DNA of 64,000 bases from Phenylobacterium sp. (GTDB lineage Bacteria; Pseudomonadota; Alphaproteobacteria; Caulobacterales; Caulobacteraceae), in NCBI RefSeq assembly GCF_013822795.1, contig NZ_PNLB01000005.1, positions 77,432 to 141,431 of the forward strand, in the 5' to 3' direction. Shown piece by piece: positions 1 to 64,000 of the stretch. Numbering within the stretch: the stretch's first letter is position 1; every line of letters begins with the position of its first letter. The notes below the pieces were generated by a model. It worked only from the letters and a program-made list of their open reading frames with translations. It searched no databases and had not been told where the DNA came from. A program made the translations under genes and the position numbers.

Positions 1-123
1 GCGCTCGCGGTAACCACCGAGGGGCGGACCAGCCTCTACAAGCCCGGCGTCGGCCGGCGCGCGACCGTCACCGTCCGCGACGGGCAGGTGAGCTGCGTTG
101 TCGGCGGCTGGTTCTCCGGCTGA
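1..123 (+). CDS. 3' end of a CDS entering from the left edge (unknown product)
   Basis: Frame +1 is open from base 1 (ALAVTTEGRTSLYKPG...GGWFSG) to TGA at 121-123, with GC-rich codons; too short to identify. Confidence 0.3.
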   Translation, partial: ALAVTTEGRTSLYKPGVGRRATVTVRDGQVSCVVGGWFSG

Positions 124-169
124 GCCCCACATCCGCGACATGACGCCCATGCGTTTCGCGCATAAGTCT

Positions 170-188
170 GTTGAGAGTAAGTCGCAGT
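170..188 (+). promoter_or_regulatory. Candidate Fur (iron) box
   Basis: gTTGAGAGTAAGTCGCAgt resembles the alphaproteobacterial TGCGA-N5-TCGCA type iron box and lies about 45 bp upstream of a siderophore receptor. Confidence 0.5.
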
Positions 189-234
189 CGCCGCTATAGA
201 GCGCGCCTCAACCAGTATGCGTGTCGGGGACTGC

Positions 235-2394
235 ATGACGAATTTCGGCGGGGCGCGGATCGCGCGTGGAGGCCTGTTGGCGGCGGGCGCGAGCCTGATC
301 GCCCTGACGATCGCGGGCGCGGCGCAGGCCCAGGATGCCCGCGGCGGCGGGACTGAAGTCTCTGAGCTGGTGATCACCGCCGCGCGCACGACCCTGCCGG
401 CCAGCGCCTTGCCGATGACCGTCGACGTGGTCGACTCCACGACGTTGTCGCAGCAGGTGGCGATCAGCGGCTCGATCGTCGATGCGGTGTCGTCGCTGTC
501 GCCGTCGTTTTCGCCGACTCGCCAGAAACTGTCGGGCAGCGGCGAGACCCTGCGCGGCCGCTCGCCGCTGTTCGCGATCAACGGCATCCCGCAATCGACC
601 CCGATCCGAGACGGCTCGCGTGACGGCTTCACCATCGACGCCTTCTTCATCGACCACGTCGAGCTGATCTACGGATCGAACGCCCTGCAGGGCATCGGCG
701 CCACTGGCGGCGTGGTCAACCAGGTGACGGTTGGTCCGCCCAAGGAAGACGGCCTGTCGGGCCGCGTCCTGGTCCAGGGCAGCACCGACGCCCAGGCGCA
801 CGGCGACGGTCTCGGCTGGAAGACGGCGGGTCTTGGCGCCTGGCGCAGGGGCGCCTTCGACGCCACCCTGGGCTTGGCCTATGAGGCGCGCGGCGCGTTC
901 TATGACGGCCACGGTAACCGCATCGGCGTCGACAACACCCAGGGCGAGATTCAGGACTCGACCAGCACTTCGATCTTCGGCCGCTTCGGCTGGCAGATCG
1001 ACGAGAGCCTGCGCCTGGACCTGATCGCCAACCGCTTCGAGCTGAAGGGCGACGGCGACTATGTGATCGTCGCGGGCGATCGCACGAAGAACCGTCCGGC
1101 CAGTTCGATGCGGGGCTCGCCGGAAGGCCGTCCGGCCGCCAACAAGGTCGAGACGGTGTCGCTGGCCCTGACCGACGACGACCTGTGGGGCGGCGATCTG
1201 AACGCCCAGCTGTTCTACAACCGCTCGCGCGACACCTTCGGCGGCGACCGCAGCGCCACCTTCCAGGACGTGCGCTTGGCCCCGGTCGGGACGCTGTTCG
1301 ACCAGTCCTCGAACGAATCCGAAAAGCTCGGCGCCCGCGCCAGCTATGAGCGTGAAGTGCCGTTCGTGCCGGGCCTGACCGGCACGCTTGGCCTCGACAC
1401 CTTGCGCGACGAGACCGCCCAGACCCTGATCGCCACCAACCGCGTCTGGGTGCCGCCGACCGAGTTCCGCAGCATCGCGCCGTTCGTGCAGGCCAACCTC
1501 GCCCTGTTCGGTGACAAGGTGCACCTGGCCGGGGGCGCGCGCTACGAGTCGGTGACCCTGAAGGTCGGCGACTACACGACGCTGGCCTCCTACGGGTCGC
1601 GGGCGGTCAGCGGCGGCGAGCCGAGCTTCGACGCCACGCTGGTCAATGGCGGGATCGTCGTGAACCCGATCGAGGGCCTGCGCCTCTACGCCAGCTACGC
1701 CGAGGGCTACACTGTGCCGGACGTCGGCCGCATCCTGCGGGCGGTGAACCGCAACGGCGTCGACGTCGACAGCTTCCTCGACATCAGCCCGGTGGTCTCC
1801 GACAACCAGGAGATCGGCGCGGAGTGGAAGCATGGGCCGATCGAGGCCAGCGCCGCCTATTTCTGGTCGAAGTCCAAGCTCGGCCAGCTGCTGGTGCTGA
1901 ACCCGGCGACCAACGTCTACGACGTCCAGCGGCAGCGCGTGGAGATCGAGGGCCTGGAGCTGAACGTCACCGCCAGGACCCCGGTCCCAGGGGTCAGCGT
2001 CAACGCCGGCTACGCCAAGCTGAAGGGCCGCGCCGACAGCAACGGCGACGGCAGCGTCGACATCGACCTGGACGGGGCGAACATCTCGCCCGACCGCTTC
2101 AATTTCGCGCTGATCTATCAGCAGGGCCCGCTGGCGGCCCGGCTGCAGAGCCAGTCCTATCTGGAGCGCGACTTCGACGGCGCCGATCCGCGCAACAACT
2201 TCGGCGGCTATACGCTGGTCGACGCATCGGTCCGCTACGAGGCGGGCTTCGGCGACGTGATCTTCAGCGTGCAGAACCTGATGGACGAGTACTATCTGAG
2301 CTACGCCTCCGACACGAGCAACCCGGCCGACAACCTGCGCTACTTCGCCGGCCGCGGGCGGGTCTTCACGCTGGGCCTGGAGCGCAAGTTCTGA
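235..2394 (+). CDS. TonB-dependent siderophore receptor (IutA/RhtA-like)
   Basis: Signal peptide, TonB box region (ELVITAAR), plug motif TLRGRSPLFAINGIPQ, C-terminal Phe (GLERKF); start ATG235 chosen over ATG217 for its GGGGA RBS. Confidence 0.92.
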   Translation: MTNFGGARIARGGLLAAGASLIALTIAGAAQAQDARGGGTEVSELVITAARTTLPASALPMTVDVVDSTTLSQQVAISGSIVDAVSSLSPSFSPTRQKLSGSGETLRGRSPLFAINGIPQSTPIRDGSRDGFTIDAFFIDHVELIYGSNALQGIGATGGVVNQVTVGPPKEDGLSGRVLVQGSTDAQAHGDGLGWKTAGLGAWRRGAFDATLGLAYEARGAFYDGHGNRIGVDNTQGEIQDSTSTSIFGRFGWQIDESLRLDLIANRFELKGDGDYVIVAGDRTKNRPASSMRGSPEGRPAANKVETVSLALTDDDLWGGDLNAQLFYNRSRDTFGGDRSATFQDVRLAPVGTLFDQSSNESEKLGARASYEREVPFVPGLTGTLGLDTLRDETAQTLIATNRVWVPPTEFRSIAPFVQANLALFGDKVHLAGGARYESVTLKVGDYTTLASYGSRAVSGGEPSFDATLVNGGIVVNPIEGLRLYASYAEGYTVPDVGRILRAVNRNGVDVDSFLDISPVVSDNQEIGAEWKHGPIEASAAYFWSKSKLGQLLVLNPATNVYDVQRQRVEIEGLELNVTARTPVPGVSVNAGYAKLKGRADSNGDGSVDIDLDGANISPDRFNFALIYQQGPLAARLQSQSYLERDFDGADPRNNFGGYTLVDASVRYEAGFGDVIFSVQNLMDEYYLSYASDTSNPADNLRYFAGRGRVFTLGLERKF

Positions 2395-3494
2395 TGCCGA
2401 CCCTGAGGCTGCTGCACCGATGGGCCGGGGGCCTGATCGGCCTCTTCCTGGCGGTGCTCGGCCTCTCGGGGGCGCTGCTGGTCCACAAGGACGCCTATCT
2501 GCGCGCCACCCTGCCGCACGCCGCGGACGCTCAGCGGCAGGACGTCGCCAGCATCGCCGCGGCGGCCGAGAAGATCTTCACTGCGCCCGATGCGCCGCGC
2601 TCGATCGTCCTGGCCAGCGAGCGGCTGGGCCTTCACCGGCTGAACTATGGCGAGGGCGACCGCGGCGCCTATGCCGACCAGACCGGCGCGATCGTCGCGA
2701 CCTGGACCTCGAAATGGGAGCGGCCGGAGGTCTGGCTGTTCGACCTGCACCATCACCTGCTGACCGGCGACGCGGGCGAGCTCGCGGCCGGGATCATGGC
2801 GCTGGTCGGGCTCGGCTTCGTGATCACCGGGGTGATCCTTTGGTGGCCGGCGCGGCGGCTGTTCGCGTTTCGCCTCTGGCCATCGAACCTGACCCGCAAC
2901 GGCGTCGTGCGCCAGCATCGCGACCTGGGCGTGGTCACCGCGCCGCTGCTGTTCGTCTCGATGCTGACCGGGGTGATGATGACCCTGCCGGCGGTCGAGG
3001 ATGTGTTGCTCGCCCCGTTCTCCAAGCCCTCGGTCATGGCCGCGGCCCAGAAGCCGCCGACGGCGAAGGGCGGGGCGCTGTCGCCCGACATCGATTACGG
3101 CGCCCTGATCGCCACGGCGCGGGCCAAGTATCCGGACGCGGAACTCCGGATCATCAGCCTGCCGGCCAAGCCGGGCGGACTGATTTCGCTGCGGGTGCGC
3201 CAGCAGGCCGAATGGCTGCCGAACGGGCGCACCATGTTCTGGTTCGATCCCGCTGACGGCCGTCTGGTCGAGAGCCGCGACGCCCTGACTCTGCCGTTGG
3301 GCGTGCGGATCGCCAACGCCGAGTATCCGATCCATGCGGCCAAGGTCGGCGGGCTGGCCTACCGGCTGGTGATGACGGTGTCGGGGCTGACCCTCGCCCT
3401 GCTGGGCAGCCTGGCCGTGTGGACCTTCTGGGCGGGGCCCAAGACCCATAAGCGCAAGCGGCCCAAGCGCGCCCCTGCCGCCAAGGCGGCCTGA
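2394..3494 (+). CDS. PepSY-associated TM helix domain protein (iron-reductase-like)
   Basis: LHRWAG, DLHHHLL, HRDLG and IHAAK His motifs; ATGA overlap with the receptor stop. Confidence 0.88.
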   Translation: MPTLRLLHRWAGGLIGLFLAVLGLSGALLVHKDAYLRATLPHAADAQRQDVASIAAAAEKIFTAPDAPRSIVLASERLGLHRLNYGEGDRGAYADQTGAIVATWTSKWERPEVWLFDLHHHLLTGDAGELAAGIMALVGLGFVITGVILWWPARRLFAFRLWPSNLTRNGVVRQHRDLGVVTAPLLFVSMLTGVMMTLPAVEDVLLAPFSKPSVMAAAQKPPTAKGGALSPDIDYGALIATARAKYPDAELRIISLPAKPGGLISLRVRQQAEWLPNGRTMFWFDPADGRLVESRDALTLPLGVRIANAEYPIHAAKVGGLAYRLVMTVSGLTLALLGSLAVWTFWAGPKTHKRKRPKRAPAAKAA

Positions 3495-3597
3495 AAGCAT
3501 TTTCGATCATCTACGATCATAAATGATCTCGATTTCATCGCGCGGTGGTATAGCATCGCTGCGAACAGCGCCGGGTGGTGGGCGTGGGAGGAAATCG

Positions 3598-5181
3598 ATG
3601 ACGTCATGCAATCGCCGGGCGGCGACCTTCGCCGCCGCGCTGGCCCTGCTGGCCGGCGCCTGCGCCCAGCCGGCGATGAGCCAGTCCCCGCCCTCGTCCG
3701 GCGCGCCGGTCGAGGCGCAGATCGATAGCGGCGCCCTGCGCGGCCGTGAGGCCGGCGGGATCAAGTCGTTCAAGGGCATTCCCTATGCGGCCCCGCCGGT
3801 CGGCGAGCTGCGCTGGCGCGCGCCGGCCGCGCCCGCGGCGTGGAGCGGCGTGCGCGAAGCTGATCAATATGGATCGGACTGCATCCAGAACCGGGTCTCC
3901 TGGGACAAGACCCAGTCGGCCCAGCCCACCAGCGAGGACTGCCTGACCCTCAACGTCTGGGCCCCGGCCGCGGCGAAGAAGGCCCCGGTGATGGTCTGGA
4001 TTCACGGCGGCGGCTTTGTCATGGGCTCGGGCAGCCAGCCGATCTTCGACGGCGCCAAGCTCGCGGCCCGCGACGTGGTGGTGGTGACCTTCAACTACCG
4101 GCTCGGGCGGTTCGGCTTCTTCGCCCATCCGGCCCTGACGCGGGAAACGGCCGGCTCTGCGACCGGCAACTTCGCCTTCATGGACCAGGTGGCGGCGCTG
4201 GAGTGGGTGAAGCGCAACATCGCCGCGTTCGGCGGCGACCCGGGCAACGTGACCATCTTCGGCGAGTCGGCGGGCGGCGGCTCGGTCAACCAGCTGATGC
4301 TGGCCCAGCCGGCGCGCGGACTGTTCCACAAGGCGATCGCCCAGTCCGGCGGCGGCCGCGACGTGCTGCCGCTGCTCTCGACCGAGCGGGCCGGCAAGCC
4401 GGCGGCCGAGGCGGTCGGCGCAGCCTTCGCGACCAAGGCCGGAGTGAAGGGCGAGGACTTGTCGGCGCTGCGGGCGCTGAGCGCCGACAAGCTGCGCGGC
4501 AAGCTCGACCTGCTGAACCAGGAGGCCGACACCTATTCCGGGCCGATGATCGACGGGGTGCTGGTGGCCAGCGACGTCGCCGCGGGCTTTGCGGCCGGCC
4601 GCCAGGCCAAGGTCCCCTATTTGGTCGGCGCCAACAGCGACGAGCTGGGCTTCCTGCCGGGGTTCCTGCGCGGGCCGATGGCGGCCAAGACCCTGAAGGA
4701 GATCGGCGCCGGCGACGAGATTCAAGCGGCGTATGGGTCGAAATCGGCGCTCGACGCCCAGCTGACCAGCGACGTCACCTTCGTCGAACCGGCGCGGCAT
4801 CTGGCGGCGGTGCAGGCGGCGAGCGGCGCGCCGACCTGGCTCTACAGCTTCGGCTATGTACCGGAGGCCAAGCGCAAGTCGCAGAAGGGCGCCGGCCACG
4901 CGACGGAGCTGGCCTTCGTGTTCGGCGACCTGGCGGCGGCCGGCGACATCGACGAGACTCCGGCCGACGGGGCCGCCGCGCGACTGGTCGGCGACTACTG
5001 GACCGCCTTCGCGCGCACTGGCGATCCCAACGGCGGCGGCCGGCCGGCCTGGCCCGCCTATGCCCGCGCATCCGACCAGCGGCTGGCGATCGGCAACGAC
5101 GGCGCGGCGGCGTCGAAGGCCGGCACCGCGGCGCTGGACGCCCTCGGCGCGCACCAGGACAAGGTCGCCGCCGGCCGCTAA
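3598..5181 (+). CDS. Exported type-B carboxylesterase/lipase
   Basis: FKGIPYA, SEDCL, WIHGGG, GESAG nucleophile elbow, NSDE and GAGH triad residues; signal peptide. Confidence 0.93.
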   Translation: MTSCNRRAATFAAALALLAGACAQPAMSQSPPSSGAPVEAQIDSGALRGREAGGIKSFKGIPYAAPPVGELRWRAPAAPAAWSGVREADQYGSDCIQNRVSWDKTQSAQPTSEDCLTLNVWAPAAAKKAPVMVWIHGGGFVMGSGSQPIFDGAKLAARDVVVVTFNYRLGRFGFFAHPALTRETAGSATGNFAFMDQVAALEWVKRNIAAFGGDPGNVTIFGESAGGGSVNQLMLAQPARGLFHKAIAQSGGGRDVLPLLSTERAGKPAAEAVGAAFATKAGVKGEDLSALRALSADKLRGKLDLLNQEADTYSGPMIDGVLVASDVAAGFAAGRQAKVPYLVGANSDELGFLPGFLRGPMAAKTLKEIGAGDEIQAAYGSKSALDAQLTSDVTFVEPARHLAAVQAASGAPTWLYSFGYVPEAKRKSQKGAGHATELAFVFGDLAAAGDIDETPADGAAARLVGDYWTAFARTGDPNGGGRPAWPAYARASDQRLAIGNDGAAASKAGTAALDALGAHQDKVAAGR

Positions 5182-5253
5182 TGCGACGGCTTCGGCGAAC
5201 GTCGCTCGCAAATGTCTGGCGGGCGGTATGCTGGCGCGGCTAAGCTCCGCGGC

Positions 5254-6420
5254 ATGAATCCGCGTATTTTCGTTCTGACCATGGTGACGTTCGCGTTCGG
5301 GTCGGGCGCCTTCATCTTTGCTGGTCTGCTGGAGACCCTGGCCGCCGACCTTGGCGTCACCACCGCCGTGGCCGGCCAGCTGCAGACGGTGTTCGTGCTG
5401 ACCTCGGCGGTGCTGGGTCCGGTCGCGGCCTGGCTGTTCGCGCGGGTCGACCGCAAGGTGATGGTGATCGTGGGCCTGAGCCTTGGCCTGCTGCTGCACA
5501 TCGCCTGCGCCCTGACCCCGAACTTCGAGACGCTGATGGTGCTGCGGGCGCTGGCGGGTCTCGCCGGCGCGATGTCGGGCCCGGCCGCCAGCGTCGCGGC
5601 CGCCTCGCTGGCCCCGCCGGAGCGGCGCGGCTCGGCGCTGGCGATGGTCTCGGGCGGCATGACCCTGGCCTTCGTGGTCGGCATTCCGATCGGCAGCGTG
5701 GTCGGCGACATCTTCGGCTGGCGCGCGACCTTCATCACCGCCGCGACGCTGTCGGCGATCGCCCTGGCCGGCGTGCTGCTGTTCCTGCCGCGGGTGCCGG
5801 CGCCGCCCAAGCGCGCAGGCGGAAGCCTCGACCTGCCGGCGATCTGGCCGCTCTACCTGACCACCTTCCTGGCCTTCGCGGCCAACATGACCCTGAATCT
5901 CTACATCGCGCCGATCGTGCGGGTGGGGGCCGGCGTCACCGGCGCAGGCGTCGGCGCCTTCCAGTCGATGATCGGCTTCGGCTCCATCGTCGGCCTGTGG
6001 CTGGGCGCGCGGGCGGCCGACCGCGACCTGGGCCGCAGCTGGATCCTGACCGGCTTCGCCATCCAGGCGACGGCCATGACCATCCATTTCGCCGCCACCC
6101 ACCAGGTCGCGCCAGCCGGCTGGCCGAGCGCGGCGCTGGTCGCGCTAGGCATCTTCGTGGCGGCCACGGCGCTGTTCTCTATCACCCCGGTGATCCAGGC
6201 GCGGCTGATCTCGATGACCGAGGGCGCGCCGGTGGCCCTGGCGCTGAACGGCTCGGTGATCTCGGTCGGTCAGGCGTTGGGCTCGGCCATGGGCGGGCTG
6301 GCCTTGGCCACCTACGGCGTGCCGGCGATCCCCGGCGCGGCGCTGACCATGTCGCTGGCGGCCCTGACCACCCTGGCCTTCGTGTTCCCAAGGCCGCGGG
6401 CGGCCGCGGTCAGGCCCTAA
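5254..6420 (+). CDS. MFS transporter (DHA1/AraJ-like)
   Basis: About 12 hydrophobic segments; ARVDRK loop motif and GIPIG motif. Confidence 0.88.
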   Translation: MNPRIFVLTMVTFAFGSGAFIFAGLLETLAADLGVTTAVAGQLQTVFVLTSAVLGPVAAWLFARVDRKVMVIVGLSLGLLLHIACALTPNFETLMVLRALAGLAGAMSGPAASVAAASLAPPERRGSALAMVSGGMTLAFVVGIPIGSVVGDIFGWRATFITAATLSAIALAGVLLFLPRVPAPPKRAGGSLDLPAIWPLYLTTFLAFAANMTLNLYIAPIVRVGAGVTGAGVGAFQSMIGFGSIVGLWLGARAADRDLGRSWILTGFAIQATAMTIHFAATHQVAPAGWPSAALVALGIFVAATALFSITPVIQARLISMTEGAPVALALNGSVISVGQALGSAMGGLALATYGVPAIPGAALTMSLAALTTLAFVFPRPRAAAVRP

Positions 6421-6515
6421 GCCCGTAAAAGGTCGCAGCCGGTCTGCGACAGTTCGCCGGCGGTCCGAGGCCGCGCGGTAACCGGGTGGAAAACATGTTC
6501 GTTGAACATGCATGG

Positions 6516-6830
6516 ATGCGGCATTCGCCTTCCTCATCCCGGCCCACGTGGCTCGCGCCGGCCATCTTGGCCCTCGCCAGCTTCGTCGCCGTGCCCGTCC
6601 TGGCTGCCGCCCCCCGCGATCCGAAGGTCGCCGCTGCGGTCTTCCCGCCGTGGTGGTCGCGCTCGGCGGCTCTGGCTGCAGCCGACGACGCCGGCGAGAT
6701 CCTCGCCGTCGGCAGGGCCCCATTCATCGTCATCGTCCGCTCCATCGACGGCGATGTCGCGCCCCGTCTGCGCGCCACAGGCGCGCTTCTTGTTCTCGAT
6801 CCCCAAGCTGCCGGCCCCTGCGCCGGCTGA
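6516..6830 (+). CDS. Small exported/membrane hypothetical protein (VFPPWW motif) upstream of the MCP
   Basis: N-terminal hydrophobic segment, AVFPPWWS motif, ends LDPxAAGPC; 14 bp upstream of the MCP in the same orientation. Confidence 0.7.
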
Positions 6831-6844
6831 ACGTGAATTCAGGT

Positions 6845-8431
6845 ATGTTTCAGTCGATCACCGACCAGCGGCGCTTTGGCGACGTGCTTCTGACCGCGGC
6901 CCTTTGGCTGCTCTGCCCGCTCATTGCGGCGTCCGCCGCAATGGTGGGGGCCAACTGGATCGGGCTTGGGCTCGGCGGCGCAGGGTTCGCCCTGGCCGCG
7001 ACCCTGGTGGGCCGCATCGATCGCAGCGGCGGGCTGCGGATGACCATCGCCATCTGCTTGATGGGCTCGGTGTCGCTGCTGGTGGCCGCGTTCAAGGGCC
7101 ATGCCTGGCAGATCGACATGCACATGACCTATTTCGCCGCCCTGGCGGTCCTGATCGTCTATTGCGACTGGCGGGTCATCGCGCTCGGCGCCGTGGCGGT
7201 CGCGGTGCATCACCTGATGCTCAGCTTCGTGCTCCCCGCGGCGGTGTTTCCCGGCAGCGGCGACCTGATGCGGGTGACCCTGCACGCGGTGATTCTGGTG
7301 GTCGAGGCGGGCGTTCTGATCGCCGCGGCGCACAGCGTCAGCGAGCTGTTCACGCGGTCGAACGCGGCGCTGGCCAAGGCCGATCTGGCGCTCGCCGAGG
7401 CCGAGACGGCGCGCCTGGCGGCGGAAGACGCGCGCGCCGCCGAGAACACCGCCAGCCATGAACGCCTGGCTCTGCAAGCGGCGACCGATCGTGAGAGCGC
7501 CGAACTGGCGGAGGGGCTCGCCGAGGGCCTGCGCCGCTTGGCGGACGGCGACCTAGCCTATCAGATCACGCGCGCCTTCCCCGATCGCTATGAGCCGATG
7601 CGGCGGGATTTCAACGCCGCCGTGGCGCGGCTCGCCCAGGCGATCGGCGAGGTTGCGGCCTCCACCCAGGCGCTGAGCCACGGCGTGGGCCAGATCTCGG
7701 AAGGCGCCGATCAGCTGTCGCACCGCACCGAACGCCAAGCCGCCAGCCTGGCGGAGACGGCCAGCGCGCTGGCGATGGTGACCGAGGCGGTCCGCCGCAC
7801 CGCCAGCGGCGCCAGCTCCGCCGCCGGGGTGGTGCTATCGGCGCGCGGTGATGCGCAGTCGTCGGGAGAGGTCGTCCGTCAGGCGGTCGAGGCGATGGGC
7901 GCGATCGAGCGCTCGGCCGAGGAGATCGGTCAGATCGTCGGGGTGATCGACGAAATCGCTTTTCAGACCAATCTGCTGGCGCTGAACGCCGGGGTCGAGG
8001 CCGCGCGGGCCGGAGACGCCGGCAGGGGGTTTGCGGTCGTCGCCTCGGAGGTCCGCGCCCTGGCCCAACGCTCGGCCGAGGCCGCCAAAGAAATCAAGGC
8101 GTTGATCAGTGCGTCGGCGACCCAGGTCGGCCAGGGCGTCAGGTTGGTCGGCGAGACCGGCACGGCGCTGTCACGCATCGTCGGCCGGGTGGCCGAGGTG
8201 GATGACCTGGTCTCCCAGATCGCGGCGGCCGCGTCCGAGCAGTCGGGCAGCCTGAACGAGGTCAACCTCGCGGTGGTCCAGATGGATCAGGTGACGCAGG
8301 CGAACGCCGCGATGGTGGAGGAGTCTTCCGCCGCCAGCCGAGCCCTCTCGACGGAAGCCGAAGGCCTCGCCATCGCGGTGCGCCGCTTCAGGGTGGCCGA
8401 TGACCGCACGGGCGTCGTCCGCGCGGCCTGA
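6845..8431 (+). CDS. Methyl-accepting chemotaxis protein with a multi-pass His-rich membrane sensor
   Basis: Signalling tip [24 protein letters not shown] segment, and an N-terminal multi-TM region with DMHM, HHL and LHAV. Confidence 0.93.
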
Positions 8432-8451
8432 CGGCGGATAGGACCCGAGGC

Positions 8452-12017
<3,566 letters not shown>

Positions 12018-12100
12018 CGCCGCGTCATAGCGGGTTTCGCGCCCCGGGGCGAAGGCTTGAGCGCGGGGTGGAAACAGGTACGCTACAGCCGGGGGTTGCG

Positions 12101-13678
12101 ATGAATTCAATACAATCGATCTGGCTCGGCGCGATCGCGCTCGCGGCGCTGGCGGTGAGCTCGCCGGGCTTGGCGGCGGCGCCGCCTGCAGTCGTCACCA
12201 ATCCCGACTGGCTGGAGCAGCCAAGCCGCGAGGACGTGTCGAATCATTTCCCCAAGGTCGCGGAGGCGTTGGGCGTCAGTGGACGGGCAGTCGTCACTTG
12301 CAAGGTGGATTCCTATGGCAAGCTCGAGGACTGCGAGCACGGCTTTGCGCAACCGCCGGAGTTGGGTTTCGGCGAGGCGGCGCTGGCGATGAGCGGCTTG
12401 TTTCGAATGAAGCCGAAGTTGATCGATGGGCGACCGGTCGAGGGCGGCGTGGTGCGGATTCCGATCCGCTTTTCGTTGCCGAAGGCGAGCACGGAGCCAA
12501 CGGCTTCGAAGGCGACGCCGCAGGAGCTGGCCGAGGCGCGCAAGCTGATCGCGATCATCGGCCCGCAGGTTACGGCAGTTCTCGATGCCGTCGTTGACAG
12601 AGAAGATCTGGCGGATCCTGGGGTCAGCGCCGAAACCGTCGAGGCCGCCCGGACGGCTTTGCGAGGCGCTCTGCCGACGGCCAAGGAGCGTCTGCTCGCG
12701 GCTGCGGCCGAGGTTTACGCCGAGCGTTTCGACGTCGCGGAGATGAGAGCCATCACAGCCTTCCTCGGTACGCCCGCCGGCAAGATCTCGCTCGGCCGCG
12801 AGGTCGCTTCGATGGAGGTGTTCGAAGGGGCGATTTTGGACGGCCTGCTATTGGTGTTGAGCCAGGCGCGGTCCGAGTTCTGCGCGGCCCGCAACTGCGA
12901 TGCGACACCTAGTCCGGCCGAGCTGCGCACTCTGGAAGCGAGCGCGGCGACGATCGTGGCGCCGGAATGGAGAGAAGCGCCGTCGGACGATCAAGTGTGG
13001 GACGCCTTCCCTGCGGCCGCCAAGGTGCTTGGCGTCAGCGGTTGGGCGCAATTGAAATGCAAGGTCGACCCGATGGGGTTGCTTGCCGGCTGCGCCATGC
13101 TGATGGAGCGCCCCGTTGGTCAAGGGTTCGGCGACGCCGCGATGTCGCTCGCGCCGCGTTTCCGGCTGACGCCCCCGCTCATGGTGCAGGGCGCGGCCGG
13201 TGAGACGGCCAACCTCTTCGTGCCCTTCATCGCCTCTGAGCGGCCAAATCCGATCGCAGGCGCGACGCCGAAAGCGCCCTCTGAGTTGGCCCGCCGCCTG
13301 GCGGCCGAGGACGGCTTCACGGCCCGTGAACTGGGTCAGGCCACCCTGCTCGGCATCCTTGCGGCAGACACCATGACACCGTCGCCAGCAGACGTGGCGT
13401 CCGAGGCCGAAGGGGCGCTGACCCGCGCCTTCGAAGCCTGGCTGCCGACGCTGCTCGACGTCTTGGCGGTGACCTACGATCGAGTGTTCACCCCGGAGCA
13501 GCTTGCGGAGGTGCTGGCCTTCCGGCGCAGCGCCGCCGGCCGCGCCTGGGTCGAGAAGGAGCCCGGCGCGGATGAGGCGCTGGAGCCGTGGCTCGAAGCG
13601 ATCGCCGACACCATGACCGTGGAGGCGCGGAAGGCCTTCTGTACGAACCGCCGGTGCGAGATCGAGACGTCGCGTTGA
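12101..13678 (+). CDS. Secreted protein with tandem (TonB C-terminal domain + DUF2059-like domain) x2
   Basis: Two TonB_C repeats ([20 protein letters not shown] / [20 protein letters not shown]), each followed by a Y-x-x-x-F..AF..(T/S)xAG DUF2059-like segment; cleavable signal peptide. Confidence 0.75.
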
Positions 13679-13688
13679 GCGCCGCGGG

Positions 13689-14807
13689 TCAGACCCGCAG
13701 CGGCATCAGCACGTACTGGACGTCGGCGTCGACGGGATCGATCACCAGCGCCGGGTCGTTCGGGCCGCCGAAGCGGAACTCGGCGATTTCGCCGGCGATC
13801 TGGTCGGTGACGTCCAGCAGGTAGCGGGCGTTGAACGACAGCTCGAAGGCTTCGCCGTTGTAGTCGACTTCCAGCTCCTCGACGGCCTGGCCGGCTTCCA
13901 TGTTGCGGACCGTGAGGATGATCCGGCCGGGCTCGATGGCCATGCGCACCGAGCGGCTCTTCTCCGCCGAGATGGTGGCGACGCGGTCGACGGCCTTGGC
14001 GAACAGCTTGTTGTCGACCAGCATGATGCGGTCGTTGCCCTGCGGGATCACGCGGCTGTAGTCGGGGAACGAGCCGTCGATGACCTTCGAGGTCAGGGCC
14101 GCGCCGTTGAAGTCCAGGCGGATCTTCTGGGGGCTGACCTGCAGGTCGACGTTCTCGCCGGCGTCCTCGAGCAGGCGGCGGGCCTCGCCGATGGTCTTGC
14201 GCGGGACGATGACGCCGGGGGCGCCAGCCGAGCCCTCGGGGGCGATCATCTCGGCCAGGGCCAGGCGGTGGCCGTCGGTGGCCACGGCGCGCAGCTTCTG
14301 GACGCCGTTGTCGACGACGGTGTGGAGATAGAGGCCGTTCAGGTAGTAGCGGGTCTCTTCGGTCGAGATCGCAAAGCGAGTCTTGTCGATCAGCCGGATC
14401 AGGTCGCCGACATCGACGCTGGTGCGGCTGGAGAGGCCGTCCGAGGACATCACCGGGAAGTCGCCGGCCGGCAGCACCGGCAGGTTGAAGCGCGAGCGGC
14501 CTGCGGCCACGGTCAGACGCGGATCCTCGCCGGTGAACGACAGCGACACGTCCGCGCCCTCGGGCAGCTTGCGGACGATCTCGTAGAGGGTGTGGGCCGG
14601 GGCCGTGATCTGGCCCGGCTGGTCGACCTGGGCCAGGGCCTCGTCGATGATTTCCATGTCGAGGTCGGTGGCCGAGAAGGTCAGCCGGTCGCGTTCCGCC
14701 GACAGGAGGACGTTTGAAAGGATTGGGATGGTGTTGCGGCGCTCGACCGCGCTTTGCACGTGACCCAGCGCCTTCATCAGCGCCGCCCGTTCAATCGTAA
14801 GCTTCAT
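13689..14807 (-). CDS. dnaN: DNA polymerase III beta sliding clamp
   Basis: ERRNTIPILSNV, SATDLD, EETRYYLNG, ATDGHRL, LMPLRV. Confidence 0.99.
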   Translation of the reverse strand: MKLTIERAALMKALGHVQSAVERRNTIPILSNVLLSAERDRLTFSATDLDMEIIDEALAQVDQPGQITAPAHTLYEIVRKLPEGADVSLSFTGEDPRLTVAAGRSRFNLPVLPAGDFPVMSSDGLSSRTSVDVGDLIRLIDKTRFAISTEETRYYLNGLYLHTVVDNGVQKLRAVATDGHRLALAEMIAPEGSAGAPGVIVPRKTIGEARRLLEDAGENVDLQVSPQKIRLDFNGAALTSKVIDGSFPDYSRVIPQGNDRIMLVDNKLFAKAVDRVATISAEKSRSVRMAIEPGRIILTVRNMEAGQAVEELEVDYNGEAFELSFNARYLLDVTDQIAGEIAEFRFGGPNDPALVIDPVDADVQYVLMPLRV

Positions 14808-14936
14808 GTTCCGGTCCGAATCTCTCCAAGCGCCGACGCCAGGTGCGCCGCGCCCCCTGTGCTGGAGGGACTTGGGACATTAGCCGAATTGCAGACCGGT
14901 GGAAGAGGGTGCGGCTAACTGAACGGGGGAAACCCT

Positions 14937-15884
14937 TCAGGCGTTGGCGATATCGAAGCGCACGGCCGAGCGGCCGAAATCCACCGAGACGGTTTCGAAC
15001 TGGGTCAGCAGGTCGATGCCGATCATGATGGTCGGGGTCTCGTGCAGGTCCCAGAGCTTGAAGATCGGCATGTCCGAGAACACCACCGGCACGTTTCCCA
15101 GGTTCAGGCCGCCGAGGCGGATGAACGGCAGGTTGAGCTGCTCGCCGCTGAACCGCTCGCCGGCGATGGAGATCAGCCCGACCTGGGTGGAGCGGTGGAC
15201 GGCGGCGGGGTCGAGGCGCACGATCAGCCGCCTCAGCGCCGCGTTGCCGAGCGAGAACTGCGAGCCGGAATCGATCATCGCGCTGATCGCCCGGCCGCTG
15301 ATGTCGGCGTCGACGATGGTCAGCTGGCCGGACTTGCGGCGGGCGGGCACGACGACCTTGCCCTTGGCGCTGGCCTCATGCCGCGACTTGGTGATTTCCA
15401 AGGTGTTGCCGGCGAATCCCATGACCAGGCGCTGGCCCTTCAGCCAGTCGATTCCGAGCACGCCGTCGATGTCGAAGGACGACATCGGCAGCACCGGCGC
15501 CTGGACTTTCTTGCGGACGCGGGCGCCGATTTCGAGCCGGTCGAGCACGACGCTGGGGCGGCCGCGGGCGCCGACGATGGTGTGCACCTTCAGTTCGCGG
15601 CCGGCCGGCAGGGCGAGCTTGTCGGCCAGCTCGGCCGAGATGCAGGAGACGTTGGCGCCGGTGTCGACCATGAAGCGATAGGGGCCCAGGCCGTTGATCG
15701 TCACGGGCGCGGTGATGTGCTCGAAAAGCTGCCGGGTGATGGCGATGGTGGTGGGCGTATCGTCAGGTTCTGGCGCGGGAGCCTCAGGAACCTGCCCGAA
15801 GGCGCGCGGCGCGGTGAACAGCAGTCCCCCGGCGGCGGCGAGTTTGCCGAGTGCAAGGCGGCGAGTCTGCGACCCGACCAGCAC
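14937..15884 (-). CDS. Aspartyl protease with two retropepsin-like domains
   Basis: FMVDTGAN and AMIDSGSQ motifs, DGVLGID and IGIDLL; AGGGAG RBS before GTG15884; RR-containing leader. Confidence 0.85.
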   Translation of the reverse strand: MLVGSQTRRLALGKLAAAGGLLFTAPRAFGQVPEAPAPEPDDTPTTIAITRQLFEHITAPVTINGLGPYRFMVDTGANVSCISAELADKLALPAGRELKVHTIVGARGRPSVVLDRLEIGARVRKKVQAPVLPMSSFDIDGVLGIDWLKGQRLVMGFAGNTLEITKSRHEASAKGKVVVPARRKSGQLTIVDADISGRAISAMIDSGSQFSLGNAALRRLIVRLDPAAVHRSTQVGLISIAGERFSGEQLNLPFIRLGGLNLGNVPVVFSDMPIFKLWDLHETPTIMIGIDLLTQFETVSVDFGRSAVRFDIANA

Positions 15885-16113
15885 GTTCTGCTCCCTGATG
15901 TTCCAGCAAAGTCTACGCCCAGTGCGGGAAACCGTCAATTTTTCTAGAGGCTTAGCATCACCGCAGGGTTGCGGCGGACGAGACGGCGCCCGCGACGTCC
16001 TAACGACCGGCGCCATGGCTCGGGCGCCGGCGGCCGGAAGGGCGGCGCGGCGCCTATCGGACGCTATCGGCAGCGGGACCAGAAACCTGCCGATAGCGTC
16101 CAGCAACCTGCTG

Positions 16114-17241
16114 TCAGGCGGCCGCGGCCAGGCCCTCGTAGGCCGCCGCGATCAGGGCGACATCGCGCGGGTCGCCGACCAGGTCGGTCCCCATGCGGTT
16201 CATCGTGTAGGCCAGGGCCAGCTTGCGGCCCGGATCGACCATGGCGAACGAGCCGCCCCAGCCGGAGTGGCCGAAGGTCGCCTCCGCCGGGCCATAGAGG
16301 CCGTCGGTGTTGAGCAGGAAGCCGGCCCCCCAGCGGGCCGGGACGCCGAGCACCTCGTCGACGCCGCTGATCCGCAAGGCCGTGGCCTCAGCCAAGGCCT
16401 GCGGCGACAGCAGCCGGCCGGCGGCGACTTCGCCAAACAGCCGAGCCAGCGAGCGGGCGTTGGAGAAGCCGTTGGCCGAGACCAGCTCGCAGGCGCGCCA
16501 GGCCGCGGTGTTGGGCAGCAGCGGCTCGATGACCGGGTTGAGGTAGGCCGCCGCCTGCGAGGGGTTGAGGTCGGTGGTCATGTTCGAGGTCGCCAGCTCG
16601 GGCGGGGCGATCATCTCGGCGCGGCGGGCCTCCTCGGAGACCGGCAGGCCGAGCGTCAGGTGCAGGCCGAGCGGGGCGGACAGCTCGGCGGCGATGAAGG
16701 CCCCCAGGCTGCGGCCCTCGATGCGGCGGAACAGCTCGCCGGCCAGCACGCCGATCGAGATGGCGTGGTAGCCCGAGCGCGAGCCCGGCGGCCACAGCGG
16801 CTCGGAGGCGGCCAGCCGCGCGGCGGCGGCGGGCTGGTCGTAGAAGTCCTCGACCACGGCCGGGTCGCGGAAGCTGCACAGCCCGGCCTGGTGCGAGAGC
16901 AGCATGGCGATGGTGACGCCGTCCTTGCCGTGGGCGGCGAACTCCGGCCACCAGCGGGTGACGAGGTCGTCGTAGGCGCAGGCGCCGCGGTCGACCAGCA
17001 TGGCGAAGCAGAGCGCGCCGATCGCCTTGGTCGTCGACCAGATATTGACCACCGAGTCGGCGGCCCAGGGCCGGGCGCCGGCGGCGTCGAGGCTGCCGGC
17101 CCAGAGATCGACGACGGGGGCGCCGTCGATCACCAGGGAGAGCGCCGCGCCGACGTCGCCGCGGTAGGCGAAGTTGCGTTCGAACTCGGCCGCCAGGGCG
17201 GCGAAGGCAGGGTCGGCGGAGCCGTGGATCTGGATGCTCAT
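16114..17241 (-). CDS. Serine hydrolase (class C beta-lactamase/EstA esterase family)
   Basis: SxxK motif (STTK), LLSHQAG, GYHA, FGHSGWGG; ATGA overlap with the receptor. Confidence 0.92.
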   Translation of the reverse strand: MSIQIHGSADPAFAALAAEFERNFAYRGDVGAALSLVIDGAPVVDLWAGSLDAAGARPWAADSVVNIWSTTKAIGALCFAMLVDRGACAYDDLVTRWWPEFAAHGKDGVTIAMLLSHQAGLCSFRDPAVVEDFYDQPAAAARLAASEPLWPPGSRSGYHAISIGVLAGELFRRIEGRSLGAFIAAELSAPLGLHLTLGLPVSEEARRAEMIAPPELATSNMTTDLNPSQAAAYLNPVIEPLLPNTAAWRACELVSANGFSNARSLARLFGEVAAGRLLSPQALAEATALRISGVDEVLGVPARWGAGFLLNTDGLYGPAEATFGHSGWGGSFAMVDPGRKLALAYTMNRMGTDLVGDPRDVALIAAAYEGLAAAA

Positions 17242-19454
17242 TGGAAGGCCTTTGAGACGGTGACGCCGAACGTGCGCGGGGCGCCGTAGACGCGGAAGCC
17301 GAAGCCGAGGGGCAGGTTGTTCACGCCCTGGGTCACGTACTCCTCGTCGGCGAGATTGCGGCCCCAGACGGCGATTTCCCAATCGTTCGGCAGGGCGACG
17401 CTGGCGCGGGCGTTCCACACCCAATAGGCGTCGGTGGCGATCAGCGGGTCGTTGAGCGCGTCCTTGAACGTGTCGTCGGTATAGCGGCCGTCGACCTGGA
17501 TGCGGCCGGTGGCGTCCTGGCCAAGGTCGAAGCTGTAGGCGGCCGAGGTCGTGAAGCTGACCTCCGGCGCGTCGGGGAGCTTGTTGCCCTTCGGCACGGG
17601 ACCGTACGACGAGGCGAAGGCGCCGAGCTCGGTGTGCAGCAGGCCAAGGCCCGCCACCAGGTCGAGGCCCGGTAGGGCGGCCGGCGACCAGGTCGCGTCA
17701 AGGTCGAGGCCGTAGATCGAGGCCTCGTCGACATTGCCCAGCCGCTGGATCGGCAGGCCGCCGGAGGTGTCGCGGATGAAGGTCTGCACGTCGGAATAGT
17801 CGTAGAAGAAGGCGCTGGCCGACCAGGAAAGGCCGAGCTCCGGCAGTCGCTGCTTCACCCCTACCTCGTAGTCGATGAGGGTCTCGGGCCCGTAGGGCTG
17901 GAGCTGGGCGGAGGTGGTGGCCACGCCCGAGAAGAAGCCGCCGCTCTTCACGCCCTGGCTGATCAGGCCGTAGACCAGGGTCAGCGGGTTCGGCTTCCAG
18001 TTGAGGCCGAGCTTCCAGGACCAGTTGGTGTCGTCGATGGTCTCGTCGATATAGGCCAGGGTGACCGGGCCGGCGCCGCAGGGGGTCATGGACAGGAAGC
18101 TGGCCGGGCAGTTGGGGACCAGGTCGAAGTCGGCGCCGACATTGGCCTTTTCTTCCCAGGTGTAGCGCAGGCCCGCGACCAGGCTGAGGTCGCTGGCGAA
18201 GCGCCACTCGACATTGCCGAAGGCGGCGGCCGACTTCGAGGTCTGGTCGGTGAAGGTCAGGAGCTTGGTGTTGAACAGGTCCTGCAGCGAGCCGTCATAG
18301 GTCATTTTCACGCGGTCGCGGGAGGCGAACACCCCGACGATCCAGTCGGCCTGCTCGGTGGCGCCCGACAAGCGCAGCTCCTGGGAGATCTGGCTGATCT
18401 TGTCGCGCTCGATGAAGTCGGTCTGGCGGTAAGGCGTGGCGTCGGTGTCAGCGCCCCACTCGCGCTTGAAGTCGACATAGCCGGTGATCGAGGTCAGGTC
18501 GGCCCAGCCGAGGTCGGCGGTCAGCCGCACGGTGGCCGCGCGCTGGTCGACGTCATAGGCCGGGTCGACCGACCAGGCGCCGGCGAACGGATTCCCATCG
18601 GTGTCGGTATAGCCCTGGAAGTCCATGCAGGCCGGGGAGCCGGGGCAGATGAGGCCCGCTGGAGCGCCGGGCGGGGTGAGAGCGCCGAAGAACTCGGGGC
18701 CGCCGACCTCGGAGCGGGTCTTCTGGACCTCGAGCTTGACCAGGACCTCGACGTCCTCGGTGGCGGCCCACAGCGCCTGGGCGCGGGCCACCCCCACCTC
18801 GCGGCGACCGATGTCGCGGCCGAGCAGGCGGTTGTCGAAGAAGCCCTCGTCCTGCTTCACCGCCTTGCCGGCGAAACGCAGGGCCAGGGTGTCGGAGACC
18901 GGCAGGTTGACCATGCCCTCGATCTCAGCGGTCTGGTAATTGCCGTAGCCGGCGGCGAGGCGGCCGAACGTCCCGTCAAAGCTGGGCTTGGCGGTGACGA
19001 TGTTGATGGCGCCGGCGGTCGAGTTGCGGCCGTAGAGCGTGCCTTGCGGACCCTTCAGCGCCTCCATCCGCTCCAGGTCGAAGAGGTCGAAGTTCATCAA
19101 CGCCAGCGAGCTCAGATAGACCTCGTCGACATAGACCCCGGCGCCGGGATTGTTGGTCACCGAGAAGTCGTTGAGGCCGACGCCGCGGATCGTCACCACC
19201 GGCAGCACGCCGGGCATGTTTTCCTTGATGTCGACGTTGGGGGTGAAGGCGACGAGGTCGCTGACCTGGCTGACGCGGCGGTCCGAGAGCTCCTGGGCGC
19301 CGATGACGGCGACGTTGAGGCCGACGTCGAGGGTGTCCTGGGTGCGCTTCTGGGCGGTGACGGTGACCGCCTCGATCTCGACCGGCTCGGCGGCGCTGGC
19401 CGCGCCGGCGCTGAAGGCCAGGGCGGCGGCCCCGGCCAGCAGCCGTGCGCGCAT
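17238..19454 (-). CDS. TonB-dependent receptor
   Basis: Signal peptide, VTVTAQKR, IRGVG, LKGPQGTLYGRN plug motif, PRTFGVTVSKAF terminus. Confidence 0.95.
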   Translation of the reverse strand: MRARLLAGAAALAFSAGAASAAEPVEIEAVTVTAQKRTQDTLDVGLNVAVIGAQELSDRRVSQVSDLVAFTPNVDIKENMPGVLPVVTIRGVGLNDFSVTNNPGAGVYVDEVYLSSLALMNFDLFDLERMEALKGPQGTLYGRNSTAGAINIVTAKPSFDGTFGRLAAGYGNYQTAEIEGMVNLPVSDTLALRFAGKAVKQDEGFFDNRLLGRDIGRREVGVARAQALWAATEDVEVLVKLEVQKTRSEVGGPEFFGALTPPGAPAGLICPGSPACMDFQGYTDTDGNPFAGAWSVDPAYDVDQRAATVRLTADLGWADLTSITGYVDFKREWGADTDATPYRQTDFIERDKISQISQELRLSGATEQADWIVGVFASRDRVKMTYDGSLQDLFNTKLLTFTDQTSKSAAAFGNVEWRFASDLSLVAGLRYTWEEKANVGADFDLVPNCPASFLSMTPCGAGPVTLAYIDETIDDTNWSWKLGLNWKPNPLTLVYGLISQGVKSGGFFSGVATTSAQLQPYGPETLIDYEVGVKQRLPELGLSWSASAFFYDYSDVQTFIRDTSGGLPIQRLGNVDEASIYGLDLDATWSPAALPGLDLVAGLGLLHTELGAFASSYGPVPKGNKLPDAPEVSFTTSAAYSFDLGQDATGRIQVDGRYTDDTFKDALNDPLIATDAYWVWNARASVALPNDWEIAVWGRNLADEEYVTQGVNNLPLGFGFRVYGAPRTFGVTVSKAFQ

Positions 19455-19587
19455 GGTGTTGGAATTCCTCAAAGTTCCCTCCCCGAGACAGCGGCGTCGC
19501 TCGTTGGCGCGCCATTTTTCGACATCTGAGTTTGGCCGGATAACGACACGACCAAATCCAACCGTCAACAAACTTCGACATTTGCGT

Positions 19588-20898
19588 ATGTCTGGTGTAC
19601 GGATTGACGAAGGACGGCGAAGGCGCGACGAACGGCCGATGGCGGGCAGTGGCGATCAGGGGAGCGGCAAGCCGGCGCGCAAGCGTGCGGCCAAGCGCGA
19701 CCTGCTGTTTGCGGAGGCCGCGCGCGAGCTCAACGCCATGGGCGCGGGCGGCATGGCGATCAACGACGTCGCCGACCGCGTCGGCCTCTCGCGCAACGCC
19801 CTCTACTACTATGTCGCCGACCGTGCCGACCTGGTGTTTGGGGCCTATCAGCGGGCCTGCGAGGCGACCACGGACGACCTGGCCAGCGCCGCGGACGCCA
19901 GCCAGGACCCGCGCGAGCGGCTGGCCCGCTTCGTCGATCTGCAGCTGGCCTTCGAACGAGCGCCGCAGGCGGTGCTGAGCGACGTCGACTTCCTGCCGCC
20001 GGCGCAGCGCGGGGTCATCGCCGAGCTGCAGGCGCGGAACGTGGCGATCCTGCGTGGCTGGCTGGAGGCCGGGGCGGCGAGCGGCGTCCTGCGCCCCTGC
20101 AACAGCCTGATCGCGGCCCAGGCGCTGCTGGGCATGATCGCCTGGAGCCGGCTGTCGCCTGACTGGCTCGGCTATCGCGACGGGCCCGCGGCGCGGCGGC
20201 GGATCGGCCAGGCGATCGTCGACACGATGCTGAACGGCTTTGCGACCGGCCCGCGCGCGGCGCCGCTGTGCACGCTGGACATCGAGGCGCTGACCTCGCG
20301 GGCGTTCAATCTGTTCGACCGCCAGCAGACCAACGAGATCAAGATCGCCCAGCTGATCGCCGCGGCCTCACGGCTGTTCAATCAGCGCGGCATCGCGGGG
20401 GCGTCGCTGGACGACATCGGGGCCGAGGTCGGGGCGACCAAGGGCGCGATCTACCACTACTTCGACGACAAGGCCGACCTTGTCGCCCGCTGCTACCGCC
20501 GCGCCTTCGAACTCTACGACCTGATCATCGACACCGCCGTCGCCCAGGGCCGCGACGGTTTGGACAAGGCGCTGATCACCCTGCACCTGAACGTTCAGGC
20601 GCAGGCCGGGCCGACCTCGCCGCTGATGCCGCAGCCGGGTCGGCGGGCCCTGGCCGACGCTGACCGCGCCGCCTTCGACCGCGCCGGCCAGAAATTGCAC
20701 ATGACCACCAACCGCAGCCTGCGCCAGGGCATCGCTGACGGCTCGGTGCGCCCGTGCGACACGGTGTTCGTCGGCCAGGTCGCGGCCGGGATCTTCCTCT
20801 GGCTGCCGAAGTGGCTGCCGGCCGACTATCCGCTCACCCCCCGCCAGATCGCCGAGGAAGTCTGCGACGTGGTCGCGTATGGCTTGGCGGTGCGGTAA
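19588..20898 (+). CDS. Tandem (double) TetR/AcrR-family regulator
   Basis: Two HTH units, INDVADRVGLSRNALYYY and LDDIGAEVGATKGAIYHYF; start could be 19588 or 19639. Confidence 0.9.
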   Translation: MSGVRIDEGRRRRDERPMAGSGDQGSGKPARKRAAKRDLLFAEAARELNAMGAGGMAINDVADRVGLSRNALYYYVADRADLVFGAYQRACEATTDDLASAADASQDPRERLARFVDLQLAFERAPQAVLSDVDFLPPAQRGVIAELQARNVAILRGWLEAGAASGVLRPCNSLIAAQALLGMIAWSRLSPDWLGYRDGPAARRRIGQAIVDTMLNGFATGPRAAPLCTLDIEALTSRAFNLFDRQQTNEIKIAQLIAAASRLFNQRGIAGASLDDIGAEVGATKGAIYHYFDDKADLVARCYRRAFELYDLIIDTAVAQGRDGLDKALITLHLNVQAQAGPTSPLMPQPGRRALADADRAAFDRAGQKLHMTTNRSLRQGIADGSVRPCDTVFVGQVAAGIFLWLPKWLPADYPLTPRQIAEEVCDVVAYGLAVR

Positions 20899-20902
20899 GG
20901 GC

Positions 20903-21199
20903 GTGCCGCTGTTGGTCATACCTTTGATGTTCGGGGCCTTGGCCGGCGGCCTGTATGCGCTGATGGCGCTACAGACCGGGGCCTATGCGAAGGCCGTCGG
21001 GCTCGTCTTGCTCGGAGTCGTCAGCTGGGTGGCTGCGGACCACACGCGTTGTCCGAGGTGCAGCCGTCGGCCGATGGAGAAGGGCTGGGACGAAGGCATG
21101 TACATGCCGAGCGACATCTCCGATCACTGCCGCCATTGCGGCCGCTACACGCTCTACATCTGGCCGTTCCAGTACCTGCTGGCCAAGGAAGAACCGTGA
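20903..21199 (+). CDS. Small membrane protein with a C-terminal zinc ribbon (hypothetical)
   Basis: Two TM segments followed by CPRC...CRHC; GTG start 4 nt after the TetR stop, preceded by AAGGG. Confidence 0.6.
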   Translation: MPLLVIPLMFGALAGGLYALMALQTGAYAKAVGLVLLGVVSWVAADHTRCPRCSRRPMEKGWDEGMYMPSDISDHCRHCGRYTLYIWPFQYLLAKEEP

Positions 21200-21233
21200 G
21201 CGAGGCGCCTGGCCATCCAGTGGGTAGGCGTGG

Positions 21234-22445
21234 TCAGGTTTCGGCGGGCCTCTCCGCTGAGACGCGGGCGCGCGGAAGATAGAGCGCCAGCGCCGCGGCG
21301 ATCGCCAATGCGGCCGTGACGGCGGCGATCGGCCAGCCGAGGGTCGAAACCAGCGGTCCGCCGGCCGCGGCGCCAAGGCTGCCGCCGACGAAATAGATGA
21401 CCATGTAGGTGCTGTTCAGCTGAGCCGGTCGCAGAGGGTCCAGGCGAATGACCCGCGACTGGTTGGCCACCTGCGCGGCGAATAGGCCGGCGTCAAAGAG
21501 CGCCAGAGCGAGCAGCGTCAGGGGCGCGGAGCCGAGGCTGGGCGCGATCGTCAGGGTGCAGGCGAGCGCCAGGACCAGACCGCCGATGACGACCGGGCGG
21601 CTGCCGAAACGGTCGGCCAGGCGTCCGGCCAGCGGCGTCGCGGCCATGCCTGCCAGCCCCGCCAGCGAGTAGAGCCCGACCGTCGTCGGCGACAGGCCGT
21701 AGGGCGGCAACGACAGCGCGAGGGAAACGCCCACCCAGACCAGGCTGAAGGCGAAGAACCAGAGCGCGCCCGCGATGGCCGCAATCAGCAGGTCGGGTTG
21801 GGCGCGCAAGAGCTGCGGCGTAGAGAGCAGTCCTCCGAGCCATGACACCAGCGCGCGCGGGACCTGGCGCGGCAGTAACGCGCGGCCGACGACGGCGCAG
21901 ATGAGGCAGGCCCCGGCGACGATGAGCAGCATCGCCCGCCAGCCGACGGCGTCGGTGAGGCCGCCGCCGACGATGCGACCGAGCAGGATCCCTGCCGAAA
22001 TGCCGGCGGTGACGGCTCCCAAGGCGCGGCCCTGGCGGTCGGGCGCGGCGTGCTTGGCCGCCAGGGTGCTCATCTGGGCGCCGGTGCTTGCGCAGATCCC
22101 CGACAACAGGAGGCCGACGCCGAAGAGCTCCACAGAGGTCGCCGCCGCGGCCAGAACCAAGGCTCCGGCGAGCGCGGCGAGCTGGGCGGGGACCAGGACG
22201 CGCGCCGAAGTGCGATCGACCAACGGCACGAGCAGCGCCAGTCCCAGCATGTAGCCGACGATCGGCAGGCCCGCGGCCGCGCTGGCGGCGGCGAGCGAAG
22301 CGTCGAGATCTGCGGCGATCAGGCCGAGCTCGGGCTGGACGGTGTAGCTCGTCGAGGTGGCGACGGCGGCGGCCACGGCGAGGAACAGGATTCGGCCGGC
22401 GCCCAAGTGCGGGACGGCGTCTGCGGGGTTCTGAAATTGGGTCAT
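21234..22445 (-). CDS. MFS transporter (YnfM/YtbD-like)
   Basis: YTVQPEL, LLVPLVDR, GILLGRIVGG, GRLADRFG. Confidence 0.9.
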   Translation of the reverse strand: MTQFQNPADAVPHLGAGRILFLAVAAAVATSTSYTVQPELGLIAADLDASLAAASAAAGLPIVGYMLGLALLVPLVDRTSARVLVPAQLAALAGALVLAAAATSVELFGVGLLLSGICASTGAQMSTLAAKHAAPDRQGRALGAVTAGISAGILLGRIVGGGLTDAVGWRAMLLIVAGACLICAVVGRALLPRQVPRALVSWLGGLLSTPQLLRAQPDLLIAAIAGALWFFAFSLVWVGVSLALSLPPYGLSPTTVGLYSLAGLAGMAATPLAGRLADRFGSRPVVIGGLVLALACTLTIAPSLGSAPLTLLALALFDAGLFAAQVANQSRVIRLDPLRPAQLNSTYMVIYFVGGSLGAAAGGPLVSTLGWPIAAVTAALAIAAALALYLPRARVSAERPAET

Positions 22446-22530
22446 GGGACCGGTTTAGCCGCTGCCCGCGGGCGCATCTGGCGCATTCCGGACCCGGCCA
22501 GACGGGCGTCGCCCGGTCACGTGGCCGGCG

Positions 22531-22983
22531 TCAGCTCAAGGCCGTCGTCGCGGCGCTGAGCTGGACGGCGAGGCTGGTGTCGATCAGGACGGCGAGGTCG
22601 TCGTGGGCTGCGCGCCAGAGCGGGATCGCCGCTTCGAGTTTCAAGGCGCCGGTCTCGGTGAGCCAGACCAGCTTGCGGCGGCCGTCGTCGTCGGGGGTGG
22701 CGATCTCCACGAGCTCTTCGCGGACCAGGCCGGCGAGATTGCGCGACAGGGTCGAAGGATCCAGGCCCATGCGGGCGGCCAGCGCCGTCAGGCTGTCGTC
22801 CTGGGCCGCCGCGATCTGACACATCAGGCCGAACTGCGGAACCGAGAGGCCGCTGGGGGCCAGGCGCTGCTCGATGAACTGGCTGATCCGCCGCGCCGCC
22901 AGCCGGCTGTGGAACGCCGCGCAGCCGTCCAGCGCGGCGGTGGCGTCGGTGCGCAGCGAACGGGATTGCCTGGGCCGGACCAT
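22531..22983 (-). CDS. MarR-family regulator
   Basis: C..SRLAARRI, winged HTH LDPSTLSRNL, DGRRKLVWLT. Confidence 0.9.
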   Translation of the reverse strand: MVRPRQSRSLRTDATAALDGCAAFHSRLAARRISQFIEQRLAPSGLSVPQFGLMCQIAAAQDDSLTALAARMGLDPSTLSRNLAGLVREELVEIATPDDDGRRKLVWLTETGALKLEAAIPLWRAAHDDLAVLIDTSLAVQLSAATTALS

Positions 22984-22990
22984 AATTATA

Positions 22991-23015
22991 TGTAGATACA
23001 ATAATTGTAGATACA
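22991..23015. promoter_or_regulatory. Two near-palindromic TGTAGATACA boxes (probable MarR operators)
   Basis: Identical 10-mers at 22991-23000 and 23006-23015 in the 48-bp AT-rich gap between divergent marR and paaI. Confidence 0.7.
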
Positions 23016-23031
23016 TGAAAAGGCGCGAGCC

Positions 23032-23517
23032 ATGACCGAGGCGACCCTCGAGCGAGAATACGGACTGGCCAGCCCCGAGCAGGCCGCCAGCCTGTCGGGC
23101 CGCGAGTTCCTCGAGGCGATGATCGCCGGCAAGATCCCGGCCCCGCCCAGCGCCCGCACGCTGTCGTTCGAGATCATCGAGGTCGGCGACGGCTATGTGC
23201 GCTACGAGGGGCGGCCGGGGCCGCACCTGCTCAATCCGCTGGGCGTGGTGCACGGCGGCTGGGCCCTGACCCTGATCGACACCGTCACCGCCTGCGCGGT
23301 CCATTCGCGGCTGCCGGCCGGCGTCGGCTATACGACCATCGAGACCAAGGCCAATTTCTCGCGCGCGATCCGCTCCGACACCGGGCCGGTGCGGGCCGAG
23401 GCCAAGGTCGTGACCCTGGGCCGCCAGATCGGCACCGCCGAGGGCTGGCTGAAGGACGGTGAGGGGCGCGTGCTGGCGCACGGAACCTCGACGATCATGA
23501 TCTTCGCGCCGCGGTGA
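23032..23517 (+). CDS. PaaI-family thioesterase
   Basis: NPLGVVHGGW...DT hotdog motif; TTIETKANF. Confidence 0.92.
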   Translation: MTEATLEREYGLASPEQAASLSGREFLEAMIAGKIPAPPSARTLSFEIIEVGDGYVRYEGRPGPHLLNPLGVVHGGWALTLIDTVTACAVHSRLPAGVGYTTIETKANFSRAIRSDTGPVRAEAKVVTLGRQIGTAEGWLKDGEGRVLAHGTSTIMIFAPR

Positions 23518-24109
23518 GGCCCTGGCGCGCGGCCAGCGCCGCCGGGCGCTGATAGCAGGCGCTCCGCCACCTTTGGACGGCGCCGAACGGTTCGAGGTCG
23601 AGCTCGGCCGTCCGCGAGGGCGACAGGACGCCGGCGACGTTGAGATCGGCGACGGTGAAGTCGTCTCCGACCAGCCATTCGCGGCCGGTGAGCGCGGCGT
23701 CCAGCACCTGCAAGCTGGCCAGCGCCAGTTGCGCCATGCTTTCGCCGGCCTGGGCCCGGAGCTCGGCGGTCGAGGCGTCACGCTGCAGCCAAGGTTCGAG
23801 GTGCGCCTGGGCCCACAGGCTCCAGCGCCAGACGCCGGCCTCGGCGTGGGCGGTCGGCGGATAGAGGCCGCCGCAGCCGTAGGTCTTGGCCAGGTAGAGG
23901 TTGAGCGCCGTGGACTCGGCGAGGGCGAAACCGTCGTCGACGATGGTCGGCACGGCGCCCGCCGGGTTGAGCTTGAGAAAGGCGGGCGACTTCAGGGCCG
24001 GATCGGCCGCTTCGAGCGGCACGTGCTCGTATTCCAGCCCCAGTTCGGCGGCCATCCAAAGGACCCGGATGGTGCGCGAGCGCGGCGAGCCGTAAATCGT
24101 CAGAGCCAT
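23495..24109 (-). CDS. Glutathione S-transferase family protein
   Basis: SRTIRVLW, LNPAGAVP, ESTA, WLVGDDFTVAD. Confidence 0.92.
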   Translation of the reverse strand: MALTIYGSPRSRTIRVLWMAAELGLEYEHVPLEAADPALKSPAFLKLNPAGAVPTIVDDGFALAESTALNLYLAKTYGCGGLYPPTAHAEAGVWRWSLWAQAHLEPWLQRDASTAELRAQAGESMAQLALASLQVLDAALTGREWLVGDDFTVADLNVAGVLSPSRTAELDLEPFGAVQRWRSACYQRPAALAARQGLTAARRS

Positions 24110-24187
24110 CGCGCAACTTCAGGTCGACCATGCCGGCTGTCAACCGGGCCGGGTAGCTTGCGGCGCTCAAGTCGGGGGAACGAGGCC

Positions 24188-24676
24188 ATGCGATCGCCGG
24201 TGAACGTCCTGGTGCTGCCGTTTCGGCGTATGCCCGATGGCCTTGAGTATGCGGTTTTTCGGCGCGCCGATCGAACCGAGGCCCACTGGCAAGCCGTCGC
24301 CGGCGGCGTCGAGGTCGGGGAAACGCCGTTGCAGGCCGCCCAGCGCGAGCTTGCCGAGGAAACCGGCCTGGGGCCCGCGCGGCGTTGGCTGCCGCTGGAC
24401 GCGCACGCGACCGTGCCGGCGCGCGTCTTCAGAGACTGGCGGGCTTGGGGTCCCGAGGTGTTCGTCGTGCGCGAACTGGCGTTCGGAGTAGAGGCGGCCG
24501 CAGGCGAGACCGTCCGGCTGTCGGGCGAGCATCTGGCCTTCGAATGGCTGAGCTATGCGCAGGCGCATGAGCGGCTGCGATGGGACAGCAATCGCACGGC
24601 GCTCTGGGAGCTGCACACGCGGCTGACCGAGCCGCCGTTCATTGCAGCCGAAAGACCGACGTTTCCGCCCGCCTGA
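24188..24676 (+). CDS. NUDIX hydrolase (NudB-like)
   Basis: Intact Nudix box GGVEVGETPLQAAQRELAEETGL; LSGEH and WDSN motifs. Confidence 0.88.
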   Translation: MRSPVNVLVLPFRRMPDGLEYAVFRRADRTEAHWQAVAGGVEVGETPLQAAQRELAEETGLGPARRWLPLDAHATVPARVFRDWRAWGPEVFVVRELAFGVEAAAGETVRLSGEHLAFEWLSYAQAHERLRWDSNRTALWELHTRLTEPPFIAAERPTFPPA

Positions 24677-25064
24677 AGCCGAGCCGTTCGAACAACTGGT
24701 GCGCGATCGTCCGCGTCGGGTTGGACGTGAGGCTCACAGGCGCGTCGCCGTAAGTCTTCGCTTTGGAAAGTGCGGCTTCCATGAGCGCGCGTCCCGTCCC
24801 CGCGCCCCGATAGTCGGGATCCAAAATGACGCTTTCGATCCAGAGCCTAAAGCCCTGTGGGAGGCGCATGGGGACCAGGCAGGCGAGCCCGACGATGACG
24901 CCGCGGTCTTGCGCCGCAAACAGGTGGTTGGTCTCGACCACGGTGCGGAGGTCCGAAGGGGTGATCGAGCGGCTCTCGCCGGCCAGCAAGGTCATCAGAC
25001 GGGAAACCTGCGCTGCGGCCTCGGGAGTCGCATCGGCGGGGACGAGTTCGGAAACCACCAGCAT
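24639..25064 (-). CDS. GNAT N-acetyltransferase
   Basis: Acetyl-CoA motif A (LDPDYRGAGTG), LTSNP..R..A..LFERLGF. Confidence 0.85.
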   Translation of the reverse strand: MLVVSELVPADATPEAAAQVSRLMTLLAGESRSITPSDLRTVVETNHLFAAQDRGVIVGLACLVPMRLPQGFRLWIESVILDPDYRGAGTGRALMEAALSKAKTYGDAPVSLTSNPTRTIAHQLFERLGFRRAETSVFRLQ

Positions 25065-25121
25065 TCAAGCAGTCTCACCGAGGATGCGCCCGCTTTCCAC
25101 CCTTGGGAGACGGCGGCGCGC

Positions 25122-25769
25122 TCAGGCGGCGGCCGGCGCGAGATCGAGGCGGGCGGCGAGAGCGGCCAGGCCGGCCATGACGGCGGCGGCGATCCAGAGG
25201 GCGGCGGGGCCGAGCAGGTTGAAGGCCACGGCGCCGAGGGCGGCGCCGGCGACGAGGCCGAGCCAGAGCAGCAGGTGCGGCGCCCAGCCGAAGCGGTCCT
25301 CGCCGAGCAGCGCGGCGGTGATCGCCTTGCCGAGCTTGACCAGGGCGCCGGTCATGTAGGTGAGGCCAAGGCGGACCTCGCCGTCCTGGGCGAAGACGGT
25401 GTTCTCGGCCCCCATGGCGAAGGCCAGGACCAGGATCGCGGCGGGCAGCGGGGCGACCGCGGCCAGGATCGCGGCGAGCGCCAGCGCCAGGGCGACGAAG
25501 GCCAGCACCGCCGGCCCGCGCCGCGGCCCGGCCTTGCGGCCGATCAGGGCGCCGGTCGACACCCCGGCCACGAAGGCGGCGATCAGGCCGAGCGCCAGCC
25601 CGGCGTAGCTGGCCCCCTCCGCCAGGCCGACGGCCAGGCGGGTGGAGTTGCCGCTCATGAAGGAGACGAAGAAGCCGCCGGTCAGCAGGAAGCCGACGGC
25701 GTCGACGAAGCCGGCGACGGCCGAGAGGCTGGCCGCCAGCAGTCGGGCCTGGCCGCTGAGACGCTTCAG
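25122..25769 (-). CDS. YoaK/DUF1275 family membrane protein (probable CTG start)
   Basis: AGFVDA..F, FVSFMSGNST, AFAMGAEN, TYMTG motifs; the conserved N-terminus lies upstream of the first ATG (25658). Confidence 0.85.
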   Translation of the reverse strand: MKRLSGQARLLAASLSAVAGFVDAVGFLLTGGFFVSFMSGNSTRLAVGLAEGASYAGLALGLIAAFVAGVSTGALIGRKAGPRRGPAVLAFVALALALAAILAAVAPLPAAILVLAFAMGAENTVFAQDGEVRLGLTYMTGALVKLGKAITAALLGEDRFGWAPHLLLWLGLVAGAALGAVAFNLLGPAALWIAAAVMAGLAALAARLDLAPAAA

Positions 25770-25790
25770 CTCGCCCCCTCCCGCTCGGCC

Positions 25791-26402
25791 CTAGGCCTTG
25801 GTGTCGACCGAGCCGCCGGCCTCGCCGTCATTGGCGGCGTAGGGATTGGCGGCCGGGGTCGCGTCGGCGGCCGGCGGCAGGTCGGCGCCCGAACCCTTGG
25901 CGGCGACCACGACCATGGCCGGACGGATCAGGCGGCCGATCAGCTCATAGCCCGGCTGCAGCACCTGGATGACGCCGCCGGCGGCGACGTCGGGCGAGGG
26001 CTGCTCCATCATCGCCTGATGCTTGTGCGGGTCGAACTTCTCGCCCTTCGGCGGGTCGATCTTCATCAGGCCGTTGTTCTCGAAGGCGCTCATCAGCGAC
26101 TTCTGGGTCATCTCCATGCCGACCACGAAGTTCTTCACGGCCGGATCGTCGACCGGGGCGGCCAGGGCGCGGTCGAGGGTGTCGGCGACGGCCAGCAGGT
26201 CGCGGCCGAACTTCTGGATCGCGAAGGCGCGCGCGTCATTGGCCTCGCGCTCGGCGCGGCGCTTGGCGTTCTCGGCGTCGGCGGCGACGCGCAGCATCTG
26301 GTCCTTGAGGGCCTGGACCTCGGCCTTCAGGGCGATGATCTCGTCGATGGCCGCGTCGGCGACTTCGTTGAATTCTTCGGCCGGCGTTTGATCGTCGGAC
26401 AT
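25791..26402 (-). CDS. grpE: Nucleotide exchange factor GrpE
   Basis: LRVAADAENAKRR, FDPHKHQA, QPGYELIGRLIRPAMVVV. Confidence 0.98.
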   Translation of the reverse strand: MSDDQTPAEEFNEVADAAIDEIIALKAEVQALKDQMLRVAADAENAKRRAEREANDARAFAIQKFGRDLLAVADTLDRALAAPVDDPAVKNFVVGMEMTQKSLMSAFENNGLMKIDPPKGEKFDPHKHQAMMEQPSPDVAAGGVIQVLQPGYELIGRLIRPAMVVVAAKGSGADLPPAADATPAANPYAANDGEAGGSVDTKA

Positions 26403-26413
26403 CTTGTAATCCT

Positions 26414-27481
26414 CTAAGCGTTCGTCACCTGGGACAGGACGCGGGCGGTATAGTCCACCAGCGGGATGACCCGGGCATAGTTTAGGCGGGCGGGACCGAT
26501 TACGCCGATCGCGCCCAGCACCTTTTGCCGGCCCGTCATATAGGGCGCGGCGATGACGGCGGAACCCGAAAGGGAAAAGAGTCGCGTTTCGGCGCCGATA
26601 TAGATGCGCACGCCCTGGGCGTCCCGCACGTCGTCGAGCAAACCGATCAGCTGCTCCTTTTGTTCGAGGTCGTCGAACAGCATGCGTACGCGTTCGAGGT
26701 CGTCGAGCGTCTCGCGGTCGGCCAGCAGGTTGGCGCGGCCGCGGACGATCAGGGCGCGGGCCGCGCCATCGCCGCCGCCCCAGGCGGCCATGCCGTCCTC
26801 GACCAGCCGTGCGGCGGTCTCATTGAGCTGACGGCGGGCGGCCTCCAGTTCGCTGCGGATCTCCAGGCCCGCCTCGCCCAGGGTGCGGCCGCGCAGGCGG
26901 GCGTTCATGAAGTTGGAGGCCTCCTGCAGCGAGGAGGGGGTGACGCCGGCGGCCAGCCGCATCAGCCGGTTCTCGACCACGCCGTCCTCGAACACCATGA
27001 CCGCCAGGGCCTGGTCGGCGGAGAGGGCGACGAACTCGACGTGCTTGACCCCGGCGTCGCGCACCGGGGTGACGACGATGCCGGCCCCGCCGGCGAGGCC
27101 CGACAGGATGGCGGAGGCCTCGTTCAGGGCTTCCTCGAAGTTGTGGCCCTTGGCCGAGAGCCGGGCCTCGATGTTGCGGCGGTCTTCTTCGGCGACGTCG
27201 CCGACCTCGAGCAGGCCGTCGACGAACAGCCGCAGCCCGGCATGGGTCGGCACCCGACCGGCGCTGACGTGCGGCGCGCCCAGCAGGCCGAGCTGGGTGA
27301 GGTCCTGCATGGTGTTGCGGATCGAGGCGGGCGACAGGTGCACCCCGCCCTTGGAGAGCGTGCGCGAGCCGACCGGCTCGCCGGTTTCCAGGTAGCCCTC
27401 CACGACGCGGCGGAAAATCTCGCGGGCGCGTTCGTCGAGTTCGCCGAGCGACGGCCCAGGGGAAAGCAGCGGGCTGGTCAC
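26414..27481 (-). CDS. hrcA: Heat-inducible transcription repressor HrcA
   Basis: [38 protein letters not shown]; GTG start inferred at 27481. Confidence 0.97.
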
Positions 27482-27510
27482 GACGTGCGGCGGTGCTCGG
27501 TCAGGGCCAT
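27478..27510 (-). other. Candidate 10-aa upstream ORF ([10 protein letters not shown]) coupled to hrcA
   Basis: GAGAGG RBS 8 nt before the ATG; its TGA overlaps the hrcA GTG (GTGA). Confidence 0.45.
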
Positions 27511-27523
27511 GGACGGAACCTCT

Positions 27524-27552
27524 CTCATCTAGGATAAGCCGCCCGACGCAAG
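27524..27552 (-). promoter_or_regulatory. Possible sigma32 (RpoH) promoter for hrcA-grpE
   Basis: CTTG-N15-CCTAGATGAG resembles the alphaproteobacterial CTTG..CYTATNT consensus, but spacing and match are imperfect. Confidence 0.35.
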
Positions 27553-27584
27553 ACGCCAGACCCCTTAGCTTCCAGGACCACCCG

Positions 27585-28301
27585 ATGCGCCCCTCCGACC
27601 GTACGCCCGACATGCTTCGCACCGTCACCCTGGAGACCGGGGTCAACCGCTACGCCGAGGGCTCGTGCCTGGTCAGCTTCGGCCACACCAAGGTGCTGGT
27701 CACCGCCAGCGTCGAGGAGCGGGTGCCCGGCTTCATGCGCGGCCGCGGCGTGGGCTGGGTGACGGCCGAGTACGGCATGCTGCCCCGCGCCACCCACACC
27801 CGCGGCCGCCGCGAGGCCTCGGAAGGCAAGCAGTCGGGGCGCACCCAGGAAATCCAACGGCTGATCGGCCGCTCGATGCGCGCGGTGGTCGATCCGGTGG
27901 CGCTGGGCGAGCGCCAGATCTCCATCGACTGCGACGTGATCCAGGCTGACGGCGGCACCCGCACCGCGGCGATCACCGGCGCCTGGGTGGCGCTGCGCAT
28001 GGCGACCCAATACCTGCTGGACGAAGGCGTGATCTCCAAGGACCCGATCGTCGACCAGGTCGCGGCGATCTCGTGCGGCGTCTACAACAACGTGCCGGTG
28101 CTGGACCTGGAGTACGAAGAGGACTCCAACGCCGAGGCCGACGCCAACTTCGTGCTGACCGGCAAGGGCGACATCGTCGAGATCCAGGCGACCGGCGAGA
28201 AGCGCGGCTTCAGCCAAGACGAATTCGAGGCGCTGTTCAGCCTGGCCCGCAAGGGTATCGGTGAACTCTGCGAAGCTCAGCGCGCGGCGACCGCGAAGTA
28301 G
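27585..28301 (+). CDS. rph: Ribonuclease PH
   Basis: [36 protein letters not shown]. Confidence 0.99.
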
Positions 28302-28310
28302 GACTGAGAG

Positions 28311-28421
28311 TTGCTCCCCCGCTGGGGGAGCTGTCAGCCGAAAGGCTGACTGAGGGGGGTTGCTGAGCGCAGCAGGCCCCCTCCGTCTCGGCGCGTTGCG
28401 CCGCCCCCAATGGGGGAGGAA
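28311..28421. repeat. Palindromic intergenic repeat, family A (CIR-like)
   Basis: GCTCCCCC-N3-GGGGGAGC TGTCAGC..GCTGAC TGAGGGG arm, same as copies at 36901, 40789, 57661 and 60625. Confidence 0.9.
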
Positions 28422-28439
28422 CTTTCTTGATCATGCCCC

Positions 28440-28478
28440 AAAACGAAAAACCCCGCCCCGGGGAGGACGGGGCGGGGT
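28440..28478 (-). terminator. Rho-independent terminator
   Basis: 12-bp stem AACCCCGCCCCG / CGGGGCGGGGTT, 6-nt loop, then TTTCGTTTT on the minus strand. Confidence 0.85.
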
Positions 28479-28528
28479 TCTCGTGTCTAGACGGGCGGCT
28501 AGGGGGAGGGAGGGGCGCCGCTTGTCGT

Positions 28529-28636
28529 CTAGAGGCCGTTCAGCAGATAGCGGAACGACGATGCCGGCATGCGCGCGAGCTCGCGGGCGAAGGGACCCAG
28601 CATCCAGTCGATGACGCGTTCGATAGCGTTAGCCAT
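28529..28636 (-). CDS. 35-aa microprotein MANAIERVIDWMLGPFARELARMPASSFRYLLNGL (absent from the ORF track)
   Basis: AAGGAG RBS 6 nt upstream, GC-rich codon usage, its own promoter, operators and terminator. Confidence 0.7.
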   Translation of the reverse strand: MANAIERVIDWMLGPFARELARMPASSFRYLLNGL

Positions 28637-28652
28637 GCCCATCTCCTTTGTG

Positions 28653-28706
28653 TGCGGCGCAGCAAATTGTTGCAGTGCACATAAGGACATGTTTGCGACT
28701 ATGCAA
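28653..28706 (-). promoter_or_regulatory. Sigma70-like promoter overlapped by two PhaR-type boxes
   Basis: TTGCAT-N17-TATGTG (28706-28678); TGCGGCGCAGCA (28653-28664) and TGCAGTGCACAT (28671-28682) match TGCRNYGCASMA at 12/12 and 11/12. Confidence 0.7.
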
Positions 28707-28782
28707 GAGGCGTCGGGTGATTTTTAGCGCACATCCGGTTCTGAAGGGGCAGAATCGTCCTGGTGCGACGAAATGGTCACGC

Positions 28783-29019
28783 TCAGGCGCGGTTGCGCCG
28801 GCCCATCACCAGCGCCGCGGCCAATGCGCTGGGGATGGCCAGGGCGGTCGCTATCGTCGTTGAAGCCTCGCCGCCCCGCGCGTTGGCGGTGACCAGCCAA
28901 TGGGTCAACACCATCGGGGGCGCGGCGATCGCCGGCAGATAGATCGCCATCGACGTGACCTTCAGCCATCGCAATAGCGCGCTGACGACCGCGAACAGTG
29001 GAACGTAGAAAATCATCAA
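28783..29019 (-). CDS. Small hydrophobic hypothetical protein
   Basis: Three hydrophobic stretches; start codon uncertain; no family recognised. Confidence 0.35.
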   Translation of the reverse strand: MMIFYVPLFAVVSALLRWLKVTSMAIYLPAIAAPPMVLTHWLVTANARGGEASTTIATALAIPSALAAALVMGRRNRA

Positions 29020-29117
29020 GCCGACGATGCCGACGCTCGCGAGCGTGGCGGGGTTGGCGCGGCGGCGACCGTGACGGCGCTTCTGGGTTGCGGCCGGGCG
29101 TCGAGCGCCGGGTCTGG

Positions 29118-29930
29118 TCAGGCCGCCGCTCTGACGGCTCCTGATGTGGCGCGCTGTTCTGCGGGCGCGCCGTTCCTCAAGGGAGCCGCCGCGAGCAGCG
29201 AGGCGTGTATCGCCAGGATGGGGCCGGTCATCTCGAGCAGTTCCTCGAGGATGATGAGGCGGGTCCAGGTGAGGCCGGTCCGATCTATGGATGCGATCCA
29301 GCCGAGATTGACGGCGGAGCTGATGGTCTCGAAGCCCAGCGATCCGGAGAGAAACAGGATCGCGGCCACGACCAGACAGGCGGCGACGTCTCGGCGGATC
29401 CGCAGGACAAACGGCACGAGCAGCGCGGCGACCAGCATCGCCAACATGCCCGCGAGCAAAACCCAGCCATAGTAGAAGGATCCCTCCAGCCCCATCGCGT
29501 CCTGGAGGGTGTCGCCCGCCAGCCCCAGCAGGCGTTCGTGCAGGGACGCGGCTTCATCCAGCGACAGCAGCAGGAACACCGAGCCGAGCAGGATCCACGA
29601 GCGGCGGATGACGAGGTCAGGCTCGCGGCGATGGGCGACCCAGGCCATCCTGGCGGCCATCGCCCAGAGCAACGAGGTGTACCAAGTCGGGATGTTATTC
29701 TCGCCATCCAGGTCGAACAGCTGGAACAGCACGCGGGTGATTTCCGGGCGACCCGGCTCCATGCCGTAGGGATTTAGGCGCTGCGCGCCGACATAGGCGG
29801 CGCAGAGCCCCAGCGCGATCAAAAGCAGGCCGCCAGCGACGGCGTAGGCGAAAAGCCGCGCGTCCTGAGTGCGCGCCGTGACGCGCTTGGTGTTCGAGCC
29901 CAACAAGCGATCCCCCCAACTTGCGACCAA
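29118..29930 (-). CDS. Multi-pass membrane hypothetical protein
   Basis: About 7 TM segments with conserved-looking DGENNIPTWY, LSLDEAASLHE and EELLEM motifs. Confidence 0.7.
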   Translation of the reverse strand: MVASWGDRLLGSNTKRVTARTQDARLFAYAVAGGLLLIALGLCAAYVGAQRLNPYGMEPGRPEITRVLFQLFDLDGENNIPTWYTSLLWAMAARMAWVAHRREPDLVIRRSWILLGSVFLLLSLDEAASLHERLLGLAGDTLQDAMGLEGSFYYGWVLLAGMLAMLVAALLVPFVLRIRRDVAACLVVAAILFLSGSLGFETISSAVNLGWIASIDRTGLTWTRLIILEELLEMTGPILAIHASLLAAAPLRNGAPAEQRATSGAVRAAA

Positions 29931-30047
29931 GTCACAGCCTTCCCACGGGCGGCGCCTGGTTCATCAGTGGGCGGAATTTAGTCTGGGGGGGCTTCTACAG
30001 TAAAGTTCGTTCCCGTCAGAGGCTTCTTCCCGATCGCCGCTGCACCC

Positions 30048-30518
30048 CTAAGACGTCTTCGGCGGCCACTCGGTGGTGTCGTGGTCGGGATGCTGGAAGG
30101 ACACGATGCCGGCGAGATGGGCGGCGGCGCGCGGTTCGTCCATCGCGTGCACGGGCAGGTCCGCCAGTTGCGCGAAGTATGGCAGCTCAGCGCGCGATTC
30201 CAGCTGCACGCTCGGCGCCGCCGCGGCCGGCGCATCGAGGGCGCCGATGGCCAGGCCGATCTCCTTGTCGCCGTACTCGTAGGTCAGCGGCGTGCCGCAG
30301 TCGCCGCAGAAGCCGCGAACGACCTTGTTCGAACTCTGGAAGCGCCTCGGCGCGCCCCGGGTCCAGACCAGCGTCCCGGCCGACGTGCCGACATAGGGGC
30401 CGAAGAAGCCGCCGGTGGCCTTCTGGCACATGCGGCAATGGCAGATGGACGCCTCGCCGAGCTCGCCTTCGACGCGGAAGCGCACCGCGCCGCACTGGCA
30501 TCCGCCGCTGGCGCTCAT
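30048..30518 (-). CDS. GFA/CENP-V family protein
   Basis: GGCQCG, CHCRMC, RGFCGDCGTPL zinc motifs. Confidence 0.93.
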   Translation of the reverse strand: MSASGGCQCGAVRFRVEGELGEASICHCRMCQKATGGFFGPYVGTSAGTLVWTRGAPRRFQSSNKVVRGFCGDCGTPLTYEYGDKEIGLAIGALDAPAAAAPSVQLESRAELPYFAQLADLPVHAMDEPRAAAHLAGIVSFQHPDHDTTEWPPKTS

Positions 30519-30790
30519 GCCGGGGCGCCGAAACGCTGAGCCGAGCGGGCCTTGGCCTTGGCGGCCTCTTCCTCGCGGTCCTTGGGCCGGGCGGTGGTCT
30601 CGAGGCTGGCGAACAGCCGGCGGGCGACGTCGGCGACCTCGTCGACGGCGCCGTCGAAGGCTTCGCGGTTGGCCTTGGAGGGGGCGTTGAAGCCGGACAG
30701 CTTGCGGACGAACTGGAGCGCGGCGTCGCGGATCTCTTCGTCCGTCGCGGGCGGGTCGAAGTTGAACAGCGTCTTGATGTTGCGGCACAT
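30515..30790 (-). CDS. DUF2277 family protein
   Basis: MCRNIKTLFNFDPPATDEEIRDAALQFVRKLSG signature. Confidence 0.92.
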   Translation of the reverse strand: MCRNIKTLFNFDPPATDEEIRDAALQFVRKLSGFNAPSKANREAFDGAVDEVADVARRLFASLETTARPKDREEEAAKAKARSAQRFGAPA

Positions 30791-30923
30791 GGTCAGGCGT
30801 CTCCTTCCCTTTGTCTCTGCAAGATAGGGCGATGAACCCTTGCGTCCAGGGCGATGAGCGGAAACCGGTCTTTGCGCCTTCCCGGTCCGGGTCTAATCTT
30901 CCCGGGGGCTAAGGAATGAAGCC

Positions 30924-31199
30924 ATGAGTGACGCTGTCGGCCCTGGCGACTTGGTTCTCTGCGTCAACGCCGCCCCAAACCACGTTACAGGACGGCCGGT
31001 GCCTCTGCAGGCCGGCGAGACCTACCGGGTGATCTCGGTGCTGGAGTTCGCCTGCCCCTGCGGGCGGTCGGACGCCCTGCTCGATGTCGGCGTCGACTAT
31101 GCGTGGTGCCAGACGCGCTTTCGGCTGCTGCCGAAACCGAAGGCTCAAGCCAAGACCCGCCGGGTTTCGGCGCCGCGCGAGAAGGAAGAGGTCCGCTGA
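30924..31199 (+). CDS. Small Cys-containing hypothetical protein
   Basis: AAGGA RBS; PGDLVLCV, FACPCG, WCQTRF; basic tail. Confidence 0.6.
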   Translation: MSDAVGPGDLVLCVNAAPNHVTGRPVPLQAGETYRVISVLEFACPCGRSDALLDVGVDYAWCQTRFRLLPKPKAQAKTRRVSAPREKEEVR

Positions 31200-31226
31200 A
31201 CGCGGCGGGCCGGGCGCGGGGCGTGT

Positions 31227-31724
31227 TCAGAACCCCGGATCGTCCGGCAGCGCTTTCTTGCGCCGCGGGCGTTCGCGCATCACCCCCGGATAGCCCTTGA
31301 GCGGGGAAAGCGGCGCGCCGTCGTAGATCCAGTCGGCCTGTTCGCCGAGGCTGAGATGGTAGCGCGGTTCGCGGCCGGTGCGGGTTTCGAACACGCCGCG
31401 CGGGATGTTGACCATCTTCGGCGAGCGCGGGCGTTCGTAGAGCATCGGCGTGCCGCAGCGGGCGCAGAAGCTGCGCGCGGCGCCGGACTTAGGGTCCTCG
31501 TAGCGGGTCAGATGCTCCTCGCCGGCCAGGACGCGCAGGCGCGAGCGCCAGGACCCGACATAGGTGGCGTAGGCCCCGCCGTGGGCGCGGCGGCCGGCGC
31601 GCGAGTGGTCGTGCCAGGCCCAGACCGCCGGGACGTCGATCTCCAGCCGCACGGCGCCGCAGGCGCAGGCCCCGGCGGCCTGGACGGCGGAGCGCTTGGG
31701 CGGCGCGTCGGGGGCTTTCGGCAT
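31227..31724 (-). CDS. GFA family protein with a degenerate catalytic zinc site
   Basis: GACACG and SFCARCGTP are retained; CHCxxC is replaced by DHSRAG. Confidence 0.85.
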   Translation of the reverse strand: MPKAPDAPPKRSAVQAAGACACGAVRLEIDVPAVWAWHDHSRAGRRAHGGAYATYVGSWRSRLRVLAGEEHLTRYEDPKSGAARSFCARCGTPMLYERPRSPKMVNIPRGVFETRTGREPRYHLSLGEQADWIYDGAPLSPLKGYPGVMRERPRRKKALPDDPGF

Positions 31725-31766
31725 GCTGTCCTCGCATCGGCATGCAAGGAGCTTAGCATTCCGCGC

Positions 31767-32831
31767 CTAGGGCGTGATCGCGACCTTCAGCACGCCGTCG
31801 CGCTGGTGGCCGAAGAGGTCGTAGGCCTCCTCGATCTGGTCGAGCTTGAAGCGGTGGGTCACCAGGCCCTGCAGGTTGATGCGGCCCGAGGCGACCACTT
31901 CCATCAGCCGGCGCATGCGTTCCTTGCCGCCCGGGCACAGCGTCGTGACGATCGTGTGGTCGCCCAGGCCGGCGGCGTAGGCGCCGAGCGGGATCTTCAA
32001 GTCGGAGGAGAAGACGCCCAGGCTCGACAGAACCCCGCCTGGCCGCAGCACGGCCAGGCAGGCTTCGAACGTGCCCGGCGTGCCCAGCGCTTCGATGGCC
32101 ACGTCGACGCCGCGTCCGTTGGTGAGGCGCAGGATCTCGGCGACCGGGTCGGTGGCGCTGAAGTCCACGACGTGATCGGCGCCCATGGTCTTCGCCATCG
32201 CGACGCGCGCCGGCTCGCGCTCGACGGCGATGATGGTGGAGGCGCCCATCAGCCGCGCGCCCGCGGTCGCGCACAGCCCGATCGGGCCTTGGGCGAACAC
32301 CGCCACGACGTCGCCGATAGCCACCTTGCCGGACTGCGCGCCGCTGAAGCCGGTCGACATGATGTCGGGGCACATCAGCACCTGTTCGTCGGTCAGCCCG
32401 TCCGGAACCGGGGCGAGGTTGGCCATCGCGTCGGGCACGCGGACGTATTCGGCCTGACAGCCGTCGATGGTGTTGCCGAACTTCCAGCCGCCCATCGGCT
32501 TCCAGCCGCTGGCCGTGCCCGCGCCGTCCTGCGAGCCGCAGCCGCACAGGCAGGCGTTCGACCAGCCGCTCGGGGTGATGGCGCCGGCGATCACCCGCTG
32601 GCCCTCGTGATAGCCCTTCACCTCGCTGCCGAGCTTTTCGATGACGCCGACCGGTTCGTGACCGATGGTCAGGCCGCGGGCGACCGGGTACTCGCCCTTT
32701 AGAATATGGATGTCGGTTCCGCAGATTGTGGTGGTCGTGATGCGCACCAGTGCGTCGAGCGGGCCGATGTCCGGGATCGGCTTGTCCTCCAGGACGATGC
32801 GGCCGGCCTCGACGAAGACCGCGGCCTTCAT
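31767..32831 (-). CDS. Zn-dependent NAD(P) alcohol dehydrogenase (FDH-like)
   Basis: ICGTD, GHE, CPDIMSTG, AQGPIG, LCPGGKERMRRL. Confidence 0.95.
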   Translation of the reverse strand: MKAAVFVEAGRIVLEDKPIPDIGPLDALVRITTTTICGTDIHILKGEYPVARGLTIGHEPVGVIEKLGSEVKGYHEGQRVIAGAITPSGWSNACLCGCGSQDGAGTASGWKPMGGWKFGNTIDGCQAEYVRVPDAMANLAPVPDGLTDEQVLMCPDIMSTGFSGAQSGKVAIGDVVAVFAQGPIGLCATAGARLMGASTIIAVEREPARVAMAKTMGADHVVDFSATDPVAEILRLTNGRGVDVAIEALGTPGTFEACLAVLRPGGVLSSLGVFSSDLKIPLGAYAAGLGDHTIVTTLCPGGKERMRRLMEVVASGRINLQGLVTHRFKLDQIEEAYDLFGHQRDGVLKVAITP

Positions 32832-32887
32832 CCGACCCTCGCCGGCCGACCGGCCGACCCCTCCGATTGGGTGAGCGTTTGCGTCAT
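32828..32887 (-). other. Candidate 19-aa upstream ORF (MTQTLTQSEGSAGRPARVG) coupled to the ADH
   Basis: CAGGAG RBS; its TGA overlaps the ADH ATG (ATGA). Confidence 0.4.
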
Positions 32888-33072
32888 GTCGCTGCTCCTG
32901 ACCAGGTGTTGCGTCGCAGAGACCACCATCGGCGGGCGGTGGGAATCGGGTGGACTCCCGTCGGGCGGCGTTCCTAGGGGAAACCTTTGAAGCGGCGTCA
33001 GGGGGCGTATCCCCCTGGACTTCGCGGCGGCGGGCTTGCTTAGAAGCGCCAGCCGAAACGCGAGACCCGAGC

Positions 33073-34131
33073 ATGAGCCGCTTCTGGAGCGACCTGACCC
33101 ACCAGCTGAAGCCCTATGTGCCGGGCGAGCAGCCGAAGATCGCCGACCTGGTCAAGCTGAACACCAACGAGAGCCCGACCGGGCCCTCGCCGAAGGCCAT
33201 GGCGGCGATCGCGGGCGAGGCGGCCGATACTCTGCGGCTCTATCCGGACCCGGAGGCCCGGGCCTTGCGCGAGACGCTGGCGCGCTATCACGGCGTGACG
33301 CCGGACCAGGTGTTCGTCGGCAACGGTTCGGACGAGGTGCTGGCCCATGCCTTCGCCGCGCTGCTGAAGCGGGACGCGCCGCTGCTGTTCCCCGACATCA
33401 CCTACAGCTTCTATCCGGTCTATTGCGGGCTGTTCGGCATCGCCTACGAGACCGTGCCGCTGGACGATGCGATGGCCGTGCGGGTCGAGGACTACCGGCG
33501 GCCGGCCGGGGCGATCATCCTGCCCAACCCCAACGCCCCGACCGGGGGGGCCTTGAGCCGCGCGCAGATCAAGCAGCTGCTGGACGAGCATCCCGACGTG
33601 CCGGTGGTGATCGACGAGGCCTATGTCGACTTCGGCGCCGAGACCGCGATCCCGCTGGTCGCCGAGCATCCGAACCTGCTGGTCGTGCAGACCATGTCGA
33701 AGTCGCGGGCGCTGGCCGGCCTGCGGGTCGGCTACGCGATCGGCGATGCGGCGCTGATCGAGGGGCTGGTGCGGGTCAAGGACAGCTTCAACTCCTATCC
33801 GCTGGGCCGGCCGGCCCAGGCCGGGGCCATCGCCTCGGTCGAGGACGAGGCGTTTTTCCAGGCGTCCTGCGCGGCGGTGATCGAAGAGCGCGGCCGGCTG
33901 ACCGCGGGGCTGGAGGCTCTGGGGTTTGCGGTGCTGCCGTCCAGCGCCAACTTCGTGTTCGCGCGTCACGCCGGGCGCGGCGGGGCGGACCTCGCCGCGG
34001 CGCTGCGCGAGCGGGCGGTGATCGTGCGCCACTTCGGCGCGGCGCGGACCGCCGACTATCTGCGCATCACCGTCGGGACGCCGGCGCAGACCGGGCGGCT
34101 GCTGGCCGCGCTCGGGGAAATCCTCGGCTAG
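33073..34131 (+). CDS. hisC: Histidinol-phosphate aminotransferase
   Basis: [39 protein letters not shown]. Confidence 0.97.
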
Positions 34132-34188
34132 CGACTCCGGCGAGGCGGGGCCTAAGCTGGTCCCGTCAACAGGAGGCGGGTTGCGCGC

Positions 34189-34461
34189 ATGCGAGTGAGC
34201 CGGGTGCTGGCGGGCGTCTATGCGGTCTTGTGTCTGGGAGCGCTGGCGCTGATCCCGATCAGCTCGCGCGGCTGGTTCGGGGTCGAGCCGGACCCTCTGG
34301 CTGGCGTGCTGGCGATTGTGCTGGCCATGCCCTGGAGCTTCGCCCTTCAGTGGCTGCACGGCGGCGGCCCGTGGCCCGGCATGCTGGTGGTGCTGGCCGG
34401 GATGGCCGCCAATTTTGGGATCATCCTGTGGCTCGGCCGGGTCTCGCGGCGGCGGCTTTAG
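34189..34461 (+). CDS. Small membrane protein (3 TM, hypothetical)
   Basis: Hydrophobic ORF with a LAMPW motif and GC-rich codon usage. Confidence 0.65.
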   Translation: MRVSRVLAGVYAVLCLGALALIPISSRGWFGVEPDPLAGVLAIVLAMPWSFALQWLHGGGPWPGMLVVLAGMAANFGIILWLGRVSRRRL

Positions 34462-34973
34462 GCCGCGACCACCTCGGCCTTCAGGAACTCGGCGAGGTTC
34501 CCGCCGGTGAAGTGCAGGGCGCGGACGCCGGCGCGGGCGGCGGCTTCGAGATCAGAGTCCTTGTCGCCGACCATCACTGAGCGCGACAGGTCGACCGGCC
34601 ACTCGGCGATCGCGCGCAGCAGCATGCCGGGGTTGGGCTTGCGGTCCGGCGGGTCGGGGTGGCGGTAGACGTCGACCTGCGCGTCGGGATGCTGCGGGCA
34701 GTAGTAGTAGGCGTCGATGTGGGCGCCGGCCTGCTCGAGGCTCTCGCTCATCTTGGCGTGCAGGGCGATGACGTCGTCCTCGGCATAGTAGCCGCGGCCG
34801 ACCCCCGACTGATTGGTGACTACGAACACCCACCAGCCGGCCTGGTTAAAGGCGGCGACGGCCTCGCGGGCGCCGGGAATCCAGTGGAAGTCCTCCCAGC
34901 GGTGCACGTAGCCGGGGTCCTCGTTCAGGACTCCGTCGCGGTCGAGGAACAGGGCGGGGCGGGGATTACTCAT
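34458..34973 (-). CDS. gmhB: HAD-IIIA phosphatase (D,D-heptose-1,7-bisphosphate phosphatase-like)
   Basis: FLDRDGVLN, VTNQSG, YCPQHP, RKPNPGM, GDKDSD. Confidence 0.88.
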   Translation of the reverse strand: MSNPRPALFLDRDGVLNEDPGYVHRWEDFHWIPGAREAVAAFNQAGWWVFVVTNQSGVGRGYYAEDDVIALHAKMSESLEQAGAHIDAYYYCPQHPDAQVDVYRHPDPPDRKPNPGMLLRAIAEWPVDLSRSVMVGDKDSDLEAAARAGVRALHFTGGNLAEFLKAEVVAA

Positions 34974-35089
34974 CGGGGGCGCGCTCACGGTTCGCCATCG
35001 TATAGCCAAAGAGGTGGGGCTCTGCGCGTGGTTTCGCCATGGCCGCGCAGCGGTCTATGGTCGACGCCTGTTTTTGATCCGAGGTCGAG

Positions 35090-36889
35090 TTGGCCGAGCC
35101 TGTCCTTTCCATCGACGATCTGAAGATCGACTTCAAAACCCATGACGGGATCGTCAGCGCGGTGCGCGGCGTCTCACTCAGCGTCGCGCGCGGCGAGGTG
35201 CTGGGCGTGGTCGGCGAGAGCGGCTCGGGCAAGAGCCAGACCTTCATGGCGGCCATGGGCCTGCTGGCCGCCAACGGCCAGGCCAGCGGCTCGATCAAGT
35301 TCAAGGGCCAGGAGCTGCTGGGCCTTAAAGCCCGGGCGCTGAACAAGGTCCGCGGCTCGAAGATGACGATGATCTTCCAGGACCCGCTGACGGCGCTGAC
35401 GCCGCACGTGCGGATCGGCGAGCAGATCGCCGAGCCGCTGCGGCTGCACCTGGGGATGAGCGACAAGGACGCCAAGGCCAAGGCGCTGGAGTGGCTGCGG
35501 CACGTGCGCATCCCCGAGGCGGCGCGGCGGATGGACCAGTATCCGCACGAGCTGTCGGGCGGCATGCGCCAGCGGGTGATGATCGCCGCGGCCATGGCCT
35601 GCGCGCCCGAGCTGCTGATCGCCGACGAGCCGACCACGGCCCTGGACGTCACCGTGCAGGCCGAGATCCTCGACCTGATGGCCGAGCTCGGCCGCGAGAC
35701 CGGCACGGCGATGGTGCTGATCACCCACGACATGGGGGTGATCGCGCGGCTGGCCGACCGGGTCTGCGTGATGAAGGACGGGGCCTATGTCGAGGAGGGC
35801 GAGGCCAAGGCCTTGTTCGCCGGGCCGAAGGATCCCTACACCCAGGCGCTGCTGGCGGCGATCCCGCGGCTGGACCGCGAGGGCCGCGGCGGCCGGCCGA
35901 CCCTCGACCCGGTCGCGGCCGACGCCCCGGTGGTGGTCGAGGCCCAGGACATCGAGGTCCATTTCCCGGTGCACCAGGGCATGTTCGGGACCAAGGCCTC
36001 GCTGCGCGCCGTCGACGGCGTCTCGTTCAAGGTACGGCAGGGCGAGACCCTGGGCGTGGTCGGCGAGAGCGGCTGCGGCAAGTCGACCCTGTCGCGGGCG
36101 GTGCTGAACCTGATCCCGGCGACGGGCGGTGCGGTCAGCGTGCTCGGCCGCGACATCACCCACGCCGACCGCGAGTCGATGCGCGCCGCGCGCCGCGACC
36201 TGCAGATCGTGTTCCAGGACCCGCTGGCCAGCCTCGACCCGCGCATGACCATCGGCGATTCCATCGCCGAGCCGCTGGCGGTGTTCCGTCCCGAGCTGAA
36301 GGGCGCGGCGCGCGAGGCGCAGGTGCGGGCGATGATGGAGCGGGCGGGGCTGTCGACCGCGCTGATCAACCGCTACCCGCACGAACTGTCGGGCGGCCAG
36401 AACCAGCGGGTCGGCATCGCCCGGGCGATGATCCTGGAGCCGAAGCTGGTGATCTGCGACGAGGCGGTCTCGGCGCTGGACGTCTCGATCCGGGCCCAGA
36501 TCATCGACCTGCTGATCGAGCTGCAGAAGCAGATGGGCATGGCGATGATCTTCATCAGCCACGACTTGGCGGTGGTGCGCGAGATCAGCCACCGGGTGAT
36601 GGTGCTCTACCTGGGCCGGGTGATGGAGGAGGCGAGCCGCGAGCAGCTCTACGCCGACCCCCAGCACCCCTACACCAGGGCGCTGCTGTCGGCCGCGCCG
36701 ATCCCTGATCCGGCGGCCGAGCGCAGCCGCCTGCGGATCAAGCTGACCGGCGAGCCGCCCTCGCCGATGGACCCGAAGAGCGCCCTGCGTTTCCTGCCTT
36801 CGAGGCTGACCGCCGACGGGCCGGTCTATGTCCCGCAGCTGAAGGAAGTCGCCCCCGGCCATCTGGTCAGCGAGTACGACCCGGCATGA
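35090..36889 (+). CDS. Dual-domain peptide/nickel ABC transporter ATPase
   Basis: Two Walker A motifs ([16 protein letters not shown]), two YPHELSGG signatures, HPYTRALL. Confidence 0.95.
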
Positions 36890-36900
36890 TCGCGAACCTA

Positions 36901-37015
36901 GATCCTCCCCTCATGGGGGAGGTGGCGCGCGAAGCGCGGGGGACCGCTCTTAAGCGGAGTCAAAGTCCCCCTCAGTCAGCCGTTCGGCTGACAGCTCCCC
37001 CAGCGGGGGAGCATC
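36901..37015. repeat. Palindromic intergenic repeat, family A (CIR-like; GAGTC in the spacer)
   Basis: CCTCCCC..GGGGAGG and CCCCCTCAGTCAGC..GCTGACAGCTCCCCC..GGGGGAGC arms. Confidence 0.9.
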
Positions 37016-37043
37016 CTTGTTTTGACGCTCTGGGTTTGCCGGC

Positions 37044-38108
37044 ATGACCACCAAGATCATCCCCGTCCTGATGTCGGGCGGCGCCGGCACGCGCCTGTGG
37101 CCGCTGTCGCGCAACGCCCGGCCCAAGCAGTTCCATCGGCTGGGCGGCGAGCACAGCCTGATCCAGGACACCGCCCTGCGGTTGACCGGCGAGGGCTTCG
37201 CGGCCCCGGTGGTGGTCTGCGCCGCAGCGCACGCCGACCTGGCGCGCGCGCAACTGTTGGAGGTCGGGATCACGCCGGCGGCGCTGATCACCGAGCCGGC
37301 GCCGCGCAACACCGCCCCGGCGTCGGTGGCGGCGGCGGCGTTCGGCGTGGAGATCGATCCCGAGGGGCTGATGGTGCTGATGCACGCCGACAACCTGGTG
37401 GCCGACGTCGCCGCGCTCCACGCCGCGATCGAGGCCGGGCGGTCGGCGGCGCAGGCCGGCGAGATCGTGCTGCTGGGCCTGAAGCCGACCGGGCCCTCGA
37501 CGCTCTACGGCTATATCCAGGCCAAGGGCGAGGGCGCGGTGCGCAAGGTGGCGCGCTTCGTCGAGAAGCCCGACCTGGCGACCGCCCAGCAGTTCGTGGC
37601 CGATCCGAACTTCACCTGGAACGGCGGGATGTTCCTGTTCAAGGCCGGAGCGTTCCTGGACGAGGCGCGGCGGCTGGCCCCGGAAGTCACGGCCGCGGCG
37701 CAGGCGGCGGTGACGGGCGCGGCGCGGACCCGCGACGTGGTGGCGCTGTCCGAGGCGTTCCTGACCGCGCCGAGCATCGCCATCGACGTGGCGGTGATGG
37801 AAAAGACCGACCGGGCCAGCGTGGTCGAGGCCGACATCGGCTGGGCCGACGTCGGCAATTGGGGCGCGCTCTGGGAGCTGTCGGAGAAGACCGAAAGCGG
37901 TGACGCCTTGGAAGGCGAGGTCGTGGCGGTGGAGACCAGGGACTGCCTGGCGCGCAGCGACGGGCCGGTGGTGGTGCTGGCCGGGGTCGAGGACCTGGTG
38001 GTGGTGGTCGAGAACGGGGTGGTGCTGGTCACCCGCCGCGACGCGCCGGCCGCGGTGCGGGCCGGGGTTGAGGCCCTGAAGGCCAAGGGGCGCGGCGACC
38101 TGCTCTAA
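37044..38108 (+). CDS. manC: Mannose-1-phosphate guanylyltransferase
   Basis: MSGGAGTRLWPLSR, PKQF, EPAPRNTAPA, FVEKPD, WADVGNW. Confidence 0.93.
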   Translation: MTTKIIPVLMSGGAGTRLWPLSRNARPKQFHRLGGEHSLIQDTALRLTGEGFAAPVVVCAAAHADLARAQLLEVGITPAALITEPAPRNTAPASVAAAAFGVEIDPEGLMVLMHADNLVADVAALHAAIEAGRSAAQAGEIVLLGLKPTGPSTLYGYIQAKGEGAVRKVARFVEKPDLATAQQFVADPNFTWNGGMFLFKAGAFLDEARRLAPEVTAAAQAAVTGAARTRDVVALSEAFLTAPSIAIDVAVMEKTDRASVVEADIGWADVGNWGALWELSEKTESGDALEGEVVAVETRDCLARSDGPVVVLAGVEDLVVVVENGVVLVTRRDAPAAVRAGVEALKAKGRGDLL

Positions 38109-38202
38109 GCCGGGGATGCGCGCGTCTGGTGTGGGTTGAGCCGAGCGCGCTTTACACCGTCAGGTCTCTGACCAATGCTCCGGCGATCAGAAGGAGCATG
38201 CG

Positions 38203-38736
38203 ATGACCTCCAACCGACTGAGCCTGACCCTGGCCGCCGCCGCAGCGCTGGCCCTGGCTGGATGCGGCCAGCAGGCGGCCAAGCCCGCCGAGGCGCCGGC
38301 CGCGGCCCCCGCCGCCGTCCCGACCGCGCCCGCCGCTCCTGCGCCGGTCGCCGCCGCGCCGGACCTCGACCCGGCGGCCCTGAAGGGGCTGCTGACGCCC
38401 GACGAGACCCTGGAGGTCGTCACCCTCGATGCGACCGGCGCGGCCAGCGCCAGCGGCGAGGTCAAGGGCTACAAGACGCCGGTCTACGCCGTGCCGGTCG
38501 CCGCCGGGCAGACCCTGAGCGTGGCCTTCAAGCCCTCGAACGCCAACCTCTACATCAATGTGGTCGACGCGGCCGACACCAGCGGCGCGGCCGTGCACCG
38601 CGGCGAGGTCGACGGGCCCAAGGCCAGCGTCAGCGCGCCGAAGGCCGGGGTCTATCTGATCAAGCCGTTCCAGCCGCGGGCCATGGCGCGCCGCGACGAG
38701 AGCGAAACCTTCAAGCTGACCGTGTCGGTGAAATAG
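38203..38736 (+). CDS. Lipoprotein with a PliG-like (g-type lysozyme inhibitor-like) domain
   Basis: Lipobox LAGC, Ala/Pro linker, SGEVKGY..Y...AGQ and GVY...QPRAMARR..F.LTVSVK resembling recalled PliG motifs. Confidence 0.65.
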   Translation: MTSNRLSLTLAAAAALALAGCGQQAAKPAEAPAAAPAAVPTAPAAPAPVAAAPDLDPAALKGLLTPDETLEVVTLDATGAASASGEVKGYKTPVYAVPVAAGQTLSVAFKPSNANLYINVVDAADTSGAAVHRGEVDGPKASVSAPKAGVYLIKPFQPRAMARRDESETFKLTVSVK

Positions 38737-38865
38737 ACCCGCCGGCCCGCCGGGGATGGGCGGACGCGGGCATATCGACCCGCAGATCCGCTCATTCGCC
38801 GCCGCTCCATTGCCGTCAGGGACCCGCGCGGCTAGACGTGGCCCATCTCCCACATCGGCTCTGAC

Positions 38866-40068
38866 ATGACGCTTTCTCTCGACGACATCCGCGCCGCCGC
38901 CGACCGGCTGAAGGGGCACATCGAGCGCACGCCCTGCCGCCATTCGCGGACCCTGTCGGAGATTACCGGCGCCGAGGTGTGGGTGAAGTTCGAGAACCTG
39001 CAGTTCACGGCCGCCTACAAGGAGCGCGGGGCGCTCAACACCCTGCTGCAGCTGTCGGACAACGAGCGAGGCCGCGGCGTGATCGCCGCCTCGGCCGGCA
39101 ACCACAGCCAGGGTCTGGCCTATCACGCCGCCCGGCTGGGCATTCCGGTGACCATCGTGATGCCGCGCTCGACGCCGTTCGTGAAGGTCCAGCAGACCCG
39201 CGGCCATGGGGCCAACGTGGTGTTGGAAGGCGACAATTACGACGAGGCCTCGGCCGTCGCGATGAAGCTGTGCGCCGAGCAGGACCTGGCCTTCGTCCAC
39301 CCGTTCAACGACCTGCAGGTGATGGCCGGCCAGGGGACGGTGGCGCTCGAAATGTTCGAGGACGTGCCGGACCTGGACGTGCTGCCGATCCCGATCGGCG
39401 GCGGCGGGCTGATCGCCGGCTGCGCCACCGTGGCCAAGTCGCTGAACCCCAAGGTCCAGGTCATCGGCGTCGAGCCGGCCATGTACCCGTCCTTCACCGC
39501 CAAGATGCGCGGCGTGAACGGGACCAGCGGCGGGGCGACCATCGCCGAGGGCATCGCGGTCAAGCAGGTCGGCGACCTGTCCTACGCCATCGCCCGGCCG
39601 CTGATCGACGAGGTGCTGCTGATCGAGGAGCCGCACTTCGAGCGGGCGGTGGCGCTGTACTGCAATGTGGAGAAGACCGTGGTTGAGGGCGCGGGCGCGG
39701 CCTCGCTGGCGGCGCTGCTGGCCTATCCGGGCAAGTTCAAGGGCAAGAAGGTCGGGCTGATCATCACCGGCGGCAACATCGACACCCGGCTGCTGGCCTC
39801 GGTGCTGACCCGCGAACTGGTCCGCGACCAGCGGCTGGTCTCCCTGCGGATCATCGGCGACGACCGTCCTGGCCTGCTGGCCACCGTCTCGGCGGTGATC
39901 GGCCAGATGGGCGCCAACATCATCGAGGTGGCCCACAACCGCCTGGCCCTGGACGTGCCGGCCAAGGGCGCGGAGTTCGACATCATGATCGAGACCCGCG
40001 ACGCCCAGCACACTCAGGAAATCATGGACGCCCTGCGCGAGCACGGCTATCCGCCGCGCGCTGTCTAG
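38866..40068 (+). CDS. ilvA: Threonine ammonia-lyase (short form with ACT domain)
   Basis: KFENLQFTAAYKERGA, ASAGNH, PIGGGGL, TGGNID, DRPGLL. Confidence 0.93.
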   Translation: MTLSLDDIRAAADRLKGHIERTPCRHSRTLSEITGAEVWVKFENLQFTAAYKERGALNTLLQLSDNERGRGVIAASAGNHSQGLAYHAARLGIPVTIVMPRSTPFVKVQQTRGHGANVVLEGDNYDEASAVAMKLCAEQDLAFVHPFNDLQVMAGQGTVALEMFEDVPDLDVLPIPIGGGGLIAGCATVAKSLNPKVQVIGVEPAMYPSFTAKMRGVNGTSGGATIAEGIAVKQVGDLSYAIARPLIDEVLLIEEPHFERAVALYCNVEKTVVEGAGAASLAALLAYPGKFKGKKVGLIITGGNIDTRLLASVLTRELVRDQRLVSLRIIGDDRPGLLATVSAVIGQMGANIIEVAHNRLALDVPAKGAEFDIMIETRDAQHTQEIMDALREHGYPPRAV

Positions 40069-40079
40069 AGAGACCCGAT

Positions 40080-40583
40080 ATGAAGCGCCTTCTTCCCGTT
40101 CTCGCCGCCCTGCTGCTGGCCGCCTGCGGCCGCGGCGGCGCCGACCCCGCCGAGCTGGCCAAGTCCGCGGCCGAGGCCAAGGCGTTCATGGAGACCAACG
40201 CCAAGGCCGAGGGGATCCAGACCCTGCCGTCGGGCGTGCAGTACAAGATCGTCCGCTCGGGCCCGACCACCGGCATGAAGCCGGGCCCCAACGACGAGGT
40301 GAAGGTCCACTACGAGGGCAAGCTGGTTTCCGGAAAGGTCTTCGACTCGTCCTACGAGCGCGGCGCCCCGGCGGCGATGCCGCTGCCGGCGCTGATCCCG
40401 GCCTGGAAGGAAGCCCTGCAGCTGATGCGGCCGGGCGACGAGTGGACGCTCTATGTGCCGCCGGCCCAGGGCTATGGCGAGGAAGGCGCGGGCAACGGCG
40501 AGATCCCGCCCAACAGCGTGCTGATCTTCCGCATCGAACTGATCGGCGTGCTGCCGGCGCCTGGGCGTATCGGCCAGGGCTGA
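40080..40583 (+). CDS. FKBP-type peptidyl-prolyl isomerase (lipoprotein)
   Basis: LAAC lipobox, VHYEG, FDSSYERG, YVPPAQGYG, IPPNSVLIF. Confidence 0.95.
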   Translation: MKRLLPVLAALLLAACGRGGADPAELAKSAAEAKAFMETNAKAEGIQTLPSGVQYKIVRSGPTTGMKPGPNDEVKVHYEGKLVSGKVFDSSYERGAPAAMPLPALIPAWKEALQLMRPGDEWTLYVPPAQGYGEEGAGNGEIPPNSVLIFRIELIGVLPAPGRIGQG

Positions 40584-40650
40584 GGCCTATGAGCGCCCCC
40601 GACCTTGGTGAGTTGGAGGTGTTCTTCGAGTGCGAGGCTGCGCGGCCCGT

Positions 40651-40906
40651 TCCTCTCCCCGCCTGAGGGGAGAGGCTAGGTGAGGGGTCCTGCGGCGCGA
40701 AGCGGCGCTCTGCTGAGTCAGCAGCCCCCTCACCCCAACCCTCTCCCCCAAGGGGGCGAGGGAGCCGACCCGGGCGCTTCGCCCTCAGTTGCTCCCCCGC
40801 TGGGGGAGCTGTCAGCCGAATGGCTGACTGAGGGGGCTTGCTGACTCAGCAGTCCCCCTCCGTCTCGATGCTTCGCATCGATCCACCTCCCCCAGCGGGG
40901 AGGACC
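40651..40906. repeat. Composite repeat: family B (40651-40765) plus family A (40789-40906)
   Basis: CCTCTCCCC..GGGGAGAGG arms and GCTCCCCC..GGGGGAGC arms; each unit carries a TGCTGA(G/C)TCAGCA palindrome. Confidence 0.9.
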
Positions 40907-40919
40907 TGAGGCTTACGCT

Positions 40920-41444
40920 TCAGCCCATCTTCATCCGCAGCGCGCCCATGTAGTCGCGCTTGCCGATCGGCACGCCGCGCGAGCGCAGCAGGTCGTAGGC
41001 GGTGGTGGCGTGGAAGTGCAGGTTCGGCAGCGAGAACGACATCAGGAAGTTCTCGGCGACGAACGGGATCTTCGAGCCGCGGAACTCGAAGAACACGTCC
41101 TTGCCCTCGTAGGCGTTGATTTCTTCGGGTTTGATCGCCGCGAGCTTGGCGTGCGTGTCCTTGATCAGCGCGATCAGGGCCGGCAGGTCCTGGGCGCTCT
41201 GGTCGCCGCCCGGCGAGAAGACGCCGGCCTTCACGCCCTCGATGGCGCCGAGCGAGTGGTGGGCGACCGAGATCACCTGGAAGCGGAAGTCGAACATGTC
41301 CTCGCACATCTTCGAGGCGACGATGTCCTGCGGGTCGATCCCGTTGTCCTGGCAGTGGGCGAGGCCGCGCTCAAGGAAGCCGGCGACGCCGCCCACCGTC
41401 TGGAGAAATGAAGCCACGCTGACGTCGTAGAGAGAGATCGCCAT
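40920..41444 (-). CDS. DUF1993 family protein
   Basis: DMFDFRFQV, FSLPNLHFHATTAYDLLR..GVPIGKRDY. Confidence 0.92.
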   Translation of the reverse strand: MAISLYDVSVASFLQTVGGVAGFLERGLAHCQDNGIDPQDIVASKMCEDMFDFRFQVISVAHHSLGAIEGVKAGVFSPGGDQSAQDLPALIALIKDTHAKLAAIKPEEINAYEGKDVFFEFRGSKIPFVAENFLMSFSLPNLHFHATTAYDLLRSRGVPIGKRDYMGALRMKMG

Positions 41445-41513
41445 GTTCCGCCCTTATGTGATTTGGACGGGCAATTTCCTCCGGCCCGCGCGCCGACGCC
41501 AGCGGTTTTGCGG

Positions 41514-41993
41514 CTACTTGAACATGCCCTCGCGCAGGTTGAGGCCGTGATCGAGCCAGGCCTTCAGCGCGCACTGCATCTGGGTCCAGCCCTGGCAGTT
41601 GCCGTAGGAGGCGCGGAGCCCGACTTCGGTCTGTTTCCAGCCGTGCTCCTCGATGGCGACCAGGGTGCGGCCGTCGTCCAGGCCCTCGAAGGTCATGGTC
41701 ACCTGGGTCTTGTAGCCGACGTGGGTGACCAGGTTGTCGGCGTTCTCCGGCGGCCCGTCATTGGCCTCCCATTCGAAGACGATCTTCTGGTTGGGGACCA
41801 CCTCGATCACCCAGACCGGGAAGGCGCCGGGGAAGTCGGCGAAGTCCCAGTAGACGGTGGCGCCGGTCTCCAGCCGGCCCTTGGCGCCGCCGGTGGTGAA
41901 GTACTGCGAAAGCTGGTCCGGGTTGGCGACGGCCTCGAACACCTCGCTCACAGGCTTGGCGATGCGGGCGGTCACGCGAAAGGTCAGATCCAT
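41514..41993 (-). CDS. SRPBCC/Aha1 domain protein
   Basis: ARIAKPVSEVFEAV, IVFEW, GWTQMQCALKAWL. Confidence 0.9.
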   Translation of the reverse strand: MDLTFRVTARIAKPVSEVFEAVANPDQLSQYFTTGGAKGRLETGATVYWDFADFPGAFPVWVIEVVPNQKIVFEWEANDGPPENADNLVTHVGYKTQVTMTFEGLDDGRTLVAIEEHGWKQTEVGLRASYGNCQGWTQMQCALKAWLDHGLNLREGMFK

Positions 41994-42022
41994 GATCTTG
42001 CTCCTTGTTCTGCGGCCATTTG

Positions 42023-42040
42023 TGTTATAAATTTATAACA
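42023..42040. promoter_or_regulatory. Perfect 18-bp palindrome TGTTATAAATTTATAACA (probable ArsR operator)
   Basis: Exact palindrome between divergent SRPBCC and arsR, abutting the arsR ATG. Confidence 0.75.
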
Positions 42041-42363
42041 TGTCAAGCGACGACGAAAACGACCTGATTTTCAAGGCCTTGGCCTCGGCGACCCGGCGTC
42101 GGATGCTGGACGAGATCAAGGACGCGCCGCTGACCACCGGCGACCTCTGCCAGCGGTTCCCCGAGCTCGACCGCTGTACGGTGATGCAGCATCTGAAGGT
42201 GCTGGAGGGCGCCGACCTGGTGATCGCCCGCCGCGAGGGGCGCGAGCGCTGGAACCACCTGAACTCGATGCCAATCAAGCAGATCCACGACCGTTGGATC
42301 GGTCCCTATGCCGAGCGGGCGGTCAGCCTGCTGGACCGCCTGAAGACCGACCTCGAGACCTGA
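42040..42363 (+). CDS. ArsR/SmtB-family regulator
   Basis: FKALASATRR, VMQHLKVLEGADLV, REGRERWN. Confidence 0.92.
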   Translation: MSSDDENDLIFKALASATRRRMLDEIKDAPLTTGDLCQRFPELDRCTVMQHLKVLEGADLVIARREGRERWNHLNSMPIKQIHDRWIGPYAERAVSLLDRLKTDLET

Positions 42364-42446
42364 GCGCCATACCGGGGGCTCGAAGACTTGCGCCCGCCGT
42401 CCATCGCCTGTTTGCTGAGCGGCAAAGCAGAACAGGGAAACGCCGC

Positions 42447-43010
42447 ATGCGCCTCACCAAGCCCCGGATCGCGCCGGTCCAGGACGCCGACCTTAACGAC
42501 GAGCAGAAGGAGATCCTGGCGCCGATGGGCGACCGGGTGCTGAACATCTTCCGCACCATGGTCGGGGCGCCGAAGGCGGCCAAGGGCTTCCTGGCCTGGG
42601 GCAACTATGTGCTGTCGAAGAAGAACGACCTGCCGGCGCGCGAGCGGGAGATCGTGATCCTGCGCATCGGCTATCTCTGCAAGTCCGGCTACGAGTGGAC
42701 GCAGCACGTGCCGATCGGGGTGCGGGCGGGACTGACCGAGGACGAGGTGGCGCGCATCAAGGGCGGGGCGGGCGCCGGCGGCTGGAGCGCCGCCGACCAG
42801 GCGCTGCTGGCGGCCAGCGACGAGCTGCACCACGACCAGTTCATCACCGACGCGACCTGGAGCGCGCTGAAGGCGCACTTCAGCGACAAGCAGTGCATGG
42901 ACGTGGTGTTCACCGCCGGCCAGTACACCCAGGTCTCGATGATCCTGAACTCGTTCGGCGTGCAGCTGGACGCCGGCCAGACCCTCGATCCCGATCTGAA
43001 GGGCTTCTAG
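42447..43010 (+). CDS. Carboxymuconolactone decarboxylase/AhpD-like protein
   Basis: LPAREREIVILR, YEWTQH, ITDATW. Confidence 0.9.
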   Translation: MRLTKPRIAPVQDADLNDEQKEILAPMGDRVLNIFRTMVGAPKAAKGFLAWGNYVLSKKNDLPAREREIVILRIGYLCKSGYEWTQHVPIGVRAGLTEDEVARIKGGAGAGGWSAADQALLAASDELHHDQFITDATWSALKAHFSDKQCMDVVFTAGQYTQVSMILNSFGVQLDAGQTLDPDLKGF

Positions 43011-43012
43011 GC

Positions 43013-43810
43013 GTGCGGCTGCAGGGCAAGACCGCGATCGTCGTCGGCGCGGGCCAGACGCCGGGCGAGACCGTCGGCAACGGCCGGGCCATCGCCCTGC
43101 TGTTCGCCCGCGAGGGCGCGCAGGTGCTGTGCGTCGACCGGCTGATCGAGCGGGCGCAGGAGACCGTGGCGCTGATCGAGGCCGAGGGCGGCCAGGCGAG
43201 CGCGCTGGCGGCCAACATCACCAAGGCGGCCGACTGCGAGGCGATGGTGGCGGCGGCGCGCGAGCGGTTCGGGACCATCGACATCGTGGTCAACAACGTC
43301 GGCATCGGCGGGGGCGGCGACGGGCCGGCCCACAAGCTGACCGAGGAGGCCTTCGACCGCATCCTGGCGGTCAACCTGAAGGGCGCCTGGCAGGTTGCGA
43401 AGGCGGCGCTGCCGACCCTGCGCGAGCAGGGCAAGGGCTCGATCGTCAATATCTCGTCGCTGGCCTCGATCGCCGGCGGGAACCAGGCCGCCTACGAAAT
43501 CTCCAAGGCGGCGCTGAACCGGCTGACCACCAGCGTGGCCCAGGCCAATGCGGCCAAGGGCGTGCGCTGCAACGCCATCGCGATGGGGCTGCTGGACACG
43601 CCGATGGCGGTGGCCGGGATCGCCCAGGCCAGCGGCCAGGAGCAGCAGGCCGTGCGCGAGGCCCGCAACGCCCGCGTGCCGCTGGGCGGTCAGATGGGCA
43701 CGGCCTGGGACACCGCCTATGCGGCGCTGTTCCTGGCCAGCGACGAGGCGCGGTTCATCACCGGGACGGTGCTGTTCGTCGACGGCGGGATGTCGAGCCG
43801 GGTGGGGTGA
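43013..43810 (+). CDS. SDR family oxidoreductase
   Basis: NNVGI, NISS, YEISK (YxxxK), GVRCNAI, FITG..LFVDGG. Confidence 0.95.
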   Translation: MRLQGKTAIVVGAGQTPGETVGNGRAIALLFAREGAQVLCVDRLIERAQETVALIEAEGGQASALAANITKAADCEAMVAAARERFGTIDIVVNNVGIGGGGDGPAHKLTEEAFDRILAVNLKGAWQVAKAALPTLREQGKGSIVNISSLASIAGGNQAAYEISKAALNRLTTSVAQANAAKGVRCNAIAMGLLDTPMAVAGIAQASGQEQQAVREARNARVPLGGQMGTAWDTAYAALFLASDEARFITGTVLFVDGGMSSRVG

Positions 43811-43822
43811 CGTCCGCTGACG

Positions 43823-43940
43823 GCTCCCTCGCCCCCTTGGGGGAGAGGGTTGGGGTGAGGGGGTGCGGGGTTGGCCGCAATGCGCCGCTTCGCGCCGCTG
43901 CCCCCTCACCTAACCTCTCCCCTCGAGCGGGGAGAGGGAC
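43823..43940. repeat. Palindromic intergenic repeat, family B (no GANTC cassette)
   Basis: CTCCCTCGCCCC..GGGGAGAGGGTTGGGGTGAGGGG ... CCCCTCACCTAACCTCTCCCC..GGGGAGAGGG. Confidence 0.9.
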
Positions 43941-43969
43941 AGTTATGTGCAGGCGCTACGCGCCGACCC

Positions 43970-44419
43970 CTACAGCCCGATGCCGCGGGCCATCATCGCG
44001 GCGAAGACCGGGATCAGGGCGAAGACGGCGAGTTCGGCGACGAGGTAGGGGCGCACGGCCTTCACCTCGTCGTGGCCGAGGGCGAAGCCGGGCTCGGCGC
44101 GGGCGCGCTTGCGCCATAGCAGGATGCGGATGGTCGGCGGGGCCGAGAGCAGGCCGACCAGCGCGAAGGCCCCGATCTTGGCCCAGAACGTCCAATTGCC
44201 GAGATAGGCCTCGGGGCCCTTCACGCCCATGTAGACGCGGGCGAAGCCGACGATGAGGATCAGGGCCGCGATCAGCCCGTAGTGCATGTCGACGATGCCC
44301 AGCCGGCGTAAGGCCGCGCCGGTCAGGCCGGGGCGCACGGTGGCCAGTTCGATCGCCAGGATGGCGGCGAGGCTGAAGACCAGCAGGTGGTGGGCGATGG
44401 CGAGGAGAAGGTCGGTCAC
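43970..44419 (-). CDS. DUF2214 family membrane protein
   Basis: DMHYG, KGPEAY..NWTFWAK, S.PPTIRIL.W, AAMMARGIG. Confidence 0.9.
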   Translation of the reverse strand: MTDLLLAIAHHLLVFSLAAILAIELATVRPGLTGAALRRLGIVDMHYGLIAALILIVGFARVYMGVKGPEAYLGNWTFWAKIGAFALVGLLSAPPTIRILLWRKRARAEPGFALGHDEVKAVRPYLVAELAVFALIPVFAAMMARGIGL

Positions 44420-44490
44420 GGCGCGCTCCGATCGGTTGCGCCGTGACTGTGGAGCCTTTCGCTTACAATGTAAATGCTAACTCTTCGGGC

Positions 44491-45318
44491 CTAGGACTTG
44501 GGACCGGTCCGGTAGTCGTCGAACTTGCCGTCGCGTTCGGTCAGGGCGCTGGTGACGCCCTCGCGCAGCTTGGCCATGTACTCGCGCGAGGCCTTGGTGC
44601 TCCAGCCCAGCGCGTGCAGGTCGGTGCCGGCGCGGATGCCCTGGCGCATGCCCATCACCTCCATCTGGCGATGGACCAGGCGCTTGTTGAGCTGGGCCAG
44701 TTCCGGATCGACCTTGGCGATGCGCTCGGCCATGGCCAGGACGGCCGGTTCGAGGTCGTCGAGCGGGTAGGCGCGGTTGGCGAAGCCGAGGCGGACGGCC
44801 TCGTTCCCGTCGATGGAGTCGCCGGTCAGCATCTGCTCCATGGCCGCGCGCATGCCCATCAGCCAGACGTGATAGTGGTTGTCGGGCGGGCTCATGGTGC
44901 GCACCGCCGGGTAGCCGATCTGGGCGTCCTCGGCGACGTAGACCAGGTCGCAGGCGACCGCGAGCTCGGAGCCGCCGGCCAGGCACCAGCCGTGCACTTG
45001 GGCGATCACCGGCTTGGCCAGGTCCCAGACCCGGAAGCAGCCGTCGACCACGTGGCGCGCCCACTGCCCCTGGCCGCCGGCCGTGTGCCAGGGCAGTTCG
45101 CCGACCCCGGCCAGGTCGTAGCCGGATGAAAAGCAGGTCCCGGCCCCGCGGATGATCATCACGCGGACGTTCGGGTCGGCGTCGCCGGCTTCGAGCGCCG
45201 CGAAGATCTCGCCGCGCAGGGCGTTGGAGAGGGCGTTGCGCTTGGCGGGGCGGTTGAGGGTGATGCGGCGCACGTGCGGCGCCGGATCGTCGGTCAGCAG
45301 GATCGGCGCGTCTGCCAT
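44491..45318 (-). CDS. Enoyl-CoA hydratase/isomerase family protein
   Basis: TLNRPAKRNAL, FSSGYDL, AQVHGWCLAGGSEL. Confidence 0.93.
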   Translation of the reverse strand: MADAPILLTDDPAPHVRRITLNRPAKRNALSNALRGEIFAALEAGDADPNVRVMIIRGAGTCFSSGYDLAGVGELPWHTAGGQGQWARHVVDGCFRVWDLAKPVIAQVHGWCLAGGSELAVACDLVYVAEDAQIGYPAVRTMSPPDNHYHVWLMGMRAAMEQMLTGDSIDGNEAVRLGFANRAYPLDDLEPAVLAMAERIAKVDPELAQLNKRLVHRQMEVMGMRQGIRAGTDLHALGWSTKASREYMAKLREGVTSALTERDGKFDDYRTGPKS

Positions 45319-45384
45319 GGGGTCCTCCTCCGGGATTTTGGAGAAGGGTCGGCGCTTGACGCCGCGACAGTCAAAGGTGGGCGG

Positions 45385-46218
45385 CTAGGCCAGGCGCAGG
45401 ACCACGGCGCCGGCGGCGATCAGCAGGGCGGCGAGGAGGCGGCCGGGCGTCAGGCGCTCGCGCAGCACGAAGACGGCGATGGCCGTGGCGAACAGGATCG
45501 AGGTCTCGCGCAGGGCGGCGATCACCGCCACCGGCGCGTGGGTCATGGCCCAGAGCGCCAGACCGTAGGAGGTCAGGGTGCCGAGCCCGCCGACCACGCC
45601 GAGCGGCAGGTGGGCGCGGGCATAGGGCAGGAAGGTGCGCCAGCGGGCGGCGAGCACCCAGATCAGCAGCGGCGCGCCCGAGAGCAGGTTGAGCCAGAGC
45701 GTGTAGGCGGCCGGGGCGCCGGAGGCGCGCACCCCGGCCCCGTCGACCAGGGTGTAGCTGGCGATGACCACGGCGTTGAGCAGCGCGGCGCGGACGCCCT
45801 TGCCGCTGGTCCCGCGCGCGCCGAGCGCCAGGCTGAGCACGCCGCCGCAGATCAGGGCGACGCCGCCGGTCGCGGCCAGGGACAGATGTTCGCCCAGCCA
45901 GAAGCGGCTGACCAGGGCGACGATCAGCGGCGCGGTTCCGCGCATCAGCGGATAGGCCTGGCTCATGTCGGCGCCGCGATAGGCGCGGGCGACCAGCAGG
46001 TAGTAGCCGACCTGCAGCACGGCCGAGGCGGCCAGGAACGGCCAGCTCTCGCGGGCCGGCTGGGCCAGGAACGGCAGGGCCAGCGCCGAGATCACCGCCG
46101 CCGAGGCGGCGACCAGGATGGTGGTCAGCAGCTTGTCGGGCGCCAGCTTGACGATGGCGTTCCAGCTGGCGTGCAGCAGGGCCGCGAAGATGACGATGCC
46201 GAAGACGCTGAGGGGCAT
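45385..46218 (-). CDS. EamA/DMT family transporter
   Basis: ALLHASWN, YPLMRG, YTLVDG, ALRETSI. Confidence 0.92.
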   Translation of the reverse strand: MPLSVFGIVIFAALLHASWNAIVKLAPDKLLTTILVAASAAVISALALPFLAQPARESWPFLAASAVLQVGYYLLVARAYRGADMSQAYPLMRGTAPLIVALVSRFWLGEHLSLAATGGVALICGGVLSLALGARGTSGKGVRAALLNAVVIASYTLVDGAGVRASGAPAAYTLWLNLLSGAPLLIWVLAARWRTFLPYARAHLPLGVVGGLGTLTSYGLALWAMTHAPVAVIAALRETSILFATAIAVFVLRERLTPGRLLAALLIAAGAVVLRLA

Positions 46219-46235
46219 GGGGGCGACCTTAACCA

Positions 46236-46327
46236 ACCCGCTCACCCCGGCGATAGCCGGGGCCCACACGGACGCGGTGCAAGTTGCGGCTCAGCTTGGG
46301 TCCCGGCTTTCGCCGGGATGAGCGGGT
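46236..46327. repeat. Palindromic repeat, family C (REP/MITE-like)
   Basis: Terminal inverted repeats ACCCGCTCACCCCGG / CCGGGATGAGCGGGT (14/15 match) with inner hairpins. Confidence 0.75.
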
Positions 46328-46336
46328 AGAGAGAGC

Positions 46337-47179
46337 TTAGTCCGTGAACACCACGGTCTTGGCGCCGTTGAGCAGCACGCGGTCTTCCAGCCGCCAGCGG
46401 ACAGCGCGGGCCAGCACCCGGCGTTCGATGTCGCGGCCCTTGCGGATCAGGGCGGCGGGGGTGTCGCGGTGGCTGATGCGCTCGACGTCCTGCTCGATGA
46501 TCGGGCCTTCGTCGAGGTCGGCGGTGACGTAGTGGGCGGTGGCCCCGATCACCTTCACGCCGCGCTCGTGGGCCTGGTGGTAGGGGCGCGCGCCCTTGAA
46601 GCCGGGCAGGAACGAGTGGTGGATGTTGATGCAGCGCTCTTCGAGCTTGGCGGCGAGGCCGTCGGACAGAACCTGCATGTAGCGGGCAAGGACGACCAGT
46701 TCGGTCTCGGTGTCCTGGATCAGCTTCCAGATCGCCGCTTCCTGTTCGAGCTTGGTCGAGCGCTTCACCGGCAGATGGTGGAACGGCACGTCCGAGAGGT
46801 CGAGGTTGGCGTAGGTCTCGATCGGATGGTTGGAGACCACGGCGGCGATCTCCATCGGCAGTTCGCCGCGGCGCCAGCGATAGAGCAGGTCGGCCAGGCA
46901 GTGGTCCTGCTGGCTGGCCAGGATCATAACCTTGCGCTTGATCTTCGGGTCGCGGAGCGACCAGCGCATGGAGAAGCCCTTGGCGAGATCCTCGAACTCG
47001 CCGCGCATGGCCTCGACGTCGGAGCCCTTGGCGTCGAAGACGACGCGCATGAAGAACTTGCCGGTCTCCTGGTCGTCGTACTGCTGGGCGTCGAGGATGT
47101 TGGCGCCGCGCTCGAACAGGAAGGCCGAAACGCGCGCGACGATGCCCGGCTGGTCGGGGCAGGAGAGGGTCAGGATCAT
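46337..47179 (-). CDS. purU: Formyltetrahydrofolate deformylase
   Basis: [42 protein letters not shown]. Confidence 0.98.
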
Positions 47180-47269
47180 GGCGCCTGTCTAGGCCGCGAT
47201 CATGATCAATACGTCAAGGCTGGAGGCATCGCGCTTGGAGCCGCCGGGCGGGGCGCTTACGCTGCGCGC

Positions 47270-48451
47270 ATGCCGACTTCCGAAGCCCTGACCGCCCGCG
47301 CGCTGGACATCCTCGAGACGCTCGTGGCCTTCGACACCACCTCGCGCCTGTCCAACCTCGCCCTCATCGAGTGGGTGGAGACCTATCTCGACGGCCATGG
47401 CGTCGCGCACCGCCGGGTTCCCAACCATGACGGCAGCAAGTCGAACCTGATCGCCAGCATCGGCCCGGCGGTCGAAGGCGGCGTGGTGCTGTCGGGCCAT
47501 ACCGACGTGGTGCCGGTGGACGGCCAGGCCTGGACCAGCGACCCGTTCGTGCTGACCCCGAAAGACGACGGCCGGATCTATGGGCGCGGGACCTGCGACA
47601 TGAAGGGGTTCCTGGCGCTGGCGCTGGCGGCGGTGCCGGGCGTGGCGGCCGCGGACCCGAAGAAGCCGGTGCACCTGGCGTTCTCGTATGACGAGGAGAT
47701 CGGCTGCCTGGGCGCGCCGGACATGATCGCGGTGATCGCACGCGAACTGCCGCGCCCGGCGCTGGTGGTGGTCGGCGAGCCGACGATGATGGAGGCGGTG
47801 CGCGGCCATAAGGGCATCTTGACCTTCACCGTCACGGTGACCGGCAAGGAGGCCCATTCCAGCCAGACCCAGCTGGGCGTGTCGGCGATCATGGAAGCCA
47901 TCCCGCTGCTGGCCTCGCTGAAGGCGCTGGCCCGGAGGCTGGAGGACGAGGCTGATCCGGCCTCGCCGTTCCTGCCCAAGCACGCGACCCTGACCGTCGG
48001 GCTGCTGCATGGCGGCACGGCGGGCAACATCCTGGCGCGCGAGTGCGCGTTCCAGTTCGACCTGCGCTGCCCGCCCGGCCAGGACCCGCTGGCGCTGCTG
48101 GCCCCGTTCCGGGCCGAGGTGGCGGCGCTGGACGCGCGGCTGAAGGGCCTGTTCCCGCAGGCCGGGGCGACGATCGTGCAGCGCTCGGGCACGCCGCCGC
48201 TGTCGCCGGAAGAGGACGGCGTCGCCGAACTGTTCGCCCGGCGGCTGGCCGGCGACAACGGCCCGGCCCGGGTCGTGCCCTATGCGGCCGAGGCCGGCCA
48301 GTTCCAGGAGGCCGGATTCTCGACCGTCATCTGCGGCCCGGGCTCCATCGACCAGGCGCACCAGGCCGACGAGTATGTCGACCGCGTCCAGATGGAGCGC
48401 GGCGGGGCGTTCATGGCGCGGTTGATCGACTGGGCCGCAGCGGGCGAATGA
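47270..48451 (+). CDS. argE: Acetylornithine deacetylase (M20 family)
   Basis: LSGHTDVVP, GRGTCDMKG, YDEEIGC, GEPT, QAHQADE. Confidence 0.93.
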   Translation: MPTSEALTARALDILETLVAFDTTSRLSNLALIEWVETYLDGHGVAHRRVPNHDGSKSNLIASIGPAVEGGVVLSGHTDVVPVDGQAWTSDPFVLTPKDDGRIYGRGTCDMKGFLALALAAVPGVAAADPKKPVHLAFSYDEEIGCLGAPDMIAVIARELPRPALVVVGEPTMMEAVRGHKGILTFTVTVTGKEAHSSQTQLGVSAIMEAIPLLASLKALARRLEDEADPASPFLPKHATLTVGLLHGGTAGNILARECAFQFDLRCPPGQDPLALLAPFRAEVAALDARLKGLFPQAGATIVQRSGTPPLSPEEDGVAELFARRLAGDNGPARVVPYAAEAGQFQEAGFSTVICGPGSIDQAHQADEYVDRVQMERGGAFMARLIDWAAAGE

Positions 48452-49499
48452 CCGCTCGCCGCGCGAACAGGTCGCGCGGGTTCCAGGTCATGGCCCGGGC
48501 GATCTGCGCGGTCGAGGCGCGGCGCCGCTTCTGGACCTGACGGCGGCTCTTCAGGATCGTCGGCAGCCCCTTGAGGGATTCGGTGAACGCCCGCCAGACG
48601 ATGTGGGCGTGCGGGTGGTTCTCGCGCCGGCTGGAGATGTAGGCGACGGCCGCCAGGTGAAGCGGCACCACCACCGGCAGCAGCGGCCAGGGCGTGTCCT
48701 TGTAGACCACGTAGAAGCGGTTGCGGGTGCCGTGGAAGACGGCGAACTCCGACTTGCGCCCGCCGCTGGAGGCCGAGCCCACGTGATGGATGGTGGCGCT
48801 CGGCACCAGCACGGTCGGCTCGCCGGCCAGCTGCAGCCGGTAGCCGAGGTCGACGTCCTCGGAATAGCAGAAGAAGAACTCGTCGAAGCCGCCGAGATCC
48901 AGGAACAGCTGGCGGTCGATCATCATCGCCGCGCCGCAGGGCGAGAAGACCTCGCCCTCTGGGGTGTCGCCGGGATCGGGGGCGAGGTAGCCGCCGCGAT
49001 AGGGGATGCCGTAGCCGGACATCACGTCGCCCAGGCCGTCGAGATGGGTCGGGTCCTCGGCCATCACCTGGCGCGAGGTGAAAGAGCGCACCTGCGGATG
49101 GCGCTGCGCGGCGTCGACCAGCTTCTCCAGCCAGTCGGGCTCGGCGTAGGCGTCGGGGTTGAGCAGCACGTACCAGCGACCGCGCCCGAGCCGCGCGGCT
49201 TGGTTGCCGGCGCCGGCGAAGCCGAGGTTCTCGCTATTCTCGATCAGCCGCACGAACGGGAACTCGCGGGCGATCGCCGCGTCGCCGGGGTCAGGCGAGG
49301 CGTTGTCGATCACCAGGGTCTCGAAGTCCCGATAGGTCTGGTCGGCCAGGTGCTGCAGGCAGGCGCGCAAGGTGGGGCCGGAGTTGTAGGCGATGACGCA
49401 GACGGTGATCTGTACGGCGGTTTCGGCTGAGCTCTCGACGGGGGATTCGGCGGGGCTTTGCGGCGCTGGCGACTTGTGTTCCTGCGCGTGGTCGTTCAT
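48411..49499 (-). CDS. Glycosyltransferase family 2 (rhamnosyltransferase-like)
   Basis: VIDNAS, NLGFAGAGN, LLNPDA, GGFDE.FF.YSEDVDL. Confidence 0.93.
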   Translation of the reverse strand: MNDHAQEHKSPAPQSPAESPVESSAETAVQITVCVIAYNSGPTLRACLQHLADQTYRDFETLVIDNASPDPGDAAIAREFPFVRLIENSENLGFAGAGNQAARLGRGRWYVLLNPDAYAEPDWLEKLVDAAQRHPQVRSFTSRQVMAEDPTHLDGLGDVMSGYGIPYRGGYLAPDPGDTPEGEVFSPCGAAMMIDRQLFLDLGGFDEFFFCYSEDVDLGYRLQLAGEPTVLVPSATIHHVGSASSGGRKSEFAVFHGTRNRFYVVYKDTPWPLLPVVVPLHLAAVAYISSRRENHPHAHIVWRAFTESLKGLPTILKSRRQVQKRRRASTAQIARAMTWNPRDLFARRAVIRPLRPSRSTAP

Positions 49500-49529
49500 G
49501 CGGGGGCGGTTCCAAACTTGCAGGCAGTC

Positions 49530-50084
49530 ATGACGTCGATCACGCCGCTATCCATTCCTGAGGTCCTGCTTATCACGCCCAAGCGCCATGGCGATGCGCG
49601 CGGCTGGTTCGCCGAGACCTGGAGCCGTCGTTCGCTGGCGGCCGCCGGCGCCGACCACGACTTCGTGCAGGACAACCAGGCCTTCAACGCCAAGGCCGGC
49701 ACGGTCCGCGGCCTGCACTTCCAGAACGCGCCGCATCCGCAGGCCAAGCTGGTGCGGGTGCTGCGCGGCGAGATCTTCGACGTGGCCGTCGACATCCGCC
49801 CCGGCTCGGCCACCTTCGGCCAGTGGGTCGGGGCCAAGCTGACGGCCGAAGGCGGCGAGCAGCTGCTGGTGCCGCGCGGCTTCGCGCATGGCTACCAGAC
49901 CCTGACCGACGGCTGCGAGCTGGCCTACAAGGTCGACGGCGACTATGCGCCGCAGACCGAGGGCTCGCTGCTGTGGAACGACCCGGAGGTGGGCATCGCG
50001 TGGCCGTGGCGGGGCGAGGTGATCTTGTCCGACAAGGACCTCGTGGCGCCGACCCTGAAGGACATGCCGCCCGCGGCGTTCTGA
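49530..50084 (+). CDS. rfbC: dTDP-4-dehydrorhamnose 3,5-epimerase
   Basis: DARGWFAE, VQDN, RGLHFQ, VPRGFAHG, YKVD. Confidence 0.97.
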   Translation: MTSITPLSIPEVLLITPKRHGDARGWFAETWSRRSLAAAGADHDFVQDNQAFNAKAGTVRGLHFQNAPHPQAKLVRVLRGEIFDVAVDIRPGSATFGQWVGAKLTAEGGEQLLVPRGFAHGYQTLTDGCELAYKVDGDYAPQTEGSLLWNDPEVGIAWPWRGEVILSDKDLVAPTLKDMPPAAF

Positions 50085-50089
50085 ACTGA

Positions 50090-50920
50090 GTGACGGATAT
50101 GAGTGAGCTGGTCCGCATCCTCGACATCGAGGCCATCGACCTGGACATGTTCCGCGGCCACAACGCCGAGGGCGAGAAGCGCCGCATCTACGGCGGCCAG
50201 GTGGTCGCCCAGGCGCTGGCCGCCGCCTATCGCACCGTCGACGGGCGCGTGTGCCACTCGATGCACGCCTATTTCATCCGTGGCGGCGACCCGAAGATCC
50301 CGATCCTCTTGAAGGTCGAGCGGGTGCGCGACGGCGGCACCTTCACCATGCGGCGGGTCACGGCCCTGCAGCACGGCCAGCAGATCTTCAACTTGTCGGC
50401 CTCGTTCCAGGTCCCCGAGACCGGGCTCGAGCACCAGATCGAGATGCCGTCGCTGCCCGGCCCCGACGGCCTGCTGGATGAGGATGAACTGCGCAAGGCT
50501 GGCGGCGAGACCGAAACGCGCCGGACCTGGCCGGTCGAGGTGCGGCCGATCGATCCGCCGCCCTACGGCACCGCCCCGGTCATGGACCCCGAACAGGCGA
50601 TCTGGTTCCGGGCCCGCGATCCGCTGGGCGCCGATCCGATGATCCACCAGTGCGCCCTGGCCTACGCCACCGACATGACGCTGCTGGACACCTCGCTGCG
50701 CCCGCACGGCATTCCGTGGAGCGAGGGGCGGCTGCAGGTCGCCAGCCTCGACCACGCGCTGTGGTTCCACCACGCCAGCGACTTCACGCAGTGGCACCTC
50801 TATGTGCAGGACAGCCCCTCGGCGTCCGGCGGGCGCGGCTTCAACCGCGGTTCGATCTTCAATCAGGACGGCAAGCTGGTGGCCTCGGCCGCGCAGGAAG
50901 CGCTGATCCGGTATCGGTGA
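50090..50920 (+). CDS. tesB: Acyl-CoA thioesterase II
   Basis: YGGQVVAQAL, HSMHAYF, ASLDHALWFH, QEALIR. Confidence 0.95.
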   Translation: MTDMSELVRILDIEAIDLDMFRGHNAEGEKRRIYGGQVVAQALAAAYRTVDGRVCHSMHAYFIRGGDPKIPILLKVERVRDGGTFTMRRVTALQHGQQIFNLSASFQVPETGLEHQIEMPSLPGPDGLLDEDELRKAGGETETRRTWPVEVRPIDPPPYGTAPVMDPEQAIWFRARDPLGADPMIHQCALAYATDMTLLDTSLRPHGIPWSEGRLQVASLDHALWFHHASDFTQWHLYVQDSPSASGGRGFNRGSIFNQDGKLVASAAQEALIRYR

Positions 50921-50928
50921 GGCTCAAA

Positions 50929-51095
50929 GTGTCATCCCGGTTTGCGCAGCAAGACCGGGACCTATGAACACCTGATCAAACAGGAGGTGGTGCGGCCGCG
51001 CCCCTAGTTCGCACCTTGGCGCGAATGGGTCCCGGACAACCCCTGCGGGCTTTCCGGGATGACACTTGAGCTTGCTCCCCCAGCGGGGGAGCATC
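50929..51095. repeat. Family C element (50929-51065) plus a family A half-arm (51072-51095)
   Basis: 12-bp perfect terminal IR GTGTCATCCCGG / CCGGGATGACAC, then GCTCCCCC AGC GGGGGAGC. Confidence 0.8.
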
Positions 51096-51096
51096 T

Positions 51097-52185
51097 TCAG
51101 ACCGTCTCTTCCTGGGCGACGAAGCCCTTCCAGCCGTTCATGTACTCGACGAAGGCCGGGCCCAGGCGCTCATCGCGCAGGTGCTGGCGGGTGACCGGCA
51201 GGGCGATCGAGGCGAAGTCCGGGTCGGCCGCGACCTTCTGCGGGAAGTCGTGGTGCAGGATGGCGGCGCGGCCGATCAGGACGTAGTCGGCGCCGTTTTC
51301 CAGGCACTGGCGGGCGACCTGGCCGGTCATGATCTTGCCGGCGACGCCGAGGCGGACCTGCCCGCGGTCGAGTTCGGTGAAGTAGGACATCAGGGTGCGG
51401 CCCTGGAACGCCTCCTCGACCGGCTCCTTGGCCACGTCCCACAGCGACATGTCGAGATAGTCGATCTTACCTTCGGCCAACACCTTGCGGGCGACCTCGA
51501 CGATCTCCGCCAGCTCCAGGCCGAAGCGCTCGGGCGACAGGCGCAGGCCGAGCTGGAAGTTCGCGCCGCAGCGGGCGCGGATCCCGTCGATGATCTCGAA
51601 GATCAGCCGGGCGCGGTTCTCGAGCGAGCCGCCATAGCGGTCCTGGCGCCGGTTGAGGGTCGGCGACAGAAACTGGCAGAGCACATAGCCGTGGGCGCCG
51701 TGGATCTCGACCCCGTCGAAGCCGGCTTTCTCGGAGCGGACGGCGGCGGCGATGAAGTCTTCGCGGAGCTGCTCGACCTCGGCCAGGGTCAGGGCGCGGG
51801 CCCCGGTCTCGGGATCGTCTGAGGGACAGACCGGCGCCTCGCCGATCAGCTCCTTGGGCGAGCGGTTGCCGGCGTGGTGCAGCTGGAGGGCGGCGATGCT
51901 GCCCCTCTCCTTGATGGCCGCGGCCAGGCGGGTGAGGCCCGGCAGGTGCTGGTCGCCGAACACGCCGAGCTGGCCAGGGAAGCCCTGGCCGATCGCCTGG
52001 ACGTGGGCCGCGCAGGTCATGGTCAGGCCAAAACCGCCTTCGGCGCGATAGGTCAGCCAGGCGAACTCGTCGTCCGACAGCACGCCGTCCGGATGGCTCT
52101 GGGTGTTGGTCAGCGGCGCCAGCATGAAGCGGTTCTTCATTGCCGGGCCGTGCTGGAGGCTTAAGGGGGTGAACAGGTCGGTCAT
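51097..52185 (-). CDS. NADH:flavin oxidoreductase (old yellow enzyme family)
   Basis: NRFMLAPLT, QLHHAG, GFDGVEIHGAHGY, DRYGGSLENR. Confidence 0.95.
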   Translation of the reverse strand: MTDLFTPLSLQHGPAMKNRFMLAPLTNTQSHPDGVLSDDEFAWLTYRAEGGFGLTMTCAAHVQAIGQGFPGQLGVFGDQHLPGLTRLAAAIKERGSIAALQLHHAGNRSPKELIGEAPVCPSDDPETGARALTLAEVEQLREDFIAAAVRSEKAGFDGVEIHGAHGYVLCQFLSPTLNRRQDRYGGSLENRARLIFEIIDGIRARCGANFQLGLRLSPERFGLELAEIVEVARKVLAEGKIDYLDMSLWDVAKEPVEEAFQGRTLMSYFTELDRGQVRLGVAGKIMTGQVARQCLENGADYVLIGRAAILHHDFPQKVAADPDFASIALPVTRQHLRDERLGPAFVEYMNGWKGFVAQEETV

Positions 52186-53333
52186 GCTTCCACCTCGAAC
52201 GTCAGGCCTGCGTTCTTCTGCAGGCGTGCGATCAGCTTGTCGCCCAGGGCCGCGCCCGGGACCCAGAGGCCGCCGGGAACGTCGGCGGCTTCCTTGACCA
52301 GACAGATGGCGGTCTCGGCGATCATTTTCGAGGTCGAGCCGTAGCCCGGGTCCTTGTCGCCCTTCACGCTGACCACGACCTTGCGGCCGTCGGCGGCGAT
52401 GCCGATGAAGGCGGCGTCGTAGAAGCCGGTCTCGCGCTCTTCCTTGCTGGGGCCCTCGCCGGGCTGCGGGCCGGTCCCTTCTTCGAGGGCGAAGGAGGCC
52501 GGCGCGTTGGGATCGACCACGGCCATCTCGTCATAGACGAAGTCGGCGCCGTAGGCGTGGCCCTGCAGGAAGTTCGAGCGGTGGACATTCTTGGTGTTGA
52601 TGGCGGCCATCATGAACGGGCCGACGTCGGCGTTCAGGTCCTCGTCGTGCTCGACGGCCTGGCCGGCCGGCTGTTCGGGGCCCTTGAAGCCGGGGGTCAG
52701 GGCGAACGGATCGACCATCACCGCGAACAGGCTGGGGTCTTTCTGGATCGCGGCCATGGTGGCGCGGCCGCTGGCGGCGGTGCCGCCCGAGAGCCCGCCC
52801 TTGAGCTTGCGCATGCGGCCCTTCACGCGTGGGACCGGGCCGCCGAGCTTCTGCTTGGCGGTCTGTTGCGCGAAGTAGACGCCGAGCTCGAAGGGAATGG
52901 AGTCGAAGCCGCAGGAGAACAGAATGCGCGCGCCGCTCTTGCGCGCCGCCTCATGGTGCAGCGGGATCATCGCGGCCATCCAGTTCGGCTCGCCGCAGAG
53001 GTCGAGATAGTCGGTCCCGGCCGCGACGCAGGCGGCGACGAGGTCCGAACCGTAGAGCTGGTAGGGGCCGACGGTGGTCAGCACCGCCTTGGTGCGCTCG
53101 ACCATCGCCTTGACCGAGGCCGGGTCGGACGCGTCGGCGACGATCAGCGGGGTGTCCTTGGGGGCGCCGATCTCGTCGCGGACCTGCTGCAGCTTGTCGA
53201 GGCTGCGCCCGGCCATGGCCCACTTCACGTCACCGCCGACGCCGTACTGCTTGGCCAGATGCTCGGCCACCAGGCGGCCGGTGAAACCGGTCGCGCCGTA
53301 GACGATGATGTCGAATTCCGCGCCGCTGTTCAT
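52182..53333 (-). CDS. Saccharopine dehydrogenase-like / trans-acting enoyl reductase family oxidoreductase
   Basis: YGATGFTG, AGRS, VGPYQLYG, YLDLCGE, GFDSIP, DPGYGST. Confidence 0.93.
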   Translation of the reverse strand: MNSGAEFDIIVYGATGFTGRLVAEHLAKQYGVGGDVKWAMAGRSLDKLQQVRDEIGAPKDTPLIVADASDPASVKAMVERTKAVLTTVGPYQLYGSDLVAACVAAGTDYLDLCGEPNWMAAMIPLHHEAARKSGARILFSCGFDSIPFELGVYFAQQTAKQKLGGPVPRVKGRMRKLKGGLSGGTAASGRATMAAIQKDPSLFAVMVDPFALTPGFKGPEQPAGQAVEHDEDLNADVGPFMMAAINTKNVHRSNFLQGHAYGADFVYDEMAVVDPNAPASFALEEGTGPQPGEGPSKEERETGFYDAAFIGIAADGRKVVVSVKGDKDPGYGSTSKMIAETAICLVKEAADVPGGLWVPGAALGDKLIARLQKNAGLTFEVEA

Positions 53334-53550
53334 GGCGTCTGTCTCCGCTTTCCGTCCCCTAGAGGGGCGGGACCTTGCCGGAAAAACCGCGGGGCGCAAA
53401 CGAGTGTTTGAAAATTAGGGCGTGTCGAACGGCGTCCGAGGCGCTTTTGTCAAACGCGGCGCTCCCCCTCTTGCCCGACGTCGCGGGCAGGCCGAACAAT
53501 GGAGGGCTACCGACGCCGGCGGCGACCGGCGCGAAGGGGAGAGCCTTTAC

Positions 53551-54984
53551 GTGACCAAGCACGCGCCGGCCAACGGGCCGCGGCCGCTGTCGACATCGAC
53601 CGCGCTCTCCTTTTCGACCCTGGCGTTTCCGCTCGGCGCGTTGGCGGTGGCGGTGTCGGTCTACATCCCGCCGTTCTTCGCCAGCCACCTGGGGGTCAAT
53701 CTGACCCTGATCGGCGTCGCCTTCTTCGTGGTGCGGATGCTGGACCTGGGCGTCGACCCGGTGCTGGGGCTGGTGATGGACCGCACCCGCACGCGGTTCG
53801 GCCGCTATCGGGTCTGGGTGCTGATCGGCGGGCCGATCCTGATGGCGGCGGTCTATGCGCTGTTCGAGGCGCCGAGCGGGATCGGGCTGCCCTATCTGAT
53901 CTTCTGGCTGCTGGTGTTCTACCTCGGCAACTCGATCCTCGGGCTCAGCCACTCGGCCTGGGCGGCGACTTTGGCCACTGAGTACCACCAGCGCTCACGC
54001 ATCTTCGGGATCCTGGCGGCGGCCGGGGTGATCGGGGCGATGACCGTGCTGGTGATCCCGATCGGCGCAGCTCACTTCGGTCTTTCCGAAGCCGGGGGCG
54101 TGAAGGCCATGGGCTGGTTCATCTTCGCGATGGTCCCGGTGGTGGTGGCGCTGGTTTGCCTGCGCACGCCCGAGCACATCGTGAAGACCGCGCCCGAGCA
54201 CTTCCAGTTCAAGGACTACCTGTCGCTGATCACCAAGCCGGACCTGCTGCGTCTGTTCTTGGCGCAGATGGCGCTGACGCTCGGCCCCGGGTGGATGAGC
54301 GCGCTCTACATGTTCTTCTTCACCGACTCGCGCGGGTTCTCGACCGAGCAAGCCTCGGCGCTGCTGCTGGTCTATGTGGTGGCCGGCATCCTGGGCGCGC
54401 CGCTGACCGCGCGGCTGGCGATGCGGTTCTCCAAGCACCGCACGCTGATGGTGACGACCACGGCCTATTCGCTGGGGCTGTGCACGGTGATGTTCCTGCC
54501 CAAGGGCGACATGGCCTTCGGCATCCCGATGATGTTCTGGCAGGGCTTCATGGCCGCCGGCTTCGACCTGATGATCCGGGCGATGCTGGCCGACGTCGCC
54601 GACGAGGTGCGGCTGGAGCAGGGCCAAGAGCGGCTGAGCCTGATCTATGCGCTGAACGCCCTGGCCAACAAGATCGCCTCGGCCTTCGCCATCGTGCTGA
54701 CCTTCCCGCTGCTGGCGCAGATCGGCTTCAACCCGGCCGACGGGGCGGTGAACACCGAGGGCGCGATCCGCGGGCTGGAGCTGGCCTTCATCGTCGGGCC
54801 GATCGTGTTCGTGATGCTGGGCGGGGCCTGCGTGCTGGGCTGGAAGCTCGACGCGGCCAAGCATGCGGCGATCCGCGAGGAACTGGAGCGGCGCGACGCG
54901 CTCTATGCCGAGGCCCCGATCCTGGAGAGCTTTGCGCCCGACGTGGCCCCGGCGGTCACCGGCGGCGAGGGCCAGCCCAAGTGA
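53551..54984 (+). CDS. MFS transporter (GPH/MelB-like)
   Basis: DPVLG..MDRTRTRFGR, AWAATLATEYHQR, MLADVAD. Confidence 0.9.
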   Translation: MTKHAPANGPRPLSTSTALSFSTLAFPLGALAVAVSVYIPPFFASHLGVNLTLIGVAFFVVRMLDLGVDPVLGLVMDRTRTRFGRYRVWVLIGGPILMAAVYALFEAPSGIGLPYLIFWLLVFYLGNSILGLSHSAWAATLATEYHQRSRIFGILAAAGVIGAMTVLVIPIGAAHFGLSEAGGVKAMGWFIFAMVPVVVALVCLRTPEHIVKTAPEHFQFKDYLSLITKPDLLRLFLAQMALTLGPGWMSALYMFFFTDSRGFSTEQASALLLVYVVAGILGAPLTARLAMRFSKHRTLMVTTTAYSLGLCTVMFLPKGDMAFGIPMMFWQGFMAAGFDLMIRAMLADVADEVRLEQGQERLSLIYALNALANKIASAFAIVLTFPLLAQIGFNPADGAVNTEGAIRGLELAFIVGPIVFVMLGGACVLGWKLDAAKHAAIREELERRDALYAEAPILESFAPDVAPAVTGGEGQPK

Positions 54985-55066
54985 CGCGAGGTCATGGTGG
55001 GCGGCGCGCGAAATCCGTGACAGCGTAAGCCCGCGGCCCGGCAAGAGGCCGGTCCAGGGAACGCCG

Positions 55067-55975
55067 ATGAGCGGGTTGATCCTCCATCACTACGACACCT
55101 CGCCGTTCTCGGAGAAGGTGCGGCTGATGCTGGGCCTGAAGGGCCTGGCCTGGGACTCGGTGCAGGCGCCGGTGATCATGCCCAAGCCCGATCTGATCCC
55201 GCTGACCGGCGGCTATCGGCGCATCCCGGTGCTGCAGATCGGCGCCGACGTCTATTGCGACACCCAGGTGATTCTGGCCGAGCTGGAGGCCCGCGCGCCG
55301 GGCCCGCGGGCCGCGTCGGGAGCCGACTGGGCGGTCAACTTCTGGGCGGACCGGCCGTTCTTCGGGATCACCGTGCCGATCATCTTCGGGGCGCTGGGCG
55401 AGGCGACGACGCCGGAGTTCATCGCCGACCGCGAGAAGCTGAGCGGCCGGCCGTTCAATGTCGCGGCGATGCAGGCGGCCGCGCCGCTGATGGTCCCGCA
55501 ATGGCGCGCGCAAGCGGCCTGGATCGAGGAGGGGCTGAGCGAGACTGACTGGCTGGCAGGCGACGCGCCGGGACTGGCCGACATCGCCGCCTACATGAAC
55601 ATTTGGTTCCTCGCCCGGAACCTGCCGGCCATGGCCGACGAGCTGCTGGCCGGTCTCGACCGGACCCAGGTGTGGCGCAAACGGGTGGCGGCGATCGGGC
55701 ACGGGACCCGCCGCGAAATCAGCGGCGCCGACGCCCTGGCCGCAGCGCGCGAGGCCGAGCCCGGCCCGGTTCCCGCCCATGACCCGAACGACCCGCTGGG
55801 CCTGACGCCGGGCGACGCCATCACCGTGGCGGCCGACGACTATGGCCGCGACCCCATCGCCGGGACGCTGGCGGCGCTGACGCGCAGCCGGATCGTCCTG
55901 ACCCGCCAGACCCCTGACCTGGGCCGGACCCAGGTCCATTTCCCACGCGCCGGCTACGTCGTCGGCAAGGCCTAA
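55067..55975 (+). CDS. Glutathione S-transferase family protein (Ser-type, etherase-related clade)
   Basis: SPFSEKVR, GGYRRIPVLQIGAD..CDT, VHFPR.GY. Confidence 0.92.
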   Translation: MSGLILHHYDTSPFSEKVRLMLGLKGLAWDSVQAPVIMPKPDLIPLTGGYRRIPVLQIGADVYCDTQVILAELEARAPGPRAASGADWAVNFWADRPFFGITVPIIFGALGEATTPEFIADREKLSGRPFNVAAMQAAAPLMVPQWRAQAAWIEEGLSETDWLAGDAPGLADIAAYMNIWFLARNLPAMADELLAGLDRTQVWRKRVAAIGHGTRREISGADALAAAREAEPGPVPAHDPNDPLGLTPGDAITVAADDYGRDPIAGTLAALTRSRIVLTRQTPDLGRTQVHFPRAGYVVGKA

Positions 55976-55985
55976 GGAGCATCCC

Positions 55986-56804
55986 ATGGAAGAGCGCATC
56001 ACCGTCGAAATCAGCGAGGGCGTGGCCGATGTCCGCCTGGTCCGGACCGACAAGATGAACGCCCTGGACGACGCCATGTTCTCGGCCCTGATCGAGACCG
56101 GCGAACGGCTGAAGACCGAAAAGGGCGTGCGCGCCATCGTGCTGTCGGGCGAGGGACGGGCGTTCTGCGCCGGGCTCGACATGGGCAACTTCGGCAAAAT
56201 GGCCTCGGGCGAGCGCAAGGGCGGCCAGTCCTCGACCGGCGAGTCGCTGCTGACCGACAACCGCACGGCCGGCGGCTCGAACCGCGCCCAGCATGCGGTG
56301 ATGGTCTGGAGCGAGCAGGTGGTGCCGGTGATCGCCGCCGTGCACGGCGTGGCGTTCGGCGGCGGCTTCCAGCTGGCCCTGGGCGCGGACCTGCGCTTCG
56401 TCACCGCCGACACCCGGATGTCGGTGATGGAGATCAAGTGGGGCCTGGTGCCGGACATGGCCGGGATGGTGCTGCTGCGCGGGCTGGTCCGCGACGACGT
56501 CGCTCGCGAGCTGACCTATACGGGCCGCATCTTCGACGGCGAGGAGGCCGCGCGCATCGGCCTGGCCACCCGCGTCTGCGCCGATCCGCGCGCCGAGGCC
56601 CTGGCCCTGGCCGCCGAGATCGCCGGCAAGAGCCCGACCGCGATCCGCGCCGCCAAGCGGCTGCTGGACATGGTCGCCGACGCCGACCAGCACGCGATCC
56701 TCAAGGCCGAGAGCGTTGAGCAGGCGGCGCTGATCGGCTCGCCCAACCAGGTCGAGGCGGTGATGTCGAACATGCAGAAACGCGCCGCCGCCTACGCCGA
56801 CTGA
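55986..56804 (+). CDS. Crotonase/enoyl-CoA hydratase family protein
   Basis: DKMNALD, FCAGLD, HGVAFGGGFQLALGAD, EIKWGLVPD. Confidence 0.95.
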   Translation: MEERITVEISEGVADVRLVRTDKMNALDDAMFSALIETGERLKTEKGVRAIVLSGEGRAFCAGLDMGNFGKMASGERKGGQSSTGESLLTDNRTAGGSNRAQHAVMVWSEQVVPVIAAVHGVAFGGGFQLALGADLRFVTADTRMSVMEIKWGLVPDMAGMVLLRGLVRDDVARELTYTGRIFDGEEAARIGLATRVCADPRAEALALAAEIAGKSPTAIRAAKRLLDMVADADQHAILKAESVEQAALIGSPNQVEAVMSNMQKRAAAYAD

Positions 56805-57445
56805 TGCCGACGCTGTACCACTGCCAGGACGCCCGCTCCTTCCGCGCCCTCTGGGCGCTGGAGGAGTTGGGCGTTCCTTACGACTTGAAATTGCTGCCGT
56901 TTCCGCCGCGGGTGCGGTCTCCGGAATACCTGGAGATCAACCCGCTGGGGACCATCCCGTTCTTCGTCGACGGGCAGACGAAGATGACCGAGTCCTCGGC
57001 CATTCTTCAGTACCTGGCCGTTCGGCATGGCGGGCCGCTGAACGTGCCGAATGACGATAGCGACTACGGCGCCTGGCTGAACTGGCTCTATCTGGGCGAG
57101 GCGACGCTGACCTTCCCGCAGACCCTGGTGCTTCGCTACACGCGGCTGGAGCCGAAGGAGCGGCGCAATCCGCAGGTCGCTGAGGACTACGCCAAGTGGT
57201 TCATGGCGCGGCTGCGGGCGGTGGATAGGGCATTGGAAACGCGGGATTATCTGGTCGCCGGGCGGTTCACGGCGGCGGACATCTCGGTGGGCTATGCGCT
57301 GTTGCTGGCCTCGACGCTGGGGCTGAGCGAGCGGTTCAGCCCGGCGGTGGCGGCCTATTGGGCGCGGTTGCAGGCGCGCGAGGGGTTCCTGCGGGCCAAG
57401 GCGGCGCAGGCGGCCGATGGGACGCCGGAGTGGCAGGTTTCCTGA
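56804..57445 (+). CDS. Glutathione S-transferase family protein
   Basis: RSFRALW, INPLGTIP, ESSAI, FTAADISVGY; ATG overlaps the crotonase stop. Confidence 0.93.
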   Translation: MPTLYHCQDARSFRALWALEELGVPYDLKLLPFPPRVRSPEYLEINPLGTIPFFVDGQTKMTESSAILQYLAVRHGGPLNVPNDDSDYGAWLNWLYLGEATLTFPQTLVLRYTRLEPKERRNPQVAEDYAKWFMARLRAVDRALETRDYLVAGRFTAADISVGYALLLASTLGLSERFSPAVAAYWARLQAREGFLRAKAAQAADGTPEWQVS

Positions 57446-57475
57446 GCGCGATTGCAGGAAGGCGCCGATACTGGT

Positions 57476-57788
57476 TCCTCCCCCGAAGGGGGAGCATCCA
57501 GAGCTGAGCATCTAGAACGACTCCCTCGCCCCCTTGGGGGAGAGGGTTGGGGTGAGGGGGGCTGCTGACTCAGCAGAGCGCCGCTCCGCGCCGCCAACCC
57601 CTCACCTAACCTCTCCCCTCAAGCGGGGAGAGGGACAGGCGTTGTAGCGATCGAAAGCCAGGTCCTCCCCTCTTGGGGGAGGTGGATCGGCGCGTAGCGG
57701 CGAGACGGAGGGGGACTGCTCTCAATGCGCGAGTGTCAAAGTCCCCCTCAGTCAGCTTCGCTGACAGCTCCCCCAGAGGGGGAGCATC
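57476..57788. repeat. Composite repeat: family A half-arm, family B (57520-57636) and family A (57661-57788)
   Basis: Same arms as other copies; CTGCTGACTCAGCAG at 57562-57576. Confidence 0.9.
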
Positions 57789-57795
57789 TGGATTC

Positions 57796-58920
57796 TCAGA
57801 TTTGATCCCACTCGGCGAGGACCTCAGGGTCGGTTTCGGCTGAGGCGGCGCGGAGGGCCTCGAAGGCGTCGGACGGCAGCAGGCGTGAGAGCGCCCAGAC
57901 GGCGGCGCCGCGGACGATCGGGGCGGGGTCGCTGAGCAGGGCCTGGGCGCGGGGCGCGAGGGCGGCGTCGCCGGAATTGCCGATGGCGTAGAGCACGTTG
58001 CGCAGGAAGCGGTCGCGGCCGATGCGCTTTACCGGGCTCTTGGAAAAGAGGGCGCGGAAGGCGGCGTCGTCGAGGCCGGCGAGATCGGCCAGCGCCGGCT
58101 CGCGCAGGGCGTCGCGGGCGTGCAGGCGTTGTTCGCGGCTCTGGGCGGCGAACTTGTTCCACGGGCAGACCGCCAGGCAGTCGTCGCAGCCATAGATGCG
58201 GTTGCCGAGCATCGGCCTGAATTCGGTCGGGATCGGACCCTTCAGCTCGATGGTCAAGTAGGAGATGCAGCGGCGCGCATCGAGCTGGTAGGGCGCGGGG
58301 AAGGCGTTCGTCGGACAGATGTCGAGGCAGGCGCGGCACTGGCCGCAGGAGCCGCCGCTGGGCCCGTCGGCCGGCAGGTCGAGTTCGGTGAGGATCGAGC
58401 CGAGGAACAGCCAGGAGCCGAACTCGCGGCTGACCAGGTTGGTGTGCTTGCCTTGCCAGCCGAGGCCGGCGCGCTCGGCCAGCGGCTTTTCCATCAAGGG
58501 CGCGGTGTCGACGAAGACCTTCAACTCGCCGCCGAAGCGCGAGACCAGCCAGCCGGCCAGCTGCTTGAGCCGGCCCTTGATCAGCTCGTGATAGTCGTCG
58601 CCCTGGGCGTAGACCGAGATCGCGCCGCGGTCCTTACGGGCCAGGGCCTCGAGCGGGTCGTGGTCGGGGCCGTAGTTGACGCCGAGCATGATCGCCGAGC
58701 GGGCGTGGTCCCACATGGCGGTGGGATGACGGCGCCGATCCTCGGTGTCCTCGATCCAGCCCATCTCGCCGTGACGGCCGTGCTCGACGAACTCGCGCAG
58801 GCGGCCCGAGGCGGCCCACTCGGCGCGGGCGTCGGCGATGCGGCAGACGTCGAAGCCGAGTTCGACGGCGCGCTGGCGGATCAGGTCTGCGGTTCGGGGA
58901 TCAGAAGTCGAGGTCGTCAT
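57796..58920 (-). CDS. queG: Epoxyqueuosine reductase
   Basis: [54 protein letters not shown]. Confidence 0.98.
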
Positions 58921-59587
58921 AATGCTGCGCCGGCGCGAGGCCGGGCCAGCGATCGGCCAGCAGCGGCCGGAAGCACGGCCTCGATTTCAGCTTCATGTAC
59001 CACGTCTTGACCGCCGGGAAGTCGCGCCACGGCACGTCGCCGAAATAGTCGATCACCGACAGGTGGGCGGCGGCGGCGAAATCGGCCATCGACAGCCGGC
59101 GGCCGGCCAGCCAGTCGCGGCCTGAGAGCAGGGTCTCGACATAGACCAGGTGGGCGCGCAGCGCCTCGCGGCCGGCGCGCATCGCGCCCAGGTCCGGGGC
59201 ACCCAGACCGAGCAGGCGCTTTTCCATTTTCTCGTGCAGCAGGAAGCCGCCTACCTCGTAGTCGAACTTGCGGTCGAACCACTGCAGCAGGCGACGCGCC
59301 TCGGCGCGTTCGACCGGGTCGCGCCCGAGCAGCGGCGGCTCGGGGTGGGTCTCTTCCAGGTAGTCGAGGATGGCGCGGCTCTCGCACAGCACCAGCGGCT
59401 CGCGGCCGCCGGCCACGACCAGCACCGGGGTCAGGCCCGACGGGTTCAGCTTCACCAGGGCGGCCGGCCGTTCCCAGTAGCGGACCGCTTCCTCGGCGAA
59501 CGGCAGCCGCTTTTCGCCCAGCGCGAGGCGGACCTGCCGGGAGGCGGGGTCCAGGGGGAAGTGAAGGAGGGTGAGGTCGAGACTCAT
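58901..59587 (-). CDS. fzlA: FtsZ-binding GST-family protein FzlA
   Basis: [34 protein letters not shown] and the C-terminal HYDDLDF typical of Caulobacter FzlA. Confidence 0.92.
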
Positions 59588-59604
59588 CAGGCGACCGAGT
59601 ATCG

Positions 59605-60558
59605 CTAATCCTCGTTAAGGCCACGTTTACCGAGGGCGGTTTCGGCGAAAGCGCCGCCGTGCGGCTCGGCCGCGCCGCGCGGGTCGGGATGGATGATGAT
59701 GTCGGCGCTGGGGAACTCGGCGAGGATGCGCTTCTCGGCCGCGACCACGGCCGCGTGGGCCTGCTTGAGCGACAGGGCGGGGTCGAGATCGACGTGCATC
59801 TGCATGTGAACGTATGGACCCGAGGCGCGGGTCCGCAGTTGGTGCACGTCGGTCAGGGCCGGGTCCTGGGTGACCAGCGCTTTGATCTGTTCGCGCTCGT
59901 CGTGCGGCAGCTCGCGGTCCATCAGCTGATTGGCCGCCTCGCGGAACACGCTGACGGCGCCCCAGAGCAGCAGGCCGGTGACCACCAGGGCGGCCAGGGC
60001 GTCGAGGCCGGCAAGGCCGAGCCAGGCGGCCGCGGCGATGCCGATCAGGGCGGCGATGTTGGAGGCGAGGTCGGTGGCGTAATGGGCCCGGTCGCCGGCC
60101 ACCGCGACCGACGAGGTCCGGCGCAGGACCCAGCTCTGGGCGCTGATCAGCCCGAAGGTCAGCAGCGTCGAGACCGCCATCACCGCCACCGCCAGACCCT
60201 CCTGGCGGACCGGCTGCGGGTCGATCAGGCCCATGATCGCCTCGCGGCCGACCAGGGCGGCGGAGGCGAAGACCAGGCCGCCCTGCATCAGGCTGGCGAA
60301 GGCTTCGGCCTTGCCGTGGCCGAAGCGGTGCTCGGCGTCCGGCGGGCTGGCCGCGTAGCGGACGGCGAAGAAGGTGACTAGCGAGGCCAGCAGGTCGAGC
60401 GCGGAATCGGCGGCCGAAGCCAGCAGCGCGATCGAGCCGCTGGTCCACCAGACCAGCCCCTTGATCGTCACCAGCAGCAGCGCCACCCCGGTCGAGGCCA
60501 GGGTGATGCGGCGGGTGAGGACGGCGGTTTCGGCGGCGGAAAGGCGGGGTGAGGCCAT
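59605..60558 (-). CDS. Cation diffusion facilitator (FieF-like)
   Basis: ASAADSALD, HRFGHGKAE, DRAHYATD, HQLRTR, IIHPDP. Confidence 0.95.
   Translation of the reverse strand: MASPRLSAAETAVLTRRITLASTGVALLLVTIKGLVWWTSGSIALLASAADSALDLLASLVTFFAVRYAASPPDAEHRFGHGKAEAFASLMQGGLVFASAALVGREAIMGLIDPQPVRQEGLAVAVMAVSTLLTFGLISAQSWVLRRTSSVAVAGDRAHYATDLASNIAALIGIAAAAWLGLAGLDALAALVVTGLLLWGAVSVFREAANQLMDRELPHDEREQIKALVTQDPALTDVHQLRTRASGPYVHMQMHVDLDPALSLKQAHAAVVAAEKRILAEFPSADIIIHPDPRGAAEPHGGAFAETALGKRGLNED
59614..59630. promoter_or_regulatory. Candidate CtrA box upstream of fzlA
   Basis: TTAA-N7-TTTA (minus strand: TAAA-N7-TTAAC), one mismatch to TTAA-N7-TTAA, about 27 bp before the fzlA ATG. Confidence 0.4.
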
Positions 60559-60624
60559 GGCTCCTCATAGCGCTGCTGGCGCGGCGACCCCAGCGCGAAC
60601 GACTCGCGGCGGGTTCCGAGGCTG

Positions 60625-60922
60625 GATGCCCCCCTGCTGGGGGAGCTCCCGCGCGGAGCGCGACGGAGGGGGACCGCTCCTATCTCAGAGAGTCAAAGTC
60701 CCCCTCAGTCAGCTGCGCTGACGGCTCCCCCAGAAGGGGAGCATCTGACGGGGCAGCACTCGGAACGACTCCCTCGCCCCCTTGGGGAAGAGGGTTGGGG
60801 TGAGGGGGCTGCTGACTCAGCAGAGCGCCGCTACGCGCCGCCAACCCCTCACCTAACCTCCCCTCTAGCGGGGAGAGGAACGGGCATTGCGGATATCCGA
60901 AATAAGATCCTCCCCTCTTGGG
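60625..60922. repeat. Composite repeat: family A (60625-60745), family B (60767-60879) and a half-arm
   Basis: The B copy is nearly identical to 57520-57636, with CTGCTGACTCAGCAG at 60809-60823; the A copy has GAGTC. Confidence 0.9.
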
Positions 60923-60924
60923 TC

Positions 60925-62478
60925 TCAGGCAGCGGCCCTGCCCAGGACCGCCTGGATGCCGGCCAGCAGGCTGACGGCCGTGATCGGCTTGGCGACGTGC
61001 AGGTCGGCGCCGGCGGCGCGCGCCTCGTCCAGATGCTCGGCCATGGCGTTGGCGCTGAGCATGACGATCGGGGCCGGGGCGCGGCTATGCTCGGTCTCCA
61101 GCGCACGGATGGCGCGGGTGGCGCTGAGGCCGTCCATGTTCGGCATTTGCATGTCCATCAGCACCAGGTCGAAGTGACCGGCGGCGTAGGCTTCGAGCGC
61201 GAGGGCGCCGTCCTCGACCGTGACCACATCGGCGCCCTGGCTGGCGAGGATCAGCTGGACGACGCGCTGGTTGGTCGGGTGGTCCTCGGCCAGCAGCACC
61301 CGCAGGGGGCCGGCGGCGGGGCCCGGGTCGGCCAGGGCGGGGCGGATGCTGCGCGGCTCGCCCGCGGGTTGGGCGCGCGCCAGCGGCAGGGCGACGACGA
61401 AGCGGCTGCCGACGCCCGGCTGCGAGGTCGCCGAGATCTCGCCGCCCATCATCTGGGCCAGTGAGCGGCAGATCGACAGGCCAAGGCCCGTGCCGCCGAA
61501 GCGGCGGCTGATGGTCTCGTCGGCCTGGCTGAAGCGGTTGAACAGCCGTTTGGCGTGCTCGGCGTCGAAACCAACGCCGGTGTCCTCGACCACCAGGGTC
61601 AGGCGAGCCTCGTCGCTGACGTCCAGCCGCAGGGCGACGCTGCCGCTCGGCGTGAACTTGATGGCGTTGGAGAGCAGGTTGGCGACGATCTGAGCGATGC
61701 GGGCGCCGTCGCCGAGGAAGCGGCCGTGCGCGCCCGGGCCGCTGGCCAGCTCGAAGGTCAGGCCCTTGTCCTGGGCGCGATAGCGCATGACCTCGATGCA
61801 GGGGCCAAGCACCTGGTCGAGGTCGAAGGGCGCGATCTCCAGCGGCAGCTCGCCGGCCTCGATCTTGGAGACATCGAGAATGTCGGAGACCAGCCGCTCC
61901 AGCACCGTGCCGGAATCGCGGATCAGGGCGACCATCTCGGCCTGGTCGACGGCCAGCGGCGTGCGCGCCAGGGCGTCGACGATGCCGATGACGCCGTTAA
62001 GCGGGGTGCGGATCTCGTGGCTCATATTGGCCAGGAAGTCCGACTTGGCGCGGCTGGCCGCCTCGGCGGAGGCCTTGGCCTCGACCAGCGCGCGTTCGGC
62101 GGCGACGCGGTCGGTGACGTCGCGCGCCACGCCGTAGATGCGGTCGCCGCGGCGCTGGGCGCGCCATTCCAGGGTCAGGTAGCGGCCGTCCTGGCAGCGA
62201 TAGCGGTTGATGAAGCCGAGCACCGGCGCGCCCGGCTCGCGGTTCTCGACCTCGTCGACGCTGCCGAGGGTGGCGGGCATGTCGTCGGGGTGGACCAGGT
62301 CCAGCAGCCGCCGGCCGACCATGGCCTCGGGGTCGTGGCCCAGCAGGCTGGCCCAGGACGAACTGGCCTTGAGCACCCGCCCTTCGAGGTCGCGGATCAC
62401 CAGCAGGTCGAGCGAGACGTCGAAGAAGCTAGCGGCGTCCACGATCGGTTCGTCTGGGACGAGCGGCTCGTGGGTCAT
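60925..62478 (-). CDS. Cytoplasmic PAS-domain hybrid histidine kinase/response regulator
   Basis: PAS (VHPDD), H-box [10 protein letters not shown] boxes (NAIKFT, DTGVG, GGTGLGL), receiver (AEDH, LMDMQMP, KP). Confidence 0.96.
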
Positions 62479-62659
62479 GGCGGGATGTCCTCGGGTACGC
62501 GGCGGCTATCACCACCAGCAGATAGCCGATCATGGTTAAATCCCGATTGCGGCGGCTAGCCGCGCGCGGGCGATCCGGGGGGCGCCCTCAGGTCGAGGCC
62601 CGATGGCGCCATCGGGGGCGCCGCGGGAGGTTGGAGCTCCAGTCCAGGAGACCATCACC

Positions 62660-64000
62660 ATGCCCGCTGCCGAAACCCCCGATATCCTGCCGCGTCCTGA
62701 TTTCCATTTCACCGGCCAGGTCGGCCGGACCTACAAGGACTCCGATCCCGCCCAGTTCCCGCAGCCGGTCGCCGCCCCGAAGGGCGCGCCGAACATCGTG
62801 CTGATCCTGCTGGACGACGTCGGCTTCGGACAGTTCTCGACCTTCGGGGGCGGCGTGCCGTCGCCGACCATGGACCGGTTGGCCCAGGAGGGCCTGCGCT
62901 TCAACCGCTTCCACACCACGGCCCTGTGCAGCCCGACGCGGGCGGCTCTGATCACCGGGCGCAACCACCACTCGACCTCGTTCGCGGGGATCACCGAAGC
63001 GGCGACCGGCTATGACGGCTATTGCTGCGTGCTGCCGAAGAACTGCGGCACGGTCGGCGAAGTGCTGCGCCAGAACGGCTATATGACCGCCTGGATCGGC
63101 AAGAACCACAACACCCCGACCTGGGAGACCAGCGCCGCCGGGCCGTTCGACCGCTGGGCCAACGGGCTGGGGTTCGACTATTTCTACGGCTTCAACGCCG
63201 GCGACATGAACCACTGGAACCCGCTGCTGTTCGAGAACCGCGACCTGGTTCCGGCCTCGGACGATCCCGACTACCACCTGACCGAGGACCTGGCCGACAA
63301 GGCGGTCGCCTGGGTGCGCAAGGTCAAGAGCATCGCGCCGGACCGTCCCTACTTCCTCTATGTGGCGCCGGGCGCGACCCACGCCCCGCACCAGGCGCCA
63401 CAGTCCTGGATCGACCAGTTCAAGGGCAAGTTCGACATGGGCTGGGACGCCTATCGCGAGCAGGCCCTGGAGCGGCAGAAGAAGCTGGGCGTGGTTCCCA
63501 AGGACACCAAGCTGACCACGCGGTCCAAGGGGCTGCCGGCCTGGGACAGCCTCAACGCCGACCAGAAGCGGCTCTATGCGCGGATGATGGAGGTGTTCGC
63601 CGCCTACGGCGCCCAGGTCGACGCGGCCATGGGGCGGGTGATCGATGCGGTGAAGGACCTGCCCGACGCCGACAACACGATGATCATCTACATCGCCGGC
63701 GACAACGGCTCGAGCGCCGAGGGCGGGCTGGAGGGCTCGCTGAACGAGAACCTGTTCTTCAACGGCATCATCGAGAAGTGGCAGGACAATCTGAAGGTCA
63801 TCGACGAGCTGGGCGGGCCCAAGCACTTCAACCACTTCCCGTCGGCCTGGGCGCACGCGATGAACGCGCCGTTCCAGTGGACCAAGCAGGTGGCCAGCCA
63901 TTTCGGCGGCACGCGCAACCCGATGATCATCAGCTGGCCCGACGGCATCGCCGACAAGGGCGGGCTGCGCGACCAGTTCCTGCACGTCATCGACATCGTG
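62660..64000 (+). CDS. Arylsulfatase (runs off the window)
   Basis: PNIVLILLDDVGFG, formylglycine motif LCSPTRAALITG, GKNH, GDNG. Confidence 0.95.
   Translation, partial: MPAAETPDILPRPDFHFTGQVGRTYKDSDPAQFPQPVAAPKGAPNIVLILLDDVGFGQFSTFGGGVPSPTMDRLAQEGLRFNRFHTTALCSPTRAALITGRNHHSTSFAGITEAATGYDGYCCVLPKNCGTVGEVLRQNGYMTAWIGKNHNTPTWETSAAGPFDRWANGLGFDYFYGFNAGDMNHWNPLLFENRDLVPASDDPDYHLTEDLADKAVAWVRKVKSIAPDRPYFLYVAPGATHAPHQAPQSWIDQFKGKFDMGWDAYREQALERQKKLGVVPKDTKLTTRSKGLPAWDSLNADQKRLYARMMEVFAAYGAQVDAAMGRVIDAVKDLPDADNTMIIYIAGDNGSSAEGGLEGSLNENLFFNGIIEKWQDNLKVIDELGGPKHFNHFPSAWAHAMNAPFQWTKQVASHFGGTRNPMIISWPDGIADKGGLRDQFLHVIDIV

What the first reader, a model, noticed from the sequence alone, without database searches (positions are those of the whole stretch)
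28440..28706. Hidden PhaR-box-controlled transcription unit encoding a 35-aa amphipathic microprotein
Seen on the minus strand: promoter TTGCAT-N17-TATGTG; two TGC-N3-GCA boxes over the -10 and leader region (28653-28664 is a 12/12 match and 28671-28682 an 11/12 match to TGCRNYGCASMA); RBS AAGGAG; ORF 28636-28529 MANAIERVIDWMLGPFARELARMPASSFRYLLNGL; strong intrinsic terminator 28478-28440. It is below the ORF-track cutoff. Known: PhaR/AniA represses phasin and carbon-storage genes through such boxes and is released by PHB, and phasins bind granules through amphipathic helices. Inferred: an undescribed PHB-granule-associated or carbon-flux microprotein (a mini-phasin), or a dual-function sRNA, far from any pha gene in this window.
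Basis: partly seen in the sequence, partly recalled or inferred. Interest (0 to 1): 0.8.

Follow-up and report, generated by a model that had tools for sequence, protein, structure and literature searches.

The report
PhaR-box-controlled 35-aa microprotein gene
A tiny, mostly unannotated but strongly conserved gene in Phenylobacterium encodes a 35-residue helical protein behind a promoter carrying two textbook binding sites for PhaR, the regulator that senses the carbon-storage polymer PHB, so it is a new candidate player in bacterial carbon storage.

Summary
On the minus strand there is a promoter (TTGCAT-N17-TATGTG), two TGC-RNY-GCA boxes, an AAGGAG ribosome-binding site, a 35-codon ORF (28636-28529) and a strong terminator.

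- **A real gene.** I found 76 related loci, from Phenylobacterium and unclassified alphaproteobacterial or metagenomic contigs. Nearly all keep 35 codons. pN/pS is 0.34 in frame, against 1.05 and 3.27 out of frame.
- **PhaR-type boxes.** A weight matrix built only from EMSA-validated Sinorhizobium PhaR/AniA sites ranks the two boxes first and second in the 64-kb window (25.0 and 19.4 bits; next best 8.0). In 21 distinct promoters all 42 boxes obey TGC-RNY-GCA.
- **Repression is inferred.** The boxes cover the -10 element and the predicted start site, which implies repression relieved by PHB. No binding was tested, and no phasin promoter from this lineage could be examined.
- **"Mini-phasin" is unsupported.** The protein is an amphipathic helix-kink-helix with no detectable relatives. 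Its near-invariant core argues for a specific partner.
- **New context.** Usually the gene ends an island (35-aa membrane peptide, DUF2975, HTH_26) that also carries PhaR-like boxes.
- **New 3'UTR feature.** In the window's clade the 3'UTR has two hairpins with CCUCC loops resembling ar14/"cuckoo" sRNAs, so a dual-function RNA remains possible.

The parts
28701..28706 (-). -35 element TTGCAT
   Evidence: Read. TTG plus an exact 17-nt spacer to the -10 is kept in 21 distinct homologous promoters.
28678..28683 (-). -10 element TATGTG (TATRTG in most relatives); overlapped by PhaR-like box 1
   Evidence: Not called by the generic scan because position 6 is G.
28665..28685 (-). PhaR-like box 1 (21-mer; core TGCACTGCA 28679-28671), covering the -10 and the predicted transcription start
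   Evidence: Scores 25.0 bits against the S. meliloti PhaR matrix, the best hit in the 64-kb window and equal to the median training site. The core TGC-RNY-GCA is kept in all 21 distinct promoters.
28647..28667 (-). PhaR-like box 2 (21-mer; core TGCGCCGCA 28661-28653; + strand TGCGGCGCAGCA is 12/12 to TGCRNYGCASMA), in the 5'UTR
   Evidence: Scores 19.4 bits, second best in the window. The 18-bp spacing from box 1 equals that of the two EMSA-validated sites of S. meliloti phaP1.
28671..28671 (-). Predicted transcription start (A, 7 nt after the -10); inferred
   Evidence: Based on geometry. One 262-nt contig from a run typed only as probable RNA ('RNA?') ends exactly here. This is weak evidence.
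28643..28648 (-). Shine-Dalgarno AAGGAG, 6 nt upstream of the ATG
   Evidence: GGAG is conserved at this position in the homologous promoters listed (AGGAG in all but one).
28529..28636 (-). 35-codon ORF plus TAG: MANAIERVIDWMLGPFARELARMPASSFRYLLNGL
   Evidence: In 17 sequences, variable columns by codon position are 18/9/29 and pN/pS is 0.34 in frame against 1.05 and 3.27 out of frame. There are 18 protein clusters, 16 genome loci, 8 further loci from contig look-ups and 52 metagenome loci.
28486..28533 (-). 3'UTR hairpin 1. The outer stem UCUAGACG/CGUCUAGA contains the stop codon. The 17-nt loop GCCCCUCCCUCCCCCUA (28516-28500) is an anti-Shine-Dalgarno-like motif.
   Evidence: Fold of the 3'UTR: -50.3 kcal/mol, z = -5.4. 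Aligns to hairpin 2 of Rfam ar14. Three different stems carry a C-rich loop in relatives.
28440..28484 (-). Intrinsic terminator: G+C-rich stem, loop UCCUCCC (28467-28461), T-run 28450-28440
   Evidence: Four covarying pairs across 9 sequences. Aligns to the terminal hairpin of ar14.

Best explanation
This is a monocistronic gene transcribed from a housekeeping-type promoter. Two adjacent PhaR (AniA)-type operator boxes lie over the -10 element, the predicted start site and the early 5'UTR.

**How it most likely works (inferred).** When the cell holds no PHB, free PhaR occupies the boxes and blocks initiation. When PHB granules form they titrate PhaR away, and the unit is derepressed together with phasin genes.

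**The product.** It is a conserved 35-residue cytoplasmic protein forming an amphipathic helix-kink-helix. The near-invariant core P-[FL]-A-R-E-L-A-R-M-P-A-S-[SA]-F-R most likely docks onto one specific conserved partner, rather than coating granules non-specifically. It would so pass PHB or carbon status on to that partner.

**Candidate partners.** These are the PHB machinery, or the DUF2975 membrane protein and HTH_26 regulator encoded just upstream in most relatives.

**The RNA.** In the window's own clade the same transcript ends in two hairpins with CCUCC (anti-Shine-Dalgarno) loops. These may add a riboregulatory output.

**Shown here:** gene structure, coding constraint, operator match and conservation, synteny, RNA folds.
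**Inferred:** PhaR binding, the direction of regulation, the partner, and any 3'UTR activity.
For: **Coding**
- Nearly all of the 76 related loci keep 35 codons with an ATG start; GGAG sits just upstream of the ATG in the promoters examined.
- In 17 sequences, variable columns by codon position are 18/9/29. pN/pS is 0.34 in frame, against 1.05 and 3.27 off frame; the C-terminal 21 codons give 0.21.

**Operator**
- A matrix from 18 EMSA-'efficient' S. meliloti PhaR sites gives 25.0 and 19.4 bits here. The next best hit in 64 kb is 8.0 and shuffles reach a mean maximum of 10.5.
- In 24 loci (140 kb, scored at 10 bits or more) and 52 metagenome loci (186 kb, at 12 bits or more), strong hits fall almost only at -36 and -20 from this ATG, at about -105 to -128, and in the orfA promoter. 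Of the 52, 43 have both boxes.
- All 42 boxes in 21 distinct promoters are TGC-RNY-GCA, with 10 different central triplets.
- The 18-bp tandem spacing equals that of S. meliloti phaP1. Box position resembles the PhaR-repressed SMa1961 and mmgR promoters.
- Caulobacter, in the same order, has phaR.
- The boxes persist at full strength where the neighbouring HTH_26 gene is absent.

**Protein**
- AlphaFold2 predicts helices 2-22 and 25-34 with mean pLDDT 79.
- The hydrophobic moment of residues 2-22 is 0.53, against 0.25 for shuffles (p = 0.016).

**Expression**
- Short contigs (165-262 nt) from metatranscriptomic and probable-RNA runs lie on the unit; most are confined to it or run a few bases past its ends.
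Against: - No binding or expression experiment exists for this locus.
- I could not retrieve a phaR gene or a phasin promoter from Phenylobacterium, so it is not shown that the same boxes precede its pha genes.
- The S. meliloti sites were first found by motif search before EMSA. The matrix therefore describes a motif class, not an affinity.
- The box spacing varies from 13 to 18 bp. That fits independent sites but gives no fixed architecture.
- The tight linkage to HTH_26 and DUF2975 (43 of 52 metagenome loci) leaves room for local rather than PhaR control.
- Two metatranscriptome contigs extend about 25-30 nt upstream of the predicted start.
- Translation has not been observed.
Confidence: 0.65

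Rival explanations
1. Dual-function or mainly riboregulatory RNA. The important output in the window's clade would be the 3'UTR: a two-hairpin 'cuckoo'/ar14-like module whose CCUCC loops pair with Shine-Dalgarno regions of target mRNAs. This would parallel the PhaR-repressed sRNA MmgR, which limits phasin synthesis in S. meliloti. The ORF would be a second function, or would modulate 3'UTR folding, since the stop codon lies in the outer stem of hairpin 1.
For: - ar14 (RF02344) matches at 34.8 bits here and at 41.7, 38.7, 37.2 and 30.0 bits in L001, L002, L006 and L003. It aligns both hairpins and both C-rich loops.
- L001 and L002 carry the exact CCUCCUCCC motif.
- The 3'UTR fold has z = -5.4.
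- Three different hairpin-1 stems keep a C-rich loop, and the terminator has 4 covarying pairs.
- CCTCCCC is depleted in the window (13 observed, 22.8 expected), yet two copies sit in these loops.
- Precedents exist: MmgR is PhaR-repressed. [quoted passage not shown] SMc02051, which lies next to NfeR1, is PhaR-repressed.
- In run X46 the 3' part has a higher contig depth than the ORF part.
Against: - Every ar14 score is below Rfam's gathering threshold of 58.8, and the first ar14 hairpin is missing.
- CCUCC loops are absent from L007, L009-L011 and L013-L024, and are rare in the metagenome loci, while the ORF and boxes persist everywhere.
- The ORF shows clear protein-level selection.
- No target pairing could be tested.
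- The X46 depth difference could be a mixture of strains.
Confidence: 0.3
2. The boxes are not PhaR sites. They would be bound by another regulator, most plausibly the small HTH_26 (XRE-type) protein encoded immediately upstream in most relatives, or by NtrC. The unit would then belong to a local DUF2975/HTH_26 circuit unrelated to PHB.
For: - HTH_26 lies directly upstream in 18 of the first 24 related loci and in 43 of 52 metagenome loci.
- The same box type occurs at the promoter of the orfA-DUF2975-HTH_26 operon and almost nowhere else in 326 kb. That is what a local autoregulator would give.
- The mmgR dyad in S. meliloti is also reported to respond to NtrC.
Against: - The boxes score as high as bona fide PhaR sites from another order and obey the RNY rule 42 times out of 42.
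- They are intact where HTH_26 is missing from the locus: the window, L001-L004 and L012. No HTH_26 homologue is found in the 64-kb window.
- The orfA promoter carries a separate pair of ATCG-N5-CGAT palindromes over its -35 region. These are absent from this promoter and are a better candidate for the HTH_26 operator.
Confidence: 0.15
3. Mini-phasin. The amphipathic peptide would bind the PHB granule surface directly and act as a structural granule protein.
For: - The helix is amphipathic.
- Predicted co-regulation with phasins through PhaR boxes.
- Phasins are amphipathic helical proteins.
Against: - No sequence relationship to any Pfam or NCBIfam family, phasins included.
- No larger homologue was found among 1.84 billion representative proteins.
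- At about 3.9 kDa it is far smaller than the 15-25 kDa quoted for phasin.
- Twenty positions are invariant within the closer set of 14-16 sequences. Six remain invariant across the whole family and the P-[FL]-A-R-E-L-A-R-M-P-A-S core is nearly so. This points to a specific partner, not a generic surface.
- It is linked to a membrane-protein and regulator cassette, not to pha genes.
Confidence: 0.15
4. A diverged CcaF1/DUF1127-like small RNA-binding protein that acts on its own 3'UTR cuckoo-type RNA, as ccaF1 does for CcsR1-4 in Rhodobacter.
For: - The architecture is the same: a small ORF followed by CCUCC hairpins.
- The S. meliloti DUF1127 gene SMc02051 is in the PhaR regulon.
- hhalign against an alphaproteobacterial DUF1127 profile aligns ...ARELARMPASSF... 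with ...VNELGRMSDREL... at score 14.6. Only 2 of 300 column shuffles reach that score.
Against: - hhalign probability is only 4.9%, and 0.2% against the enterobacterial YjiS profile.
- The Pfam DUF1127 model hits none of 21 members even at E = 10.
- The protein is not arginine-rich (net charge 0 to +2) and has nothing matching the C-terminal part of the DUF1127 alignment beyond DLGI.
- Most family members have no CCUCC loops.
Confidence: 0.12
5. Not translated. The ORF would be a chance reading frame in a conserved non-coding RNA or regulatory region.
For: There is no direct evidence of translation. Some C-terminal codons are nearly invariant at the DNA level among close relatives.
Against: - Third-position-biased variation, with pN/pS of 0.34 in this frame only.
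- Fixed 35-codon length with varying stop codons (TAG, TGA, TAA).
- Conserved Shine-Dalgarno sequence and ATG.
Confidence: 0.05

Closest known systems
PhaR/AniA-repressed promoters of alphaproteobacteria (S. meliloti phaP1, phaP2, SMa1961, mmgR; B. diazoefficiens phaP1, phaP4)
   Same: - The same palindromic core TGC-RNY-GCA with A/T-rich arms.
- Two sites in tandem, 18 bp apart as in S. meliloti phaP1.
- Sites overlapping core promoter elements or the start site, as in SMa1961 and mmgR.
   Different: - The regulated gene is a 35-aa protein of unknown family, not a phasin, depolymerase or known sRNA.
- The organism is a Caulobacterales member, for which I know of no experimentally defined PhaR site.
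- Binding was not tested.
MmgR (alpha-r8 family), the PhaR-repressed, Hfq-dependent sRNA that limits phasin synthesis in S. meliloti
   Same: - A short PhaR-box-controlled transcript.
- An anti-Shine-Dalgarno motif in a hairpin loop.
- A Rho-independent terminator.
   Different: - The only Rfam families matched in this region are ar14 and a few weak, unrelated ones.
- This transcript encodes a conserved protein.
- The C-rich loops occur only in part of the family.
Cuckoo / ar14 / CcsR RNAs with their adjacent small ORFs (ccaF1-CcsR1-4 of Rhodobacter; SMc02051-NfeR1 of S. meliloti)
   Same: - Adjacent hairpins with CCUCCUCCC-type loops and variable stems.
- They lie in the 3'UTR of a small ORF.
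- The S. meliloti small ORF is itself PhaR-repressed.
   Different: - The match is below the Rfam threshold, with only two hairpins, one of which doubles as the terminator.
- The motif is degenerate in the window (CCUCCCUCCCC and UCCUCCC).
- The family is described from Rhizobiales and Rhodobacterales, not Caulobacterales.
- The ORF is not a recognisable DUF1127 protein.
Phasins (PhaP)
   Same: Amphipathic helical proteins, expected to be co-regulated through PhaR.
   Different: - About a fifth of the size.
- No sequence similarity.
- A highly conserved motif instead of a fast-evolving low-complexity sequence.
- Not linked to pha genes.
DUF2975 membrane protein plus HTH_26 (YozG-like) regulator gene pairs
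   Same: In most relatives the microprotein gene is the last gene of such a cassette, between rdgB and rph.
   Different: - The cassette's function is unknown.
- It is absent from the window's own locus.
- The microprotein has its own promoter and terminator.

Membership tests
PhaR/AniA regulon (operator-defined) | Palindromic YGC-RNY-GCR core with A/T-rich arms that matches experimentally bound sites | tested here: met
   Scores 25.0 and 19.4 bits against a matrix of 18 EMSA-efficient S. meliloti sites (training median 24.9). These are the top two hits in the window. 12/12 and 11/12 to TGCRNYGCASMA. 42 of 42 orthologous boxes obey TGC-RNY-GCA.
PhaR/AniA regulon (operator-defined) | Site placed where a repressor blocks initiation (overlapping -35, -10 or the start site) | tested here: met
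   Box 1 covers the -10 and the predicted start; box 2 lies at about +14. The promoter itself is predicted, not mapped.
PhaR/AniA regulon (operator-defined) | The same motif precedes phasin and phaR genes of the same genome, and phaR is present | not tested
Caulobacter has phaR.
PhaR/AniA regulon (operator-defined) | PhaR binds the DNA, and expression rises in phaR mutants or when PHB is made | not testable with these tools
   Needs EMSA or ChIP, and mutant transcriptomics.
Phasin (PhaP) | Sequence membership of a phasin family | tested here: not met
   No Pfam or NCBIfam hit for any of 21 members, even at E = 10. A profile search of 1.84 billion representatives finds only 33-77-aa relatives.
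Phasin (PhaP) | Amphipathic helices | tested here: met
   AlphaFold2 helices 2-22 and 25-34, pLDDT 79. Hydrophobic moment 0.53, p = 0.016 against shuffles.
Phasin (PhaP) | Localises to PHB granules and affects granule number or size | not testable with these tools
   Needs microscopy or granule proteomics.
Cuckoo / ar14 (RF02344) sRNA | Reaches the Rfam gathering score | tested here: not met
   34.8 bits against 58.8 in the window. 30.0-41.7 bits in L001, L002, L003 and L006.
Cuckoo / ar14 (RF02344) sRNA | 2-4 adjacent hairpins, each loop carrying CCUCCUCCC, with variable stems | tested here: inconclusive
   There are two hairpins. The loops are GCCCCUCCCUCCCCCUA and UCCUCCC in the window. The exact CCUCCUCCC occurs in hairpin 1 of L001 and L002. 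The motif is present in 9 of the 25 sequences folded (the window plus 24 loci) and absent from the rest.
DUF1127 / CcaF1-like small proteins | Detectable homology to PF06568 | tested here: inconclusive
   Pfam finds no hit. hhalign gives probability 0.2% against the YjiS profile. Against the alphaproteobacterial profile it gives 4.9%, score 14.6, exceeded by 2 of 300 column shuffles. This is a hint, not membership.
Translated small ORF (microprotein gene) | Start codon with Shine-Dalgarno, conserved length, and purifying selection specific to the frame | tested here: met
Translated small ORF (microprotein gene) | Direct evidence of translation | not testable with these tools
   No Ribo-seq or peptide data are available. 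The only RNA evidence is contigs from metatranscriptomic and probable-RNA runs covering the unit.

The most novel reading that the evidence does not exclude
PHB status, read by PhaR, would gate a bifunctional transcript. Its 35-aa product would be a very diverged CcaF1/DUF1127-type factor, and its 3'UTR a two-hairpin cuckoo-type anti-Shine-Dalgarno RNA that tunes translation of phasin or carbon-metabolism mRNAs. The PhaR to small-ORF-plus-cuckoo-RNA circuit hinted at in S. meliloti (SMc02051/NfeR1, MmgR) would then be an ancient alphaproteobacterial module reaching into Caulobacterales.
Probability: 0.12. Interest if true: 0.8.

Novelty: new variant of a known kind. Interest (0 to 1): 0.55.

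Why it matters
- **PhaR regulons contain unexplained small proteins.** PhaR is known to control far more than phasins. In both Sinorhizobium and Bradyrhizobium its regulon includes strongly regulated small proteins of unknown function.
- **This is an unusually clean example.** It is a short, separately transcribed, deeply conserved microprotein gene, and its promoter is almost entirely a PhaR-type operator.
- **It gives a tractable handle.** It could show how PHB status is passed on to other cell functions in Caulobacterales. Possible routes are a DUF2975/HTH_26 membrane module or an anti-Shine-Dalgarno RNA.
- **It shows an annotation gap.** The gene is a conserved 35-codon ORF that many genome records in the collection carry without a name or accession.

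Tried and rejected
- **Protein family searches.** Pfam and NCBIfam scans of the peptide and of 21 family members found nothing.
- **Search for larger relatives.** A profile search of 1.84 billion representatives found only small relatives plus spurious repeat proteins. The peptide is therefore not a fragment of a known domain.
- **Search for PhaR nearby.** I ran phmmer with remembered PhaR N-terminal sequences against six-frame translations of the window and loci. There were no hits, so no local phaR exists to compare.
- **Rfam.** Nothing reaches gathering thresholds in the window. The region gives only the sub-threshold ar14 match and a few weak, unrelated matches.
- **DUF1127 idea.** The enterobacterial profile was negative. 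The alphaproteobacterial profile was weakly suggestive only. A tblastn of YjiS against plasmids returned only enterobacteria.
- **Other box-like hits in the window.** The hit at 32904-32924, upstream of a Zn-dependent dehydrogenase, scores only 4.7 bits. The hit at 37215-37229 lies inside a gene. Both were dismissed.
- **Self-sequestration of the ribosome-binding site.** The full-length fold does not pair the C-rich loops with the Shine-Dalgarno sequence.
- **Leader-peptide or attenuator reading.** Rejected, because a strong terminator and the convergent rph gene follow the ORF.
- **Longer 53-aa and 37-aa reading frames.** Rejected, because the upstream ATGs are not conserved and the first one abuts the Shine-Dalgarno sequence.
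- **Whole-3'UTR alignment for hairpin 1.** It failed because of indels, so per-sequence folds were used instead.
- **Mapping the transcript 5' end.** Only assembled contigs were available, so the 5' end could not be mapped.
- **S. meliloti SMc03998.** I could not show that this PhaR-repressed gene is an HTH_26 protein.
Full report
**1.

On the minus strand the sequence reads TTGCAT (28706-28701), a 17-nt spacer and TATGTG (28683-28678). Next come the stretch TGCACTGCAACAATTTGCTGCGCCGCACA, then AAGGAG (28648-28643), and six bases later an ATG at 28636. That ATG opens a 35-codon frame ending in TAG at 28529.

A G+C-rich hairpin with a T-run follows. Read on the + strand, 28653-28664 is TGCGGCGCAGCA, a 12/12 match to TGCRNYGCASMA. 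The stretch 28671-28682 is an 11/12 match. That consensus is the published PhaR consensus of Bradyrhizobium diazoefficiens, derived from DNase footprints (PMC6201568).

The bare 12-mer is not enriched in the window (15 hits with at most one mismatch, 22.9 expected). However, four of those 15 hits are these two palindromic boxes read on both strands.

**2. It is a real protein-coding gene**

- *Spread.* The peptide has 18 clusters of close relatives in the protein collection. There are 16 loci in species-representative genomes, all Phenylobacterium or unclassified alphaproteobacterial MAGs. Contig look-ups added 8 loci and metagenome contigs 52 more.
- *Length.* Nearly every copy has 35 codons and an ATG start (a few have 36-37, one has lost its stop codon, one match is partial). 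GGAG lies just upstream in the promoters listed, and the stop codon varies among TAG, TGA and TAA.
- *Codon signature.* Across 17 sequences the variable columns fall 18/9/29 on codon positions 1/2/3. Pooled pN/pS is 0.34 in this frame, against 1.05 and 3.27 in the other two. For the C-terminal 21 codons it is 0.21.
- *Conservation.* The core P-[FL]-A-R-E-L-A-R-M-P-A-S-[SA]-F-R is almost invariant.
- *Novelty of the family.* No Pfam or NCBIfam model matches. A profile search of 1.84 billion representatives finds only 33-77-aa relatives. The longer ones are mis-called starts whose N-terminal "extensions" are translations of the conserved operator.
- *Annotation.* The gene is mostly unannotated. 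One record calls it a hypothetical protein (MBB3890696.1, Phenylobacterium haematophilum).

**3. The boxes are PhaR-type operators by every sequence test available**

I built a 21-bp matrix only from the 18 S. meliloti sites whose promoters bound His6-PhaR efficiently in EMSA (PMC12542648, Table 3).

- *In the window.* The best two positions on either strand are 28665-28685 (25.0 bits, equal to the median training site) and 28647-28667 (19.4 bits). The third best is 8.0 bits. Shuffled windows reach 10.5 on average.
- *In related loci.* The first 24 loci (140 kb) were scored at 10 bits or more and the 52 metagenome loci (186 kb) at 12 bits or more. Strong hits fall almost only at -36 and -20 from this ATG, at about -105 to -128, and in one other promoter described below. 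Of the 52, 43 have both boxes.
- *Phylogenetic footprint.* In 21 distinct promoters all 42 boxes are TGC-RNY-GCA. Ten different central triplets occur, while the arms never change.
- *Spacing.* The window's 18-bp spacing is that of the two PhaR sites of S. meliloti phaP1 (797221-797241 and 797239-797259). Elsewhere the spacing runs from 13 to 18 bp, mostly 17.
- *Position.* Box 1 overlaps the -10 and the predicted start; box 2 lies in the early 5'UTR. This resembles the PhaR-repressed SMa1961 and mmgR promoters.

The inferred logic is the established one for PhaR: repression, relieved when PHB granules sequester the repressor. Caulobacter, in the same order, has phaR next to phaAB.

What is missing is any pha promoter from Phenylobacterium itself. 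I could not fetch one, and there is of course no binding data.

**4.

In most relatives the gene is the last member of an island inserted between rdgB and rph. The island runs: a 35-aa hydrophobic peptide (orfA), a DUF2975 membrane protein, an HTH_26 (XRE-type) regulator of about 80 aa, then this gene with its own promoter. HTH_26 is adjacent in 43 of 52 metagenome loci.

The orfA promoter also carries two PhaR-like boxes (up to 25 bits). In addition it has two ATCG-N5-CGAT palindromes over its -35 region, which the microprotein promoter lacks.

I read the ATCG palindromes as the likely HTH_26 operator and the TGC boxes as sites for a regulator encoded elsewhere. The reason is that the window, L001-L004 and L012 have lost DUF2975 and HTH_26 at this locus yet keep the boxes at full strength. 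The linkage still makes the DUF2975/HTH_26 pair a serious candidate for the microprotein's partner.

**5. The 3'UTR**

The 3'UTR folds into two hairpins (-50.3 kcal/mol, z = -5.4).

- *Hairpin 1.* Its outer stem includes the stop codon, and it has a 17-nt loop GCCCCUCCCUCCCCCUA.
- *Terminator.* Its loop is UCCUCCC.

Rfam's ar14 model aligns both hairpins at 34.8 bits (E = 4.5e-5 for the 321-nt search). It gives 30.0-41.7 bits in four relatives. All are below the gathering score of 58.8.

Relatives with quite different stems keep C-rich loops, and L001 and L002 have the exact CCUCCUCCC motif. The terminator shows four covarying pairs. CCTCCCC is under-represented in the window (13 copies against 22.8 expected), yet two copies sit in these loops.

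This is the "cuckoo" architecture of 2-4 hairpins with CCUCCUCCC loops (PMC4615179). [quoted passage not shown]

Two S. meliloti parallels are notable. The sRNA MmgR is PhaR-repressed and limits phasins. The DUF1127 gene SMc02051, next to the cuckoo RNA NfeR1, is in the PhaR regulon.

However, the loops are missing in L007, L009-L011, L013-L024 and most metagenome loci. Any RNA function is therefore clade-specific and secondary to the protein.

**6. The protein**

AlphaFold2 with a 16-sequence alignment gives helix 2-22, a kink at Met-Pro, and helix 25-34, with mean pLDDT 79. Helix 2-22 is amphipathic: hydrophobic moment 0.53 against 0.25 for shuffles, p = 0.016. Net charge is 0 to +2.

"Amphipathic" is therefore right. 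"Mini-phasin" rests on nothing more, and the invariant core argues for a specific partner.

Prompted by the cuckoo context, I tested DUF1127 membership.
- Pfam finds nothing.
- hhalign gives 0.2% probability against an enterobacterial profile.
- Against an alphaproteobacterial profile it gives 4.9%, aligning ARELARMPASSF with VNELGRMSDREL.
- That score of 14.6 is reached by only 2 of 300 column shuffles.

This is a hint, not membership.

**7. Expression**

No isolate RNA-seq was found. Short contigs (165-262 nt, word depth 2-27) from metatranscriptomic runs and from runs typed only as probable RNA lie on the unit; most are confined to it or run a few bases past its ends.
- One contig ends exactly at the predicted start, 28671.
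- Two reach about 25-30 nt further upstream.
- In one run the 3' part has roughly three times the depth of the ORF part.

These are assembled contigs of related strains, so they show presence, not transcript ends.

**8. Verdict**

- The unit is real, conserved and coding (about 0.9).
- It is very probably under a PhaR-type repressor (about 0.75).
- Its biochemical role is unknown. My best guess is a PHB-status effector that docks on a conserved partner.
- A granule-coating role is unlikely (about 0.15).
- A riboregulatory 3'UTR in the window's clade is possible (about 0.3).

It is a new protein family and a new combination of known regulatory parts, in an order where PhaR targets have not been mapped.

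Noticed in passing
L019:6700-7900 (likewise L005-L011 and L013-L024; 38-43 of L026-L077): A conserved island lies between rdgB and rph: a 35-aa hydrophobic peptide (orfA, e.g. MFSSVMRAFDRASLTIFIALAMTPMLAIAVAATIR), a DUF2975 membrane protein and an HTH_26 regulator. Its promoter carries two PhaR-like boxes (up to 25 bits) and two ATCG-N5-CGAT palindromes. The window's lineage lacks this island.
   Followed up: partly
window 28309-28390 (also 40787-40867, 36967-37013, 57743-57786): A dispersed intergenic repeat of about 80 nt with internal hairpins lies between the rph stop codon and the microprotein terminator. It is 94% identical to a second full copy. Many metagenome and metatranscriptome contigs pile up on it. 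CCTCCCC/GGGGAGG motifs lie beside several copies.
   Followed up: partly
window 28761-28772 (-): TTCGTCGCACCA has one mismatch to the PhaR 12-mer and lies about 130 nt upstream of the ATG. Many relatives have a third box of 10-22 bits at this position. Here it looks degenerate and is not among the top matrix hits.
   Followed up: partly
window 32904-32924: A single weak PhaR-like palindrome (GTGTTGCGTCGCAGAGA, 4.7 bits) lies about 20 nt upstream of the start of a Zn-dependent alcohol-dehydrogenase-family gene, which sits near a GFA-family gene. It is probably not significant.
   Followed up: partly
window 28783-29019 (-) and 29118-29930 (-): In place of DUF2975 and HTH_26, the genes upstream of the microprotein in this lineage are a 78-aa membrane protein (weak SCO4225/DUF7942 similarity) and a 270-aa polytopic membrane protein with no family assignment.
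   Followed up: no
window 28438-28558 versus 28529-28725, run X46: Two contig variants of the 3'UTR part have word depths of 95 and 138, against 70 for the ORF and promoter part. This could mean a 3' fragment accumulates, or it could be a mixture of strains. The run's type is not recorded.
   Followed up: no
L060:1751-2040: In one metagenome copy the microprotein frame has lost its stop codon and runs on for about 60 more codons. This is probably a sequencing or assembly variant.
   Followed up: no
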